A stretch of 54,314 bases of DNA from Prorocentrum cordatum (GCA_963575745.1 CAUYUJ010000250.1:62001-116314), one strand, 5' to 3'. Positions 1 to 54,314 are shown, counted from the stretch's first letter. Notes: generated from the letters alone by a model not told the origin. Translations and numbers: made by a program.

Positions 1-1100
1 GCCGCCCGTACACGCCGTCGGAGGAGTCACATCGGTCACCGTGGTATCAAATGACCCTCACGTGTCCGTCAGCGTCGTGTCGCGGCACACCTAGGTGCTG
101 ACCGGCGTGGTGCTGCTCGATAGTGTCGCAATCGGGGTCGTGCAGCTCGCAGCTGCGCTGCTCGTCGCGACCACGCTCGCGCGGCTGCTCATGCAGCCGT
201 GAAAGTGGCCGTGGACGTCGCGCTGCTCGGGATCGCACTGATCGCGACCGTGCTGCACGAGGTCGCACTGCTGGTCAGCTGAGGCGCACTGCGAGACAAC
301 AGTGCACTGGGGGTCGAGGTGGTGGACGATGCAATTGTGTTGCAGGTCGCGCACGGGCTAATCGTCGTGCCGCTGGTGCCGCTCGGGTAGGCAGACGACC
401 CCTGGTGCCGCTCGTGCTGGCCGTCGAGGACTCGCCCCGGCTAGCGTGGTATGAATGACCTTGTCGTATCCGTCGGCATCGTGCCACTGCTCACCGTGGT
501 GCTGGCCGGGCGGTACTGCTCGACTGCGTCGCACTCGAAGTCGTACTGCTCGACGTTGCGCTGCCCACCTCGTCCAAGCTCACGCTGCGGCTGCATGGCC
601 ACGTGGCGCTCACCGTGGAAGTGGCCGTGGACGTCCTACTGGACGAGACCGTACTGGTCGTGACCGTGCAGCTCGAGGTCGCTCTGCCGGTCATGTGATA
701 CGTACTGCCAGAAAGCGATGCACTGGAGGTCAGGCTGCGGACAATGCAGTTGCGTTGCAGGATGCGCTCGAGCACGGGATGCGCTCAAGCACGCCGCCGT
801 GCTGCTGGTGCCGCTCGTACTGGCCATAGTGGAGCGCGTCTCGTTCAGGGTGGGATTGAATGACCCTGTCGTATCCGCGGGCGTCGTGCCGCAGTACACC
901 GTAGTGTTGGCCCGCGCGGTGCTGCTCGACTGCGTCGCACTTGACCCGTACTCTTCGACGTTGCGTTGCACGTCTAGACTCCGCTCACGCTGCTGCTGCG
1001 TGCCAAAGTGGAGCCGCCGTGGAGGTGGCTGTGGACGTCCATGCTCGAGGCCGCACGGACCGTGACCGTGTTGCTCAATGTGCTGCTGGTCACGCTCGAG
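1..1100 (-). repeat. Diverged ~405-bp tandem repeat (about 3 copies) with Ser/Thr-rich coding character on the minus strand
   Basis: A motif like gtggtat(c/g)aatgaccct..cgtatccg..ggc(g/a)tcgtgcc recurs at ~41, ~446 and ~850. Minus-strand ORFs 491..775 and 636..1175 share SATQSSSTAR; the frames are broken. Confidence 0.7.
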
Positions 1101-1104
1101 CGTT

Positions 1105-1880
1105 GACCCGCCCAGGCCCGCTGGGCACGCAGCCTCCGGGCGGGGGGGGCGCGCCGCCTGAGACCTGCAGCTCACGGGGGGAGTGTAGCGAACAGCCGAG
1201 GGCAGCCCGGCGCTCTAACAACCGCAGGAGTCTGGAACGAGCCGTCATCCATCAATCAGGCCATCTCCAGAGACGTGGAAGGGGGGCAGTGTCGCCTGGG
1301 ACCTGCAGCTCACTGGGGGCGTAGCATACAGAGTGCTCGCGGTTGCACCGCACGAGACAGCCCGGTGCTCTGGTAGGGCGCAACTAACAGCCGCAGGAGC
1401 ATGGGAAGGAAGAGAGGCATTCGCCTGAGACATACTGGGCGACCAGCACAGGCCCGGTGGGCAAGCAGCCCCAGGGCGGGGGTTCGCCGCCTGAGACCTG
1501 CAGCCCAGCCCAGGCACGCCGGGCGAGCGGCCTCAGGGAACGATGGCACCGCATGAGAATGCCAGCATCTCTCTGGTAGGGTGCAGCTAACAGCCGCGGG
1601 ATGGGGGAAAAGATGCATTCGCCTGAGACATACTGGAAGTTGGCCTGGGAGCGGCAAACGGGGGGGTAGCCGATTGCCGCCCACGACCAAGAGGGGAGTG
1701 GCAGCCAACGCTGCAGGATGCTGGTTATGAACAAGAGTTTTGCCAGGATGGTGTCGACGCCCTGCGGGGTTGCAGCTACCAGCCGCACGAATAGGAGAGA
1801 AGGTTTCACCTGAGACATCCCCTTCGGTCGCAGTGCCATTAGCCGCAGAGCGAAGGGGGGTAGCTTCGCCTGCGGTGTGC
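1105..1880. repeat. Degenerate repeats built on a cgcctgagac core
   Basis: cgcctgagacctgcagc or cgcctgagacatactgg at ~1155, 1293, 1421, 1487, 1620, and cacctgagacatcc at ~1808. The same core occurs in the 153-bp array at 34280-35100 and at ~13688. Confidence 0.55.
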
Positions 1881-2619
1881 TGATTCTCAGGTAGGGCGCT
1901 GACGGCTCGCCGACGCCGTCGACACGGGAGTGGAGGCAGACGGCCGCGCCTTCGACGTCAAGAGGCCGACCTCGCCCGAGAGCACTCCCACCCTACAAAA
2001 CGCGACCAGCGTCGGCGCCCACGAGATCCCGACCATCTCGCGGGGGTGCCTGGCACCCCCTGTTCGCGCCGACGTGGTGTCCCAGGTGCTGTCAACGCAC
2101 CTGCGCCCAGTCGATACCCAGGCCCAATGAGTCGCTCATGGCCCGAGCATCGCAGCTGTGGATGTGAAATGAGGTCAAGAAGGCGACGCAGGTTCGCTGG
2201 TCGTGCCGACGCGGGTCGAAAGCGCGCGCGGTGCCAGGGACAGCGCCTTCCAGTGTGGGAGCCCCGTGGTCCTGGATGCTGGCGATCGGCGAACAGCCTG
2301 GGCGTCCACCCACTTCCCTTCCGACGCGCCGAGGATGCCCCCCGGTTGGGCTGCCGGCCCGTCTCGGCGGTCGAGCGCACGCCCCCACCCGAGAGGGGAG
2401 GGTCTGGCGCGCTTTGCAGGGATGCAGGGGTTGCCCCGTGGCTGCTCGTAGAGGCGCCCGCCCATATCGAGTCGCTGGCAGGGGAGGGGGGACGAATAGG
2501 GGCGAAAGGGCTCTTCGAAACCAGCTGTAGGATGGCTGCGTTGTCTCGCTCGTCAGGGGAAGGCTGACGCGTGGGCGCGGTGGAACTTCCAAGTGCCGTC
2601 TGGAGGGTGGCTTCACTGT

Positions 2620-3900
2620 CGGGCAGGCCGTCGGGTTGGCCGTCGGGCTGGCCGAGGAGCTGGCCATGGGATTGGGCGTCGGGCAAGGCCTCGGGTAGAG
2701 TGTTGGGTAGGGCGCCAGGTTGGGCGTCGGGAACGGTGTCGGGTGAGGCGTCAGACTGGTCGTGGGGCTGGTCGTGGAGCTGGCCATGGGACTGGCCTTG
2801 GGGCTGGCTGTCGGGCTGGCCGTCGGACAGGCCGTTGTGCTGGCTGTCGGGCTGGCCGTCGGACTGGTCGCGGGGCTGGCAGTCGGGTTGGCCGTGGGGC
2901 AGGCTGAGGGGCTGATCGTGGGGCTGGCAGTCGGGCTGGCCCCGGGGCTGGCGGTCGGGCTGGCTGCGGGGCTGGCCGTGGGACTGGTCGTGGGGTTGAA
3001 AGTCGGGCTGGCCGTGGGACTGGCCGTAGGCATGGTCGTGGGGGAAGCAGTGGGGCTGGTCGTGGGGCTGGAAGTCGGGCTGGCCGTGGGACCCGCCGTG
3101 GGACTGGCAGTCGGGCTGGCCGTCAGGCTGGCCGTGGGGCTGGCCGTGGGGATGGCCGTCGGACTGGCGGTGGGGCTGGCAGCCGGGCCAGCTGTGGGGC
3201 TGGCAGTTGGGCGGCCCGTCGGGCTGGCCGCGGGGCTGCCAGTCGTGCTGGTCGTGGGGCTGGGCGAGGGGCTGGCAGTCGGGCTGGCCGTGGGGCTGGC
3301 CGTGGGGCTGGCCGCGGGGCTGGCAGTCGGGCTGGCCTCGGGGCTGGCCGTCGGGCTGGCGCTGGCCGTCCGGCTGGCCGTGGGGCTGGCCGGGCTGGCC
3401 GTGGGAGTGGCCGTGGGACTGGCCGTGGGGCTGGCCGTGGGGCTGGCAGTCGGGCTGGCCGTCGGGCCGGCCGTGGGGCTGGCAGTCGGGTTGGCCGTGG
3501 GGCTGACCGTGGGGCTGGCAGCCAGGCTGGCCGTGGGGCTAGCCGCGGGGCTGGCCGCGGGGCTGACAGCCAGGCTTGCCACGGCGCTGGCCGTCGGGCT
3601 GGCCGCTCGGCTGGCCGCGGGGCTGGCTGGGCTGGCCGTGGGACTGGCCGTGGGGCTGGCAGTCGGGCGGGCCGTCGGGCTGGCCGTGGGGCGGGCCGAA
3701 GAGCGGCAGGCCGCGGGGCCGGCCGTGAGGCTGGCAGTCGGGCTGGCCACGGTGCGGGCCAACGGGCTGGCCGTCAGGCGGGCCGTGAGGCTGGCAGCCA
3801 GGCAGGCAGTGAGGCGGGCAGTCGGGCAGCACGGGAGGCAGGCCGCCAGGCAGTCGGGCAGGCCGGGGTGGCCGTGGGGCAGGCCGTCGGGCAGGCCACG
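2620..3900. repeat. 12-bp tandem repeat (gggctggccgt(c/g))n encoding PTAS on the minus strand
   Basis: The 12-nt periodicity is visible directly, about 100 units. Confidence 0.9.
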
Positions 3901-4403
3901 GGCCGCCGCGGCGGCGCCGGCCACCGCGCCCACCGCCGCCGCCGGCGAAGAGCCGGCAACGGCGGCGGCAACGGCGGCAGCAGCGGCCGCCGCGACAGCG
4001 GCCGCCACGCCGGCCAGGGCGCCGCCCGCCGCCGCCGCCGCTGGAGGGGAGCCGGCGGCGGCGACAGCAGCGGAGGCGGCGGCAGCGGCTGCAGCAGCGG
4101 CGGCGGCCGCGCCGCCGGCGGCCGCGGGGGCGGCCGCGGCGGCGCCGGCAACCGCGCCCACCGCCGCCGCCGCCGCCGCCGCCGCCAGCGAGGAGCCGGC
4201 AGCGACGGCGGCAGCGGCAGCAGCAGCGGCCGCTTCGAAACGGCAGTGGCGCTGGCCACGGCACCGCCGGCCGCCGCCGCCGCCGGAGGGGAGCCGGCGG
4301 CGGCGGCAGCAGCGGGGGCGGCGGAGGCGGCGGCAGCAGCGGCGGCGGCCGCAGCTCCGGCGGCCGCTTGGGCGGCCGCGGCGGCGTCGGCCGCCGCGCC
4401 CTG

Positions 4404-4405
<2 letters not shown>

Positions 4406-4456
<51 letters not shown>
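4406..4456. repeat. (CAG)17 microsatellite
   Basis: Perfect trinucleotide run. Confidence 0.95.
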
Positions 4457-4457
<1 letters not shown>

Positions 4458-4727
4458 CGGCGACCGCGGCGCCAGCGGCTGCGCCGCACGGCCACGGCGC
4501 CCGCGGCGCCCGCGGCGCCAACGGCCGCGGCGCTCCGCGCAGAGGCGCCCGCGGCAGCGGCCACGGAGAGAGGCCGCGGCAGGCCCGCCCAACGCCGCGG
4601 CCCGCGAGCCGCGCGCGGACGCGGCGTAGGCCGCGGAGGGGCCAGCGGCGCGGGCGGCAGCCGCAGCCCGCTACTGGCGGCGCCGAGCGGCTGGAGTCAC
4701 CATCACGCGCGGGCCCGAGCGCGCCGA

Positions 4728-4778
4728 CCTGAGTCAGGGGCGGGCTCGAGCCGACATGCCTTGAGCCAGGGTTACGGA
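4728..4778 (-). other. Tandem relict dinoflagellate spliced-leader sequences (2-3 copies)
   Basis: The minus strand reads TCCGTAACCCTGGCTCAAG (4778-4760), GCATGTCGGCTCGAG (4759-4745; 11/15 to CCATTTTGGCTCAAG), then CCCGCCCCTGACTCAGG (weak). Confidence 0.7.
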
Positions 4779-5447
4779 TCCGAGAAATCCACGCGGAACG
4801 CCAAAAAAAAATGCTTGTTTATGGTTGTTCTCCCCCTTCGATTTCAGATCCGTGGATCTGGCACATGGGCGCGGGAGGGGGTTATCAAAATGACTCACTA
4901 ATCGACGCCTCCCTGCGAAACCAAGAAGCCAGTGCCGTCTGTCGCTCACCCACGCGCCTAAATCCAAGTCTGCTCGCTCTCCCACCGGAAAGCCAGAAAC
5001 TCACACACCATTATCCAGCTCCCGCCCAGGGCGGCCACGTAGTGTGTCCAGCTTCCTAGCACATGCTCTTGTTCTTCAGCGCAATGCTGGGAGAAGAAAT
5101 AAGGAAGCTGAGGGGACTGATAGCACCAAGAACGTGTCCAGAACGTGTCCCGGCAGCGTGGGCAATGTCGAGTCCACGGAGGCCGGTGAGCGGCGCACAC
5201 TTTGCTGGGCAACGGAGGCAAAAACCTGCCACAGCCACGGACTCTGGCAGAGGGGAGGGAAGTAAAGCAGCAGGAGGTGAAGGGGGAAGCCAGCTTCCCA
5301 GACCCCTGGCGTCATGACTTTTCCACAGCGTCCACCCTCAGAGGCTTTTGGACCGGCTCTTCAGCCCGAGCCGTTTCCTGACGGTCGCGACGCCCGGTGG
5401 TTCCCAGAGGCCGCAGGCGGCGAAAAACCTTCCGTCGTGCTTTTCTA

Positions 5448-5617
5448 GGGCGACGACATCTATACATATCCACTGCTCCCTGGCGAGGCCCATCCTCAAC
5501 CCAGCAGCTGTGTATACGCTGCGCCCTCCTGGCGTGGCCAGGAGGGCGTATGCACAACTCCTGGGTTCAGGATGGGCCTGGCCAGGGAGCAGTGGATATG
5601 TATAGATTTCGTCGCCC
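5448..5617. repeat. 170-bp near-perfect inverted repeat (foldback/MITE-like)
   Basis: The left arm gggcgacgacatctatacatatccactgctccctggc...cgccctcctggc is the reverse complement of the right arm gccaggagggcg...gcagtggatatgtatagatttcgtcgccc. Loop gtg at 5534-5536, about 6 mismatches and one 5-nt indel. Confidence 0.9.
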
Positions 5618-5926
5618 GATTTTCAGGACTCGCGGAGGTCTGGGTTCCTGGTGCGATGGCTTCCTCCGTGCCCTTGGCGCTTCCCCAGACCTCCACGCCC
5701 TGCTCTCGCCCTCCGACGCGTCCCCGCCCTTTCTGGCCGCGACGCCGCCCCCCTTCCCGGGGGAGGAGAGGGCGGCACGCGGGGACCCCAAGGGAGACCA
5801 GAGGAGGGGTGAGAAGAGCAGCAGCGGGAGGAGCCCAAAGAGGAGGTGGAGCCGGAGCTCTCTGCCCCCCGGGGGCCGGCGCCGGCGGCGGCGGAGTTTC
5901 TCCCACCGGGAGGGCGAAAAAAAAAA

Positions 5927-6285
5927 AGGAGGAGGAGGAGGAGGAGGAGGAGGAGGAAGAGAGAGGAGGCGGAGTAGAAAGGAGAGGGGGGCAGGGAGCA
6001 GTGGCAAGGGGTGGGGGCGGGCAGGATACGGCGGATCCAGGTCTCAGGGGCTAGATGCGTCCAGGGGCCGCAGTCCAGACTGGTAATGAAGGAAGAAGAG
6101 GAAAGTAGGAGGAGGGGCGGAGGAGGAGGAGGAGAACAAACGTCGGAGGGAGGAGGCGCGGGACGAGGAGGAGAAGGAGGAGGAGGAGGTGGAGGGGGAG
6201 GGGGAGGACGAAGTGCAGCAGTAGGGGGGGGGAGAAAAAGGAGGAGGAGAAGGAGGAGAAGAAGGAGAAGGAGGAGAAGGAGGAG
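5927..6285. repeat. (GGA)n-rich microsatellite tract
   Basis: Directly visible; abuts the 3' end of the decayed LINE. Confidence 0.85.
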
Positions 6286-7467
6286 CGCACGTGGCCGTGA
6301 AGAGCATGCCATGACTACGCGATTTGCAGTGCGGCACGAGCAGCGTGACGGGCCCGGCCGAGGAGCGCGGGGTCTCGCGCTGAGAAGAGATCGGCCACAC
6401 CTTATGGTAAGTGGGGCATGTGAATTGGAGCCTCCCGCGGATGCGGAGCCGGCCGTTCCCCGCTCCCTCGCAGTCAGACTCACCCCCCAACCTCGACGAA
6501 CCAGGGGGTCGGGGGAAGGAACAGGAGGGGGATGCCGGCGGCCTTCCACAGGGGCTCGCAGAAAAGGCAGCGTGATATGGCATCGGGCGAGGCGCACTTG
6601 GAACATGCACCTACTCTGTGTCAAAATCTTGAATCTCCGAGTGGTGATCCATGCGCCAGCTAACGTCTTGACGTGCGGCCACGCTCTTGACGGCGCCTGC
6701 GAGGCCAGGGTGCTCCTCAAGCGGCGCCATCGAAAGACAAGCTCGTGCATAGGGGGGCAGGTCGGGAACCAGAAGGCAGGGCGACGGGCAATGAGATGGG
6801 GAATGGGGTCAGGAATGCCCTGCAACTGCAGCGATATGGAATACTGCGCCGGCCTCGCGCAAAGCATCAGTGCGAGCCTTGCGGAAGTGCTCGGTGGGGA
6901 AGGGAAGAGGCGAGAGAGGTCCAAGGCGTGAGAGGTCGAGGAGGTCGAAGAGAGAGGGACGGTATTGAACGATGGAGCGTGAAATGCGACATCATGCAGC
7001 TCTCCTGAGCGCTCCCTCCGAAACAGCGCGAGCTTGCAGCCTCTGATAGGCCTGGCCCAAAAGCTGGAAGGTCCTGCCGACCGCACGCCAGACGCTCGCG
7101 AGGCAGGACAGCTGCAGTGGTTCTGGAGCCCTCATCCACCGCAAGCTCTGCAACTCTGGCAAGCGAAAGGACGATGGCAGCAGACGCAAGAGCTTGTGCA
7201 GGGCATGCGACTCGCGCTGCGACAGGCGCGGCGGTAGAGGATAGAATTGGGCAACGTATGAGAGACATGACAAGATCAGCGCACGATAGAGACGTACACT
7301 CGCATCTGTGGGGGCCCGAGCCGCCGCCGCCATACGACATCACGACCACCACTTCCGGCCCCCCGAGCCGCATTGGTCAGAGAATAATTTGAACACCCAG
7401 CTACCGACAAAAGCCGCGAATTTCAAATCTGTCATTCGGGCAAAAAAGAGAGGGAAAAAAAAGAGAG

Positions 7468-7518
<51 letters not shown>

Positions 7519-9325
7519 GCGCACCGCTTCACGAAGATCAGCAGCCTGATCGGCCGAGGGGATCTCCCCCTGTGAGGCTACGCAGCATTTCTGAGGTTGA
7601 AGGACGAGCGCGGCAGGCGTAGCTGCAGCTCCACAAAGATGGGAGGAGCAGAGGAAGCAGGGACAGGTCGGGAAGGATCGCCTCCACGTCGTCGACACGC
7701 GCACCAGCAGCAGAGAAGGAGAGGGGCAGTGAGAGCAGGGCCCCGAACTCGCTCCGAGCGCGAGCCTCTCGCGGGCTGCCGCGCACCGTGGGATGCGCTG
7801 GCTGTCTACGCTGCCGCTGCACTGCGCCTACCTCTTTTTTTTGACTCGCGGGTCGAGAGCGAGCCTCTTCCCGTCGAAGCTGAGCGGGCCGCGCACAGCT
7901 TGAACTAACAGAGGAAGGAAAAGAGAAGGCGGGGCCTCACGTCAAGGCCAAGGGAGGGCAAATCCCCGGGATCCGGCGGGCCCGCCCCGAGAGCCGGGAG
8001 GGCCCGAGGGCCCCGTCTGGAGGGCCGCCCGGCGGGGCCCCGCGGGAGCTCTCAGACAGGCGATGCATCTCGTGCCCAACCTTGCGAAGACCTGCAGCGT
8101 CGGCCCCCAGGGCCGCGACGGCGTTCAAGAAGCCCTGAGGAGTCTGAACAGCGCTTCAGCATTGCCCTGAGCCGCTGCTGCGACATGCTTGAGAAAGCAA
8201 CCCGAGTGTCAAACGAAAGGATGCACGGACGGTGAGCAGCGACATCGTCACCTAAACTACAGATCCGAACTTCCGCATCTAAGTTGGCGGTGTGGCTGCC
8301 ATGCTGCATTCCATGGACGTGCTGTTTGGCTATGGCACTGAGGTGTATGCTAACTGTCTGAGCGAGGGCCTTCGCGTCCGTATCATTTAAAGATGAGCGA
8401 GCGCACGTTGCCAGCATTCCTCACGCACTCCGCGAGGTCTTGGGCCTCCTCACCTGTATGGATGCATGCACAATTCGAAGGATTGCGTCCGTCGACAGGC
8501 GCCCCGCCAAAAAACAGACGTAGCAACAGCTCCTAAAGAACCTCCGGAGCTGCCCGAACGGCCTGCGAGGCTCCGTAGAAGCGCCGATCAAAAGCGCAAG
8601 GGGGGGGGCCTGCCCGTGCTTGAAAGCTCTCGCGAGGCCCTCGAGAGTCGGCAGTGGAAGGTCAGACTGGGGGGGAAGAGGGGGGAGTTTTTTTTCGGCG
8701 CTCACTCGCAGAACCAAACCACACGATGCTGGTCCAGCATCAGACAGAGCGGGCAGGAGTAGAGAATGCCAATGATACGGATTCCCTTGGAAACATATCG
8801 TGGAGGGGGGAGTGAGTGCACAAGTGTTCAGAGATGGCCTGACCGGAGCACGTCGCTTCCGAGAAGATAGAGGCTGCCAGTGCTCCGTGATTCTGTGTGC
8901 TGTGGCCGCGCGTTCGCGCAAGATCGATCTCCTCGTGGCCCATACGATTGTGCCTGAGACCCAGCAGTGCCAACCACCTCCTGGAAAGGCTCCAAGCCAA
9001 CGCATGCCTCATGGAGAGCTCTTAAGCCTTGGTGTGCTCGGGGGGTACTGCTGTCGAGTCGTCCCACTGAGCAGCCCGCTCCAGACGCGCAGCACGCCGC
9101 GCTCACTCCTGAGCCGCCTCCTCGAAGCGCTGCTGGTCAGAGCTGGCGGATAGCTCGCGGAACTCGGCAGCCTGCGCGATGCAGACCGTCCTGCATGGTG
9201 TGACGCCCAAGAAGCGCTGGGCGAGATCCGAAGCAGATTGACGCCGGCGGGCAAGTCATGCGTCTTGTCGCAAGGCGGCTCTTGTAATCGCTCGAATGGT
9301 CACGCGGTTCGACTCAGCAGCACCA
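6285..9325 (-). mobile_element. 5'-truncated, heavily decayed non-LTR retrotransposon (ORF2 linker, RT, C-terminal region), same family as 25032-30408
   Basis: Collinear peptide matches to the near-complete copy: RAITRAALRQDA~RSIARAVWRQDA; LPLPTLEG~IPTPTLSG; DTDAKAL~NSENKIL; PCILSFDTRVAFSS~PAIVSCDFAQAFPS; GAPPGGPPDGAL~VIQGCPASGAL; ARVDDVEAI~ACADDIGGV; LVLQPQKC~LILKTCKC; R*LGV~KYLGA; LSYVAQFYPLPP~PTYVAQFLPPP; KTLAGAWITTRRF~RTLSKA*LTQQRF. Confidence 0.85.
7442..7517. repeat. Poly(A) tract lying inside the decayed RT coding region (poly-T on the element's sense strand)
   Basis: RT homology continues on both sides (…LREAVRV | PE…FEIR…LGV). Confidence 0.85.
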
Positions 9326-11768
9326 GCGGAAAAGAGAGGGAGGAGGAGGAGAAAAAGGAAAAGGAGGAGGAGGAGGAAGAGGACGACAACAACGACGACG
9401 CCGACGAGGCCGACGTCACCGACACCGACGACGACGGCGGCGGCGACGAGGGCGACGACCCCTAAGCCTTTTCAGGCGAGCACGGCCGAAGGGCGCTAGT
9501 TATGCGCTGGCTGCGCTGACACTCAAGGTAGCACGGGCTTCCCGCTGATGGATTCCAGGGGGTTCCAGAGGGGGATTCGTAACGCGGTGACCAGACTACA
9601 TGGAGGAAAAGCAACGGCGCGCACATGACCCGAAGGCGGGACGTCCATCCCGCCGCGCCTGCGCGCCGCCACAGCGGGCCGCGGAGGAAGAAGAACAGGA
9701 GGAGAAGGAGGACGGAGAAGGGGGAAAGGGAAGGAACGGGGGGAAGAAGAGGAAGAGGCACAGGAACAGCAGCAGGAGTAAGAGGACTGGGAAGGGGAGG
9801 GGGAAAGAGGAATCATGTCCTGGTTAATCGTGCTGTCGTAGGTGTTTTAATAGCGAAGTACAGCGTGTGTTGTGCCGTGTTCCAAGATTGGTAGTGGTGG
9901 AAGGCAACTTGACTGCTGCGGAAACTGAAACCGCAGTCATCGTACCCATCTCACAAAGCGTACGAACAGACCCACCTGTTGGCAGCTCGAGTGCTGCATT
10001 GTTTGTTGGACAATATAAGAATGTGGTGGCTTCTCTTGCACCGTTGACAGCGGGGTGCCCCGTGCCCCAAATCATGGAGGCGCTGCAAGAGACGGACCCG
10101 GAGGGCACAAACCGTAAAGCCACATTGGATCAGTAGGCAGACCATATCCCTGGAAGCTCGACAATGTCAGTGGTTCTCCTGCGCCAGGGCGAGTCAGGAC
10201 GCCACCCTTCACTGGTGGCCTGGGCGACCAGGGTACGAGGACGATTTGGTTTGTTTCGGCGTATCTGTCTCTAGCCCATCGAGCCTTGTCGTTGACCACG
10301 AAGAGGGCCCAAGCGTGCTGTCTCGAATTTGGGTTGGCTTTGTACCCGTGCACGGTGACTCCACAGGGAAAGTGGGCATCACCATGGGCCCCGCGACCGT
10401 CAGGAACGACATAATGAACGACCACCAGCCCAGAGCGCACGCTGGCACCCCCCTAACTCACTGGTGAGCCACGCGGCAAACCCTGGCAGATAGATCGAAT
10501 TGGCACTCTATCATCAGCCGCTCCACGTCGAGATCGCCGAGGCTGCTGTCGACAGACGAGCTGACAGCCTCCGCGGGGGGTCCTTCGCTCTCGCCTTGGG
10601 TGTAATGTTGGTTTTGGACGGGTCTCCACGGTAGGCGGTGGCTGGCTGTCCACGTCGCGCGTGGGCCGCGTGCGCTGGCGGCCCTCTTGGCTCGCACTTG
10701 TCGACCGACTACTCGTTTGCGACTCCCGCGGCCAGGAGGCCCACCCGCGCCCTGCCGGGTGATTTTCGCATTGCCGAGCACCTTGTCATCTAAGCCTTTG
10801 TGAGTTAACCGAATGGTCCATGGCGAGCACGGCTGCACCCCATCCTGGTCGCAAGAGTGACGCGGCGTCTCGCGCCCGCGCCGCGCCCCCAGGCAGCGGC
10901 CTGCGTCTTCCACCCACGGCGCCCGCAGCACGCTGGCGCGCCAGCCCTTGACTCTGGGCCACGTCGAAGTCGATGGATTTTATGGGCGCGCCCCTTCCGC
11001 GAAGCTACACGGGGCCTCGCCCCAAAGGACCCCCTTGCGAAAGCGGCTGGCGCCATCTGCGGGTCAACCACCCACGCGCGACCTCGGGACATTGGAGGGC
11101 CGGGCCAGCTGATGCCCGCGCCAGCTTGCAGATCAACTGATTTGCCTCGGTGGTTTTACCGTCTGAGATGTCGGCAGACCCCGACCGCGATCAGGTTCTG
11201 GGCGTGCTGTCCCACTCCGCGGGCGTCTCGAAGCGTCTGACTCTGGAGGAGGCTTCGCCCAGGCTCGCAACCCCCCCACGAACAAGGCGCTGGGGGGCCC
11301 CCGGGCAGGGGTGGCCTCCAGCGCTGCAGTTCTGTACAGCGGGTCAGTCGTCGCCCGCGCCGATTGGGGCTTGAGGGGCTTCGCGCGGCAGCGCGACGAT
11401 CGGCGCTTCATCTCTGGGGCGGTCTGGGCGCCCTGCCGTCGCGAGGAGTTGCGGAACGCGGTAATTGGCTGCGTGCTGCTGTACATGGCTGAGCGGCCCG
11501 GTGACCTGCTCACGCTACCCACTCCGCTGGCAGCGCTGGCGCCGCTGCGGCGGGTGCGAGGGCTGCGGCTGCAGCGGCGGCTTTGGCAACGGGAACGGGG
11601 GCGCGGCCCGGCAGCGGCAGCCATCGACATCGGCCCGCTAGCCGCCCCTCACGGCTGCGCCGATGGCACGGGGCGCGGCAGCTGAGAGCGCGACTTCCTC
11701 TGCCCCCCCGTTGGACCATGGGTTCACCGAGGCCGGGGTTAGGAGAGGGGCGACGAAGTGTCTCTATA

Positions 11769-11773
<5 letters not shown>

Positions 11774-11827
<54 letters not shown>
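11774..11827. repeat. (TA)n microsatellite
   Basis: Directly visible. Confidence 0.95.
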
Positions 11828-11830
<3 letters not shown>

Positions 11831-11974
11831 AAGGCCGGGGACCCCGGAAAAGCGGCACACGGTGCCCCCCCGCCCCCAAAAACTAATTTCGGCCTCCCCG
11901 AGCCTTTGGGGCGCCCCTGCAGGGTGCCCCGTGTCTGTCCTGCGAATGCGACGCGAAAAAAAAAAAAAAAACGA

Positions 11975-12570
11975 CGGCCAAAGAGGGCCCCGAGACACCC
12001 GAAGATCGGCCCAAGACGCCAAATCTGGGCCCAAGACTGCCCAAGACGCGTCCAAAACGCCCCCAGAGACCCCCAAGAGGCCTCCCAAGAGAGCCCCGAG
12101 AGGCTACAATTGTTGATTTTCCTGTGTGTTTTGATGTTTTTGGCCTTTTCGCTTTTCCCGCTTCCCGACGCTCCACAATGGCCCAAGAGGCTGCCTAGAC
12201 CGCCCCTGCACTGCCCAAGAGGCCCCCAAAAAGGCCCCAACACGGTCCAGGAGGGCTCCGAGACCGCCCACGAGGCGCCCGAGACAGCCCAAGAGGCACC
12301 CAAGACGGCCCAAGAAAGCACCAAGACGGCCCCAAGAGAAACCCAGGAGGGCGCCCAAAAATTCAAAAACTAAATTTTCCGCCGCGAGAGGGCCCCAAGA
12401 CGCCCGGAGAGAGCCCCGCGAGGCCCCAAGAGGCTCCCAAGAGGCCTCAAGGAGCCCCCAAGAGGCCCCCAAGAAGCCCCCAAAAGATCCCATGAACCCC
12501 AAAACACCCCCAAGAGGCTTCAAAACTGCCTCCAAGAGGGCCCCGAGAGGCGCACCACGAGATCCCAACA
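11975..12570. repeat. Degenerate short-unit satellite (gccc(c)aagag-type, ~10-21-bp units)
   Basis: Recurring cccaaga/ccccaagaggc motifs. Confidence 0.8.
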
Positions 12571-13273
12571 CAGCGGTCCCCCCCTCTCATTCCCCCTTCT
12601 CTTCGTCGTCGCCTTCGTCGTCGTCGTCGTTGTCGCATCAAATGGCGCAGCGAGGCCATTCTTCGTTCAAACCACCGAAGGACCCAAGAGCCCCTCCTCC
12701 TCCTCCTCTTCCTCATTCTCTTCCTCCTCTACCTCCTCCTCCTTCTCCTAATTCCCCGTGATGTTTCACGTTCCGCCCCGCCATAGGTCTAGCAGAAGCA
12801 TCTCTCCTCACTCTCCCAAGTCTCTGCTGCGGATTTCTTCCGCGACACCTCGGCTGTGCCCCGGATATCCACATAATCTGTCCTCTTCATCCTTTTCCTC
12901 CTCTTCATCCTCCTCCTCTTCCTCCTCCTCCTCCTTCTCCTCATCCTCTCCATGTTCCTCCTCCCTCCTCGACTGAGCTTCTCGCAACACTCAATACAAA
13001 CCGTCGGGGCCACGACACCATCTCATCCGGACGCGCTGTTGGCGCCCTTACCTACCTTACCGGAGAGGGCCGGCCGAATCCGAGGAGCCCCTGGGCGATT
13101 TCAAAACCTGCACCGCCTCTTGCACTACCTTCGGGCCCCCTTGGCGGCCTGGGAAAACACCGTTCCTAATTCGGGGGGTTCTCCCACCCTTTGCCGCTTG
13201 ACTCGCAGAGAGGCCGAGCGGCACCGCGCCGCGCCGCCAGGGATGGGGAGAATTGACACACACAAGAAGCAAG

Positions 13274-13432
<159 letters not shown>

Positions 13433-14296
13433 GAAGGGGGGAGAGGAAGAGGAGGAGGAACACGAGGAGGAGGAGTAGGAGGGGGAGGAGGAGGGAGAGG
13501 AGGAAAAGAAAAGGGCAAGGAGGAAGAGGAGATGACGGAAAGTAGTCTCATCCGCTTCGCCAGAGATATGCTCACAACTCCGACCTCAGAAGCGCCTTGC
13601 TTCGCATCGGTCCCGCCGTTTTCGCTTGAGACATCATCGCAGCTCTGGGGCCCGAGACACTCTCAGTTGAGGTGTTCCAGCCACTGTCGCCTGAGACACT
13701 CTCGCAAGTCTCACTTCGGAGGTGCCTTGCACCATGGTGGTTCGGCCACTTTCGCGCGCGACTTCTCGCACGTCTACGTTCAAGGATGCCCCGAGCAGAA
13801 GTGTTCAGACCACTCCTCGCTTGAAACTTCCCCGCGCGGCTGACTTCGGATATGCCCTCCCCTTAGCGGAGGTGTTGAAGCCATTTTCACCCCGGACGTC
13901 GTCGCAACACTGACCTCGGCGACGCACTGTCCCATGGTAGTCTGACCACGTTTGCCCGAGACCCTCGCGCCTTTTAGCGGCGCGATGATATGAGCAACTG
14001 GTCAGGCCACCACCGCCTGATATACGCATGTGCATGCGCACACACAGTTACACTGACCATTTGCACATGCATGTACATGCCCATACAAACGTATAATATA
14101 TGTACATATGTACGATGCATTCATAGACGCATGTGCGTGCGCATGCACGCACGCTCGCACTCCGCTAGCGTGCGAATTCCGAAGGACCAAGGTGCATGGC
14201 GCGCAGCGCCAATGCAGTCTTGTATATATATATATACATATATGTATATATGCATATATGTATATATGTATACATGTATACATATATATATATATA

Positions 14297-14418
14297 TAGA
14301 TCCGCTGCCCCCAGGCCAAGCCCATCCTGAAACCACGCGCGGCACACTCGCCACGCCCTCCTGGCTTGGCCAGGAGGAAGCACGCACAGCAGTGGATACG
14401 CAAAGATTTCGCTGCCCC
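14297..14418. repeat. Second, partly deleted copy of the 5448-5617 foldback element
   Basis: gatccgctgcccccaggccaagcccatcctgaaacc...cgccctcctggc-ttg-gccaggagg...gcagtggatacgcaaagatttcgctgcccc aligns with both arms and the loop of the first copy. Confidence 0.75.
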
Positions 14419-14549
14419 AGAGGGCACTCGCCCCCGCGAGCGCCGCGACCCAAGCCCCCGCCCCGAAACGACGACGGAGCACGGCGGAAACCGCGCCACA
14501 GCGCGAAGGCCCGCAGCGAGATATAAACCTCGCAGAAGAAGGAGGCCCA

Positions 14550-17500
14550 AATTGATGCCAGTGGATGAGTCTGGCCCGGAGGCCTGCTCGGAAAGCAGCG
14601 CCTTTCACTTGACCGAAGCTGGGGCAAATGAAATCAAGAGCGGCACGTCGACAGCACCTGAAGGTGGCGGACTAATTCGCGGCGCCGTTGGCGGCAGTGC
14701 AAAGCGCGACAGACGGCACTTCCCCATTCTGGTAAACTGTCAGGATTGCGCGCGGCTCGTCTGCACAAGGGGCGAGGTGGGCCCGTCGGCGCCGCTGACA
14801 CCCATGGCAAGGGCAACCACGATGCAACGAAGGGCCCCGTTGCACCTGATGCCCGCGGTGGCGGCCGAGATGGCAGTCAGCCCATCTGGCTAGTTCTAGC
14901 GCGCTCGGACCCCTTTCTTCAACGCGATGGCCCGCTCCCTCGCGCCCAGCAGAGGCGCGGGAGAATACTTCCGATGGCTCGTCTTTCCCGGCGACGCCGA
15001 TGAGGAACTCGAGCAGCGAATGCGCCGCGTCGATGAGCCAGCGGCGGGGGCATGTTCACCCGTCGTGGTCTTGGTTTCCTGAAGTAAAAAGGGACCTCGC
15101 CAAAGCGAGGCCCAGGTGGCCCGCAGGGTGACCCGCGCGGGGCCACCCCCGTGCCAAGGTTCATGATGATGCCGAGGGCGCAGACGACGCACGGTGACAG
15201 GCGAGGGCCACGGTTGCTGCTCCAGGGGGCCTACATCGCAGTTTGGGCCGAGCAGCCAAGCGTCGTCATCAGCGGACTCAATGTAGAATGAATATGGTTC
15301 CAGTGACTCGTCGCATGGTGGCGATTGCGGCACCGGCATGTTCACTGCCGCCTCGTCACCATCATAGGGTGGAGGGTTGTCGGCGAACTGTGGGATGCCA
15401 GCCGTGGAGGCAGTACCGGGACTTGGTGGACATCAGCGCAGTAGTTGACAGCGCCCCTGGCCGCGGGCCCGCTGGCCCCCCCGCCCCAAGTGGCCACTTG
15501 GAATGCTTTGTAGCGTTGCGGCAGTTCTGGCCGATCCGTGGCATTACCGCTCGCACGCGACCAGGCAGGCCCCATTGTCTGAGTTAGATAACCTGGCGGA
15601 AACGCGTCGTTCGCAAACTCTGGTTAGCTGGCATTGCGCAGGCTTTATCTTACAAAAAGGTAGTCGGCGGGCCCACTGCCGCGTCGCTGGTGGCGGGCCG
15701 GGGCAGTCATTGAGGGGCGCTGAAGATGTTCCACGGCGCGGTCTGTGCAAGCGCGCCCATGCTCTCGGAAGGCGTCGCTTTTCTGCCCGCGCGGTGGCCA
15801 GATCGCGGCGGCGTTGCGCGTTGGGCCCAGAAGGTTGTCTGCCAGCCGCTGCCTCATGCAGCCCCCGTGCCGTCGCGGCTTGCAGCTGCGACTGGCGAGC
15901 GCAACAACGCCAGGGTATTCGATGGGGTCGTCGGCGAGACATCCGTCTGCATCGGGGCCTTGGATGAGGTCGCCAGCGCCAGCGCCTCGTCTGCCTGTCA
16001 GCGCCTGGTTTGCTTCGTGGGCGGAGCTGGCGCATTTCCCGCGGCTGGCAACCGCCCCCCCTGTCGTTTGACTCGCCAGGTTCGGGCCGTCGCTCGCCTG
16101 AGCAATACTTCCGGCGGGGACTACGTCTGCCGCGCAGGAGCTCAGGCGAGACCGCGCGGGCGGCGCGGGCGATGCCAGCCGCCTTCGCCGGCGAAAGGAA
16201 GAGAGGAACAGCTTCAACTCCCAGGGGCACTGCGCGGAAGACGGCGCCGCTTCTGGACTGGCGCCCCGAGGGCGGGCGCTGGCGCGCAGCGACCCGGGCA
16301 GACGTCTGCGAGCCGAATGCCGCGGACGACGGCCGCGAGCAAGATGGGAAAACGCGGCAGCGAGAATCGCGGCCGAGACCCGGTCGGCGATGGCAGCTAG
16401 AAACAGAGCGCGCCCGGCAGAGCCCCAGCAACAGCAAACACTGCGCGCCTGCCCCTGCAGGAGACCGCGCAGAATGGAAACCCCTCTGTCCGATGTACCT
16501 CCACGGGGTGACGGGGGCCTGCCGAGGCCCCCTCTCAATGGCCGGCGGGGGGGGGGCGCGGGCCGCCCGATGCCCCCCGTTCGGGCGCGCGCGCCTCTCG
16601 TTCGGAAGGCTCTGAGCGGCCCTTGAGGGCTCGGGCGCTCTTAGCCGCCTGCGCGCGCCAGCTGCCGTCGACGCCCTCCACCCCGTCGCTCCGCGCGGGG
16701 CCGCGACGCCCGAAGCGCGGGATCCTCCTGCGCCCGGGCTGCCCAGCAGGCCCCCGGGGCTCGCCGCCCTTCGGGGGCCCGCGGGAGGCGGCGCCAGGTC
16801 TGGTGTTTGAACGGCAAGTGCGGCTCAGGATCGGGCCACTCCGGCGGAGGGGGGCCACGTGGCCCGCGATTGGCCCAGGTCCGCGTGCAGGCTGGACTGC
16901 TCTGTTTGGACAGCGCGGGCCCCTTGCTCGAGATGGTGGCAACGCTGCGCAGCCGACGGTAGTTTCGAAGTGCCCACCCGTCTCGGCGAGCTGCTGGCGG
17001 CCTGCTTCGAGCCCGCGGACCCGCGCGCCAGCCTGATCGGAGAGCCATGCCGCGCGCTGCTCGATGGCGGCCGGGGGCGGGGCGCCAGCGCCTTCGACGC
17101 CGTCGGCCCCACCCCCCATGTCGCAGCTGGCGGCGTCTTTTATGGCAAGGTGGATGTCGTCGATGGGCGGGGCGGCTTCCTTCTGGATACTGCCGGTTCA
17201 TTTGCAAGCACCCGCCTCGCTGGCGCCGCGCTGCTTTTTCCCTGGCGACGAGGTGCTCGGCGGCGACGGCGCTTTCGGGCCTGTGCGCGGTTTGAGCGGG
17301 CCTTTCAGGCAAGACCCGGAGACTGCCTTGCGCTTCTCCGCCGCGACGGTCTCTGGAGAAACGGTCGTGGCGACAAGGCGGTTTGATTGATCCGCCTCGG
17401 CTAGGGATTAAGCCTCCACCTTGACGATATGACGGCGGGCCCGCGCAGGTGGATCGCAAAATGCGATGGGCGACAGGCCGCATCGACAATGGCGAAGTCA

Positions 17501-19165
17501 ATCAAGGTGGCTTTGCCCCGGCCTGCGCGCTGAGCCTCGCAGCGCCACTGGATGGATGCGAGTAATACCTCCGTAACTTGCGTCTTGGTAGCGGTCTGCG
17601 GTTCAGCCCCTGCGACGCGGTACGTGGCGTTGGCCAGTGCGGCGTCGGCGCCGCGCACTTCGAGGGCCACTTGTCTCGCCTTCTGGGTGCCCGGCTTGAC
17701 CATGGCACCGACTCTTCTGTCCGCACTCACCGCTCCGAAGGCGTTGCGCTTGGCGGAGATCTGGCAGGCTTGCTGGAGCATGGTCTGGCGGCCGTCAGTG
17801 CACCGCGCGATGGCGTTGTCGCTGGGCTGGGGTCTGGGGCCCTTTCGGATCCGCGGTAGGTGACGTCGAATTGGATGCCCCCTTGGCCCCGGGCAGAAAG
17901 AACCAATGGGACATCTGCTGGCTTGATGCAGAAGGAAGCCGTTAGCCTTCGTTCCACTCAATTGTGCCATGGCGCCCTGGGAGCTCCATTGCTTCCTGGA
18001 CTTGAACGATACGGAAGTGGGACACAAGCACGGCCGCGAAGGCATCGGTGAGGTCGTCATCCGCCTGGATGCGCGCAGCGTCCCTCTTGGCCTGATCGGT
18101 GGCGTTCCTTAGCCTTCAACTGCGCCGTACCTAGTTCGTTTGGATAACGGTTGCCGCTGATGGGAGCAGTGCCTGAGATTTGGGCCGCGACTGTTTCCTC
18201 GAGCGCAAGTGCAACATCCATGGCGCCCGCCTCGCAAATGGCCCGGCGGATCCAGACGACGTTGTCGGCTAGATCAACTTCGAGCTGCACGATATTCTGA
18301 CAACATTCGACCTCTTCACGTCCAAATTGGTAAATGGTGCCTTGGATGTGGCCTGGCGAGGGCAAGGTCGATTCCACCGTGCGTTGTCGAAGTGGGATCA
18401 GTATTTCTCTTCCGTGGCAATTCGTGCTAATGGGCCCCATACCTGCGATGGCCAGAAGTTTGCCTTGAGTGCGGATCCGTTGGAGCAGGCGCCCGCCTTC
18501 CTCTAGCGTGTGTAATGAGATGATGCTGGCGCATGACGTGCCCTCACCGTCTCGTTCGGGTGCTGTGGTGGCGGGGACGCCCTAGGTCTGAGCATCAAAG
18601 CTGATGAGAGGGACCGCGCCGTTGCCCTGGTGGGCTTCGGCACCGACTATGGTCCCTGCTGGTGACGGACAACGGTATGAGGCCATTTTAGACGCGAGGT
18701 AATCATGCAGCACGGCATAACTGATATTACTCATCCCGCACAATCTCACTAGCTCGCCCCTGAGCTGTCGCTGGTTGGAACGGTGTTGCTGGTAATTGGT
18801 ATCGGGGTGGGCTTGGTGCTTGTGAGCGGGTTCGTTTCATGCAGCGACTGCTCGGTCGACGCCACCACTGTTCTGGAGTGCGGCAACGCGGGCTTCCTTT
18901 CGACTGAGGTGGGTGTCCTGCCGTCCTGTGAAGGTAGCCTTTTGGCGGGCGTTGCCTTGTAGCCTGAGCTGCCAGGATGCAGGGGGCGCACGGCGAGGAG
19001 AACGTTCGGAACCATGGCGCGCGCGCGGATACTGAAGGGTGAAGGACACGAATCAATCACACGCAGGGAGGACATCTCCAGTCCCGCGATGCGAACAATG
19101 GTAATGCTGAGCGTTTCGTGTCTTGGCTGCGAACTGGGTCAAAGATCCTCGAGCCGAGACCAGGA
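14550..19165 (-). mobile_element. Decayed second-family non-LTR element: long gag/ORF1-like region (~16900-19015) plus APE endonuclease remnant (~14700-15180)
   Basis: APE-like motifs occur in order on the minus strand: GIIMNLG, FLLQETK (15070-15090), ERAIALKKG, RWADC, AMGVSG. Upstream coding-like fragments 18057..18440 and 17401..18060 and a helical segment (AIEQRAAWLSDQ..RVRGLE) resemble dinoflagellate LINE ORF1s from memory. Many frameshifts. Confidence 0.5.
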
Positions 19166-19169
19166 GCGA

Positions 19170-19897
19170 GATTGGAATGGGAAGGGGGAGGAAGAGGACC
19201 AGGGTGAGGACGAGGAGGGCTAGGTGGACGACGAGGAGCAGAAGGAGAAGGAGAGGAGGAGGGAGAGGACGAGGAGAAGGAGATGGACAACGAGGATGAG
19301 ACGTAGAATGAGGAGGAGAAGTAGGAGGAGAAGGGAAGGGGGAGGAGGAGGGGCACGAGGAGGAGGAGCAGGAGGAGCAGCGAACGCGGGAGCAGAAGCA
19401 GCAGCAGGGCCTAAATGCCACCGCGCCCTCAGGCGGGCATCGCCCGCAGGCGCGCGAGCCCGCCGGCCCGCTCCTCGGGACAGGGGGGGATGCGAGAAAA
19501 GGTGGAGAAGAAGTGCATAAGAGAAGGAGGAGGAGGAGGAGGGGAAGGAGGAAAAGGAACAGAAGGAGGAGAAGAAGGAGACAGAGGGGAAGGAAGGTGA
19601 CGAGAGGGAGGGGAGAAGGAGGAGAAAGACGGAGGAGGGGGAGGAGGAGGTTGGAGGGAAAATCGATGAGGTCACAACGACTCCTGCCTCTATCTATCTG
19701 GATAGTATTCGGTTTACGTTCGGATAGCATACTTCGATATCTTGGGCTTGATCCCCGCAAGCCGTTGGAGGGAGGGAGGGTAATAGCGAGGAGGCGCCTC
19801 CTCCTCCTCCTGCTCCGCCTCCTCCTCCTCATCATCATCAGTATCACCATCACCATCACCATCACAATCACCATCATCATCATCATCATCATCATCC

Positions 19898-19942
<45 letters not shown>

Positions 19943-20005
19943 GCATCATCATCATCATCGTCATCATCAGCATCATCATCATCAGCATCATCATCGTCGT
20001 CATCG

Positions 20006-20037
<32 letters not shown>

Positions 20038-20274
20038 TCATCATCATCATCAGCAGCATCATTATGACCGATATCCCTCCCGACATCAACCCTCTCCTTG
20101 CCCCTCCCCCCCATCCTCATCCTCCTCCTCCTCCTGCTCTCCCTCCGTTTCGTTGTTCCCCTTCTCCTCATCATCCTCCTCATCATCATCATCGTCGTCA
20201 TCGTCATCAGCATCATCATCAGCAACAACAACGACGACGACGACAACAACAACGACAACACCAACAACAACAAT

Positions 20275-20309
<35 letters not shown>

Positions 20310-20318
20310 CGACGACGA
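19170..20318. repeat. Compound microsatellite block: (GGA)n, (CAT)n, (CAA)n/(CGA)n
   Basis: Directly visible. Confidence 0.9.
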
Positions 20319-22878
20319 TCAGTTTAAGATTGATCGCTCTTACTGGCACGCGTGTCTTGCATTCTTTATACCCAAACCCTCGATATCCGCCCACTTCGTC
20401 TTCGATTGCATCCCCCCTTCGGGGGGGAATATCTTCCTTGTCGGCCACTGGCTGAAGTCCTAGGAACTCTCGAGCGAGAGCGCCGTTCCTGAGTTCGGGG
20501 GCCTCTGGCCAGGGGTTCTCGGAAAACATATGGAGAAATATCGAACGGGAGCCCTTGTCGTTGTGGCTGGGCCTCCACCAAATTCCCTGAGTTACGGAAA
20601 AATCGCAAGCGAGAGCGCCACTCTTGAGTTCGGGGGCCTCTCTGGCAAGGGCCTTTGCGAGTACATCTCGAGGAAGTATCGAACGAAACCGCTTGTCGTC
20701 GTAGTTGGGCCTCCACCAGTTTGACTGAATCGCGAGAAAGTCTCGAGCGAGAGCGCCGTTCCTGAGTTTTGAGGCCTTCCTGGCCAGGGGCTCTCGGAGT
20801 AAATCGTGAGGAAGTATCGAGTAGAAGCCCGTGTCGTCGTGGCTGGGCCTCCGCCAACTTGATGGAATTGCAGGAAGTCTCGAGCGAGAGCGCCGTTCCT
20901 GAGTTCGGGGGCCTCTTTGGCCAGGGTGTCTGGGGGCAAATCGTAAGGAAGTATCGAGCGGGAGCCGTTGTCGTCGTAGCTGGGCCTCCAATAACCCACA
21001 TTTGCACTCAAGCCAACGCTCGAGCGAAAGCCTCGCTTTCAGAGAAAATGCAGCCGGCGTCAAAGCGAGAGCGCGCGGAACCGTTTCCGGAGATCAACTA
21101 GAATTTTCTTCCGACCTGGAAATTCAACAGCAACAACAACGACAACAGTAAGTTTAAGACTGTTCGCTCTCATCTGCTCGCGTGCCACTCAACACGTACA
21201 TCCCAAAAACCTCGATACCCGCCTTTTTCGTCTTCGATCGTACCCCCATTAAGGGCACATCTTTCTTACCTGCAACGTGTATTTCGCGCAGCCCCTAAGG
21301 CAAGGGAAGGGAGGACGGATGGAAGGAAAGGACAAGGGAAAGGGAGGAGGATGGAGCACGCGAGAGAGTAGCAGGAGGGGGGCTCGGAGCAGAAAACGCG
21401 TGGCAGGACCAAACAGGCGGATCGGGCGGGTAGACCCTGACGGGCGAGCCGGGAAGGAGGGCCCAGGCGGCCAGGTCGGGCAGGCGGCTTGCTGAAGCGT
21501 GCGTGGCGCATGGATCGCGAGGAAGTCTCGCGCGATAGCGCGACTCCCAAACAAATCGTGAGGAATCCATAGCGAGGGCTTGAGTCCTGACTGTGGAGGG
21601 CGCGGTGCCAGGCCCACGCGAGAGCGCGATTCCTGAATGAATTGTGAGGACGTCCCGCGCGAGAGCGCGATTTGGGAATACACTGTGAGGAAGTATCAGG
21701 CGGGAGCCGTTGTTGCTGTAACTCGGGAGCCACAGGCCCAATTTGGTGACCCCACGCTGCCCGCTGCAGAAAACAGCGTGCGAGCCCTGGAAGAGGCACT
21801 TCCAATGAAAAAACACCATGTGCCCCGGCGTGGGGATGAACAATAGTTATTCGTGAAACATGAAAATTCAACAGCAACAAATACAATTAGTTTAAGACTG
21901 TTCACTCTGAACTGCTCGCGTGCCACTCGGCACGTACATCCCCAACCCTCGATACCCGCCCTCTTCGTCTTCGACCGCACCCCTTTGGGGGTGTATCTTT
22001 CTTTCCTGCAACGTGTATTTCGTGCAACCCCTAAGGCAAGGGAAAGAGAGGACGGATGGAAGGAAGGGGCAAGGGGGAGGGAGGAGGAAGGAGCACGAGA
22101 GAGACTAGGATGGGGGGAGGCTAGGAGCAGAAAACACGTGGCAGAAACAAGCGGGCAGATCGGGCGGGTAGACCCTACCAGGCGGGTCGGGAAGGACGGC
22201 CCAGGCGGCCAGGTCGAGCAGGCGGGTTGCTGAAGCGTGCGTCCTCCAGGAATCGCGAGGAGCTTTCGAGCGACAGCTCGATTCCCAAATCAATCGTGAA
22301 GAAATCCATAGCGAGAGCGTCAGTCCTGAATGTCGAGGGCGCGGCGTGTGAATAAATCGCGAGAAGGCCCACGCGAGAGCGCGATTCCTGAATGAATTGT
22401 GAGGACGTCCCGCGCGAGAGCGCGATCTGGGAATAAATTGTGACGAAATATCAGACTGGAGCCATTGTTATTGTAGTTCGGGGGCCAACAACGCAGATTG
22501 AGGAGGAAGGCTTTCCCTGACAAAAAACCAAGTGCGAGCCCTGGGGAGGGCACTTCACTTGAAAAACACGTATGTTACCGGAGGGGGTATCAACAAAACG
22601 CATTTTTCAGCAATGAGAGTTCAGCAGCAACACCAACAACAACAATCATGTTAAGACTGTTCGCTCTTATCTGCTCGAGTGTCCGTTAACGCGTATTTCC
22701 CAAACCCTCAATACCCGCCCTTTTCGTCTTCGATCGTACACCTTTTGGGGGGTATACCTTTCTTCCGTGCAGGCTGGGCCCCGGCAAGCGGCGGGGCGGC
22801 CGCGGACCGTCGGCCTGGCCAGCGGCAGCGCTGATCGGCGGCAACCCGACTCCAAGAGGGACGGACAGGGGCCCGACC

Positions 22879-22913
<35 letters not shown>

Positions 22914-22959
22914 CGAAAGCGAGAGCGAGAGAGAGAATGACAGCAGGGCCACGAAGGGC

Positions 22960-23650
22960 ACGAAATAGGCCACGAAGGGCGACAGCGGGGACACGAAGTG
23001 AATGCGTATGGGGCCACGAAGAGCGCGAAAGAGCGGGGGCCACAAAGGGCAGGCCACACAAGGCAACGACGGGGCCACTGAGGGTAGCAACTGGGCTACG
23101 TAGGACAGCGAGGGGGCCACAAACGGCGACAGCGGGGCCACAAAGGGGATGCACATGGGGCCACGACGGGCGTGAACGAGCGGGGGCCACGAAGGGCATA
23201 CATAAATGGGGCCACGACGGGCAGCGAGGGGGCCACGAAGGGCTGCAACGGCGCCTAGAAGAGCAACGTGGGGGCCACGAGGGGCTGCAACGGGGCCACG
23301 AAGGGCAGCGAGGGGGCCACGAGGGGCTGCAACGAGGCCACGACGGGCAGCGAGGGGGCCACGAAGGGCTGCAACGGGGCCACGACGGGCAGCGAGGGGG
23401 CCACGAAGGGCTGCAACGGGGCCACGAAAGGCAGCGAGGGGGCCACGAAGGGCTGCAACGGGGCCACGAAGGGCAGCGAGGGGGCCACGAGGGGCTGCAA
23501 CGGGGCCACGAAGGGCAGCGAGGGGGCCACGAAGGGTTGCAACGGGGCCACGAAGGGCAGCGAGGGGGCCACGAGGGGCTGTAACGGGTCCACGAAGGGC
23601 AGCGAGGGGGCCACGAAGGGCATACATATATGGGACCACGAAGGGCAGCG
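22960..23650. repeat. 21-bp tandem repeat organised as an alternating 42-bp dimer
   Basis: ggggccacgaagggcagcgag alternates with ggggccacga(a/g)gggctgcaac over 23207-23620. Confidence 0.9.
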
Positions 23651-24014
23651 ATGCCCCGATTCCTAAGTAATATGTGAAGGAGTCCTAAGCGTGAGTGCGA
23701 CTCATGGGTGCCTGAGTGTCGGGAGCGCGGCGCCTGAGTAAATTGCAGGAAATTCCAACCCAATGGCGCTATTCTTAAGTAAATTGCAAGCAAATCTTCA
23801 ACGAAAGCGCGACTCCAGAGCGCCGAGAGAGCGATCCCTAAGTAAGTGTGAGGAATGCCCGCGCGAGAGCGCGATTGCTGAATAAAACGCGAGGAAGTCT
23901 CGGAAGTCTCAGGCGGGAGCGGGGGGCCTGGCTAAATCGTGAGAAGTACCAGGCGGGAGCCGTTGTTGTTATAACGCGGGGGCCAGGGGCACAGTTTGAG
24001 TCCCAAGACTTTCC

Positions 24015-24017
<3 letters not shown>

Positions 24018-24077
<60 letters not shown>

Positions 24078-24092
24078 ATGTATGTGTGTGTG

Positions 24093-24141
<49 letters not shown>

Positions 24142-24171
24142 AAAAAAAAAAAAAACAAAAAAAAAAAAAAA
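24018..24171. repeat. (TA)n plus poly(A) run
   Basis: Directly visible. Confidence 0.9.
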
Positions 24172-24752
24172 TGGTTCAAGCGCCAGGGGGGGCACTTCAA
24201 TTGAAAAAGCAATTTGCACCAGAGGGGGAATCAACAAGAATTAATATCAACCGTGAGAATTCCACATCACCACCACCACCAACAACAACAGCCACAACCA
24301 CAACCACAAAAACAACGACACGCACCTCAACCACAACAATATACAACATACAATATACATCATCGCCGTCGTCGTCATCATTATCATCGCCATCGTCGTC
24401 GTCACACTCGTCATCACCATATTCATCATCCACTTCATTCGCATCAGCATCATCATCATCACCAGCAGTAGCACCACTACCATCATCGTCACCATCGTCG
24501 TCATCGCCATCACCGTCCGTCATCGTCATCGTCACCACCGTCATCATCATAATCAGCATCAACGCCTGCCCACCAATCACCATCAAAAACAACACGCATA
24601 GTAAGACAGTCCGCTTGTATTCGCTCGCGCGCCACTCAACATGTAAACTCTAACTGCCGGCACCCGACCTATTCCGCCATGAACAAAGACCCTTGGAAGG
24701 ACTCGTTTTTGTCATGTCTGCCACTAAGCAATACCTGACAGGGCCACAAAAG

Positions 24753-25031
24753 CCCTCCTCCTCCTCCTCCTCCTCCTCCTCCTCCTCCTCCTCCTCCTCC
24801 TCCTCCTCCTCTTCCTCCTCCTCACCTCCTCTCCTTCTTTCCTCTCCTCATGTCCCTCCTCCTCCTCCTCCTCCTCCTCCTCCTCCTCCTCCTCCTCCTC
24901 CTCCTCCTCCCCCTCCTCCTCACCTCCTCCTCCTCCTCCTCCCTCCTCCTCCTCCTCCTCCTTTTCCTCCCCCCCCTCCCCCTCCTCCTCCTCTTCTTTC
25001 TCCTCATATTCCTCCTCCTCCTCCCCCTCCT
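24753..25031. repeat. (CCT)n microsatellite, 3' flank of the LINE; contains candidate TSD 25011-25030
   Basis: cctcctcctcctccccctcc matches 30409-30428 (ccccttcctcctccccctcc) at 18/20 positions, with the last 15 identical. Confidence 0.8.
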
Positions 25032-26084
25032 CGCGCGTGGCCGCGGCGCCTCGGCCCCGCCACGCCCACGCCCCGCTAGCGCCACAGCTGGGCGCGCACG
25101 ACCTGGATGAGGGCTTCGGCCTCACTCCTGGCCAGAGGCCTGAGGAGGCGAGCTCGCATGGCTCGCAACTGCGTGTAAAGAAGACAGAAGGCAACGGGCA
25201 CCTCGAATCTCTGGGCCGACGGTGCCAGGAGCCCTAGTTTGTCGATCCCATCCCACCCAGGCTCCACCGCCCCCTCCCCAACGATAATGGTTACCAGCTC
25301 CGCCAAGACAGGGCATCGCCAGTAGTGACGGATGCAGTCGGGCTGGGCGCAGCCAACTACACAAGTCGACCCGAGCTGCTGAAACCGTTGCTGGGTCAAC
25401 TACGCTTTCGACAGAGTGCGGAGCATGGCAAACGCGTGCGATAATTTCATTCGGCACATAGTTTGGCTGACGGCGCCCCAATCTACACGGAGGATCTTTT
25501 CTTCCAGCTCGGGGAACCAACTTCGGAGCCCCCGCCGAAAAAAGAAACCGCGCGGCGCCCGAGGGAAAAAGGGTGGCCGTCGAAAAGGCCTGGAGGGCAC
25601 GTTGGATCCTCAAGCGCGGGGGGGCGCCGACCAGCTCGACTAAGCGCTGCGGCCTCAGAACTCAGGCGGTGGACCTCAGAATATCCAGGAAGAAGATGAG
25701 CCAGCTTCGGGTTCTCGGGAAAGCCTCTGGCAGCCTCTTGGAGCCTCTGACACAACGCAGCCCCCCCCCCCCCCCCCCCCCCCCCCCACCCCACCCACCC
25801 CCCCCACCCACGCACCCACCCCACCCCCCACCCACACCCACCACCACCACCACCACCACCACCCACCCCCCCACCCACGCCCCCCCACACCATGTCGGAG
25901 ACCACTCCCCCTTTCAGCACGCCCACGATCGGGAGCTTGCGGAGGGCCTGTTCACGAAGCTTGCGGGCGAGAGGGGGCCAGCACGTCGCAAAGGTGGACA
26001 GAGCAGCTCTGCCGTGCGCGGCGTAGGCGCCGAGGGTGACACGCAAGTTTCGCCCCCCCCCCCCCCCCCCCCCACCCCCCCCAC

Positions 26085-27866
26085 TAGGGCGCAGTGCGGG
26101 AAGTGGAAGATCCGAGCCAGCATCGCCACCTCCTGTCCCAGTAACTTCACGGGGGGAGGTAAAAACTGTGCAACATACGTCGGTACCGTCGCGCATCTGT
26201 TGTTATAGAGAACTGCAGCAAGAGCGGTTGGTGCGTTAGCTCCAGCCAGTAGGTGTCCTCTTTCCCGCCATTTCCCAAGAGGCCCCGCCCATGATTTTGC
26301 AAACGAGTTCGGGCCCACCCACGCCCCCAGGTACTTCAGGTTCGGGACAATCACAAAATCAGCCCAAGACGGAACGAACTCCTCCAGAGCTCGACGGTAA
26401 ACTGAAGCTAGCTCCTCACTGAACGGGCCACAGAGCGGGGCGATGAAGCATTTGCACGTTTTCAATATGAGCGCGGCCAACCGCTGGGCCCAGCTGAAGA
26501 TTCGGAAGAGGGCGGTCAGGTACTTCAATCGCATGATCACCCCGCCGATGTCATCTGCGCAAGCGAGGATCACACCCCGCGACAAGCCAACGAAGCTCCG
26601 TTCGAAGCACAGCAGGAACGGATTCAAACTTGCTGCAAACAAAGCTCCGCTTGCAGGGCACCCCTGAATGACAGCTGACCAGACGGTGAAGAGCCACACG
26701 GTAGCCCCGCCGAGGGACCCAAAGCAGTGAACATTCTGATAGAGGATGCAGAAGAACCACTCCAGGGGCCCAGGGAGATTCATTTTCTTCAAAACTTTGT
26801 GCATCCAGGAGTGCGCCACGGAGGGGAAGGCCTGAGCGAAATCGCACGAGACGATGGCGGGGAGGTTGGTTTCGGCCTGGTCTGACATCGAGGCGAGTCG
26901 AGCGTAGGTGTCTATTTCGATGATGTTCTCTCCGAACTGCCTGCCAATCGTGAAACCCCTCTGGAGCCGACAACTGACCTCAGCCATCTTGACCGAAAAC
27001 GGGCGCACCACCAGGTCAGTGAGAATCTTGTTCTCCGAATTCTTCAAGCCGAGCGGGCGGAGCGACTGGACGTCGCGGGTGGCTCCTCCTGCATCCCCTT
27101 CCTCCTCTCCCTTAGGTCTAGAAATGCCCAGCATATCGCTAAAACTCGATAACGGAGAGTGCCCATCCAAGATCCACCAAAGATATTCATCCAGCAGCTC
27201 TGCTGCCTGAGGTGCAGAGCGCCACGCAGCATACGGAAGCCGATCGGGTCCAGGTGCGCAGTCCGCCAAGGTCCTCAGTCGGGCTCTGGTGCCTGAGAGG
27301 GTCGGCGTGGGGATCTCCGAGAAGTCGAGATTGCCTCCGAAACGGTTCAGGCATTGATCAGCGGGACCTTGGAGCACCTGCTTGGGGCCAAAGACGCCAC
27401 CCCAGTAGCTGCAGATCGCCGCGGACATGGATTCGGGCGTCGTCGCCACTTCCTCACCAAGACGGATACCTTTCAAGTACAGACGGCGGTCGAAGGGCGC
27501 CGAAATGGCAGCCCGTTTTTGAAGACGACGAAGCTGTTGACGACGTTTACGACGGAGCTTCACAGGGGTCTCCTCATTGAGGTTCTCTTTGATGGTGTTT
27601 CGTTGGGCCTCTAAGTCCGCCGTCTGCAGCTGGTCAAGGTCCGCTGCAAACTTACCAGGATCGAGAAGCCAAAGCCGCCCGCTGCACACGTCGTAGCCTG
27701 GAACAGCACGTGCACTCGAATGCGCCTGCAGAAGGATCGAGCCAAGCTTCGCATCTTGCCTCCAGACAGCTCGGGCGATGCTCCGGTACAGAATGATACG
27801 ACCAAGTCTCGATGACGGGTCGTGCTGAAGAATAGCGTTACGTGCGAATCTGGCTCCTTCCTTCAT
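26085..27866 (-). CDS. Uninterrupted linker + reverse transcriptase portion of ORF2
   Basis: Track ORF 25914..27866; the RT motifs listed above are in order, with catalytic CADD at 26550-26561. Confidence 0.9.
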
Positions 27867-28619
27867 AAGATACTTGAATGACTAGACCTTCCGCGGCGGA
27901 GATAAGCTCTCCCAAGACACAGCCCTCAGGTGGGCCTCCATGAAGTCCCTGAAGTACGGGGAGCCAAAGAGCTCTTTGGGGATGGGGCGCTCTTGCTCTG
28001 GGGTCTGCGGGGTACTCTTGAGGTCGACGGAGACAGGGGCGTGGTCCGAGAGGTCCCGATGGAAGATGGTTTCGACGATGTCTTTCGTGGCCCCCAAGGC
28101 ATTCAATTGAATCAAGCCCCACCCTGGGAAAGACACAAAGGTCCAATCTATGATGTTCGTGGAGTCGTTTGCCAAACAATAATGGGCTGGGTCGGGTTGC
28201 TCAACCTCAACCATCTTGCTGAGCAGCGCTTGCCAAACAGGGCCCCGACGAGCTCTCCACTCATGGAATCCAAAATTGCCGCGAAACTCACCTCCCGGCG
28301 TCGAGGGCGACGGCGGGGTATTGCTGATATTGAAATCGCCAGCGACCACGACAAGAGTGCGCTCAGGAGCACACATCGCTAGCTGAAGCTCGAGGTCGAT
28401 CGCTTGGGTAACCTTCCTTTTCTCATCCCTGGAGAGCCCAAAATTGTGAACATTGTAATGCGATAACCAGCAGTCCCCAGACTCGCCAAAGCTCGCAACC
28501 ACGTTCAACACACGGCCTGGAACCAGTTCTTTAACCTGGAAGGAAACCTGAGCACCCAAATCAGGAAAGAATGTCAGCAGGCCGCCAACACGCGTGCTCT
28601 GCGGAGGTCTGGACGACCC

Positions 28620-28679
28620 ACACGACATGCATGCTCCTCTGGTCCCAATATTCTGCGCCTCGCAAGCGGCGCAGACCCA
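28620..28679 (-). other. RanBP2-type (NZF) C4 zinc finger inside the endonuclease domain
   Basis: WVCAACEAQNIGTRGACMSC is an exact match to W-x-C-x2-C-x3-N-x6-C-x2-C, followed by GSSRP. Confidence 0.85.
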
Positions 28680-28925
28680 CGGGGCAAAGGAGTGAAACAT
28701 CTTGCATATTTTGTGGATCTGGTACATCATATCCTCAGCCTCCGCCAGGGTCCCGTGAACTTCTTGGAGCCCAAGGATCGCGGTGGGAGAGATGAGGGAA
28801 CCGAGGTAAGAGATCTTCTGGCTGCGGAGGTAAAGGACATGGTGTAGCAAAGCCCTGCAGCTCCAGCTCGCGATCGTCAAGCTGGAGCGCGCGGCCGTTG
28901 GCCCTCGCCAAGCAGCCAAGAGTTG

Positions 28926-28932
28926 GCTAAAG
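28926..28932 (-). promoter_or_regulatory. Candidate +1 ribosomal frameshift site CUU-UAG-C at the ORF1/ORF2 junction
   Basis: ORF1 ends CGT CTT TAG C; the +1 frame TTT AGC CAA is the ORF2 frame. There is no in-frame ATG between the junction and the EN catalytic Glu. Confidence 0.45.
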
Positions 28933-30204
28933 ACGCCACTCCGTCTCAGTGGCGGAGTCGAACAGGCTGCCCACAGCCTGGCGAAGTCGCTCCGCCGACA
29001 TCTGGAGCCCCTCAATGTTCCTGTCGCTGAAGTGGATGATCGGGGGCTGGTTGCCAGGCGTCGGTTCGAAGGAGATGAGATCTTTCCACGAAGAGCTGAC
29101 CACCCCCTTCTCCCTGTCCACGAAATATTTCTTGTTCGGATACATGTCTGCAATGGCCCGCACAATTTTCTTACGTCCGAGCTCCCTGGCCACCTGCTTC
29201 GGGCTCGTGTCTGGGCTGATGGGCAGCTCCACCTCCGCACCGAGAGGCGACTGCGCAGTAATCTTCCCCCAGCCCGCACCGCGTCCAGGAAGTCCGAGTG
29301 CACTAATAGCTTGCGAAACCTGACGCGCAGCATAGCCACGCGCGCCCTTGACCATGTTCTTGTACCTCTTGTCCGCGGGCTCGCCCCCCACGGTGAACTC
29401 GCCGTCCCCCAGGTTGCTGCCCCCCAGCCACGGCTGCACAGCTCGTGCGATCGTTGCCATCGGCATGACCTCACGCGCCCGCACCATGATGATAGTCGGG
29501 TCGATCTCTCTGTCGAAGCCGCCGCTGGCCGCCTGGGGCCGAGGGGCCTCCTCACTGCGCATGAGCCCGAGCAAATCCCTGAGCCCCTGCACCCCCTTCT
29601 CCAACTTGTCGATACGCGTATCATGTACTGACACCTTGTGCTCAACCTTGCACATCCTTTTCTCCGCCGCTTTGTCGATCGATTTGCAATGATCCGACAT
29701 CGTGCCACTGAGCGCCGACAAAGAGGCTTGCATGAACCGAAGGCTTTCCATGACGTCGCTCCTCGTGCTGTCGATATACTGCTTGAGTTGCTGCTGCTCT
29801 TGATTTGCTGAGCCTTCAGCGCGGGGGCGGCGACGGCCAGGCAAGTCACTCGACCCACCAGCAGCTTCCGTAGCGGCGTGAGCCGTAGTCGCAGTAGCTT
29901 CTCCAGATGAACCGTCGCTGCCCACGTGGAACTGCTGGGGTGAGGAGCCGCCAGTGCCAGCACAGCCACCTGCACCTACCCCTCGCGGTGATTGAGCTCC
30001 ACGAAGAGTGGGGCATAGTTCTTCACCCTCAAAAAGGGCAGCAACGTCACGGGCACCATGCGTAGACCGAGGGGTGTCCATGCCGCTGTCCTCGCTGTCA
30101 CCTGCGCCGACCGTCTTCTGCGGCGGGGCCTCGTCCGAGTTATTCCGCCCCAGCTGTCGTCCACATCGTTTGCCAGAGGGGGGCGCGCCCGCGGCCGCGG
30201 ACAT
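28927..30204 (-). CDS. LINE ORF1 protein (425 aa; disordered N-terminus, coiled coil, putative RNA-binding C-terminal half)
   Basis: Open frame from gccATG at 30204 (MSAAAGAPP…) to TAG at 28927. Heptad-like QLKQYIDST…RIDKLEKGVQGLRDLL segment. Lies directly upstream of EN-RT. Confidence 0.85.
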   Translation of the reverse strand: MSAAAGAPPSGKRCGRQLGRNNSDEAPPQKTVGAGDSEDSGMDTPRSTHGARDVAALFEGEELCPTLRGAQSPRGVGAGGCAGTGGSSPQQFHVGSDGSSGEATATTAHAATEAAGGSSDLPGRRRPRAEGSANQEQQQLKQYIDSTRSDVMESLRFMQASLSALSGTMSDHCKSIDKAAEKRMCKVEHKVSVHDTRIDKLEKGVQGLRDLLGLMRSEEAPRPQAASGGFDREIDPTIIMVRAREVMPMATIARAVQPWLGGSNLGDGEFTVGGEPADKRYKNMVKGARGYAARQVSQAISALGLPGRGAGWGKITAQSPLGAEVELPISPDTSPKQVARELGRKKIVRAIADMYPNKKYFVDREKGVVSSSWKDLISFEPTPGNQPPIIHFSDRNIEGLQMSAERLRQAVGSLFDSATETEWRL

Positions 30205-30386
30205 GGCAGCGAGCCCTGCGCCCAGAGCGCGAGCAGCACTGAAGAGAGGAGGCCTGCAATGAGTCGGGGCGCGAGATGCGCCGTGGCCCCTGGCGGCCAC
30301 AGAAAGGCGGCTCGTGCCACCTGCGGAGGCAGAGACCAAAGCTAATCGCTGATTCTCGGACGTCTATAGTCCTTCACAACGTTAGC

Positions 30387-30408
30387 CTTGAGCCAAAATG
30401 GCTACGGA
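30387..30408 (-). other. Perfect dinoflagellate spliced leader (DinoSL)
   Basis: The minus strand reads TCCGTAGCCATTTTGGCTCAAG, 22/22 to DCCGTAGCCATTTTGGCTCAAG. Confidence 0.97.
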
Positions 30409-30682
30409 CCCCTTCCTCCTCCCCCTCCCTCCTCCTCCTTCTCCTCCTCCCCCTCAACCTCCTTGTCCTCCTCCTCCTCCCTCCTCCTCCTTCTCCTCCT
30501 ACTCCTCCTCCTCCACCTCCTTGTCCTCCTGCTCCTCCTCCTCTTCCTCTTTTTAACCGTATACGTATTAGCACTTGTATTACTGTTTTTATTCGGAATA
30601 CTATTATTAGTAATACGAGTACTGGTATCAGTACTACCAATAGTATTATTATTAGTAGTATTAGTATTGTTAGTATTATGGG

Positions 30683-30769
<87 letters not shown>

Positions 30770-30817
30770 GACTACTACTACTACTACTACTACTACTACT
30801 GATATTACTACTACCAT

Positions 30818-30870
<53 letters not shown>

Positions 30871-30871
30871 G

Positions 30872-30904
<33 letters not shown>

Positions 30905-30905
30905 G

Positions 30906-30946
<41 letters not shown>

Positions 30947-31559
30947 GACTACTACGACTACTACGACTACTACTACTACTACTACTACGACGACGACTAT
31001 TATTACTACTAACATTAACATGTTCCTGGTTATTACTACGACGACTAATATTACTACTACAACTATTATTACTACTAGCATTACTACGACGACTAGTATT
31101 ACCAGTACTAACATTAATATGACTGGTGGTGGTACGTATTATTCGTGTGATTTTTGGTGTTATTATGAATAGTAGTATTAGTAGTACTACTTTCCTCTGA
31201 TCAATAATCTTATTAACATCACAAGTAGTAGCATTATTACCTAAACGACCACCCTTCGGGTGATAAGGAGGTTCGGGGGGGGGAGGAACCAACGTCTCAT
31301 TCGATCGGTACCACTATCGGTATTACGATGAATCTCACGATCGGTCTCGCCCGATCGATCTCATTCGATCGATCTCACAATCGATACCACCCGAAATATT
31401 TCATTCGATCGAATTCACAATCGATATGACTATCGATAACACAATCGAATTCACTATCGATTTCACGATCGGTCCCAAAATCTCTCTCACATTTGGTCTC
31501 ACTATCGATATCACTATCGGTAGCACAACCGATATCACAATCAACGTCATCACCATCAA

Positions 31560-31603
<44 letters not shown>

Positions 31604-33460
31604 ATGTCACCAACATCATCATCATCACGATCACCGGGACACCATCATCATCATCATCACCTCATCACCATCATCATCCAGATCCTCATCAGAACCATCA
31701 CCACCACCGGGACACCATCATCGTCAACATCATCATATGCAACATCATCATCGGGACACCATCAGCATCATCGGAACACCACCAATATCGTCATCACTAT
31801 CATCAATCATCAATCATCATGAACAAAATCGTCAACATCATCACAATCGTGACACCATCATCACCATCAGCAGAAACATCACCACCAGCATCATCATCGG
31901 GATCTCATCATCATCCTTACCAGCATCATCACCATAATCATCATCATCATCATCATCATCGGGACACCACCACCAGCATCGACATCAGAAACATCACCAT
32001 CATCATCGGGTCATCATCACCTAAATCACAAATCACCTCATCATGACCCTCACCATCAACATTATCACCATCATCGAACACCATCATCGCAATCATCATC
32101 ACCAACATCATCATCATCGGGACACCATCATCATCATTACCACCATCATCATCAACAGCATCATCATCAACCTCATCATCACCATCACCATGGGGACGCC
32201 ATCGTCATCATCTTCATCATCATATTATCATATCATCACCATCAACATCAGCAGGATCATCGACATCACCAGCATCACCGGGATACCATGATTATCATCA
32301 GCAACACCAGCATCATCAACATCATTATCATCGAGACACCATCAGCATCACCACCATGGCCATCACCAGCACCATCATCAACACCATCATCGGGACACCA
32401 TCATCGCCACCATCATCATCAACATCATCATCATCGGGACACCATCGTCATTATCATCGGAACACCATCAACATCATCATCATGCCCTCAGCATCATCAT
32501 GACCAACACCATCAACAGCTTCATGATCGGGGCACAATCATCATCATCAGCAACAGCATCATCAACATCATCATCATCATCGGGACACCATCATCATAGC
32601 AACAATCGTCATCACCATCATCTTCATCGGGACACCATCATCATCAACATGTGCAGCTTCCTCATCGCGCCACCACCATCAAAATCATCATCATCATCTT
32701 CATCATCAACATCATCATTGGGACACCATCATCGTCATCATCATCATCAACATCATCAACATCATCATCGGGACAACGGCATCCTCACCATTATCATCAT
32801 CAACCGCATCACCATCAACCTCATCATCATCATCATCACCGGGACATCATCACAATCATCATCATCTCATCATCTCATCACCACCAACATCACCATCACT
32901 TCATCATCATCCTCATGAACAACACCATCACCAATATCGAACACCATCACGTCATCACCATCATCAACATCATCATCATCGGGACACCATCGTCATCGTC
33001 ACTATCATCATCATCACCATCATCATCGGGACAGCATCATCGCCATCAACATCAGCAACATCATCATCGGGCCACCACACCCAAAACCACTACCACCACC
33101 TCGCCATAATCCTCATCATCAACATCATCATCGGAACACCATCATCGTCATCACCATCACCAACATCATCATCATCGGGACACCATCATCATCATCATTA
33201 TCATCATCAACAGCATCACCATCAACCTCATCATCATCACCAGGACACCATCACCATCATCATCATAATCTCACAATATAATCATCAACAACACCAGGAT
33301 ATTCAGCAACATCGTCATCATCATCGGGACACCATCATCATCATCATCAACATCAGCATCAACAACATCATCATCATCGGGACACCAGCACCATCACCAC
33401 CATGGCCATCATCATCGTCATCATCATCAACATCGTCATCATCATCGTCATCATCATCGG
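30409..33460. repeat. Microsatellite block: (CCT)n, (CTA)n, atcgat-rich tract, then a (CAT)n-derived satellite with atcgggacacc nodes
   Basis: Directly visible: (CTA)n ~30683-30990, atcgat tract 31300-31540, CAT satellite 31540-33460. Confidence 0.9.
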
Positions 33461-34279
33461 GACACCGACGGGACACCGGCGCGACACCGGCGGGACACCG
33501 CGAGGCACCGGTCGCCGGAAGGGAGACTTTTGGTCCGGCCGCGCCTCAGCCAAAGGCGGGACATTTCTCGCCCGCCCACGCAGCTTCACGTCGCCCGCAC
33601 GCACGGCACGCACGAACACGAAACCGAAACCGATTTCCTTGTAGGGGGGCTCTCCAATCCACTTCGATCTCACCCCCTCACCTCCGATTAATAATATTAT
33701 GAATAGAAATAATTTTACACGTATCATTTGTATCAGTTTGATCATCATCAATAGTGTGATTCGTAATGCTATCGTTCGTAATATTATGATTACTCTTATT
33801 ATTAGTACTAGTATTATCAGTCTTCCTCGTTATAGTATTGTCAATAGTATTATTGTGTTTGCTAGTATTCGTGGGATAATTATTGTTGCTATTCTTGGTA
33901 TTATTACTGTTATTATGTTATGCGTCATAATGCTATGTAAAATATAATTATTCTTTTGCGTATGACTATTATTACTATGATCAGCAATGTTGACCCTATT
34001 TTTAGTGATTGGTATTATTCTACTTCTGATTATTATTATTATTATTATTATTATGATTCGTCGTCCTCCTCCTTCTCTTCCACATCATCCTCTCATTTCC
34101 TCCTCCTCCTCCTCCTCCTCTTCCTCCTCCTCTGCCTCCTCCTCCTCCTCCTCCTCCACCTCATCCTCATCCTCCTCCTCCTCCTGGTCCTCTTCCTCCT
34201 CTTCCTCCTCCTCCTCCTCCGCCTCCTCCTCCTCATCCTCCTCGCAGTCTGAAAGCAAGCAAACAAGTGTGATACCCCC

Positions 34280-35100
34280 TTCCGCCCCCCATGGGAGTGC
34301 TGAAACCAGCGCCTCGCCCGAAACATCCTCACAAACTGGTCCGAAAACAAAAAATGCTGCGCATGCAAACAAGCGAACCGCCTGAAACATCCCCACAATA
34401 TGGGCGCGAACGGGCCCGTGCAACACAACTTTTGCCGCCGCCCTCTGGGAGTGCTGAAGCCAGCGAGTCGCCTGAGACTTCCTCGCAAACTGCTCCGAAA
34501 ACAAGAGATGCTGCGCATGCAACCAGGCAAACCGCCTGAGACATCCCCACAATATGGGCGCGAACGGGCCCATGCAACACCCCCTTCTGCCGCCCCCCCT
34601 GGGAGTGCTGAAGCCAGCGGATCGCCGGAGACATCCTCACAAACTGCTCCAAAAGAAAAAGATGCTGCGCACGCAAACAGGCAAGCCACCTGAGACATCC
34701 CCACAATATGGGCGCGAACAGGCCCATGCAACACCCTGCTGCCGCCACCCCTGGGACTGCTGAAACCAGCGAGCCGCCAGAGACATCCTCACAAACTGCT
34801 CCGAAAGCAAAAGATGCTGCGCAGGCGAGCAAGCAAACCGCCTGAGACATTCCAACAATCTGGGCGCGAACGGGCCCATGCAACACCCCCTCTGCCGCCC
34901 CCCGTGGGAATGCTGAAACCAGCGAGTCGCCTGAGACATCCTCACAAGCTGCTCCGAGAACAAAGAATTTTGCGCATGCAAACATGCAACCACCTGACAC
35001 TTCCCCAGAATCTGGGCGCAAACGGACCCGTGCAACACACCCCTGACGTCCATTTTTGGGAATGCTGAAACCAGCGCGTCGCCTGAGACATCCTCACAAC
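34280..35100. repeat. ~153-bp tandem repeat, 5-6 copies
   Basis: tgggagtgctgaa(a/g)ccagcg…cctgagacatcc…gggcgcgaacgggccc recurs at ~34292, 34446, 34600, 34752, 34905 and 35057. Confidence 0.92.
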
Positions 35101-35536
35101 CTGCGTGTGCGAGTGATCCGATGAGTAAGTCTCAGTGGTGAGTGAATATAACTAAGAGTGGGCCTGAATGAGTCAATATGAATGTGGAAGTGGCGCAACT
35201 GAGTCTGAAGGAGGAAGAGTGCGTCTGAGCATGGGTGAAACTGAATGGTGAATGAGGACGAGGAGGAGGAGGGAGTGAGTCTGAGTGATGAGTACGAGGA
35301 AGTGAATATGAGTGATGGGTACGAGTGTGTCTGTCTGAATGATGAGCGTGTCTGAGTATGAGTGAGTCTGATTAATGAGCGAATCTGAATGAGGAGGAGG
35401 AGAAAGAGAGAAAGAGAGAGAGAGGTGAGGCGAGTGAGGTCCCTGGCGCGGTGTTAAAAAAATCCGGGCGAAAGACCCAACCATACGCAGTTGTGAATAC
35501 CGCAATTGTGAATACCGTCTTCGCCCGCGCTCCCTA

Positions 35537-35749
35537 TGCGGCCACGGCTTCCCGCCGAAGCCCGACATGGTCAGGGACACGTTCGTGGCCGTCTTCGCGG
35601 GCGCCGACGACGACGACGATGACGGCGTCCCTCTGATCGAGGAGCAGAAGCAGGAGAGGGCTCTGAGGGCCATGAGGGTGGAGGTGGCGTTGCACGTCGA
35701 CAAGGCGGAGTACGACGCCCAGGCGCGGTTGTTGAAGCAGCGCAACTAT
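35537..35749 (+). pseudogene. Short coding fragment resembling the N-terminal (DUF6570-like) region of Helitron Rep-helicase proteins
   Basis: FPPKPDMVRDTFVAVFAG…LHVDKAEYDAQARLLKQRNY resembles, from memory, the LPP..D...VF.G…V…L..LK..N..Y pattern. It runs directly into the 88-bp array. Confidence 0.35.
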
Positions 35750-36935
35750 GGGGCCACGATCCTTGTGAGGCGTGTGCCGAAATGGACCGAGGCCGCCAGG
35801 CGAACCCTGCCACTGGCGCCTTCGGTGGAGCTCCCATGGGGCCACGATCCTCGTGAGGCGTGTGCCGAAACGGACCGAGGCCCCCAGGCGAACCCTGCCA
35901 CTGGCGCCTTCGGTGGAGCTCCCTATAGGGCTACGATCCTCGTCAGGGGTGTGCCGAAATGGCCCGAGACCGCCATTCGAACCCTGCCACTGGCGCCTTC
36001 GGTGGAGCTCAGATGGGGCCACGATCCTCGTGAGGCGTGTGCCGAAATGGACCGAGGCCGCCATGCGAACCCTGCCACTGGCACCTTCGGTGGAGCTCCC
36101 ATGGGGCCACGATCCACGTGAGGCGTGTGCCGAAACGGACCGAGGCCGCCAGGCGAACCCTGCCACTGGGGCCTTCGGTGGAGCTCCCTACAGGGCCCCG
36201 ATCCTCGCGAGGGGTGTGCCGAAATGGCCCGAGGCCGCCATGCGAACCCTGCCACTGGCGCCTTCGGTGGAGCTCAGATGGGGCCACGATCCTCGTGAGG
36301 CGTGTGCCGAAATGGACCGAGGCCGCCATGCGAACCCTGCCACTGGGGCCTTCGGTGGAGCTCCCTATGGGGCCACGATCCTCGTCAGGCGTGTGCCGAA
36401 ATGGACCGAGGCCGCCATGCGAATCCTGCCACTGGCGCCTTCGGTGGAGCTCAGATGGGGCCACGATCCTCGTGAGGCGTGTGCCGAAATGGACCGAGGC
36501 CGCCAGGCGAACCCTGCCACTGGCGCCTTCGGTGGAGCTCCCTATGGGGCCACGATCCTCGTGAGGCGTGTGCCGAAATGGCCCGAGACGGCCATTCGAA
36601 CCCTGCCACTGGCGCCTTCGGTGGAGCTCAGATGGGGCCACGATCCTCGCGAGGGGTGTGCCGAAATGGCCCGAGGCCGCCATGCGAACCCTGCCACTGG
36701 CGCCTTCGGTGGAGCTCAGATGGGGCCACGATCCTCGTGAGGCGTGTGCCGAAATGGACCGAGGCCGCCAGGCGAACCCTGCCACTGGCGCCTTCGGTGG
36801 AGCTCCGATGGGGCCACGATCCTCGCGAGGGGTGTGCCGAAATGGCCCGAGGCCGCCATGCGAACCCTGCCACTGGGGCCTTCGGTGGAGCTTCCGATTG
36901 GGTCACGAAACGCTGTACTGGGTGTGCCGAAACAG
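35748..36935. repeat. 88-89-bp tandem satellite, ~13 copies
   Basis: Unit ggggccacgatcctcgtgaggcgtgtgccgaaatggaccgaggccgcca(t/g)gcgaaccctgccactggcgccttcggtggagctc. Confidence 0.95.
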
Positions 36936-37129
36936 AGACGCAGGGAGGAGGGAGGACGAGGAGGAGGAGGAGTAGGAGGAGGAGGAGGAGGAGGAGGAGG
37001 AGGGAGGAAGGAGGCGGGAGGAGCAGAACGCGGGGCGCCGTCTCTTCAAAACGAGGACCCAACACCACAGGATGGTTGGGAATAAGAAGACCCTCATCTT
37101 AAGATATGGGGAAACATTGCCCAGAAACC

Positions 37130-37310
37130 GGTGAGCCAACCAGCCAGCAAACCAGCCAACCAACTCACCAACCAACCAACCGCCCAAGCAATCAACAACC
37201 AATCCATCAACCAACCCACCAACCAATCGCCGCCCAACCAAACAACCGACCAACCAACCACCCCGAATCTGGCGAGCCAACGAGCCAACCAACCCACGAA
37301 CCGACCAGTC
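37130..37310. repeat. (CCAA)n microsatellite
   Basis: Directly visible. Confidence 0.85.
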
Positions 37311-37439
37311 CTTCCCAAAGGATGTTTGGAGGATGTCCCACGCCGCGGGGCCGTGAACTAATTGTGGACCTGGAAAATTCCCTTGACCCTGAACGTCAAA
37401 GAACGACCCTGAAATCAAAAATGTGTCTAACCCTTCTCC

Positions 37440-37890
37440 CGTAGGGCGGGCAGATACTGACGTGCAGGTCGGGCGGGCGAACGCTGACAGGCGGGTCGGG
37501 CGGGCAGACCGTAACGGGCGTGTCGGGCAGGAGGGCCCTAATGGGCGAATTTCGAAAAATGTTCAGAAACCTCAGGCGAAAACACGATGCCTGAGAAGCG
37601 TGTCAGGAGGCCTCGTGCGGGAGCGCGATTCATAGACGTCGAGGGCGCGGCGTCTGAAGAAGTTACCAGGGACTCCGAAGCGAGAACGCAATGCCAGGCA
37701 AAACTCTGGCGAAATACCCCCCGAGACCCGACATCGCGATTCCGAAACAATTTGTGAGGAAATCCCAGGCGGGAGCCGCTGCTGTTGCAAGTCGAAGGCC
37801 GAAAGCACAGGTGTGGAGACCAGATACGTTCACTGATGAAGAAACTGGGTGCGAGCCCCTGGGGGGACCTCAACTGCAAAAAAATAAGCA
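37440..37890 (+). repeat. Dispersed copy of the 20320-24660 repeat family
   Basis: Shares tcgggcggg(c/t)agacc, gtcgagggcgcggcgt and gtgaggaa…caggcgggagccg blocks in the same order. Confidence 0.7.
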
Positions 37891-38387
37891 CCCGACGATC
37901 GGGACCAACGAGACTTCCCCAAACAGTGGCCACTTCATCGCTGCCCGTCGCCTGGGCTCGTGTGTCAGTCTGGTGGCTCCGTGCCGGCCGGCGCCGCCCC
38001 GTCGCCGACTCGTCGCCGCCTCGTCGCCGTCGTCATCGCGTTGGGCTGCTTTGCGTTGCATTGTGTATGCATTGCTCTGTCCTGCTCTGCACTGCTGCGC
38101 ATTGCGAAGAGAAGCCTTTCTGTGCCTGGCCTTGTGTGGGACTGCTTTGCCTTGCGGTGCGTTGCTGTACGTTGCTTTGCCTTGCTTCGCTTTGCTACGC
38201 CGTGCTTAGCGCTGCCCTGCGTTGCCACTGCATTGCGTTGCATTGCTCGTCGTTGCTTTGCTTTGCCTTGCACTGCTTGCCATTGCAAAGTGAAGCCGCC
38301 TCGTCGCCGCCCTAGATTCTCCTTTCTAAAGAGAGAATAGACTCGACCCCCCCCCCCCGACTTAACGCTTCCCCCTGGGATAATATA

Positions 38388-38434
<47 letters not shown>

Positions 38435-39398
38435 TCCACACTCGTCCATCCGAAATATGAAATCAGACCATCCCAGGCAGGCCGGTTTCCTACCCCCTGA
38501 GGTTCCCTTGTAAAAAAAACATTATCCCGGCAAAGCAACCTAACAGCGATGTGTAGGAGCATATCTGGAAGCATTCCCCTTAAGATTCAGATGAGAATCC
38601 AGTTGTAGAATTGTGCTGTTCTCGCAGTCGTAGTCGCATTCGCGATGACAGTCGCAGCGGCAACGGCAGTCGCAGTCACAGCCTCAGCCTCAGCCTGCCT
38701 CCTCCTCCTCCTCCTCCTCTTTCTCCTGCTCCTCCTCCTCCTCCTCCTCCTCCTCCTCCTCCTCCTCCTCCTCCTGCTCGTCCTCGTTCTCGTCCTCCTC
38801 GTCTTGCTCGTCCTCCTCCTCCTGGTGCTCTCTCCTCCTCCTCCTCCTCCTCCTCCTCCTCCTCCTCCTCCTCCTCCTGGGTGGTCCTCGTTCTCCTCCT
38901 CCTGGTGCTCTCCCCCCCCCTCCTCCTCCTCGTCCTCCTCCTCCTCCTCCTCCTCCTCGTCCTCCTCCTCCCTCCTCCTCCTCCTCCTCCTCCTCCTCCT
39001 CCTCCTCCTCCTGGTAGTCCTCCCCCTCCCCTCCTCCTCCTCCTCCTCCTCCTCATGTGTAGGAGCATATCTGGAAGCATTCCCCTTAAGATTCAGATGA
39101 GAATCCAGTTGTAGAATTGTGCTGTTCTCGCAGTCGTAGTCGCATTCGCGATGACAGTCGCAGTGGCAACGGCAGTCACAGACACAGCCTCAGCCTCAGC
39201 CTCAGCCTCAGCCTCAGCCTGCCTCAGCCTCAGCCTGCCTCAGCCTCAGCCTCAGCCTGCTTCAGCCTCAGCCTCAGTCTGCCTTCAGCCTCGGCGTCAG
39301 CCTCAGGCCCTCAGCCTCAGCCTGCATCAGCCTCAGCCTCAGCCTCAGCCTCAGCCTCAGCATCAGCCTGCCTCAGCCTCAGCCTCAGCCTGCCTCAG

Positions 39399-39900
39399 CA
39401 TTCAAAATGTGGCCCGGGAATGTAGTTCTGGGAACTCGAAGAACACGAAGTGGCCTACAGTTGGCTCCGGGCATTCAAATTCATGCCCAGGAATGGAGTT
39501 CTGGGAACTCGAAGACCACGAAGTGGCCTACAGTTGGCTCCGGGCATCCAAAATGTGGCCCGGGAATGGAGTTCTGGGAACTCGAAGACCACGAAGTGGC
39601 CTACAGTTGGCTCCGGGCATCCAAAATCTGGCCCGGGAATGGAGTTCTGGGAACTCGAAGAGCACGAAGTGGCCTACAGTTGGCTCCAGGCATTCAAAAT
39701 GTGGCCCGGGAATGGAGTTCTGGGAACTCGAAGAGCACGAAGTGGCCTACAGTTGGCTCCGGGCATTCAAAATGTGGCCCGGGAATGGAGTTCTGGGAAG
39801 TCAAAGAGCACGAAGTGTGTGACTGTTGCATCCGGTTATTCAGAATGTGGCCTGGGAATGGGGTTCTGAGAGGTCGACGAGCACGAAGTGTGTGACTGTT
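39399..39900. repeat. 73-bp tandem repeat array 1 (~7 copies), preceded by (CAGCCT)n at 39185-39398
   Basis: Unit attcaaaatgtggcccgggaatggagttctgggaactcgaagagcacgaagtggcctacagttggctccgggc. Confidence 0.93.
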
Positions 39901-41171
39901 GGTGAAAAACAAGCCCGGCACAGGCCCGGCCGGCAACTCCCAACGCCTGCCCGGACCCCCCTGTGGAGTGATCTGTGAGCTCTTTTGAGTCAACTAGAAA
40001 CCTATCAGTCTACGCTGTTAGGTAACTATGCGGTGACATTTTGTGTTCTAACATCGCACTTTTTTCACGAATCCCTTGCCAAAAATGAAACGAAGTGCAC
40101 ACGCGCGCCGTCGCGCGCGCATGCCGAAATCCTTCAAAAACCGTCGGTTCCGGAGAGATTTCAAAATTGAATTTCCAAAAAAGATATTATCCCGGCAAAG
40201 CAACCTAACAGCGATGTGTAGAAGCATATCTGAAAGCATTCCCCTTAAGATTCAGATGAAAATCCAGTTGTCGAATTCTGCTGTTCTCGCAGTCGTAGTC
40301 GCATTCGCGATGACAGTCGCAGCGGCAACGGCAGTCGCAGTCACAGCCTCAGCATCAGCCTGCCTCCTCCTCCTCCTCTTTCTCCTGCTCCTCCTCCTCC
40401 TCCTCCTCCTCCTCCTCCTCCTCCTCCTCCTCCTCCTCCTCCTCTTCCTCCTGCTCGTCCTCGTTCTCGTCCTCCTCGTCTTGCTCGTCCTCCTCCTCCT
40501 GGTGCTCTCTCCTCCTCCTCCTCCTCCTCCTCCTCCTCCTCCTCCTGGTGGTCCTCGTTCTCCTCCTCCTGGTGCTCTCCCCCCCCCTCCTCCTCCTCGT
40601 CCTCCTCCTCCTCCTCCTCCTCGTCCTCCTCCTCCTCTCCTCTCCTCCTCCTCCTCCTCCTCCTCCTCCTCCTGGTAGTCCTCCCCCTCCCCTCCTCCTC
40701 CTCCTCCTCCTCTTCCTGGTCGTCCCGTCTCGTCCTCCTCGTCTTGCTCGTCCTCCTCCTCCTGGTGCTCCTCCTCCTCCTCCTCCTCCTCCTCCTCCTC
40801 CTCCTCCTCCTCCTCCTCCTCCTCCTCCTCCTGGTGGTCCTCGTTCTCCTCCTCCTGGTACTCTCCCCCCCCCTCCTCCTCCTCCTCCTCGTCCTCGTCC
40901 TCCTCCTCCTCCTCCTCCTCCCTCCTCCTCCTCCTCCTCCTCCTCCTCCTCCTCCTCCTCCTCCTGGTACTCCTCCCCCTCCCCTCCTCCTCCTCCTCCT
41001 CCTCTTCCTGGTCGTCCTCCTCCTCCTGGTCGTCCTCCTCCTCCTGCTCGTCCTCCTCCTCCTCCTGCTCGTCCTTCTTTTCCTGCTCCTCCTGCTCCTC
41101 GTCCTGCTCCTGCTCGTCCTCGTCCTCCTGGTCTTGCTCGTCCTCCTCCTCGTCGTGCTCTTGCCCCTGCT

Positions 41172-41735
41172 GAAAATGTGGCCCAGGAATGGAAGTTCTG
41201 GGAAGTCGAAGAGCACGAAATGCCTACAGTTGGCTACGGGCATTCAAAATGTGGCCCGGGAATGGAGTTCTGGGAACTCGAAGAGCACGAAGTGGCCTAC
41301 AGTTGGCTCCGGGCATTCAAAATGTGGCCCGGGAATGGAGTTCTGGGAACTCGAAGAGCACGAAGTGGCCTACAGTTGGCTCCGGGCATTCAAAATGTGG
41401 CCCGGGAATGGAGTTCTGGGAACTCGAAGAGCACGAAGTGGCCTACAGTTGGCTCCGGGCATCCAAAATGTGGCCCGGGAATGGAGTTCTGGGAAATAGA
41501 AGAGCACGAAGTGTGTGACTGTTGCATCCGGGCATCCAAATGTGGCCCGGGAATGGAGTTCTGGGAACTCGAAGAGCACGAAGTGTGTGACTGTTGCATC
41601 CGGCCCTCCAGAATGTGGCCCGGGAATGGCGGATCTCGAAGAGCACGAAGTGTGTGACTGTTGCATCCGGGTATTCAGAATGTGGCCTGGGAATGGAGTT
41701 CTGGGAAGTCGAAGAGCACGAAGTGTGTGACTGTT
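41172..41735. repeat. 73-bp tandem repeat array 2 (~8 copies)
   Basis: Same unit; starts at 41242, 41315, 41388 and 41461. Confidence 0.93.
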
Positions 41736-41869
41736 GGTGAAAAACGAGCCCGGCACCCTGCCGCCCGGCAACTCCCCAACACCTGCCCGGACCCCCCTGT
41801 GGAGTGATCTGTGAGCTCTTTTGAGTCAACTAGAAACCTATCAGTCTTCGCTGTTAGGTAACAAAAACA

Positions 41870-42235
41870 CATGGTTTCGCAACACTGATTTGCTATAAAG
41901 CTTACGCGCGAGCTCTTGCGAAATCTTAAGAAAACCATGGGTTTTCCAAGATTTTCACAAACTGCTACCAAACGGGCTTCGCGCGCGCGCATGTCGAAAT
42001 GCCCTTGCGCGTGTGCCGTCGCGAGAATCCTCTGCAAAAAATGAGACGAAGTGCAGACGCGCGCGTCGTCGCGGGCGTACGCCGAAATCCTTCAAAAAAC
42101 CTTAGGTTTCGGAAGGATTTCGAAATCGTGCGTCCAAAAAACCTACAAAACACACAAGGTTTCGCAACACGGGTTTTCAACAAAAGTGTGCGCGCGCGCT
42201 CTTGCGTCGTCGTCGTCGTCGTCCTCCCTCCTCCC

Positions 42236-42270
<35 letters not shown>

Positions 42271-42398
42271 TTCTGTCTTTCCTCGTCGTCGTCGTCGTCT
42301 TGGCGTCGTCGTCGCTTCCGTCGTCGTGGTCGCCGTGGTCGTCCTTCCTCCCTCGTTGTCTTCGTCGGCGTCTCGTCGTTGTCCCTCCTATTTCGTCG

Positions 42399-42429
<31 letters not shown>

Positions 42430-43725
42430 GGTCTTCACTCCTCCCTCGTCGTTATCCTCCTCCCTCGTCGTCGTCGTCCGTCGTCGGCGTCTCGTCGTCG
42501 TCCCTCCTATTTCGTCGCCGTCGTCGTCGTCTTCGTCGTCGTTGTCATCGTCGTCGTCTTCCCTCCTCCCTCGTCGTTGTCGTCGTCGGCGTCGCCGTCC
42601 TTCCTCCTTCTTCGTCGTTGGCGTCGTCGCCGTCTTCCCTCCTCCATCGTCGTTGTCGTCGTTGTCGCCGTCGTCGTTTTTTCTCCTCCCTCGTCGTCGT
42701 CTCCGTTGGCGACGTCGTCGTCGTCTTCGTCGTCGTCGTCGGCGTCGTTGTCGTCGTCGTCGGTGTCGTCGTCGTCGTTGTCGTCGTCGAAAACATTGGA
42801 GACGTCGTCGGTGTCGTCGCAGTCGGTGTCGGCGGCGCCGTCGTCGTCGATGTCGCTGTCGTCGTCGGCGTCGGTGTCGTGGCCAAGTGCCATGTGGTAC
42901 CTACCGTCACGGTCTTGTCTGAAGAGGTCTTGCGACCAAGTTGCGGGTGGGAGGGTGGGATGTTTGCACGAGCAGTGGAGAGGACAGCTTCAAGACGGTC
43001 AAGATTAGTTGCACAACATAGATTGCACCGCATAAATTGCATCACAAAGATTGCACCGCATAGACTGCACCACGTGTATTGCACCACATATCTTGCAAAA
43101 CATAAAACATTGCACCGCCATGGATTGCACCACGAGTATTGCACAACAAAGATTGCACCATATAGAGTGAGCAACACCTAGATTGCGCCACACAGACAGA
43201 CAGACTCTCCTTTCTAAAACAAGAATAGACTCGACCCCCCCCCCCCTGGGATTATCACTTCCCCATTTCGTATTGCGATTTACATATGATTCTGCCCCAC
43301 CGCCCATCCAAATATAAACTCACACCATCCCAGCCAAGCCAGTATCGGCCCCCCCGCCATTCTCTGCGAAAAAACAAACAAGGCGGGCACACCCGCTTAT
43401 AACAAAGAACAAGTTTTTAAGAATCCCTTGCAAAAAACGGGACGAAGTGCACACGCGCGCGTCGTCGCGCGCGCATGCCGAAATCCTTCAAAAATCTTCG
43501 GTTTCGCAAGGATTTCAAAATCTATGCAGTGTCCAAGCAAAATGAAAACGCAGGGTGTCGCAACACGGATTGACAAAAAAATGTGCGCGCTCTTGCGAAT
43601 TCGTAATACGACCGTCGGTTGCTCAACATGTTCATAAAATGCTACAAGACGGGCTTCGCGCGCGCATGTCGAAACCGCTCGAACGCCCTTGCGCGCGTGC
43701 CGTCGCGAGAACCCTTTTGCAAATA
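41870..43725 (+). repeat. Complex dispersed repeat family with (CGT)n core, copy set 1
   Basis: Shares gtttcgcaacacgg, cgcgcgcgtcgtcgcgcgcg, agaatagactcgacccccc and (cgt)n blocks with 46690-52830 and 38320-38520. Confidence 0.8.
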
Positions 43726-44169
43726 ACCCAGGGGCGTACCCAACTCTTTTAAGCATGCGGCGAGTATACATCGGATCGCTCAATAAAAAAGTAATCATTG
43801 AACGATCCGCAATGCCCTTGAGCGCTTCGCCAAAGAACGCTTCGTCAGATGTTTCATATGTGCGGCGCCACTCTTAAGAGTCTGATCGCTGGCAGGAGTG
43901 CGACCACAAGGGAGGGTGGAAACATGTGGAGGCGGGACGAATGGAGACATAACTCGTGGGAGTAGCAACGCGTTGCGATGTTTGCAAGACAACGCTCTGC
44001 AAGGATGCCGAACAATCTAAGGACGCAAGGGTGCCCTTGGGAGGGTTATCCGTCCTGATCCGTCCACGGGGCGACTATTAGCAGGGCTGGGATCACACCT
44101 GCCTGCGCATCATGTGTTCAGCCCTGTGCCTGACTGCCGCCGGGTTTATATACCCGGCCGTCCATGCCT

Positions 44170-46462
44170 CATGGGACTGGTGGCGAACAGCTTCGCAGAC
44201 CGCAGGCCCAGGGGACGGCGAGCTAGTTGTGATGTGCGTAAGGCGTCACTCTACTGGCCCTCCGAGGCGCCTAGGAAAGTGGCAGCAGTTTCGCAGATCC
44301 AAGAAATCCAAGGACGGCGAGGTCTCATGGCAGTCCCCGCAGGACTTCACTCTGCTGGGCTCCCCAGGAGCCCACGAAAGTGGCGACAGTTTCGCAGATC
44401 GCAGCCCCCCATGGGACGGCGAGGTCTCATGGTGACCCCCGTAGGACGTCACTTTGCTGCCCCCCCCCCCAGGAGCCCACGAAAGTGGCGGCACTTTCGC
44501 GGATCGCAGAACCCCAGGGCCTGCGAGGTCTCATGGTGATCTCTGTAGGACGTCACTCCGATGGGCCTCTCAGGAGACAACGCAAGTGGCGATAGTTTCG
44601 CAGATCGCAGCTCCCCAGGGACGGCGAAGTCTCATGGTGATCCCCTTAGGACGTCACTGTGCTGGGCTTCCCATGCGCCCACGAAAGTGGCGGCACTTTC
44701 GCAGATCGCAGAATCCCAACGACGGCGAGGACTCATGGTGATCCCCGTAGGACGTCATTCTGATGGGCTTCCCATGGGCCCACGAAAGTGGCGGCACTTT
44801 CGCGGATCGCAGAACCCCAAGGACGGCGAGGTCTCATGGTGATCCCTGTAGGACGTCATTCTGCTGGGCCTCTCAGGAGCCCACGAACATGGCGACAGTA
44901 TCGCAGATCGCAGCTCCCCAGGGACGGCGAGGTCTCATGGTGATCCCAGTAGGACGTCACTCTGCTGGGCCCCCCAAGCGCCCACGAAAGTGGCGGCAGC
45001 TTCGCAGATTGCAGCACCCCAGGGACGGCGAGGTCTCATGGTGATCCCCGTGGGACGTCATTCTGTTGGGCCTCTCAGGAGCCAACGCAAATGGCGACAG
45101 TTTCGCGGATCGCAGAACCCCAACGACGGCGAGGACTCATGGTGATCCCCTTAGGACGCCACTCTGCTGGGCTTCGCATGCGCCCACGAAAGTGGCGACA
45201 GACTTGCAGATCGCAGCCTCCCATGGGACGGCGAGGTCTCATGGTGACCCCCGTGGGACGTCACTCTGCTAAGCTTCCCGTGAGCCCACGAAAGTGGCGG
45301 CCCTTTTGCGAATCGCAGAACCCCAGGGACGGCGAGGTCTCATGGCGATCCCTGTAGGACGTCACCCCGCTGGGCTTCCCATGCGCTCACGAAAATAGCG
45401 ACAGTTTCGCAGATCGCACCTCCCCAGGGACGGCGAGGTCTCATGGTGATCCCCTTAGGACGTCACTGTGCTGGGCTTCCCATGCGCCCACGAAAGTGGC
45501 GGCACTTTCGCAGATCGCAGAACCCCAACGACGGCGAGGACTCATGGTGATCCCTGTAGGACGTCATTCTGCTGGGCCTCTCAGGAGTCCACGAAAAATG
45601 GCGACAGTTTCGCAGATCGCAGCCCCCCAGGGACGGCGAGGCCTCATGGTGATCTCCTTAGGACGTCACTCTGCTGGGCCCACCAGGAGCCCACGAAAGT
45701 GGGTGCACTTTCGCGGATCGCAAAAACCCAAGGACTGCGAGGTCTCATGGTGATCCCTGTAGGACGTCACTCCGCCGGGCCTCTCAGGAGCCCACGAAAA
45801 TGGCGACAATTTCGCAGATCGCAGAACCCCAACGACGGCGAGGACTCATGGTGATCTCCTTAGGACATCACTTTTTTCGGCCCCCCAAGCGCCCACGAAA
45901 GTGGCGGCAGCTTCGCTGATTGCAGCACCCCAGGGACGGCGAGGTCTCATGGTGATCCCCGTGGGACGTCACGCCGCTGGGCTTCCCACGAACCCACGAA
46001 AGTGGCGGCACTTTCGCGGATCGCAGCCCCCCAGGGAAGGCGAGGTCTCATGGTGACCCGTGTAGGATGTCACTCCGATGGGCCTCTCAAGAGCCAACGC
46101 AAGTGGCGACAGTTTCGCGGATCGCAGAACCCTGGGGACGGCGAGGACTCATGGTGATCCCCTTTGGACGTCACCCTGCTGGGCTGCCCATGCGCCCACG
46201 AAAGTGGAGGCAGTTTTGCAGATCGCAGCCCCCCTGGGACGGCGAGGTATCAGGGTGATCCCCGTAGGACGTCACTGTGCTGGGCTTCCCATGCGCCCAC
46301 GAAAGTGGCTACAGTTTCGCAGAACGCAACCCCCCCAGGAACGGCGAGGACTCATGGTAATCCACGTAAGACGTCATTACGATGGGCCTCCTAAGAACCC
46401 ACGAAAATGGCGACGGTCTCGCTGATCACAGCCCCCCAGGAACGGCGAGGTCCCATGGTCTC
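44170..46462. repeat. ~101-bp tandem satellite, ~23 copies
   Basis: ggacggcgaggtctcatggtgatccc…taggacgtca…cccacgaaagtggcg…tttcgcagatcgcag recurs every ~101 bp. Confidence 0.95.
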
Positions 46463-46689
46463 AGGACGGGACGAGGAGGAGGAGGAGGAGGAAGAGGAGG
46501 AGAAGAAGAAGGAAGAGACCACAGTGCTCTATTCAAAACTAGTATCCAACACAAGGAGGGTTAGGATAAAGCAGGAGGCAAAGCAGGAAGCACGAGGAGG
46601 AGAGGAGGGGAGGAAGAGGAGGAGGAGGTGGGAGGACGGACCGCGCATCGCTACATTCAGAATGAGTACCCAACTCAAGGAAGGTTGGA

Positions 46690-49600
46690 AAAATGAAACG
46701 AAGTACACGCGCGCGTCGTCGCGCGCGCATGCCGAAATCCGTCAGAAACGGCCGGCGTCGACTCCCCCCAAAAACATGCAAAAAAACACAATGGTTCCGC
46801 AACGTCATGTTTCAAAAAGCGTGCGCTCCCGTTCGTGCGATTTTGCTAATGTGGAAAATGTGTTATGTTTCATACATTTATTGATCGCAAATCTTCAAAC
46901 CAAAAACTCTGCATCTTCGTGTAAGATTGACAAACGGACCTCGCGCGCCGCGTGCCAACACCGTTCGCACGCCATTACGCGCATGCTGGGGAGGCACGAT
47001 CCGTGTTTAAGTTATACCATGCGGACCACTCTCGCGCATCGGCCGCGCGCGCATGTCGAACTCTTCCCGGAACATTTATCACCGATGCGGGGACACCGTC
47101 ATCGTCGTCGGTGTGCTCAACATCGACGCCCGCCGCGGCTGCGCTTCCGTCGTTGCCAACATCGTCACCAACATCGCTACGATCATCATCGTGTCTGCCG
47201 TCGTCGACGTTGCCATGATACCGCGCCCGCCCAAGTCGCCGACTCGCACTGAAGTGCCCGCTGGGATGTACCCAATGCTCAGCGCCACCACGGCCGCGTC
47301 GGTCGCGCCAAACTAGCTGGCCGCTGCGCGCGCGAGCATGTGCGGGCTAGCGCGGCCGCAAAAGTGCACCAGCCAGCGCCAAGCATTCAGCGCAATCGCC
47401 GCCGCATGCGGTTTGCAAACCAAGCTGCGGGTGTGTGGGCCGGATGTTTACGCGAGCAGTGGAGTCGTCAACCTCAAGGTGAGCATTGGTGGGTTATCCT
47501 TTTTTACCATGTGGAAATACAGTATGTCGAACGAAAACAACAAACATTCTAGCCCCCCAGATGATCACCTCCTCTTTTCGTACGGCGATTTACATACGGT
47601 TCTGCCCCGTCGTCCATCCTCAATACGAACCCACACCATCCCAGCTAAGCTGGTATCGCCCCACCCCCCCGCCATCCTCTGCACAAGAATGATGCGCGCG
47701 CACTAATGTATCAAAACCATCAATCTTCAAAAACCCCGTTTGCAAAAATGTGACGAAGTGCACACGCGCGCGTCGTCGCGCGCGCATGCCGGAATCCTTT
47801 CAAGACCTTTGGCCCCGTAAGGAATTCAAAATCGAATGCTCCAAAAACATGAACAACACACATGGTTTCGCAACACGGAATACCAAAAAATTGCAGACTT
47901 CTTGGGGAAACCATCGGTTGTTCAGCGTTTTCAGAAATGCTATTACACGGGCTTCGCGCGCGCAGGACAAAATCGTTCGAGAGCCCTCGCGCGTGCCGTC
48001 GCGAGAATCCTTTGCAACAAATGGGACGAAATGCGCGCGCGTCGTCGCGCGCACCGAAATCCGCCCAAAACCTTCAGCTTCGTAAAGGTGCCAAAGCCGA
48101 TTGCTCAAAAGCATACAAAAACACATGGGTTCGAAACATGTTTTTGATGTTTTAGTTTGCGTTCGAGTTCTTGCCAATTCTTGAGAAAACCATATGTTGT
48201 TCAACGTGTTCATGGAATTCTGCCGAACAGGCCTCTCGCGCCGCATGCCGACATCATTCGCACGCCCTCGCGCACGTGCTTTTTTTGGGGGGCACGATCC
48301 GCGTCAAGCAATACCATGCGGACCACTTTCGCGCGTCGGCCGCGCGCACATGTCCAACTCTTCCCAAAACCTGCATTGCCAACGCGAGGACGCCATCATC
48401 GTCGTCGGCGCGCACAGCATCGGCGCCCGCACTGGCCGCGCCTTCGCCGCTGACAACATCGCCACCAGCGTCGCTAGTATCATCATCGTGTCTACCGTCG
48501 TCGACGTTGCCATGATACCGCGCCCGTCCAAGTCGCCGACTCGCAGTGAAGTGCCCGCTGGAATGTACCCAATGGTCAGCGCCATCACTGCCGCGTCGGT
48601 CGCGCCTAACTAGCTGGCCGCTGAGCGCGCGTTCTTGTGTTGGCGCGGCCGCAGAGATGCACCAGCCAACGCTCAGCATGCACCGCAATCGCCACCGCAT
48701 GAGTTTTGCAAACCTAGTTGCGGATAAGTGGGTGGGAAGTTTGCAAGATCATGGGATGCGTCCACTCGCTTGTTGAAAGATTCCCTTTCTCAAGAAGAAT
48801 AGACTCCACCCCCCCGGAGTTAACGATCCGCCTTTTCGTATTGCAAGTTGCACGCGATTCTGCCACATCGCGCATCCGAAATATGAATTCATACTATCCC
48901 AGCCAGGCCAATATCGACCCCCCCCGCCAACCTCTGCAAAAACAATATTATGCGCGCGCTCTCGTTTATCAAAAACCATTAGTTTGCAAGAACCCCCTGC
49001 AAAAAAAACGAAACGAGGTGCACACGAGCGTGTCGTCGCGCGCGCATGCTGGATTCCTTCAAAAACCTTCGGTTTCGGAAAGATTTCGAAGTCGAGACCC
49101 CAAGAAAACATACAACAACACATGGCTTCGCAACACGGATTCCCTAAAAAAGCTTACGCGCACGCACTCGCGAAATCTTAATAGGAACCACAGGTTCTTC
49201 AATATTTTCGAAAAATACTGCCAAACGGAATTCGCGCGCGCGCATGTCGAAATCGGTCGAACGCCCTTGCGCGCGCGCCGTCTTGCAATCTTCTGCTTTA
49301 AAAAACGGACGAAATGCACGCGCGCGCGTCTAATGTCTAAATCATTCAAAAATCGTTGGTTTCGGAAGGATGTCGAAATCGAGTGTCCAAAAACATGCAA
49401 AAACACACGGTTTCGCAACACGAATGTTCAACAACAGCGTGCGCGCGAGCTCTTGCGTCGTCGTCGTCGTCGTCGCCGTCCTCCCTCCTCCCTCGTCGTC
49501 GTCACCGTCGTCGCCGTCGTCGTCCTCCGTCTTTCCTCGTCGTTGTCGTCGTCCTGTTTGGCGTCGTCGTCGTGTCCGTCGTCGTTGTCGCCGTAGTCGT

Positions 49601-50944
49601 CCTTCCTCTTCCCTCGTCGTCGTCGTCCGTCGTCGGCGTCGTCGTCGTCGTCCCTCCTATTTCGTCGCCGTCGTCGTCGTCGTCGTCGTTGTCGTCGTCT
49701 TCCCACCCCCCTCGTCGTTGTCGTCGTCGGCGTCGCCGTCCTCCCTCCGTCTTCGTCGTTCGCGTCGTCGCCGTCGTCCCTCCTCCCTCGTCGTTGTCGT
49801 CGTTGTCGCCGTCGTCGTCCTCCCTCCTCCCTCGTCGTCGTCGTCCTCGTTGGCGACGTCGTCGTCGTCGTCGTTTTCGTCGTCGTCGTCAGCATCGTCG
49901 TCGTCGGCGGCGTCGTCGTCGTCGGCGTCGTCGTCGTAGTCGTCGGCGTCGTCGTCGTCGGCGTCGTCGTCGTCGGCGTCGGCGTCGGCGTCGTCGGTGT
50001 CGTCGTCGTTGGTGTCGTCGTCGTCGTCGTTGCTGTCGTCGTCGTCGAAGTCGTCGGAGTCGTCGTCTGTGACGTCGCAGTCGTCGTCGGCGCCGTCGTC
50101 GTCGTAGTTGTCGCTGTGGTCGTCGGCGTCGGTGTCGCTGCCAAGGGCAAGTTGGTACCTACCGTCACGGTACTAAGAGGCATCGCGACCAAGTTGCGGG
50201 TGAGAGGGTGGGATGTTTGCACGAGCAGCGGAGAGGACAGCGTCAAGACAGTCAACATGGATTCTCCTTTCTAAAAACAGAATAAACTCTACCCCCCCCC
50301 CTGGAGTTATCCCTACCCTTTTCAAGTATGTAAATCAAATATGATTATGACCACATGTCCATCCTAAATATGAACTTGCACTATCCCAGGGGGGCCCGCA
50401 TCCCCCCCTGAGGCTCCCTTGTAAAAAACACTACGCGGTGACATTTCCTGTTCAAACATAACACTTGTTCACGAATCCCTTGAAAAAACGGGACGAAGTG
50501 CACACGCGCGCGTCGTCGCGCGCGCATGCCGAAATCCTTCAAAAACCTTCGGTGCCAGAAGGATTTCGCAATCGAGTTTCCAAAAAACCTACAATAACAT
50601 AGGGTTTCGCAACACTGATGTGCTATGAAAGCTTCCGCGCGAGCTCTTGCGAAATCTTAAGAAAACCATAGGTTACTCAAGATTTTGACAACATGCTATT
50701 AAACGGGCTTCGCGCGCGTGCATGTCGCAATCTGTCGGACGCCCTTGCGCGTGTGCCGTCGCGAGAATCCTCTGCAAAAAACGGGACGAAGTGCAGACGC
50801 GCGCGCGTCGTCGCGCGCGTCTGCCGGAAACTTTCAAAACCCATCAATTTCGGCAGGATTTCAAAATCGTGTAACCAAAAAACCTACAAAAACACAAGGT
50901 TTCGCAACACGGATTTTCAACAAAAGCGTGCGCGCGAGCTCTTG

Positions 50945-50975
<31 letters not shown>

Positions 50976-52830
50976 CTCCCTCCTCCCGCGTCGTCGTCGT
51001 CGTCGCCTACGTCGTCCTCTGTCTTTCCTCGTGTTCGTCGTCGTCGTCCTCTTTGGCGTCGTGGTCGTTTCCGTCGTCGTTGTCGCCGTGGTCGTCCTTC
51101 CTCCTCCTCCCTCGTCGTCGTCGTCGTCGTCGGCGTCTCGTCGTCGTCCCTCCTATTTCGTCGCCGTCGTCGTCGTCGTCGTTGTCGTCGTCGTCTTTCC
51201 CTCCTCCCTCGTCGTTGTCGTCGTCGGCGTCGCCGTCCTTCCTCCTTCTTCGTCGTTCGCGTCGTCGCCGTCGTCCCTCCTCCCTCGTCGTTGTCGTCGT
51301 TGTCGTCGTTGTCGCCGTCGTCGTCCTTCCTCCTCCCTCGTCGGCGTGTTCGTTGGCGTCGTCGTCGTTTTCGTCGTCGTCGGCGTCGGCGTCGTTGTCG
51401 TCGTCGAAGTCGTCGGAGACGTCGTCGGTGTTGTTGTAGTCGTTGTCGTCGGTGTCGTCGTAGTCGGTCATAAGAGGATTTGCAAACCAAGTTGCGGGTG
51501 GGTGGGTGGGATGTTTGCAAGAGCGCGGGATGTGTCACATCATGGGTAAAAATCAATTACACAACACAAACTGCACAACATGAAGTGCACAACAAAGACT
51601 GCACCAGATTATACATTGCACCACTTGGATTGCAACACGCAGCTTGTACTACATGCATCAAACCGCATAGGCTGCACCAAATGGATTGCACGCCGTAGAT
51701 TGCAACACATGGAGTGCACAACACACACTGATCCACATATTTTATCCTCCTCTGCAAAAAATACACTCCCCCCCCCCCGGGGTTATCGGCCCCCCCGCTT
51801 CGTCTTGCAATGTACATATGGTTCCGCCCCATAGTCCATCCTACATACGAACTCGCACCATCAAAGCTAAGCCAGTATCGCCCACCCCCATCCTCTGCAA
51901 AAAACTATGCGCGCACACTCGTTTGTAAAAAATCATGAGTTTCCCAAAACCCCTTGCCAAAAAATGGCCGACGTGCATACGCGCGCGTCGTCGCGCGCGC
52001 ATGTCTAAATCCGTCGAAAGACTTCGGCGCCGTAACGATTTCAAAGCCCACTGTCCAAAACAAAAAATCCGCGCGTGGGAATTCTTAAGAAAACAATAGT
52101 TGCCCAACACTTCCATTGAATTCTGCCGAACAGGCTTCGCGCGCGCATGTCGCCTTCGTTCGAACGCCCTTTCGCGCGTGCTGGCTTGGCACGATCCGCG
52201 TCAAACAATACCACGCGGGCCACTCTCGCGCGTTTGCTATTCACGAGTTTCGAACTCCTTCCAAAACGTTCATCACCGACGCGAAAACGCCGTCATCGTC
52301 GCCGGCGTGATCAGCCTCGGCGCCGTCACTGGCTGCCCCGTCGTCGCTGTCAGCATCGTCACCAGCATCGCTACTATCATCATCGTGTCTACCGTCGTCG
52401 ACGTTGCCATGACACCGCGCCCGCCCAAGTCGCCGACTCGCATTGAAGTGCCCGCTGGGATGTGCCAAGCGGTCAGCGCCATCTTTTTTCGAGTCGGTCG
52501 CGTCAAACTAGCTGGCCGCTGCGCGCGCGAGCATGCGCGGGCTAGCGCGGCCGCAGAGGTGCACCAGCCAACACCAAGCACTCATCGCAATCGCTCCCGC
52601 ACGGGATTTGCAAACCAAGTTGCGGGTGGGTAGGTGGGATGATTGCGCGAGCAGTGGAGATGACAACTTCAAGTTCGGCAAGTAAACTGCACCTCATAGG
52701 TTGGACCACTGAGATTGCACCACATAGATTGTACAACTTAGACTGCACCACACAGCTTGCACAGCACATGTTGATCCGCAAAGAGTACACCAAATGGATT
52801 GCACAACATATACTGTACAGCAGATGCTGC
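46690..52830 (+). repeat. Complex dispersed/tandem repeat family (multiple diverged copies) with (CGT)n tracts at 49455-50140 and 50945-51470
   Basis: Three copies of …tcgacgttgccatga(t/c)accgcgcccg(c/t)ccaagtcgccgactcgca… at ~47204, 48501 and 52398, plus recurring CG-palindrome and poly-C modules. Confidence 0.82.
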
Positions 52831-54314
52831 TAGAAACACCATGTTTCGGGTCCACGCTGGCTAACACTCTTCTTCTGAAATGAGAGCTCATAGGAAGAGA
52901 ACGACGACACGGGCGACGTGCGGCGACGGCGGCGGCGGACACGTCCTCTCCCAGCTGGCCACTGGACAGATTGGCCGCGGCGCCCATCTGCGACTCCAGG
53001 AAGGCGACAGACGGGCGGAGGAAGCTTGGCCCCTGCCCCCAGCAGGAGGGAAGGACGAGAAGGACCAACGTGCTTGAGCCTTTGTCGAGGCGAAGGCAAT
53101 GAGGAGGAGGAGGAGGAGGTGGAGGAGGAGGAGGTGGAGGAGGAGGAGGAGGAGGAGGAGGGAGGAGGACCAACATGCTTCAGCATGCGGACGAATCCGC
53201 ACGAGGAGAAACCAGAGATCCCTGAGTGAGCCGGCGGGTCCGGAGGACGTCTCGGGCGCGGCTCCGCTCTGGAGCGCTCGGGGATGCTCTGCGGGCGCTC
53301 TGGAGCGCTCTGCAACGGCCTTACACCCCCTGCTTACAGGGCAGCTTTTAATAAATAGGATTTAAACAAAAAAATGATTTTGAATGCATGATTAATGTAT
53401 GAATATATGTATGCATGACCTCATCGTTAATGCTAAGCCCCTGCATTTCTAATACATGATCCGCACGCGGAGCATGTATTAAAAACGGCACTGTAGAGTT
53501 AAGGGAACTCGAAGCTGAGGAAATGAACTTCACTCCGAGCGTTGTCTTAGAGAGCAGTCGAGGTCCAGGTACACAAACACTCTCAACGGACTACGGACAG
53601 AAGAAGCTCCAAGAAAACGCTCAGGTCCAGTCAGATTCTCGATGATCTTAGGCGAAATCTCTGGAGTACACAAAAGAATGCGATGTACTGGACCCCTGGC
53701 GTCATGATGTTTCCACCACAACGTGGACGACCCCTTCCCTGGGACATATGTTTCTTCCTGGATTGTTCTAGGATGGCCCCGGGGCTCTTTGAGAGCCCCG
53801 GGAGGCAGAGAATTGCCTAACACGTGTCGTCGGGATTTTTGTCACGTAGCTAAGGGATCTGAACCCTAGACGTCAAAACGATCCTGGGACCCATCCTGGG
53901 GCACGTTCTGGCCAGAATTTCGAAGGGAATTCAGCCGTGGCCACACGGGCGCCCCAGATGTCCCAAAAATAACAAACAAACAAAAAACAGAGTTCGAACC
54001 TAGAAGTTAGAATCTGCGATCCCTCCATCTATCTCCCTCCGCGCCCCAAATCGGCGATGGCCCCACCCCTGCGTCGAGGCCGATCCAGCCATGCACCGCA
54101 CCCCCATTCAGCGCCCGCCCCCCCCCCCCCATGCGGCTCGGCGAGGCGCGCACACCACGACCAGAACGTCGAGGAGACGCAGCCGTTGTGAGGAGGAGCC
54201 CTGCCCCGACACGAGGAGCGGCGAAGCGCCCCAGAGCCACGAATCCTCCACGCAGTCCTCCCCCCTCCTCCCTCCTCCTCCTCCCTCCTCCTCCTCCTCC
54301 TCCTCCTCCTCCTC

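Follow-up and report, generated by a model that had tools for sequence, protein, structure and literature searches.

A LINE retrotransposon copy in Prorocentrum cordatum that begins with the dinoflagellate spliced leader

A LINE retrotransposon copy in the genome of Prorocentrum cordatum begins with the exact 22-nt dinoflagellate spliced leader (DinoSL), which lies on the minus strand at 30408–30387 and opens the inserted unit. The copy was analyzed in a stretch of 54,314 nucleotides (the window), from whose first letter all positions are counted. On balance, it probably represents a two-ORF, APE-type LINE, full length but now dead, which target-primed reverse transcription copied from a DinoSL-bearing RNA into a (GGA)n microsatellite. 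Its best reading is as the retrotransposon counterpart of the SL-tagged retrogenes of dinoflagellates. The copy shows an origin from leader-capped RNA, not self-maintenance of the element by means of the leader.

The leader and the inserted unit

The 21-nt core of the leader has a single match in the window (30387–30407, minus strand, 0 mismatches), and none of 100 dinucleotide-preserving shuffles of the window contains a match even when up to three mismatches are permitted. Base 30408 is a T and completes the 22-mer. These results confirm an earlier note on this DNA, which had the LINE opening with the full leader on the minus strand. The same note placed the leader about 180 nt upstream of the ORF1 start; the coordinates give 182 nt between the last leader base and the ATG at 30204. 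Like DinoSL-tagged retrocopies, the unit carries a DNA-encoded leader at its 5' end. Passages in several papers treat such a leader as an accepted mark of retroposed mRNAs (PMC7245778, PMC12014239, PMC6050394), and the assignment of the leader to the inserted unit is supported.

Upstream of the leader lies a (GGA)n microsatellite (TRF row 30414–30549), followed by AT-rich DNA and a (TAC)n array. A 15-mer is common to both junctions. On the 5' side it occupies 30428–30414 and is followed by AGGGG and then the leader, and on the 3' side it directly follows the end of the unit (25030–25016). The leader had been thought to sit directly inside this candidate TSD. The 15-mer is indeed found at both junctions, but it stands 5 nt from the leader and occurs five times in the GGA-type repeats of the window, so a duplication is unprovable inside the microsatellite.

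Table 1. Features of the LINE copy and its flanks, listed in the 5' to 3' direction of the element
Feature	Position	Strand	Basis
5' flank, (GGA)n microsatellite (TCC on + strand)	30409..30549	-	sequence, TRF
DinoSL, exact 22 nt, first base T	30387..30408	-	exact match
Segment X, 51 nt, starts GC; long hairpin pairing with the last four leader bases	30336..30386	-	
Remaining 5'UTR; opens with a pyrimidine tract, then CAG/G, resembling a 3' splice site (slash, boundary)	30205..30335	-	
ORF1, 425 aa, intact; low-complexity N-terminus, central coiled coil, C-terminal domain	28927..30204	-	
ORF2 endonuclease part, APE type; +1 frame relative to ORF1, no nearby ATG	27885..28892	-	
In-frame TAG dividing endonuclease from reverse transcriptase	27882..27884	-	
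ORF2 reverse-transcriptase part; RVT_1 ~26439-27071, ADD active-site motif	26085..27881	-	
First G-rich tract breaking ORF2; extra relative to family members	26044..26088	-	
Second G-rich tract (GGGTGG-like) breaking ORF2	25749..25890	-	
ORF2 C-terminal part, other frame; CCHC knuckle, stop TAG 25078-25076	25076..25543	-	
3'UTR, 45 nt, GC-rich, no poly(A) tail	25031..25075	-	
3' flank, (GGA)n microsatellite, opening with the second 15-nt candidate TSD copy	24754..25030	-	

The unit spans 25031–30408 on the minus strand (5.38 kb) and encodes ORF1, an APE endonuclease, a reverse transcriptase (RT), and a CCHC tail (Table 1). In profile searches, ORF2 exceeds the cut-offs of Exo_endo_phos (28.8 against 24.5 bits) and RVT_1 (34.7 against 29.6 bits). 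The endonuclease and the RT share one frame except for one TAG, and the tail has the motif C-x3-C-x7-H-x3-C. A RanBP2-like zinc ribbon, scoring below the Pfam cut-off, is inserted in the endonuclease part at ~28602–28682. Among solved structures the RT has distant relatives only, the best being R2 (5.8e-08) and L1 ORF2p (about 1e-4). Many of its 31 homologues carry both RVT_1 and Exo_endo_phos. ORF1 is taken as part of the LINE because one Prorocentrum cordatum gene model aligns to it as well as to ORF2.

The copy is defective: its coding sequence has frame breaks, a single in-frame stop, and G-rich insertions at two places. Two contigs of X1, the one sequencing run in which the family is found, carry GAA at the position of the stop, and the two G-rich tracts together add ~187 nt and a frame change. 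There is no 3' poly(A) tail, and the 3'UTR meets the (GGA)n repeat directly. The copy sits in gene-poor satellite DNA, and the window contains neither a recognizable gene nor a second copy of the LINE. In X1, 240 contigs map to the LINE at 80–100% likeness (25 at 99% or more, 48 at 95–99%, 75 at 90–95%, and 92 under 90%). The family is therefore multi-copy and interspersed, and it includes 5'-truncated members. Depth drops toward the 5' end, reaching 0–4 in the 700 nt of the body nearest that end, as 5' truncation of LINE copies would lead one to expect.

The junction lies at a microsatellite and has no usable read cover, with 30405–30440 left out as repeat when the X1 contigs were mapped, and the long G-rich tracts in ORF2 could be assembly or long-read errors. 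An assembly artefact, in which a leader fragment was misjoined to a LINE across low-complexity DNA, is nevertheless very improbable. No repeats occur in the leader or the 300 nt after it, a unique stretch that continues unbroken into ORF1, and a second LINE from an independent assembly, L157, has the same arrangement. Its 9096-nt contig reads (GA)n, leader, 5'UTR, ORF1, ORF2, A6, (GA)n, with the bare leader sitting directly on the LINE UTR. ORF1 of L157 carries a RanBP zinc finger, and its ORF2 carries APE, RT, and RNase H domains. The RTs of L157 and the window LINE have no BLASTP similarity (E 0.5). The first leader base of L157 is a C, which may belong to the flank; the contig was binned with a bacterium, and its dinoflagellate origin is assigned from the leader alone. 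Since this unrelated element has the same anatomy, full-length copying of leader-capped LINE RNA appears to recur.

The RNA template and the 73-nt head

The dinoflagellate leader gets onto RNAs solely by trans-splicing from the SL RNA, so the 5' end of the template would have been set by RNA processing and not by an element-internal promoter. A longer transcript that starts upstream and includes the LINE would be trans-spliced and thereby receive the leader at its 5' end. Target-primed reverse transcription would then copy this leader-initial RNA to its first nucleotide, or to within one base of it, and the copy would be inserted in the (GGA)n microsatellite, possibly through a preference for purine microsatellites. 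The DNA leader would be a tag of the template's history, of the same kind as on SL-marked retrogenes. The earlier note had proposed that the LINE's own RNA was trans-spliced and copied to its first base. The leader-initial template is retained from this proposal, but the sequence next to the leader may be non-LINE. The 5'-end anatomy of the family is that of one copy (window 25031–30408).

The leader and segment X form a 73-nt head ending in UUUGG. An 89-nt fold over the head has a z-score of −2.94 and is equaled in 1 of 200 shuffles. No X1 contig links the leader or head to the LINE 5'UTR in a second copy, and X1 depth is 0 in the bin 30100–30280. The remaining 5'UTR (30205–30335) contains no significant internal leader relic. 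In X1, the sequence that follows the head from 30336–30338 onward is of at least two other types, found in 5 and 3 contigs (6 of the 80 loose ends listed). The two continuations are not homologous to the LINE 5'UTR, as 1825 and 2795 of 3000 shuffles score equally well. In one of the groups, a complete but degenerate leader follows 7 nt past the head (alignment score 25, a value that none of 2000 shuffles attains). The X1 junctions are more readily explained by a separable head than by an ordinary LINE UTR. The head is thus not necessarily the LINE's own UTR and may be a separate SL-led RNA joined by template switching or splicing.

For comparison, six canonical SL RNA genes were taken from L007, L008, L014, and L020. 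They consist of an A, the SL, GTAC, a hairpin, and a T-run; they are 59–65 nt long with a first base A, a GT donor, and a T4–6 end. Their neighbors are U1, U2, U5, U6, SRP, U3, tRNA, and rRNA genes. At the LINE locus, the first base is T, the leader is followed by GC, the hairpin ends after 73 nt, and only TTT is present. Neither a T-run of 4 or more nor a canonical intron was found after the LINE leader, and no Rfam RNA gene reaches the gathering score across the whole window.

The copy could also be a chimeric retrocopy, in which the LINE RT, after the end of the LINE RNA, switched onto a separate 73-nt SL-led small RNA. This RNA would be either a non-canonical SL RNA variant, with an 'intron' starting GC, or a leader-derived small RNA, and the LINE RNA itself would need no trans-splicing. 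U6-L1 chimeras in mammals arise by such template switching. The fixed 3' boundary of the head in the eight contigs points in this direction, as does its bin depth in X1 (39.1, compared with 0 to 4.3 in neighboring 5' bins), and the degenerate leader 7 nt past the head is what an RT switching away from a leader-capped mRNA at its 5' end would leave. The head, with an exon hairpin, a long second hairpin, and a terminal U-run plus GG, has the general SL RNA layout, as described in a section of PMC3101222. A GC start has precedent in Fugacium, where, according to a passage of PMC6616646, SL loci have GC as well as GU after the leader. We nevertheless regard such a chimera as unlikely. In its length, GC start, TTT, and first base T, the head is unlike all six canonical SL RNA genes. 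Segment X resembles none of the 153 distinct sequences that follow the leader in two collections (166 SL occurrences), and L157 shows that a LINE can bear the bare leader directly on its UTR. If the head were a small SL-led RNA, the copy would share the architecture of U6-L1 and snRNA-L1 chimeras (small RNA at the 5' end, a LINE or mRNA copy after it, one set of flanks), and SL-RNA chimeras would add a new class to the known retrocopies. It would differ from them in that the head has no match to the six canonical SL RNA genes and the LINE part is essentially full length.

LINEs are also found together with spliced-leader sequence in SLACS, CZAR, and CRE of trypanosomatids and NeSL-1 of C. elegans. 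These elements use a restriction-like endonuclease to cut inside SL RNA genes, and their insertions have SL gene sequence on both sides. A comparable site-specific insertion, next to or within SL RNA genes or their arrays, is suggested here only by the LINE and the leader physically adjoining, and we consider it hardly credible. The window LINE has an APE-type endonuclease, no residual SL gene sequence is present at its 3' junction, and one and the same microsatellite flanks it on either side. The canonical intron, the T-run, and neighboring snRNA or 5S genes are all absent, and there is one leader only in 54 kb. An SL RNA gene or array in the flank had been named beforehand as evidence against a leader-bearing LINE RNA; no intron, T-run, or RNA gene was found in the window. 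Insertion into an SL RNA gene is accordingly contradicted by the window (APE, GC start, no T-run, (GGA)n on both flanks).

Re-expression and the source of retrogenes

In L1 and insect LINEs the 5' end is maintained by an internal promoter, and in R2 by an HDV-like ribozyme. The window LINE faces the same problem, a defined full-length RNA 5' end with no upstream promoter in the copy. Here the 5' end would be set by host trans-splicing, but as the history of the template RNA and not as a working cycle. Such a cycle has been suggested: a promoter-less, self-sustaining family would have its 5' end remade each generation, as new copies are released from read-through transcripts by trans-splicing at the terminal AG of the DNA leader. 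Two unrelated LINEs with a complete leader and no relic are compatible with it. With a purine microsatellite upstream, the sole pyrimidine-rich stretch before an AG would lie in the leader itself, a setting that would favor use of the terminal AG. Parts of Song et al. (PMC6050394) contain a separate proposal that retroposed leaders aid the expression of retrogenes. We consider this cycle quite improbable. The lack of stacked 15-nt relics had been said to fit reuse of the terminal AG, but relic absence is the norm and does not discriminate, as 18 of the 19 complete leader sites in genome_contigs, and 134 of 134 in viral_contigs, have no relic beside them. Where traces of re-splicing do exist, as in the two stacked 15-nt relics of L013, an internal AG was used, the usual pattern in the sections of PMC12014239 and PMC7245778 that deal with it. 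The copy is also broken and lies in satellite DNA with no recognizable gene in 54 kb, and the data could be accounted for just as well by a small number of master copies that use an ordinary acceptor upstream. A broader generalization, which we hold to be doubtful, is that dinoflagellate LINEs are promoter-less, with a hard-coded leader, purine-microsatellite sites, re-expression only through terminal-AG re-splicing, and possibly the portable 73-nt head as their 5' end.

Lake giant viruses with promoter and DinoSL cassettes are likewise parasitic genomes that encode the host leader at the start of a transcription unit. In the viruses, however, the leader directly follows a conserved AT-rich promoter, whereas the LINE copies have only microsatellite upstream.

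The preferred reading, a retrocopy of leader-bearing LINE RNA, is closest to the DinoSL-tagged retrogenes, which also carry a DNA leader at the 5' end of the copy of a trans-spliced RNA. The LINE differs from them in that its cargo is an autonomous retrotransposon and not a host gene, it has no poly(A) tail, and its leader is complete and terminal instead of a truncated 15-nt relic behind a new leader. Relic spliced leaders have been described in dinoflagellates (Slamovits and Keeling 2008, through passages of PMC6050394, PMC12014239, and PMC7245778; Song et al. 2017), and no earlier description of LINEs starting with a DinoSL was found in the portions of the literature searched.

The copy bears on the questions of which elements drive retroposition in dinoflagellates and how their retrocopies come to be expressed again. 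A leader at the first base of a LINE indicates that LINE RNA enters the trans-spliced mRNA pool and that LINE reverse transcription can get to the capped end, and the product resembles an SL-tagged retrogene exactly. All dinoflagellate nuclear mRNAs are thought to be trans-spliced, and a leader-bearing LINE is therefore not very surprising to specialists. A leader-first copy nevertheless makes LINEs a concrete candidate for the engine behind SL-tagged retrogenes. LTR elements are favored as mediators of retroposition in the part of the review PMC6050394 that treats this question.

Microsatellite-specific LINEs include Kibi/Koshi (Tx1 group), Waldo/Mino (R1 clade), and Dong, which share with the window LINE and L157 the presence of the repeat on both flanks; here, in contrast, there are two insertions only, from two unrelated families. 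The recurrence of this microsatellite setting in a second, unrelated LINE suggests that the pattern is general, and its instances can be counted in any dinoflagellate assembly. Both the window LINE and L157 lie inside purine microsatellites that flank them on either side, and in both the purine strand is the sense strand.

The spliced leader at the 5' end of a LINE copy

On the minus strand of the window, a (GGA)n microsatellite is followed by a complete dinoflagellate spliced leader, TCCGTAGCCATTTTGGCTCAAG (30408-30387), and then by unique sequence. The earlier note had placed this leader at the start of a LINE, and the observation is real: the match is exact, its 21-nt core occurs once in the 54,314 bases of the window, and the ORF1 ATG (30204) follows after 182 nt. 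None of 100 dinucleotide-preserving shuffles produced a match, even with up to three mismatches permitted. An internal leader relic in the 5'UTR of the element is not significant, as 595 of 2000 shuffles reach an equal score.

Features of the LINE copy in the window and of L157, an unrelated leader-tagged LINE from the genome_contigs collection
Element	Feature	Position or extent	Strand	Description
Window	Leader	30408-30387	minus	first part of element
Window	5'UTR	182 nt	minus	between leader and ORF1
Window	ORF1	425 aa, intact	minus	Pfam: weak coiled-coil match only
Window	ORF2	+1 frame	minus	APE endonuclease PF03372, 28.8 bits (cut-off 24.5)
Window	RanBP2-like zinc ribbon	28602-28682, within endonuclease	minus	21.6 bits, under cut-off 27
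Window	Reverse transcriptase (RT)	ORF2	minus	PF00078, 34.7 bits (cut-off 29.6)
Window	Knuckle C-x3-C-x7-H-x3-C	near ORF2 end	minus	
Window	3'UTR	45 nt	minus	without poly(A) tail
L157	Contig	9096 nt		70% GC
L157	5' flank	1-115		(AGAGAC/GA)n
L157	Leader	116/117-137		
L157	UTR	93 nt		
L157	ORF1	RanBP zinc finger, about 400-480		30.9 bits
L157	ORF2	open frame 2536 aa		APE 36.7 bits, RT 43 bits, RNase H 25.9 bits
L157	3' end			stop codon, about 35 nt, A6, then (GA)n again

The relatives of ORF2 are proteins of ~1200 aa with the same domain order. Only one match has a name, a gene model from Prorocentrum cordatum with 46% identity; since this model also aligns to ORF1, ORF1 is part of the element. 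The solved structures closest to the RT are R2 (5.8e-08) and L1 ORF2p (about 1e-4). No relatives of the LINE were found in viral_contigs; genome_contigs holds five distant RT loci on low-GC contigs, with the leader absent at up to four errors.

Several defects mark the copy. An in-frame TAG occupies 27884-27882, where two contigs of the sequencing run X1 have GAA, the start of ORF2 has no nearby ATG, and a pair of G-rich tracts, at 26044-26088 and at 25749-25890, makes the copy ~187 nt longer than the relatives and shifts the frame. These tracts (poly-G, GGGTGG-like) lie inside ORF2, are not found in the relatives, and could be genuine expansions or long-read assembly errors.

The element is flanked by (GGA)n on both sides (30409-30549 and 24754-25030), and its sense strand is the purine strand of these flanks. 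An identical 15-mer is present at 30428-30414 and 25030-25016, the 5' copy being separated from the leader by a 5-base spacer, AGGGG. A target-site duplication is plausible but unproven, because the 15-mer occurs five times in the window. GGA/CCT-type arrays make up ~4% of the window (summed from tandem-repeat rows), which makes a random hit unlikely for an insertion with (GGA)n on both sides. At least seven CCT/AGG arrays are present in the window.

The remainder of the window consists of microsatellites and satellites. None of its 28 long ORFs reaches the Pfam cut-off, leaving no recognisable host gene, no Rfam family reaches the gathering score, and the element has no second copy there. Many unrelated satellites are present, at 20468-20990 (138 nt period), 23069-23651 (42), 34282-35104 (154), 35748-36908 (88), 39398-39890 (73), 41173-41736 (73) and 44180-46459 (101).

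Comparison with SL RNA genes and other leader sites

A leader scan for reference SL RNA genes returned 119 stretches in viral_contigs and 20 in genome_contigs, the latter from eukaryotic contigs wrongly assigned to bacterial MAGs. Among the 154 distinct leader sites, six are canonical SL RNA genes of 59-65 nt, in which A, leader and GTAC are followed by one hairpin and T4-6, and which neighbour U1, U2, U5, U6, SRP, U3, tRNA and rRNA genes. They agree in length, T-tract and clustering with published SL RNA genes, described in the main texts of PMC12584245, PMC3101222 and 10.1101/2024.02.20.581179 as ~59-65 nt long, with a conserved intron and T-tract ends, and clustered with small RNA genes. 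The canonical loci (L007/L151/L161, L008/L152, L014/L156 and L020/L160) are on contigs filed in bacterial bins, and these contigs are eukaryotic because eukaryotic rRNA, snRNA, SRP, U3 and tRNA genes adjoin the SL RNA genes.

The leader in the window continues into GC, not GTAC, has no T-run of four behind it, and has microsatellite on both sides with no RNA-gene neighbours. The possibility raised earlier, that the flank of the leader is an SL RNA gene or array, is thereby answered in the negative. Rfam gives no match near this leader, and is blind to the canonical SL RNA genes too. Insertion is targeted to SL genes in SLACS, CRE and NeSL, and an insertion in this manner is ruled out here by the GC, the missing T-run, the flanks and the APE-type endonuclease. 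The leader with the next 51 nt (X, 30336-30386), hereafter the head, was also considered as a canonical SL RNA gene and rejected, since X starts with GC, a T4 run is absent and the length is 73 nt.

The first base of the leader is A at 136 of the 154 distinct sites, both collections pooled. The site L158/L018 could be a divergent SL RNA gene: its leader begins with A and runs into GT and a long structured stretch with no early T-run. Complete leaders also occur at many gene starts on dozens of contigs from giant-virus MAGs (within L022-L140 of viral_contigs; e.g. L032, L041, L052, L039, L050), where they directly follow either of two conserved, AT-rich motifs ~25 nt in length; a literature search found no description of this arrangement. 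An exact 21-nt leader match is also present in two records labelled bacterial, L147 (a 5.3-Mb chromosome record) and L153 (a 209-kb contig). About 0.3 chance matches are expected in the whole collection (an estimate), and these two may reflect chimeric assembly or transfer.

The leader as a probable mark of the template RNA

The leader is added by trans-splicing only, as established in the main texts of PMC7245778 and PMC12014239, and published main texts accept a DNA-encoded leader as a mark of retroposed RNA. In the simplest reading, an RNA that contained the LINE and was capped by the leader would have been the template, and copying would have run through to its first nucleotide. Because the leader comes from trans-splicing only, the 5' end of this RNA would have been set by processing of a transcript begun upstream. 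The earlier suggestion of a trans-spliced template copied to its first base stands. The host leader tags this LINE copy, and an unrelated LINE carries the tag as well.

This second LINE, L157, is complete and is one of the 20 genome_contigs leader sites, seen with longer flanks. BLASTP shows no similarity between its RT and that of the window (E 0.5). LINEs of two unrelated lineages, from two assemblies, thus have in common a leader placed precisely at the 5' end, no relic (a 15-nt leader remnant) directly behind it, and purine microsatellite on both flanks. Further copies of the L157 family are absent from its own MAG; one 37% relative, L270, lacks its 5' end and contains no leader even with five errors allowed. 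A tblastn comparison of LINE proteins with 139 leader loci, each taken with 1.5 kb of flank, turned up a single RNase H-like match, P0031 on L108, and no LINE. Among 123 leader loci with long flanks L157 is the sole LINE, with RNase H-like matches on L197 and L245, and none of the viral_contigs leader sites is a LINE. Both LINEs contain a RanBP2-type zinc ribbon, in different proteins (endonuclease in the window, ORF1 in L157).

Leader-tagged retrocopies on mis-binned contigs (L146/L002, L149/L005, L017 and L157/L015) often have microsatellite on the 5' side, namely a GT/GC-rich repeat, (TCA)n, (ACAG)n and (GA)n, compared with (GGA)n at the window element. By our own count, ~4 of 9 informative leader sites abut microsatellite, a share possibly biased by assemblies breaking at such repeats.

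LINEs or other retrotransposons starting with the leader are not described in the main texts of PMC3229502, PMC3942190, PMC12014239, PMC7245778, PMC8045281, PMC6050394, PMC11453091, PMC6616646, PMC3101222, PMC12584245 and 10.1101/2024.02.20.581179. In the main text of PMC6050394, retroposed leaders are proposed as possible promoters and LTR elements are deemed the likelier mediators of retroposition.

The earlier note took the lack of stacked relics as backing for re-use of the terminal AG of the leader as an acceptor. This argument does not hold, since absence is the rule: a relic directly follows a complete leader at 1 of 19 genome_contigs sites (L013, with two stacked) and at 0 of 134 in viral_contigs. 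The re-splicing trace in L013 used an internal AG, as do the traces in the main texts of PMC12014239 and PMC7245778. A self-sustaining cycle by terminal-AG re-use is a speculative idea to which the purine-repeat flank lends some appeal, as the sole pyrimidine stretch before the AG would lie within the leader. The window copy speaks against it, being broken and in gene-poor satellite DNA, so that its transcription is not suggested. The data fit equally well with a small number of master copies that have an ordinary acceptor upstream.

The 73-nt head

Of three sequencing runs, only X1 (presumably DNA; Logan contigs) contains part of the stretch, with 0.19 of its words; X2 and X3 gave no contigs on it. 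The X1 contigs possibly come from the same or a related organism and are hence not independent proof. Across ORF2 and in the 3' half of ORF1, the 240 contigs aligned on the element reach a bin depth of 10-54. Depth drops to 4.3, 2.05 and 0 across 29738-30280 and is back at 39.1 in the final bin, 30281-30440, where alignment is limited to the leader and X. Within the best 6 of 80 loose ends listed, eight contigs contain the head and exit from the reference at 30336 (five, heterogeneous) or 30338 (three, 90% agreement). The sequences into which they continue show no homology to the window 5'UTR (1825 of 3000 and 2795 of 3000 shuffles score equally), and that of the three contigs contains a complete degenerate leader 7 nt on (score 25, which none of 2000 shuffles attains). 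Leader and X thus behave as one unit that ends at a fixed 3' boundary and is joined to different sequences.

Two readings remain within the best explanation. The head may be a conserved 5' head common to several elements, or the LINE transcript may have acquired it by splicing, as a leader exon; for the latter, a good-looking acceptor, a pyrimidine tract then CAG|G, lies directly behind the head. The main rival is template switching onto a small SL-led RNA, by analogy with L1 chimeras, in which U6 is copied in this way. X is found nowhere else in the window and resembles none of 153 distinct leader-downstream sequences (166 SL occurrences); a metagenome scan for leader and X gave only L001, a 23-nt chance match without leader. 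Because X resembles none of these downstream sequences and the head does not fit a canonical SL RNA gene, the first two readings stay in the best explanation and the small RNA is kept as a rival.

In its predicted fold, the head has the small hairpin of the leader and a long hairpin pairing the last four leader bases, with a UUUGG end; an 89-nt fold has a z of -2.94, and 1 of 200 shuffles folds equally well.
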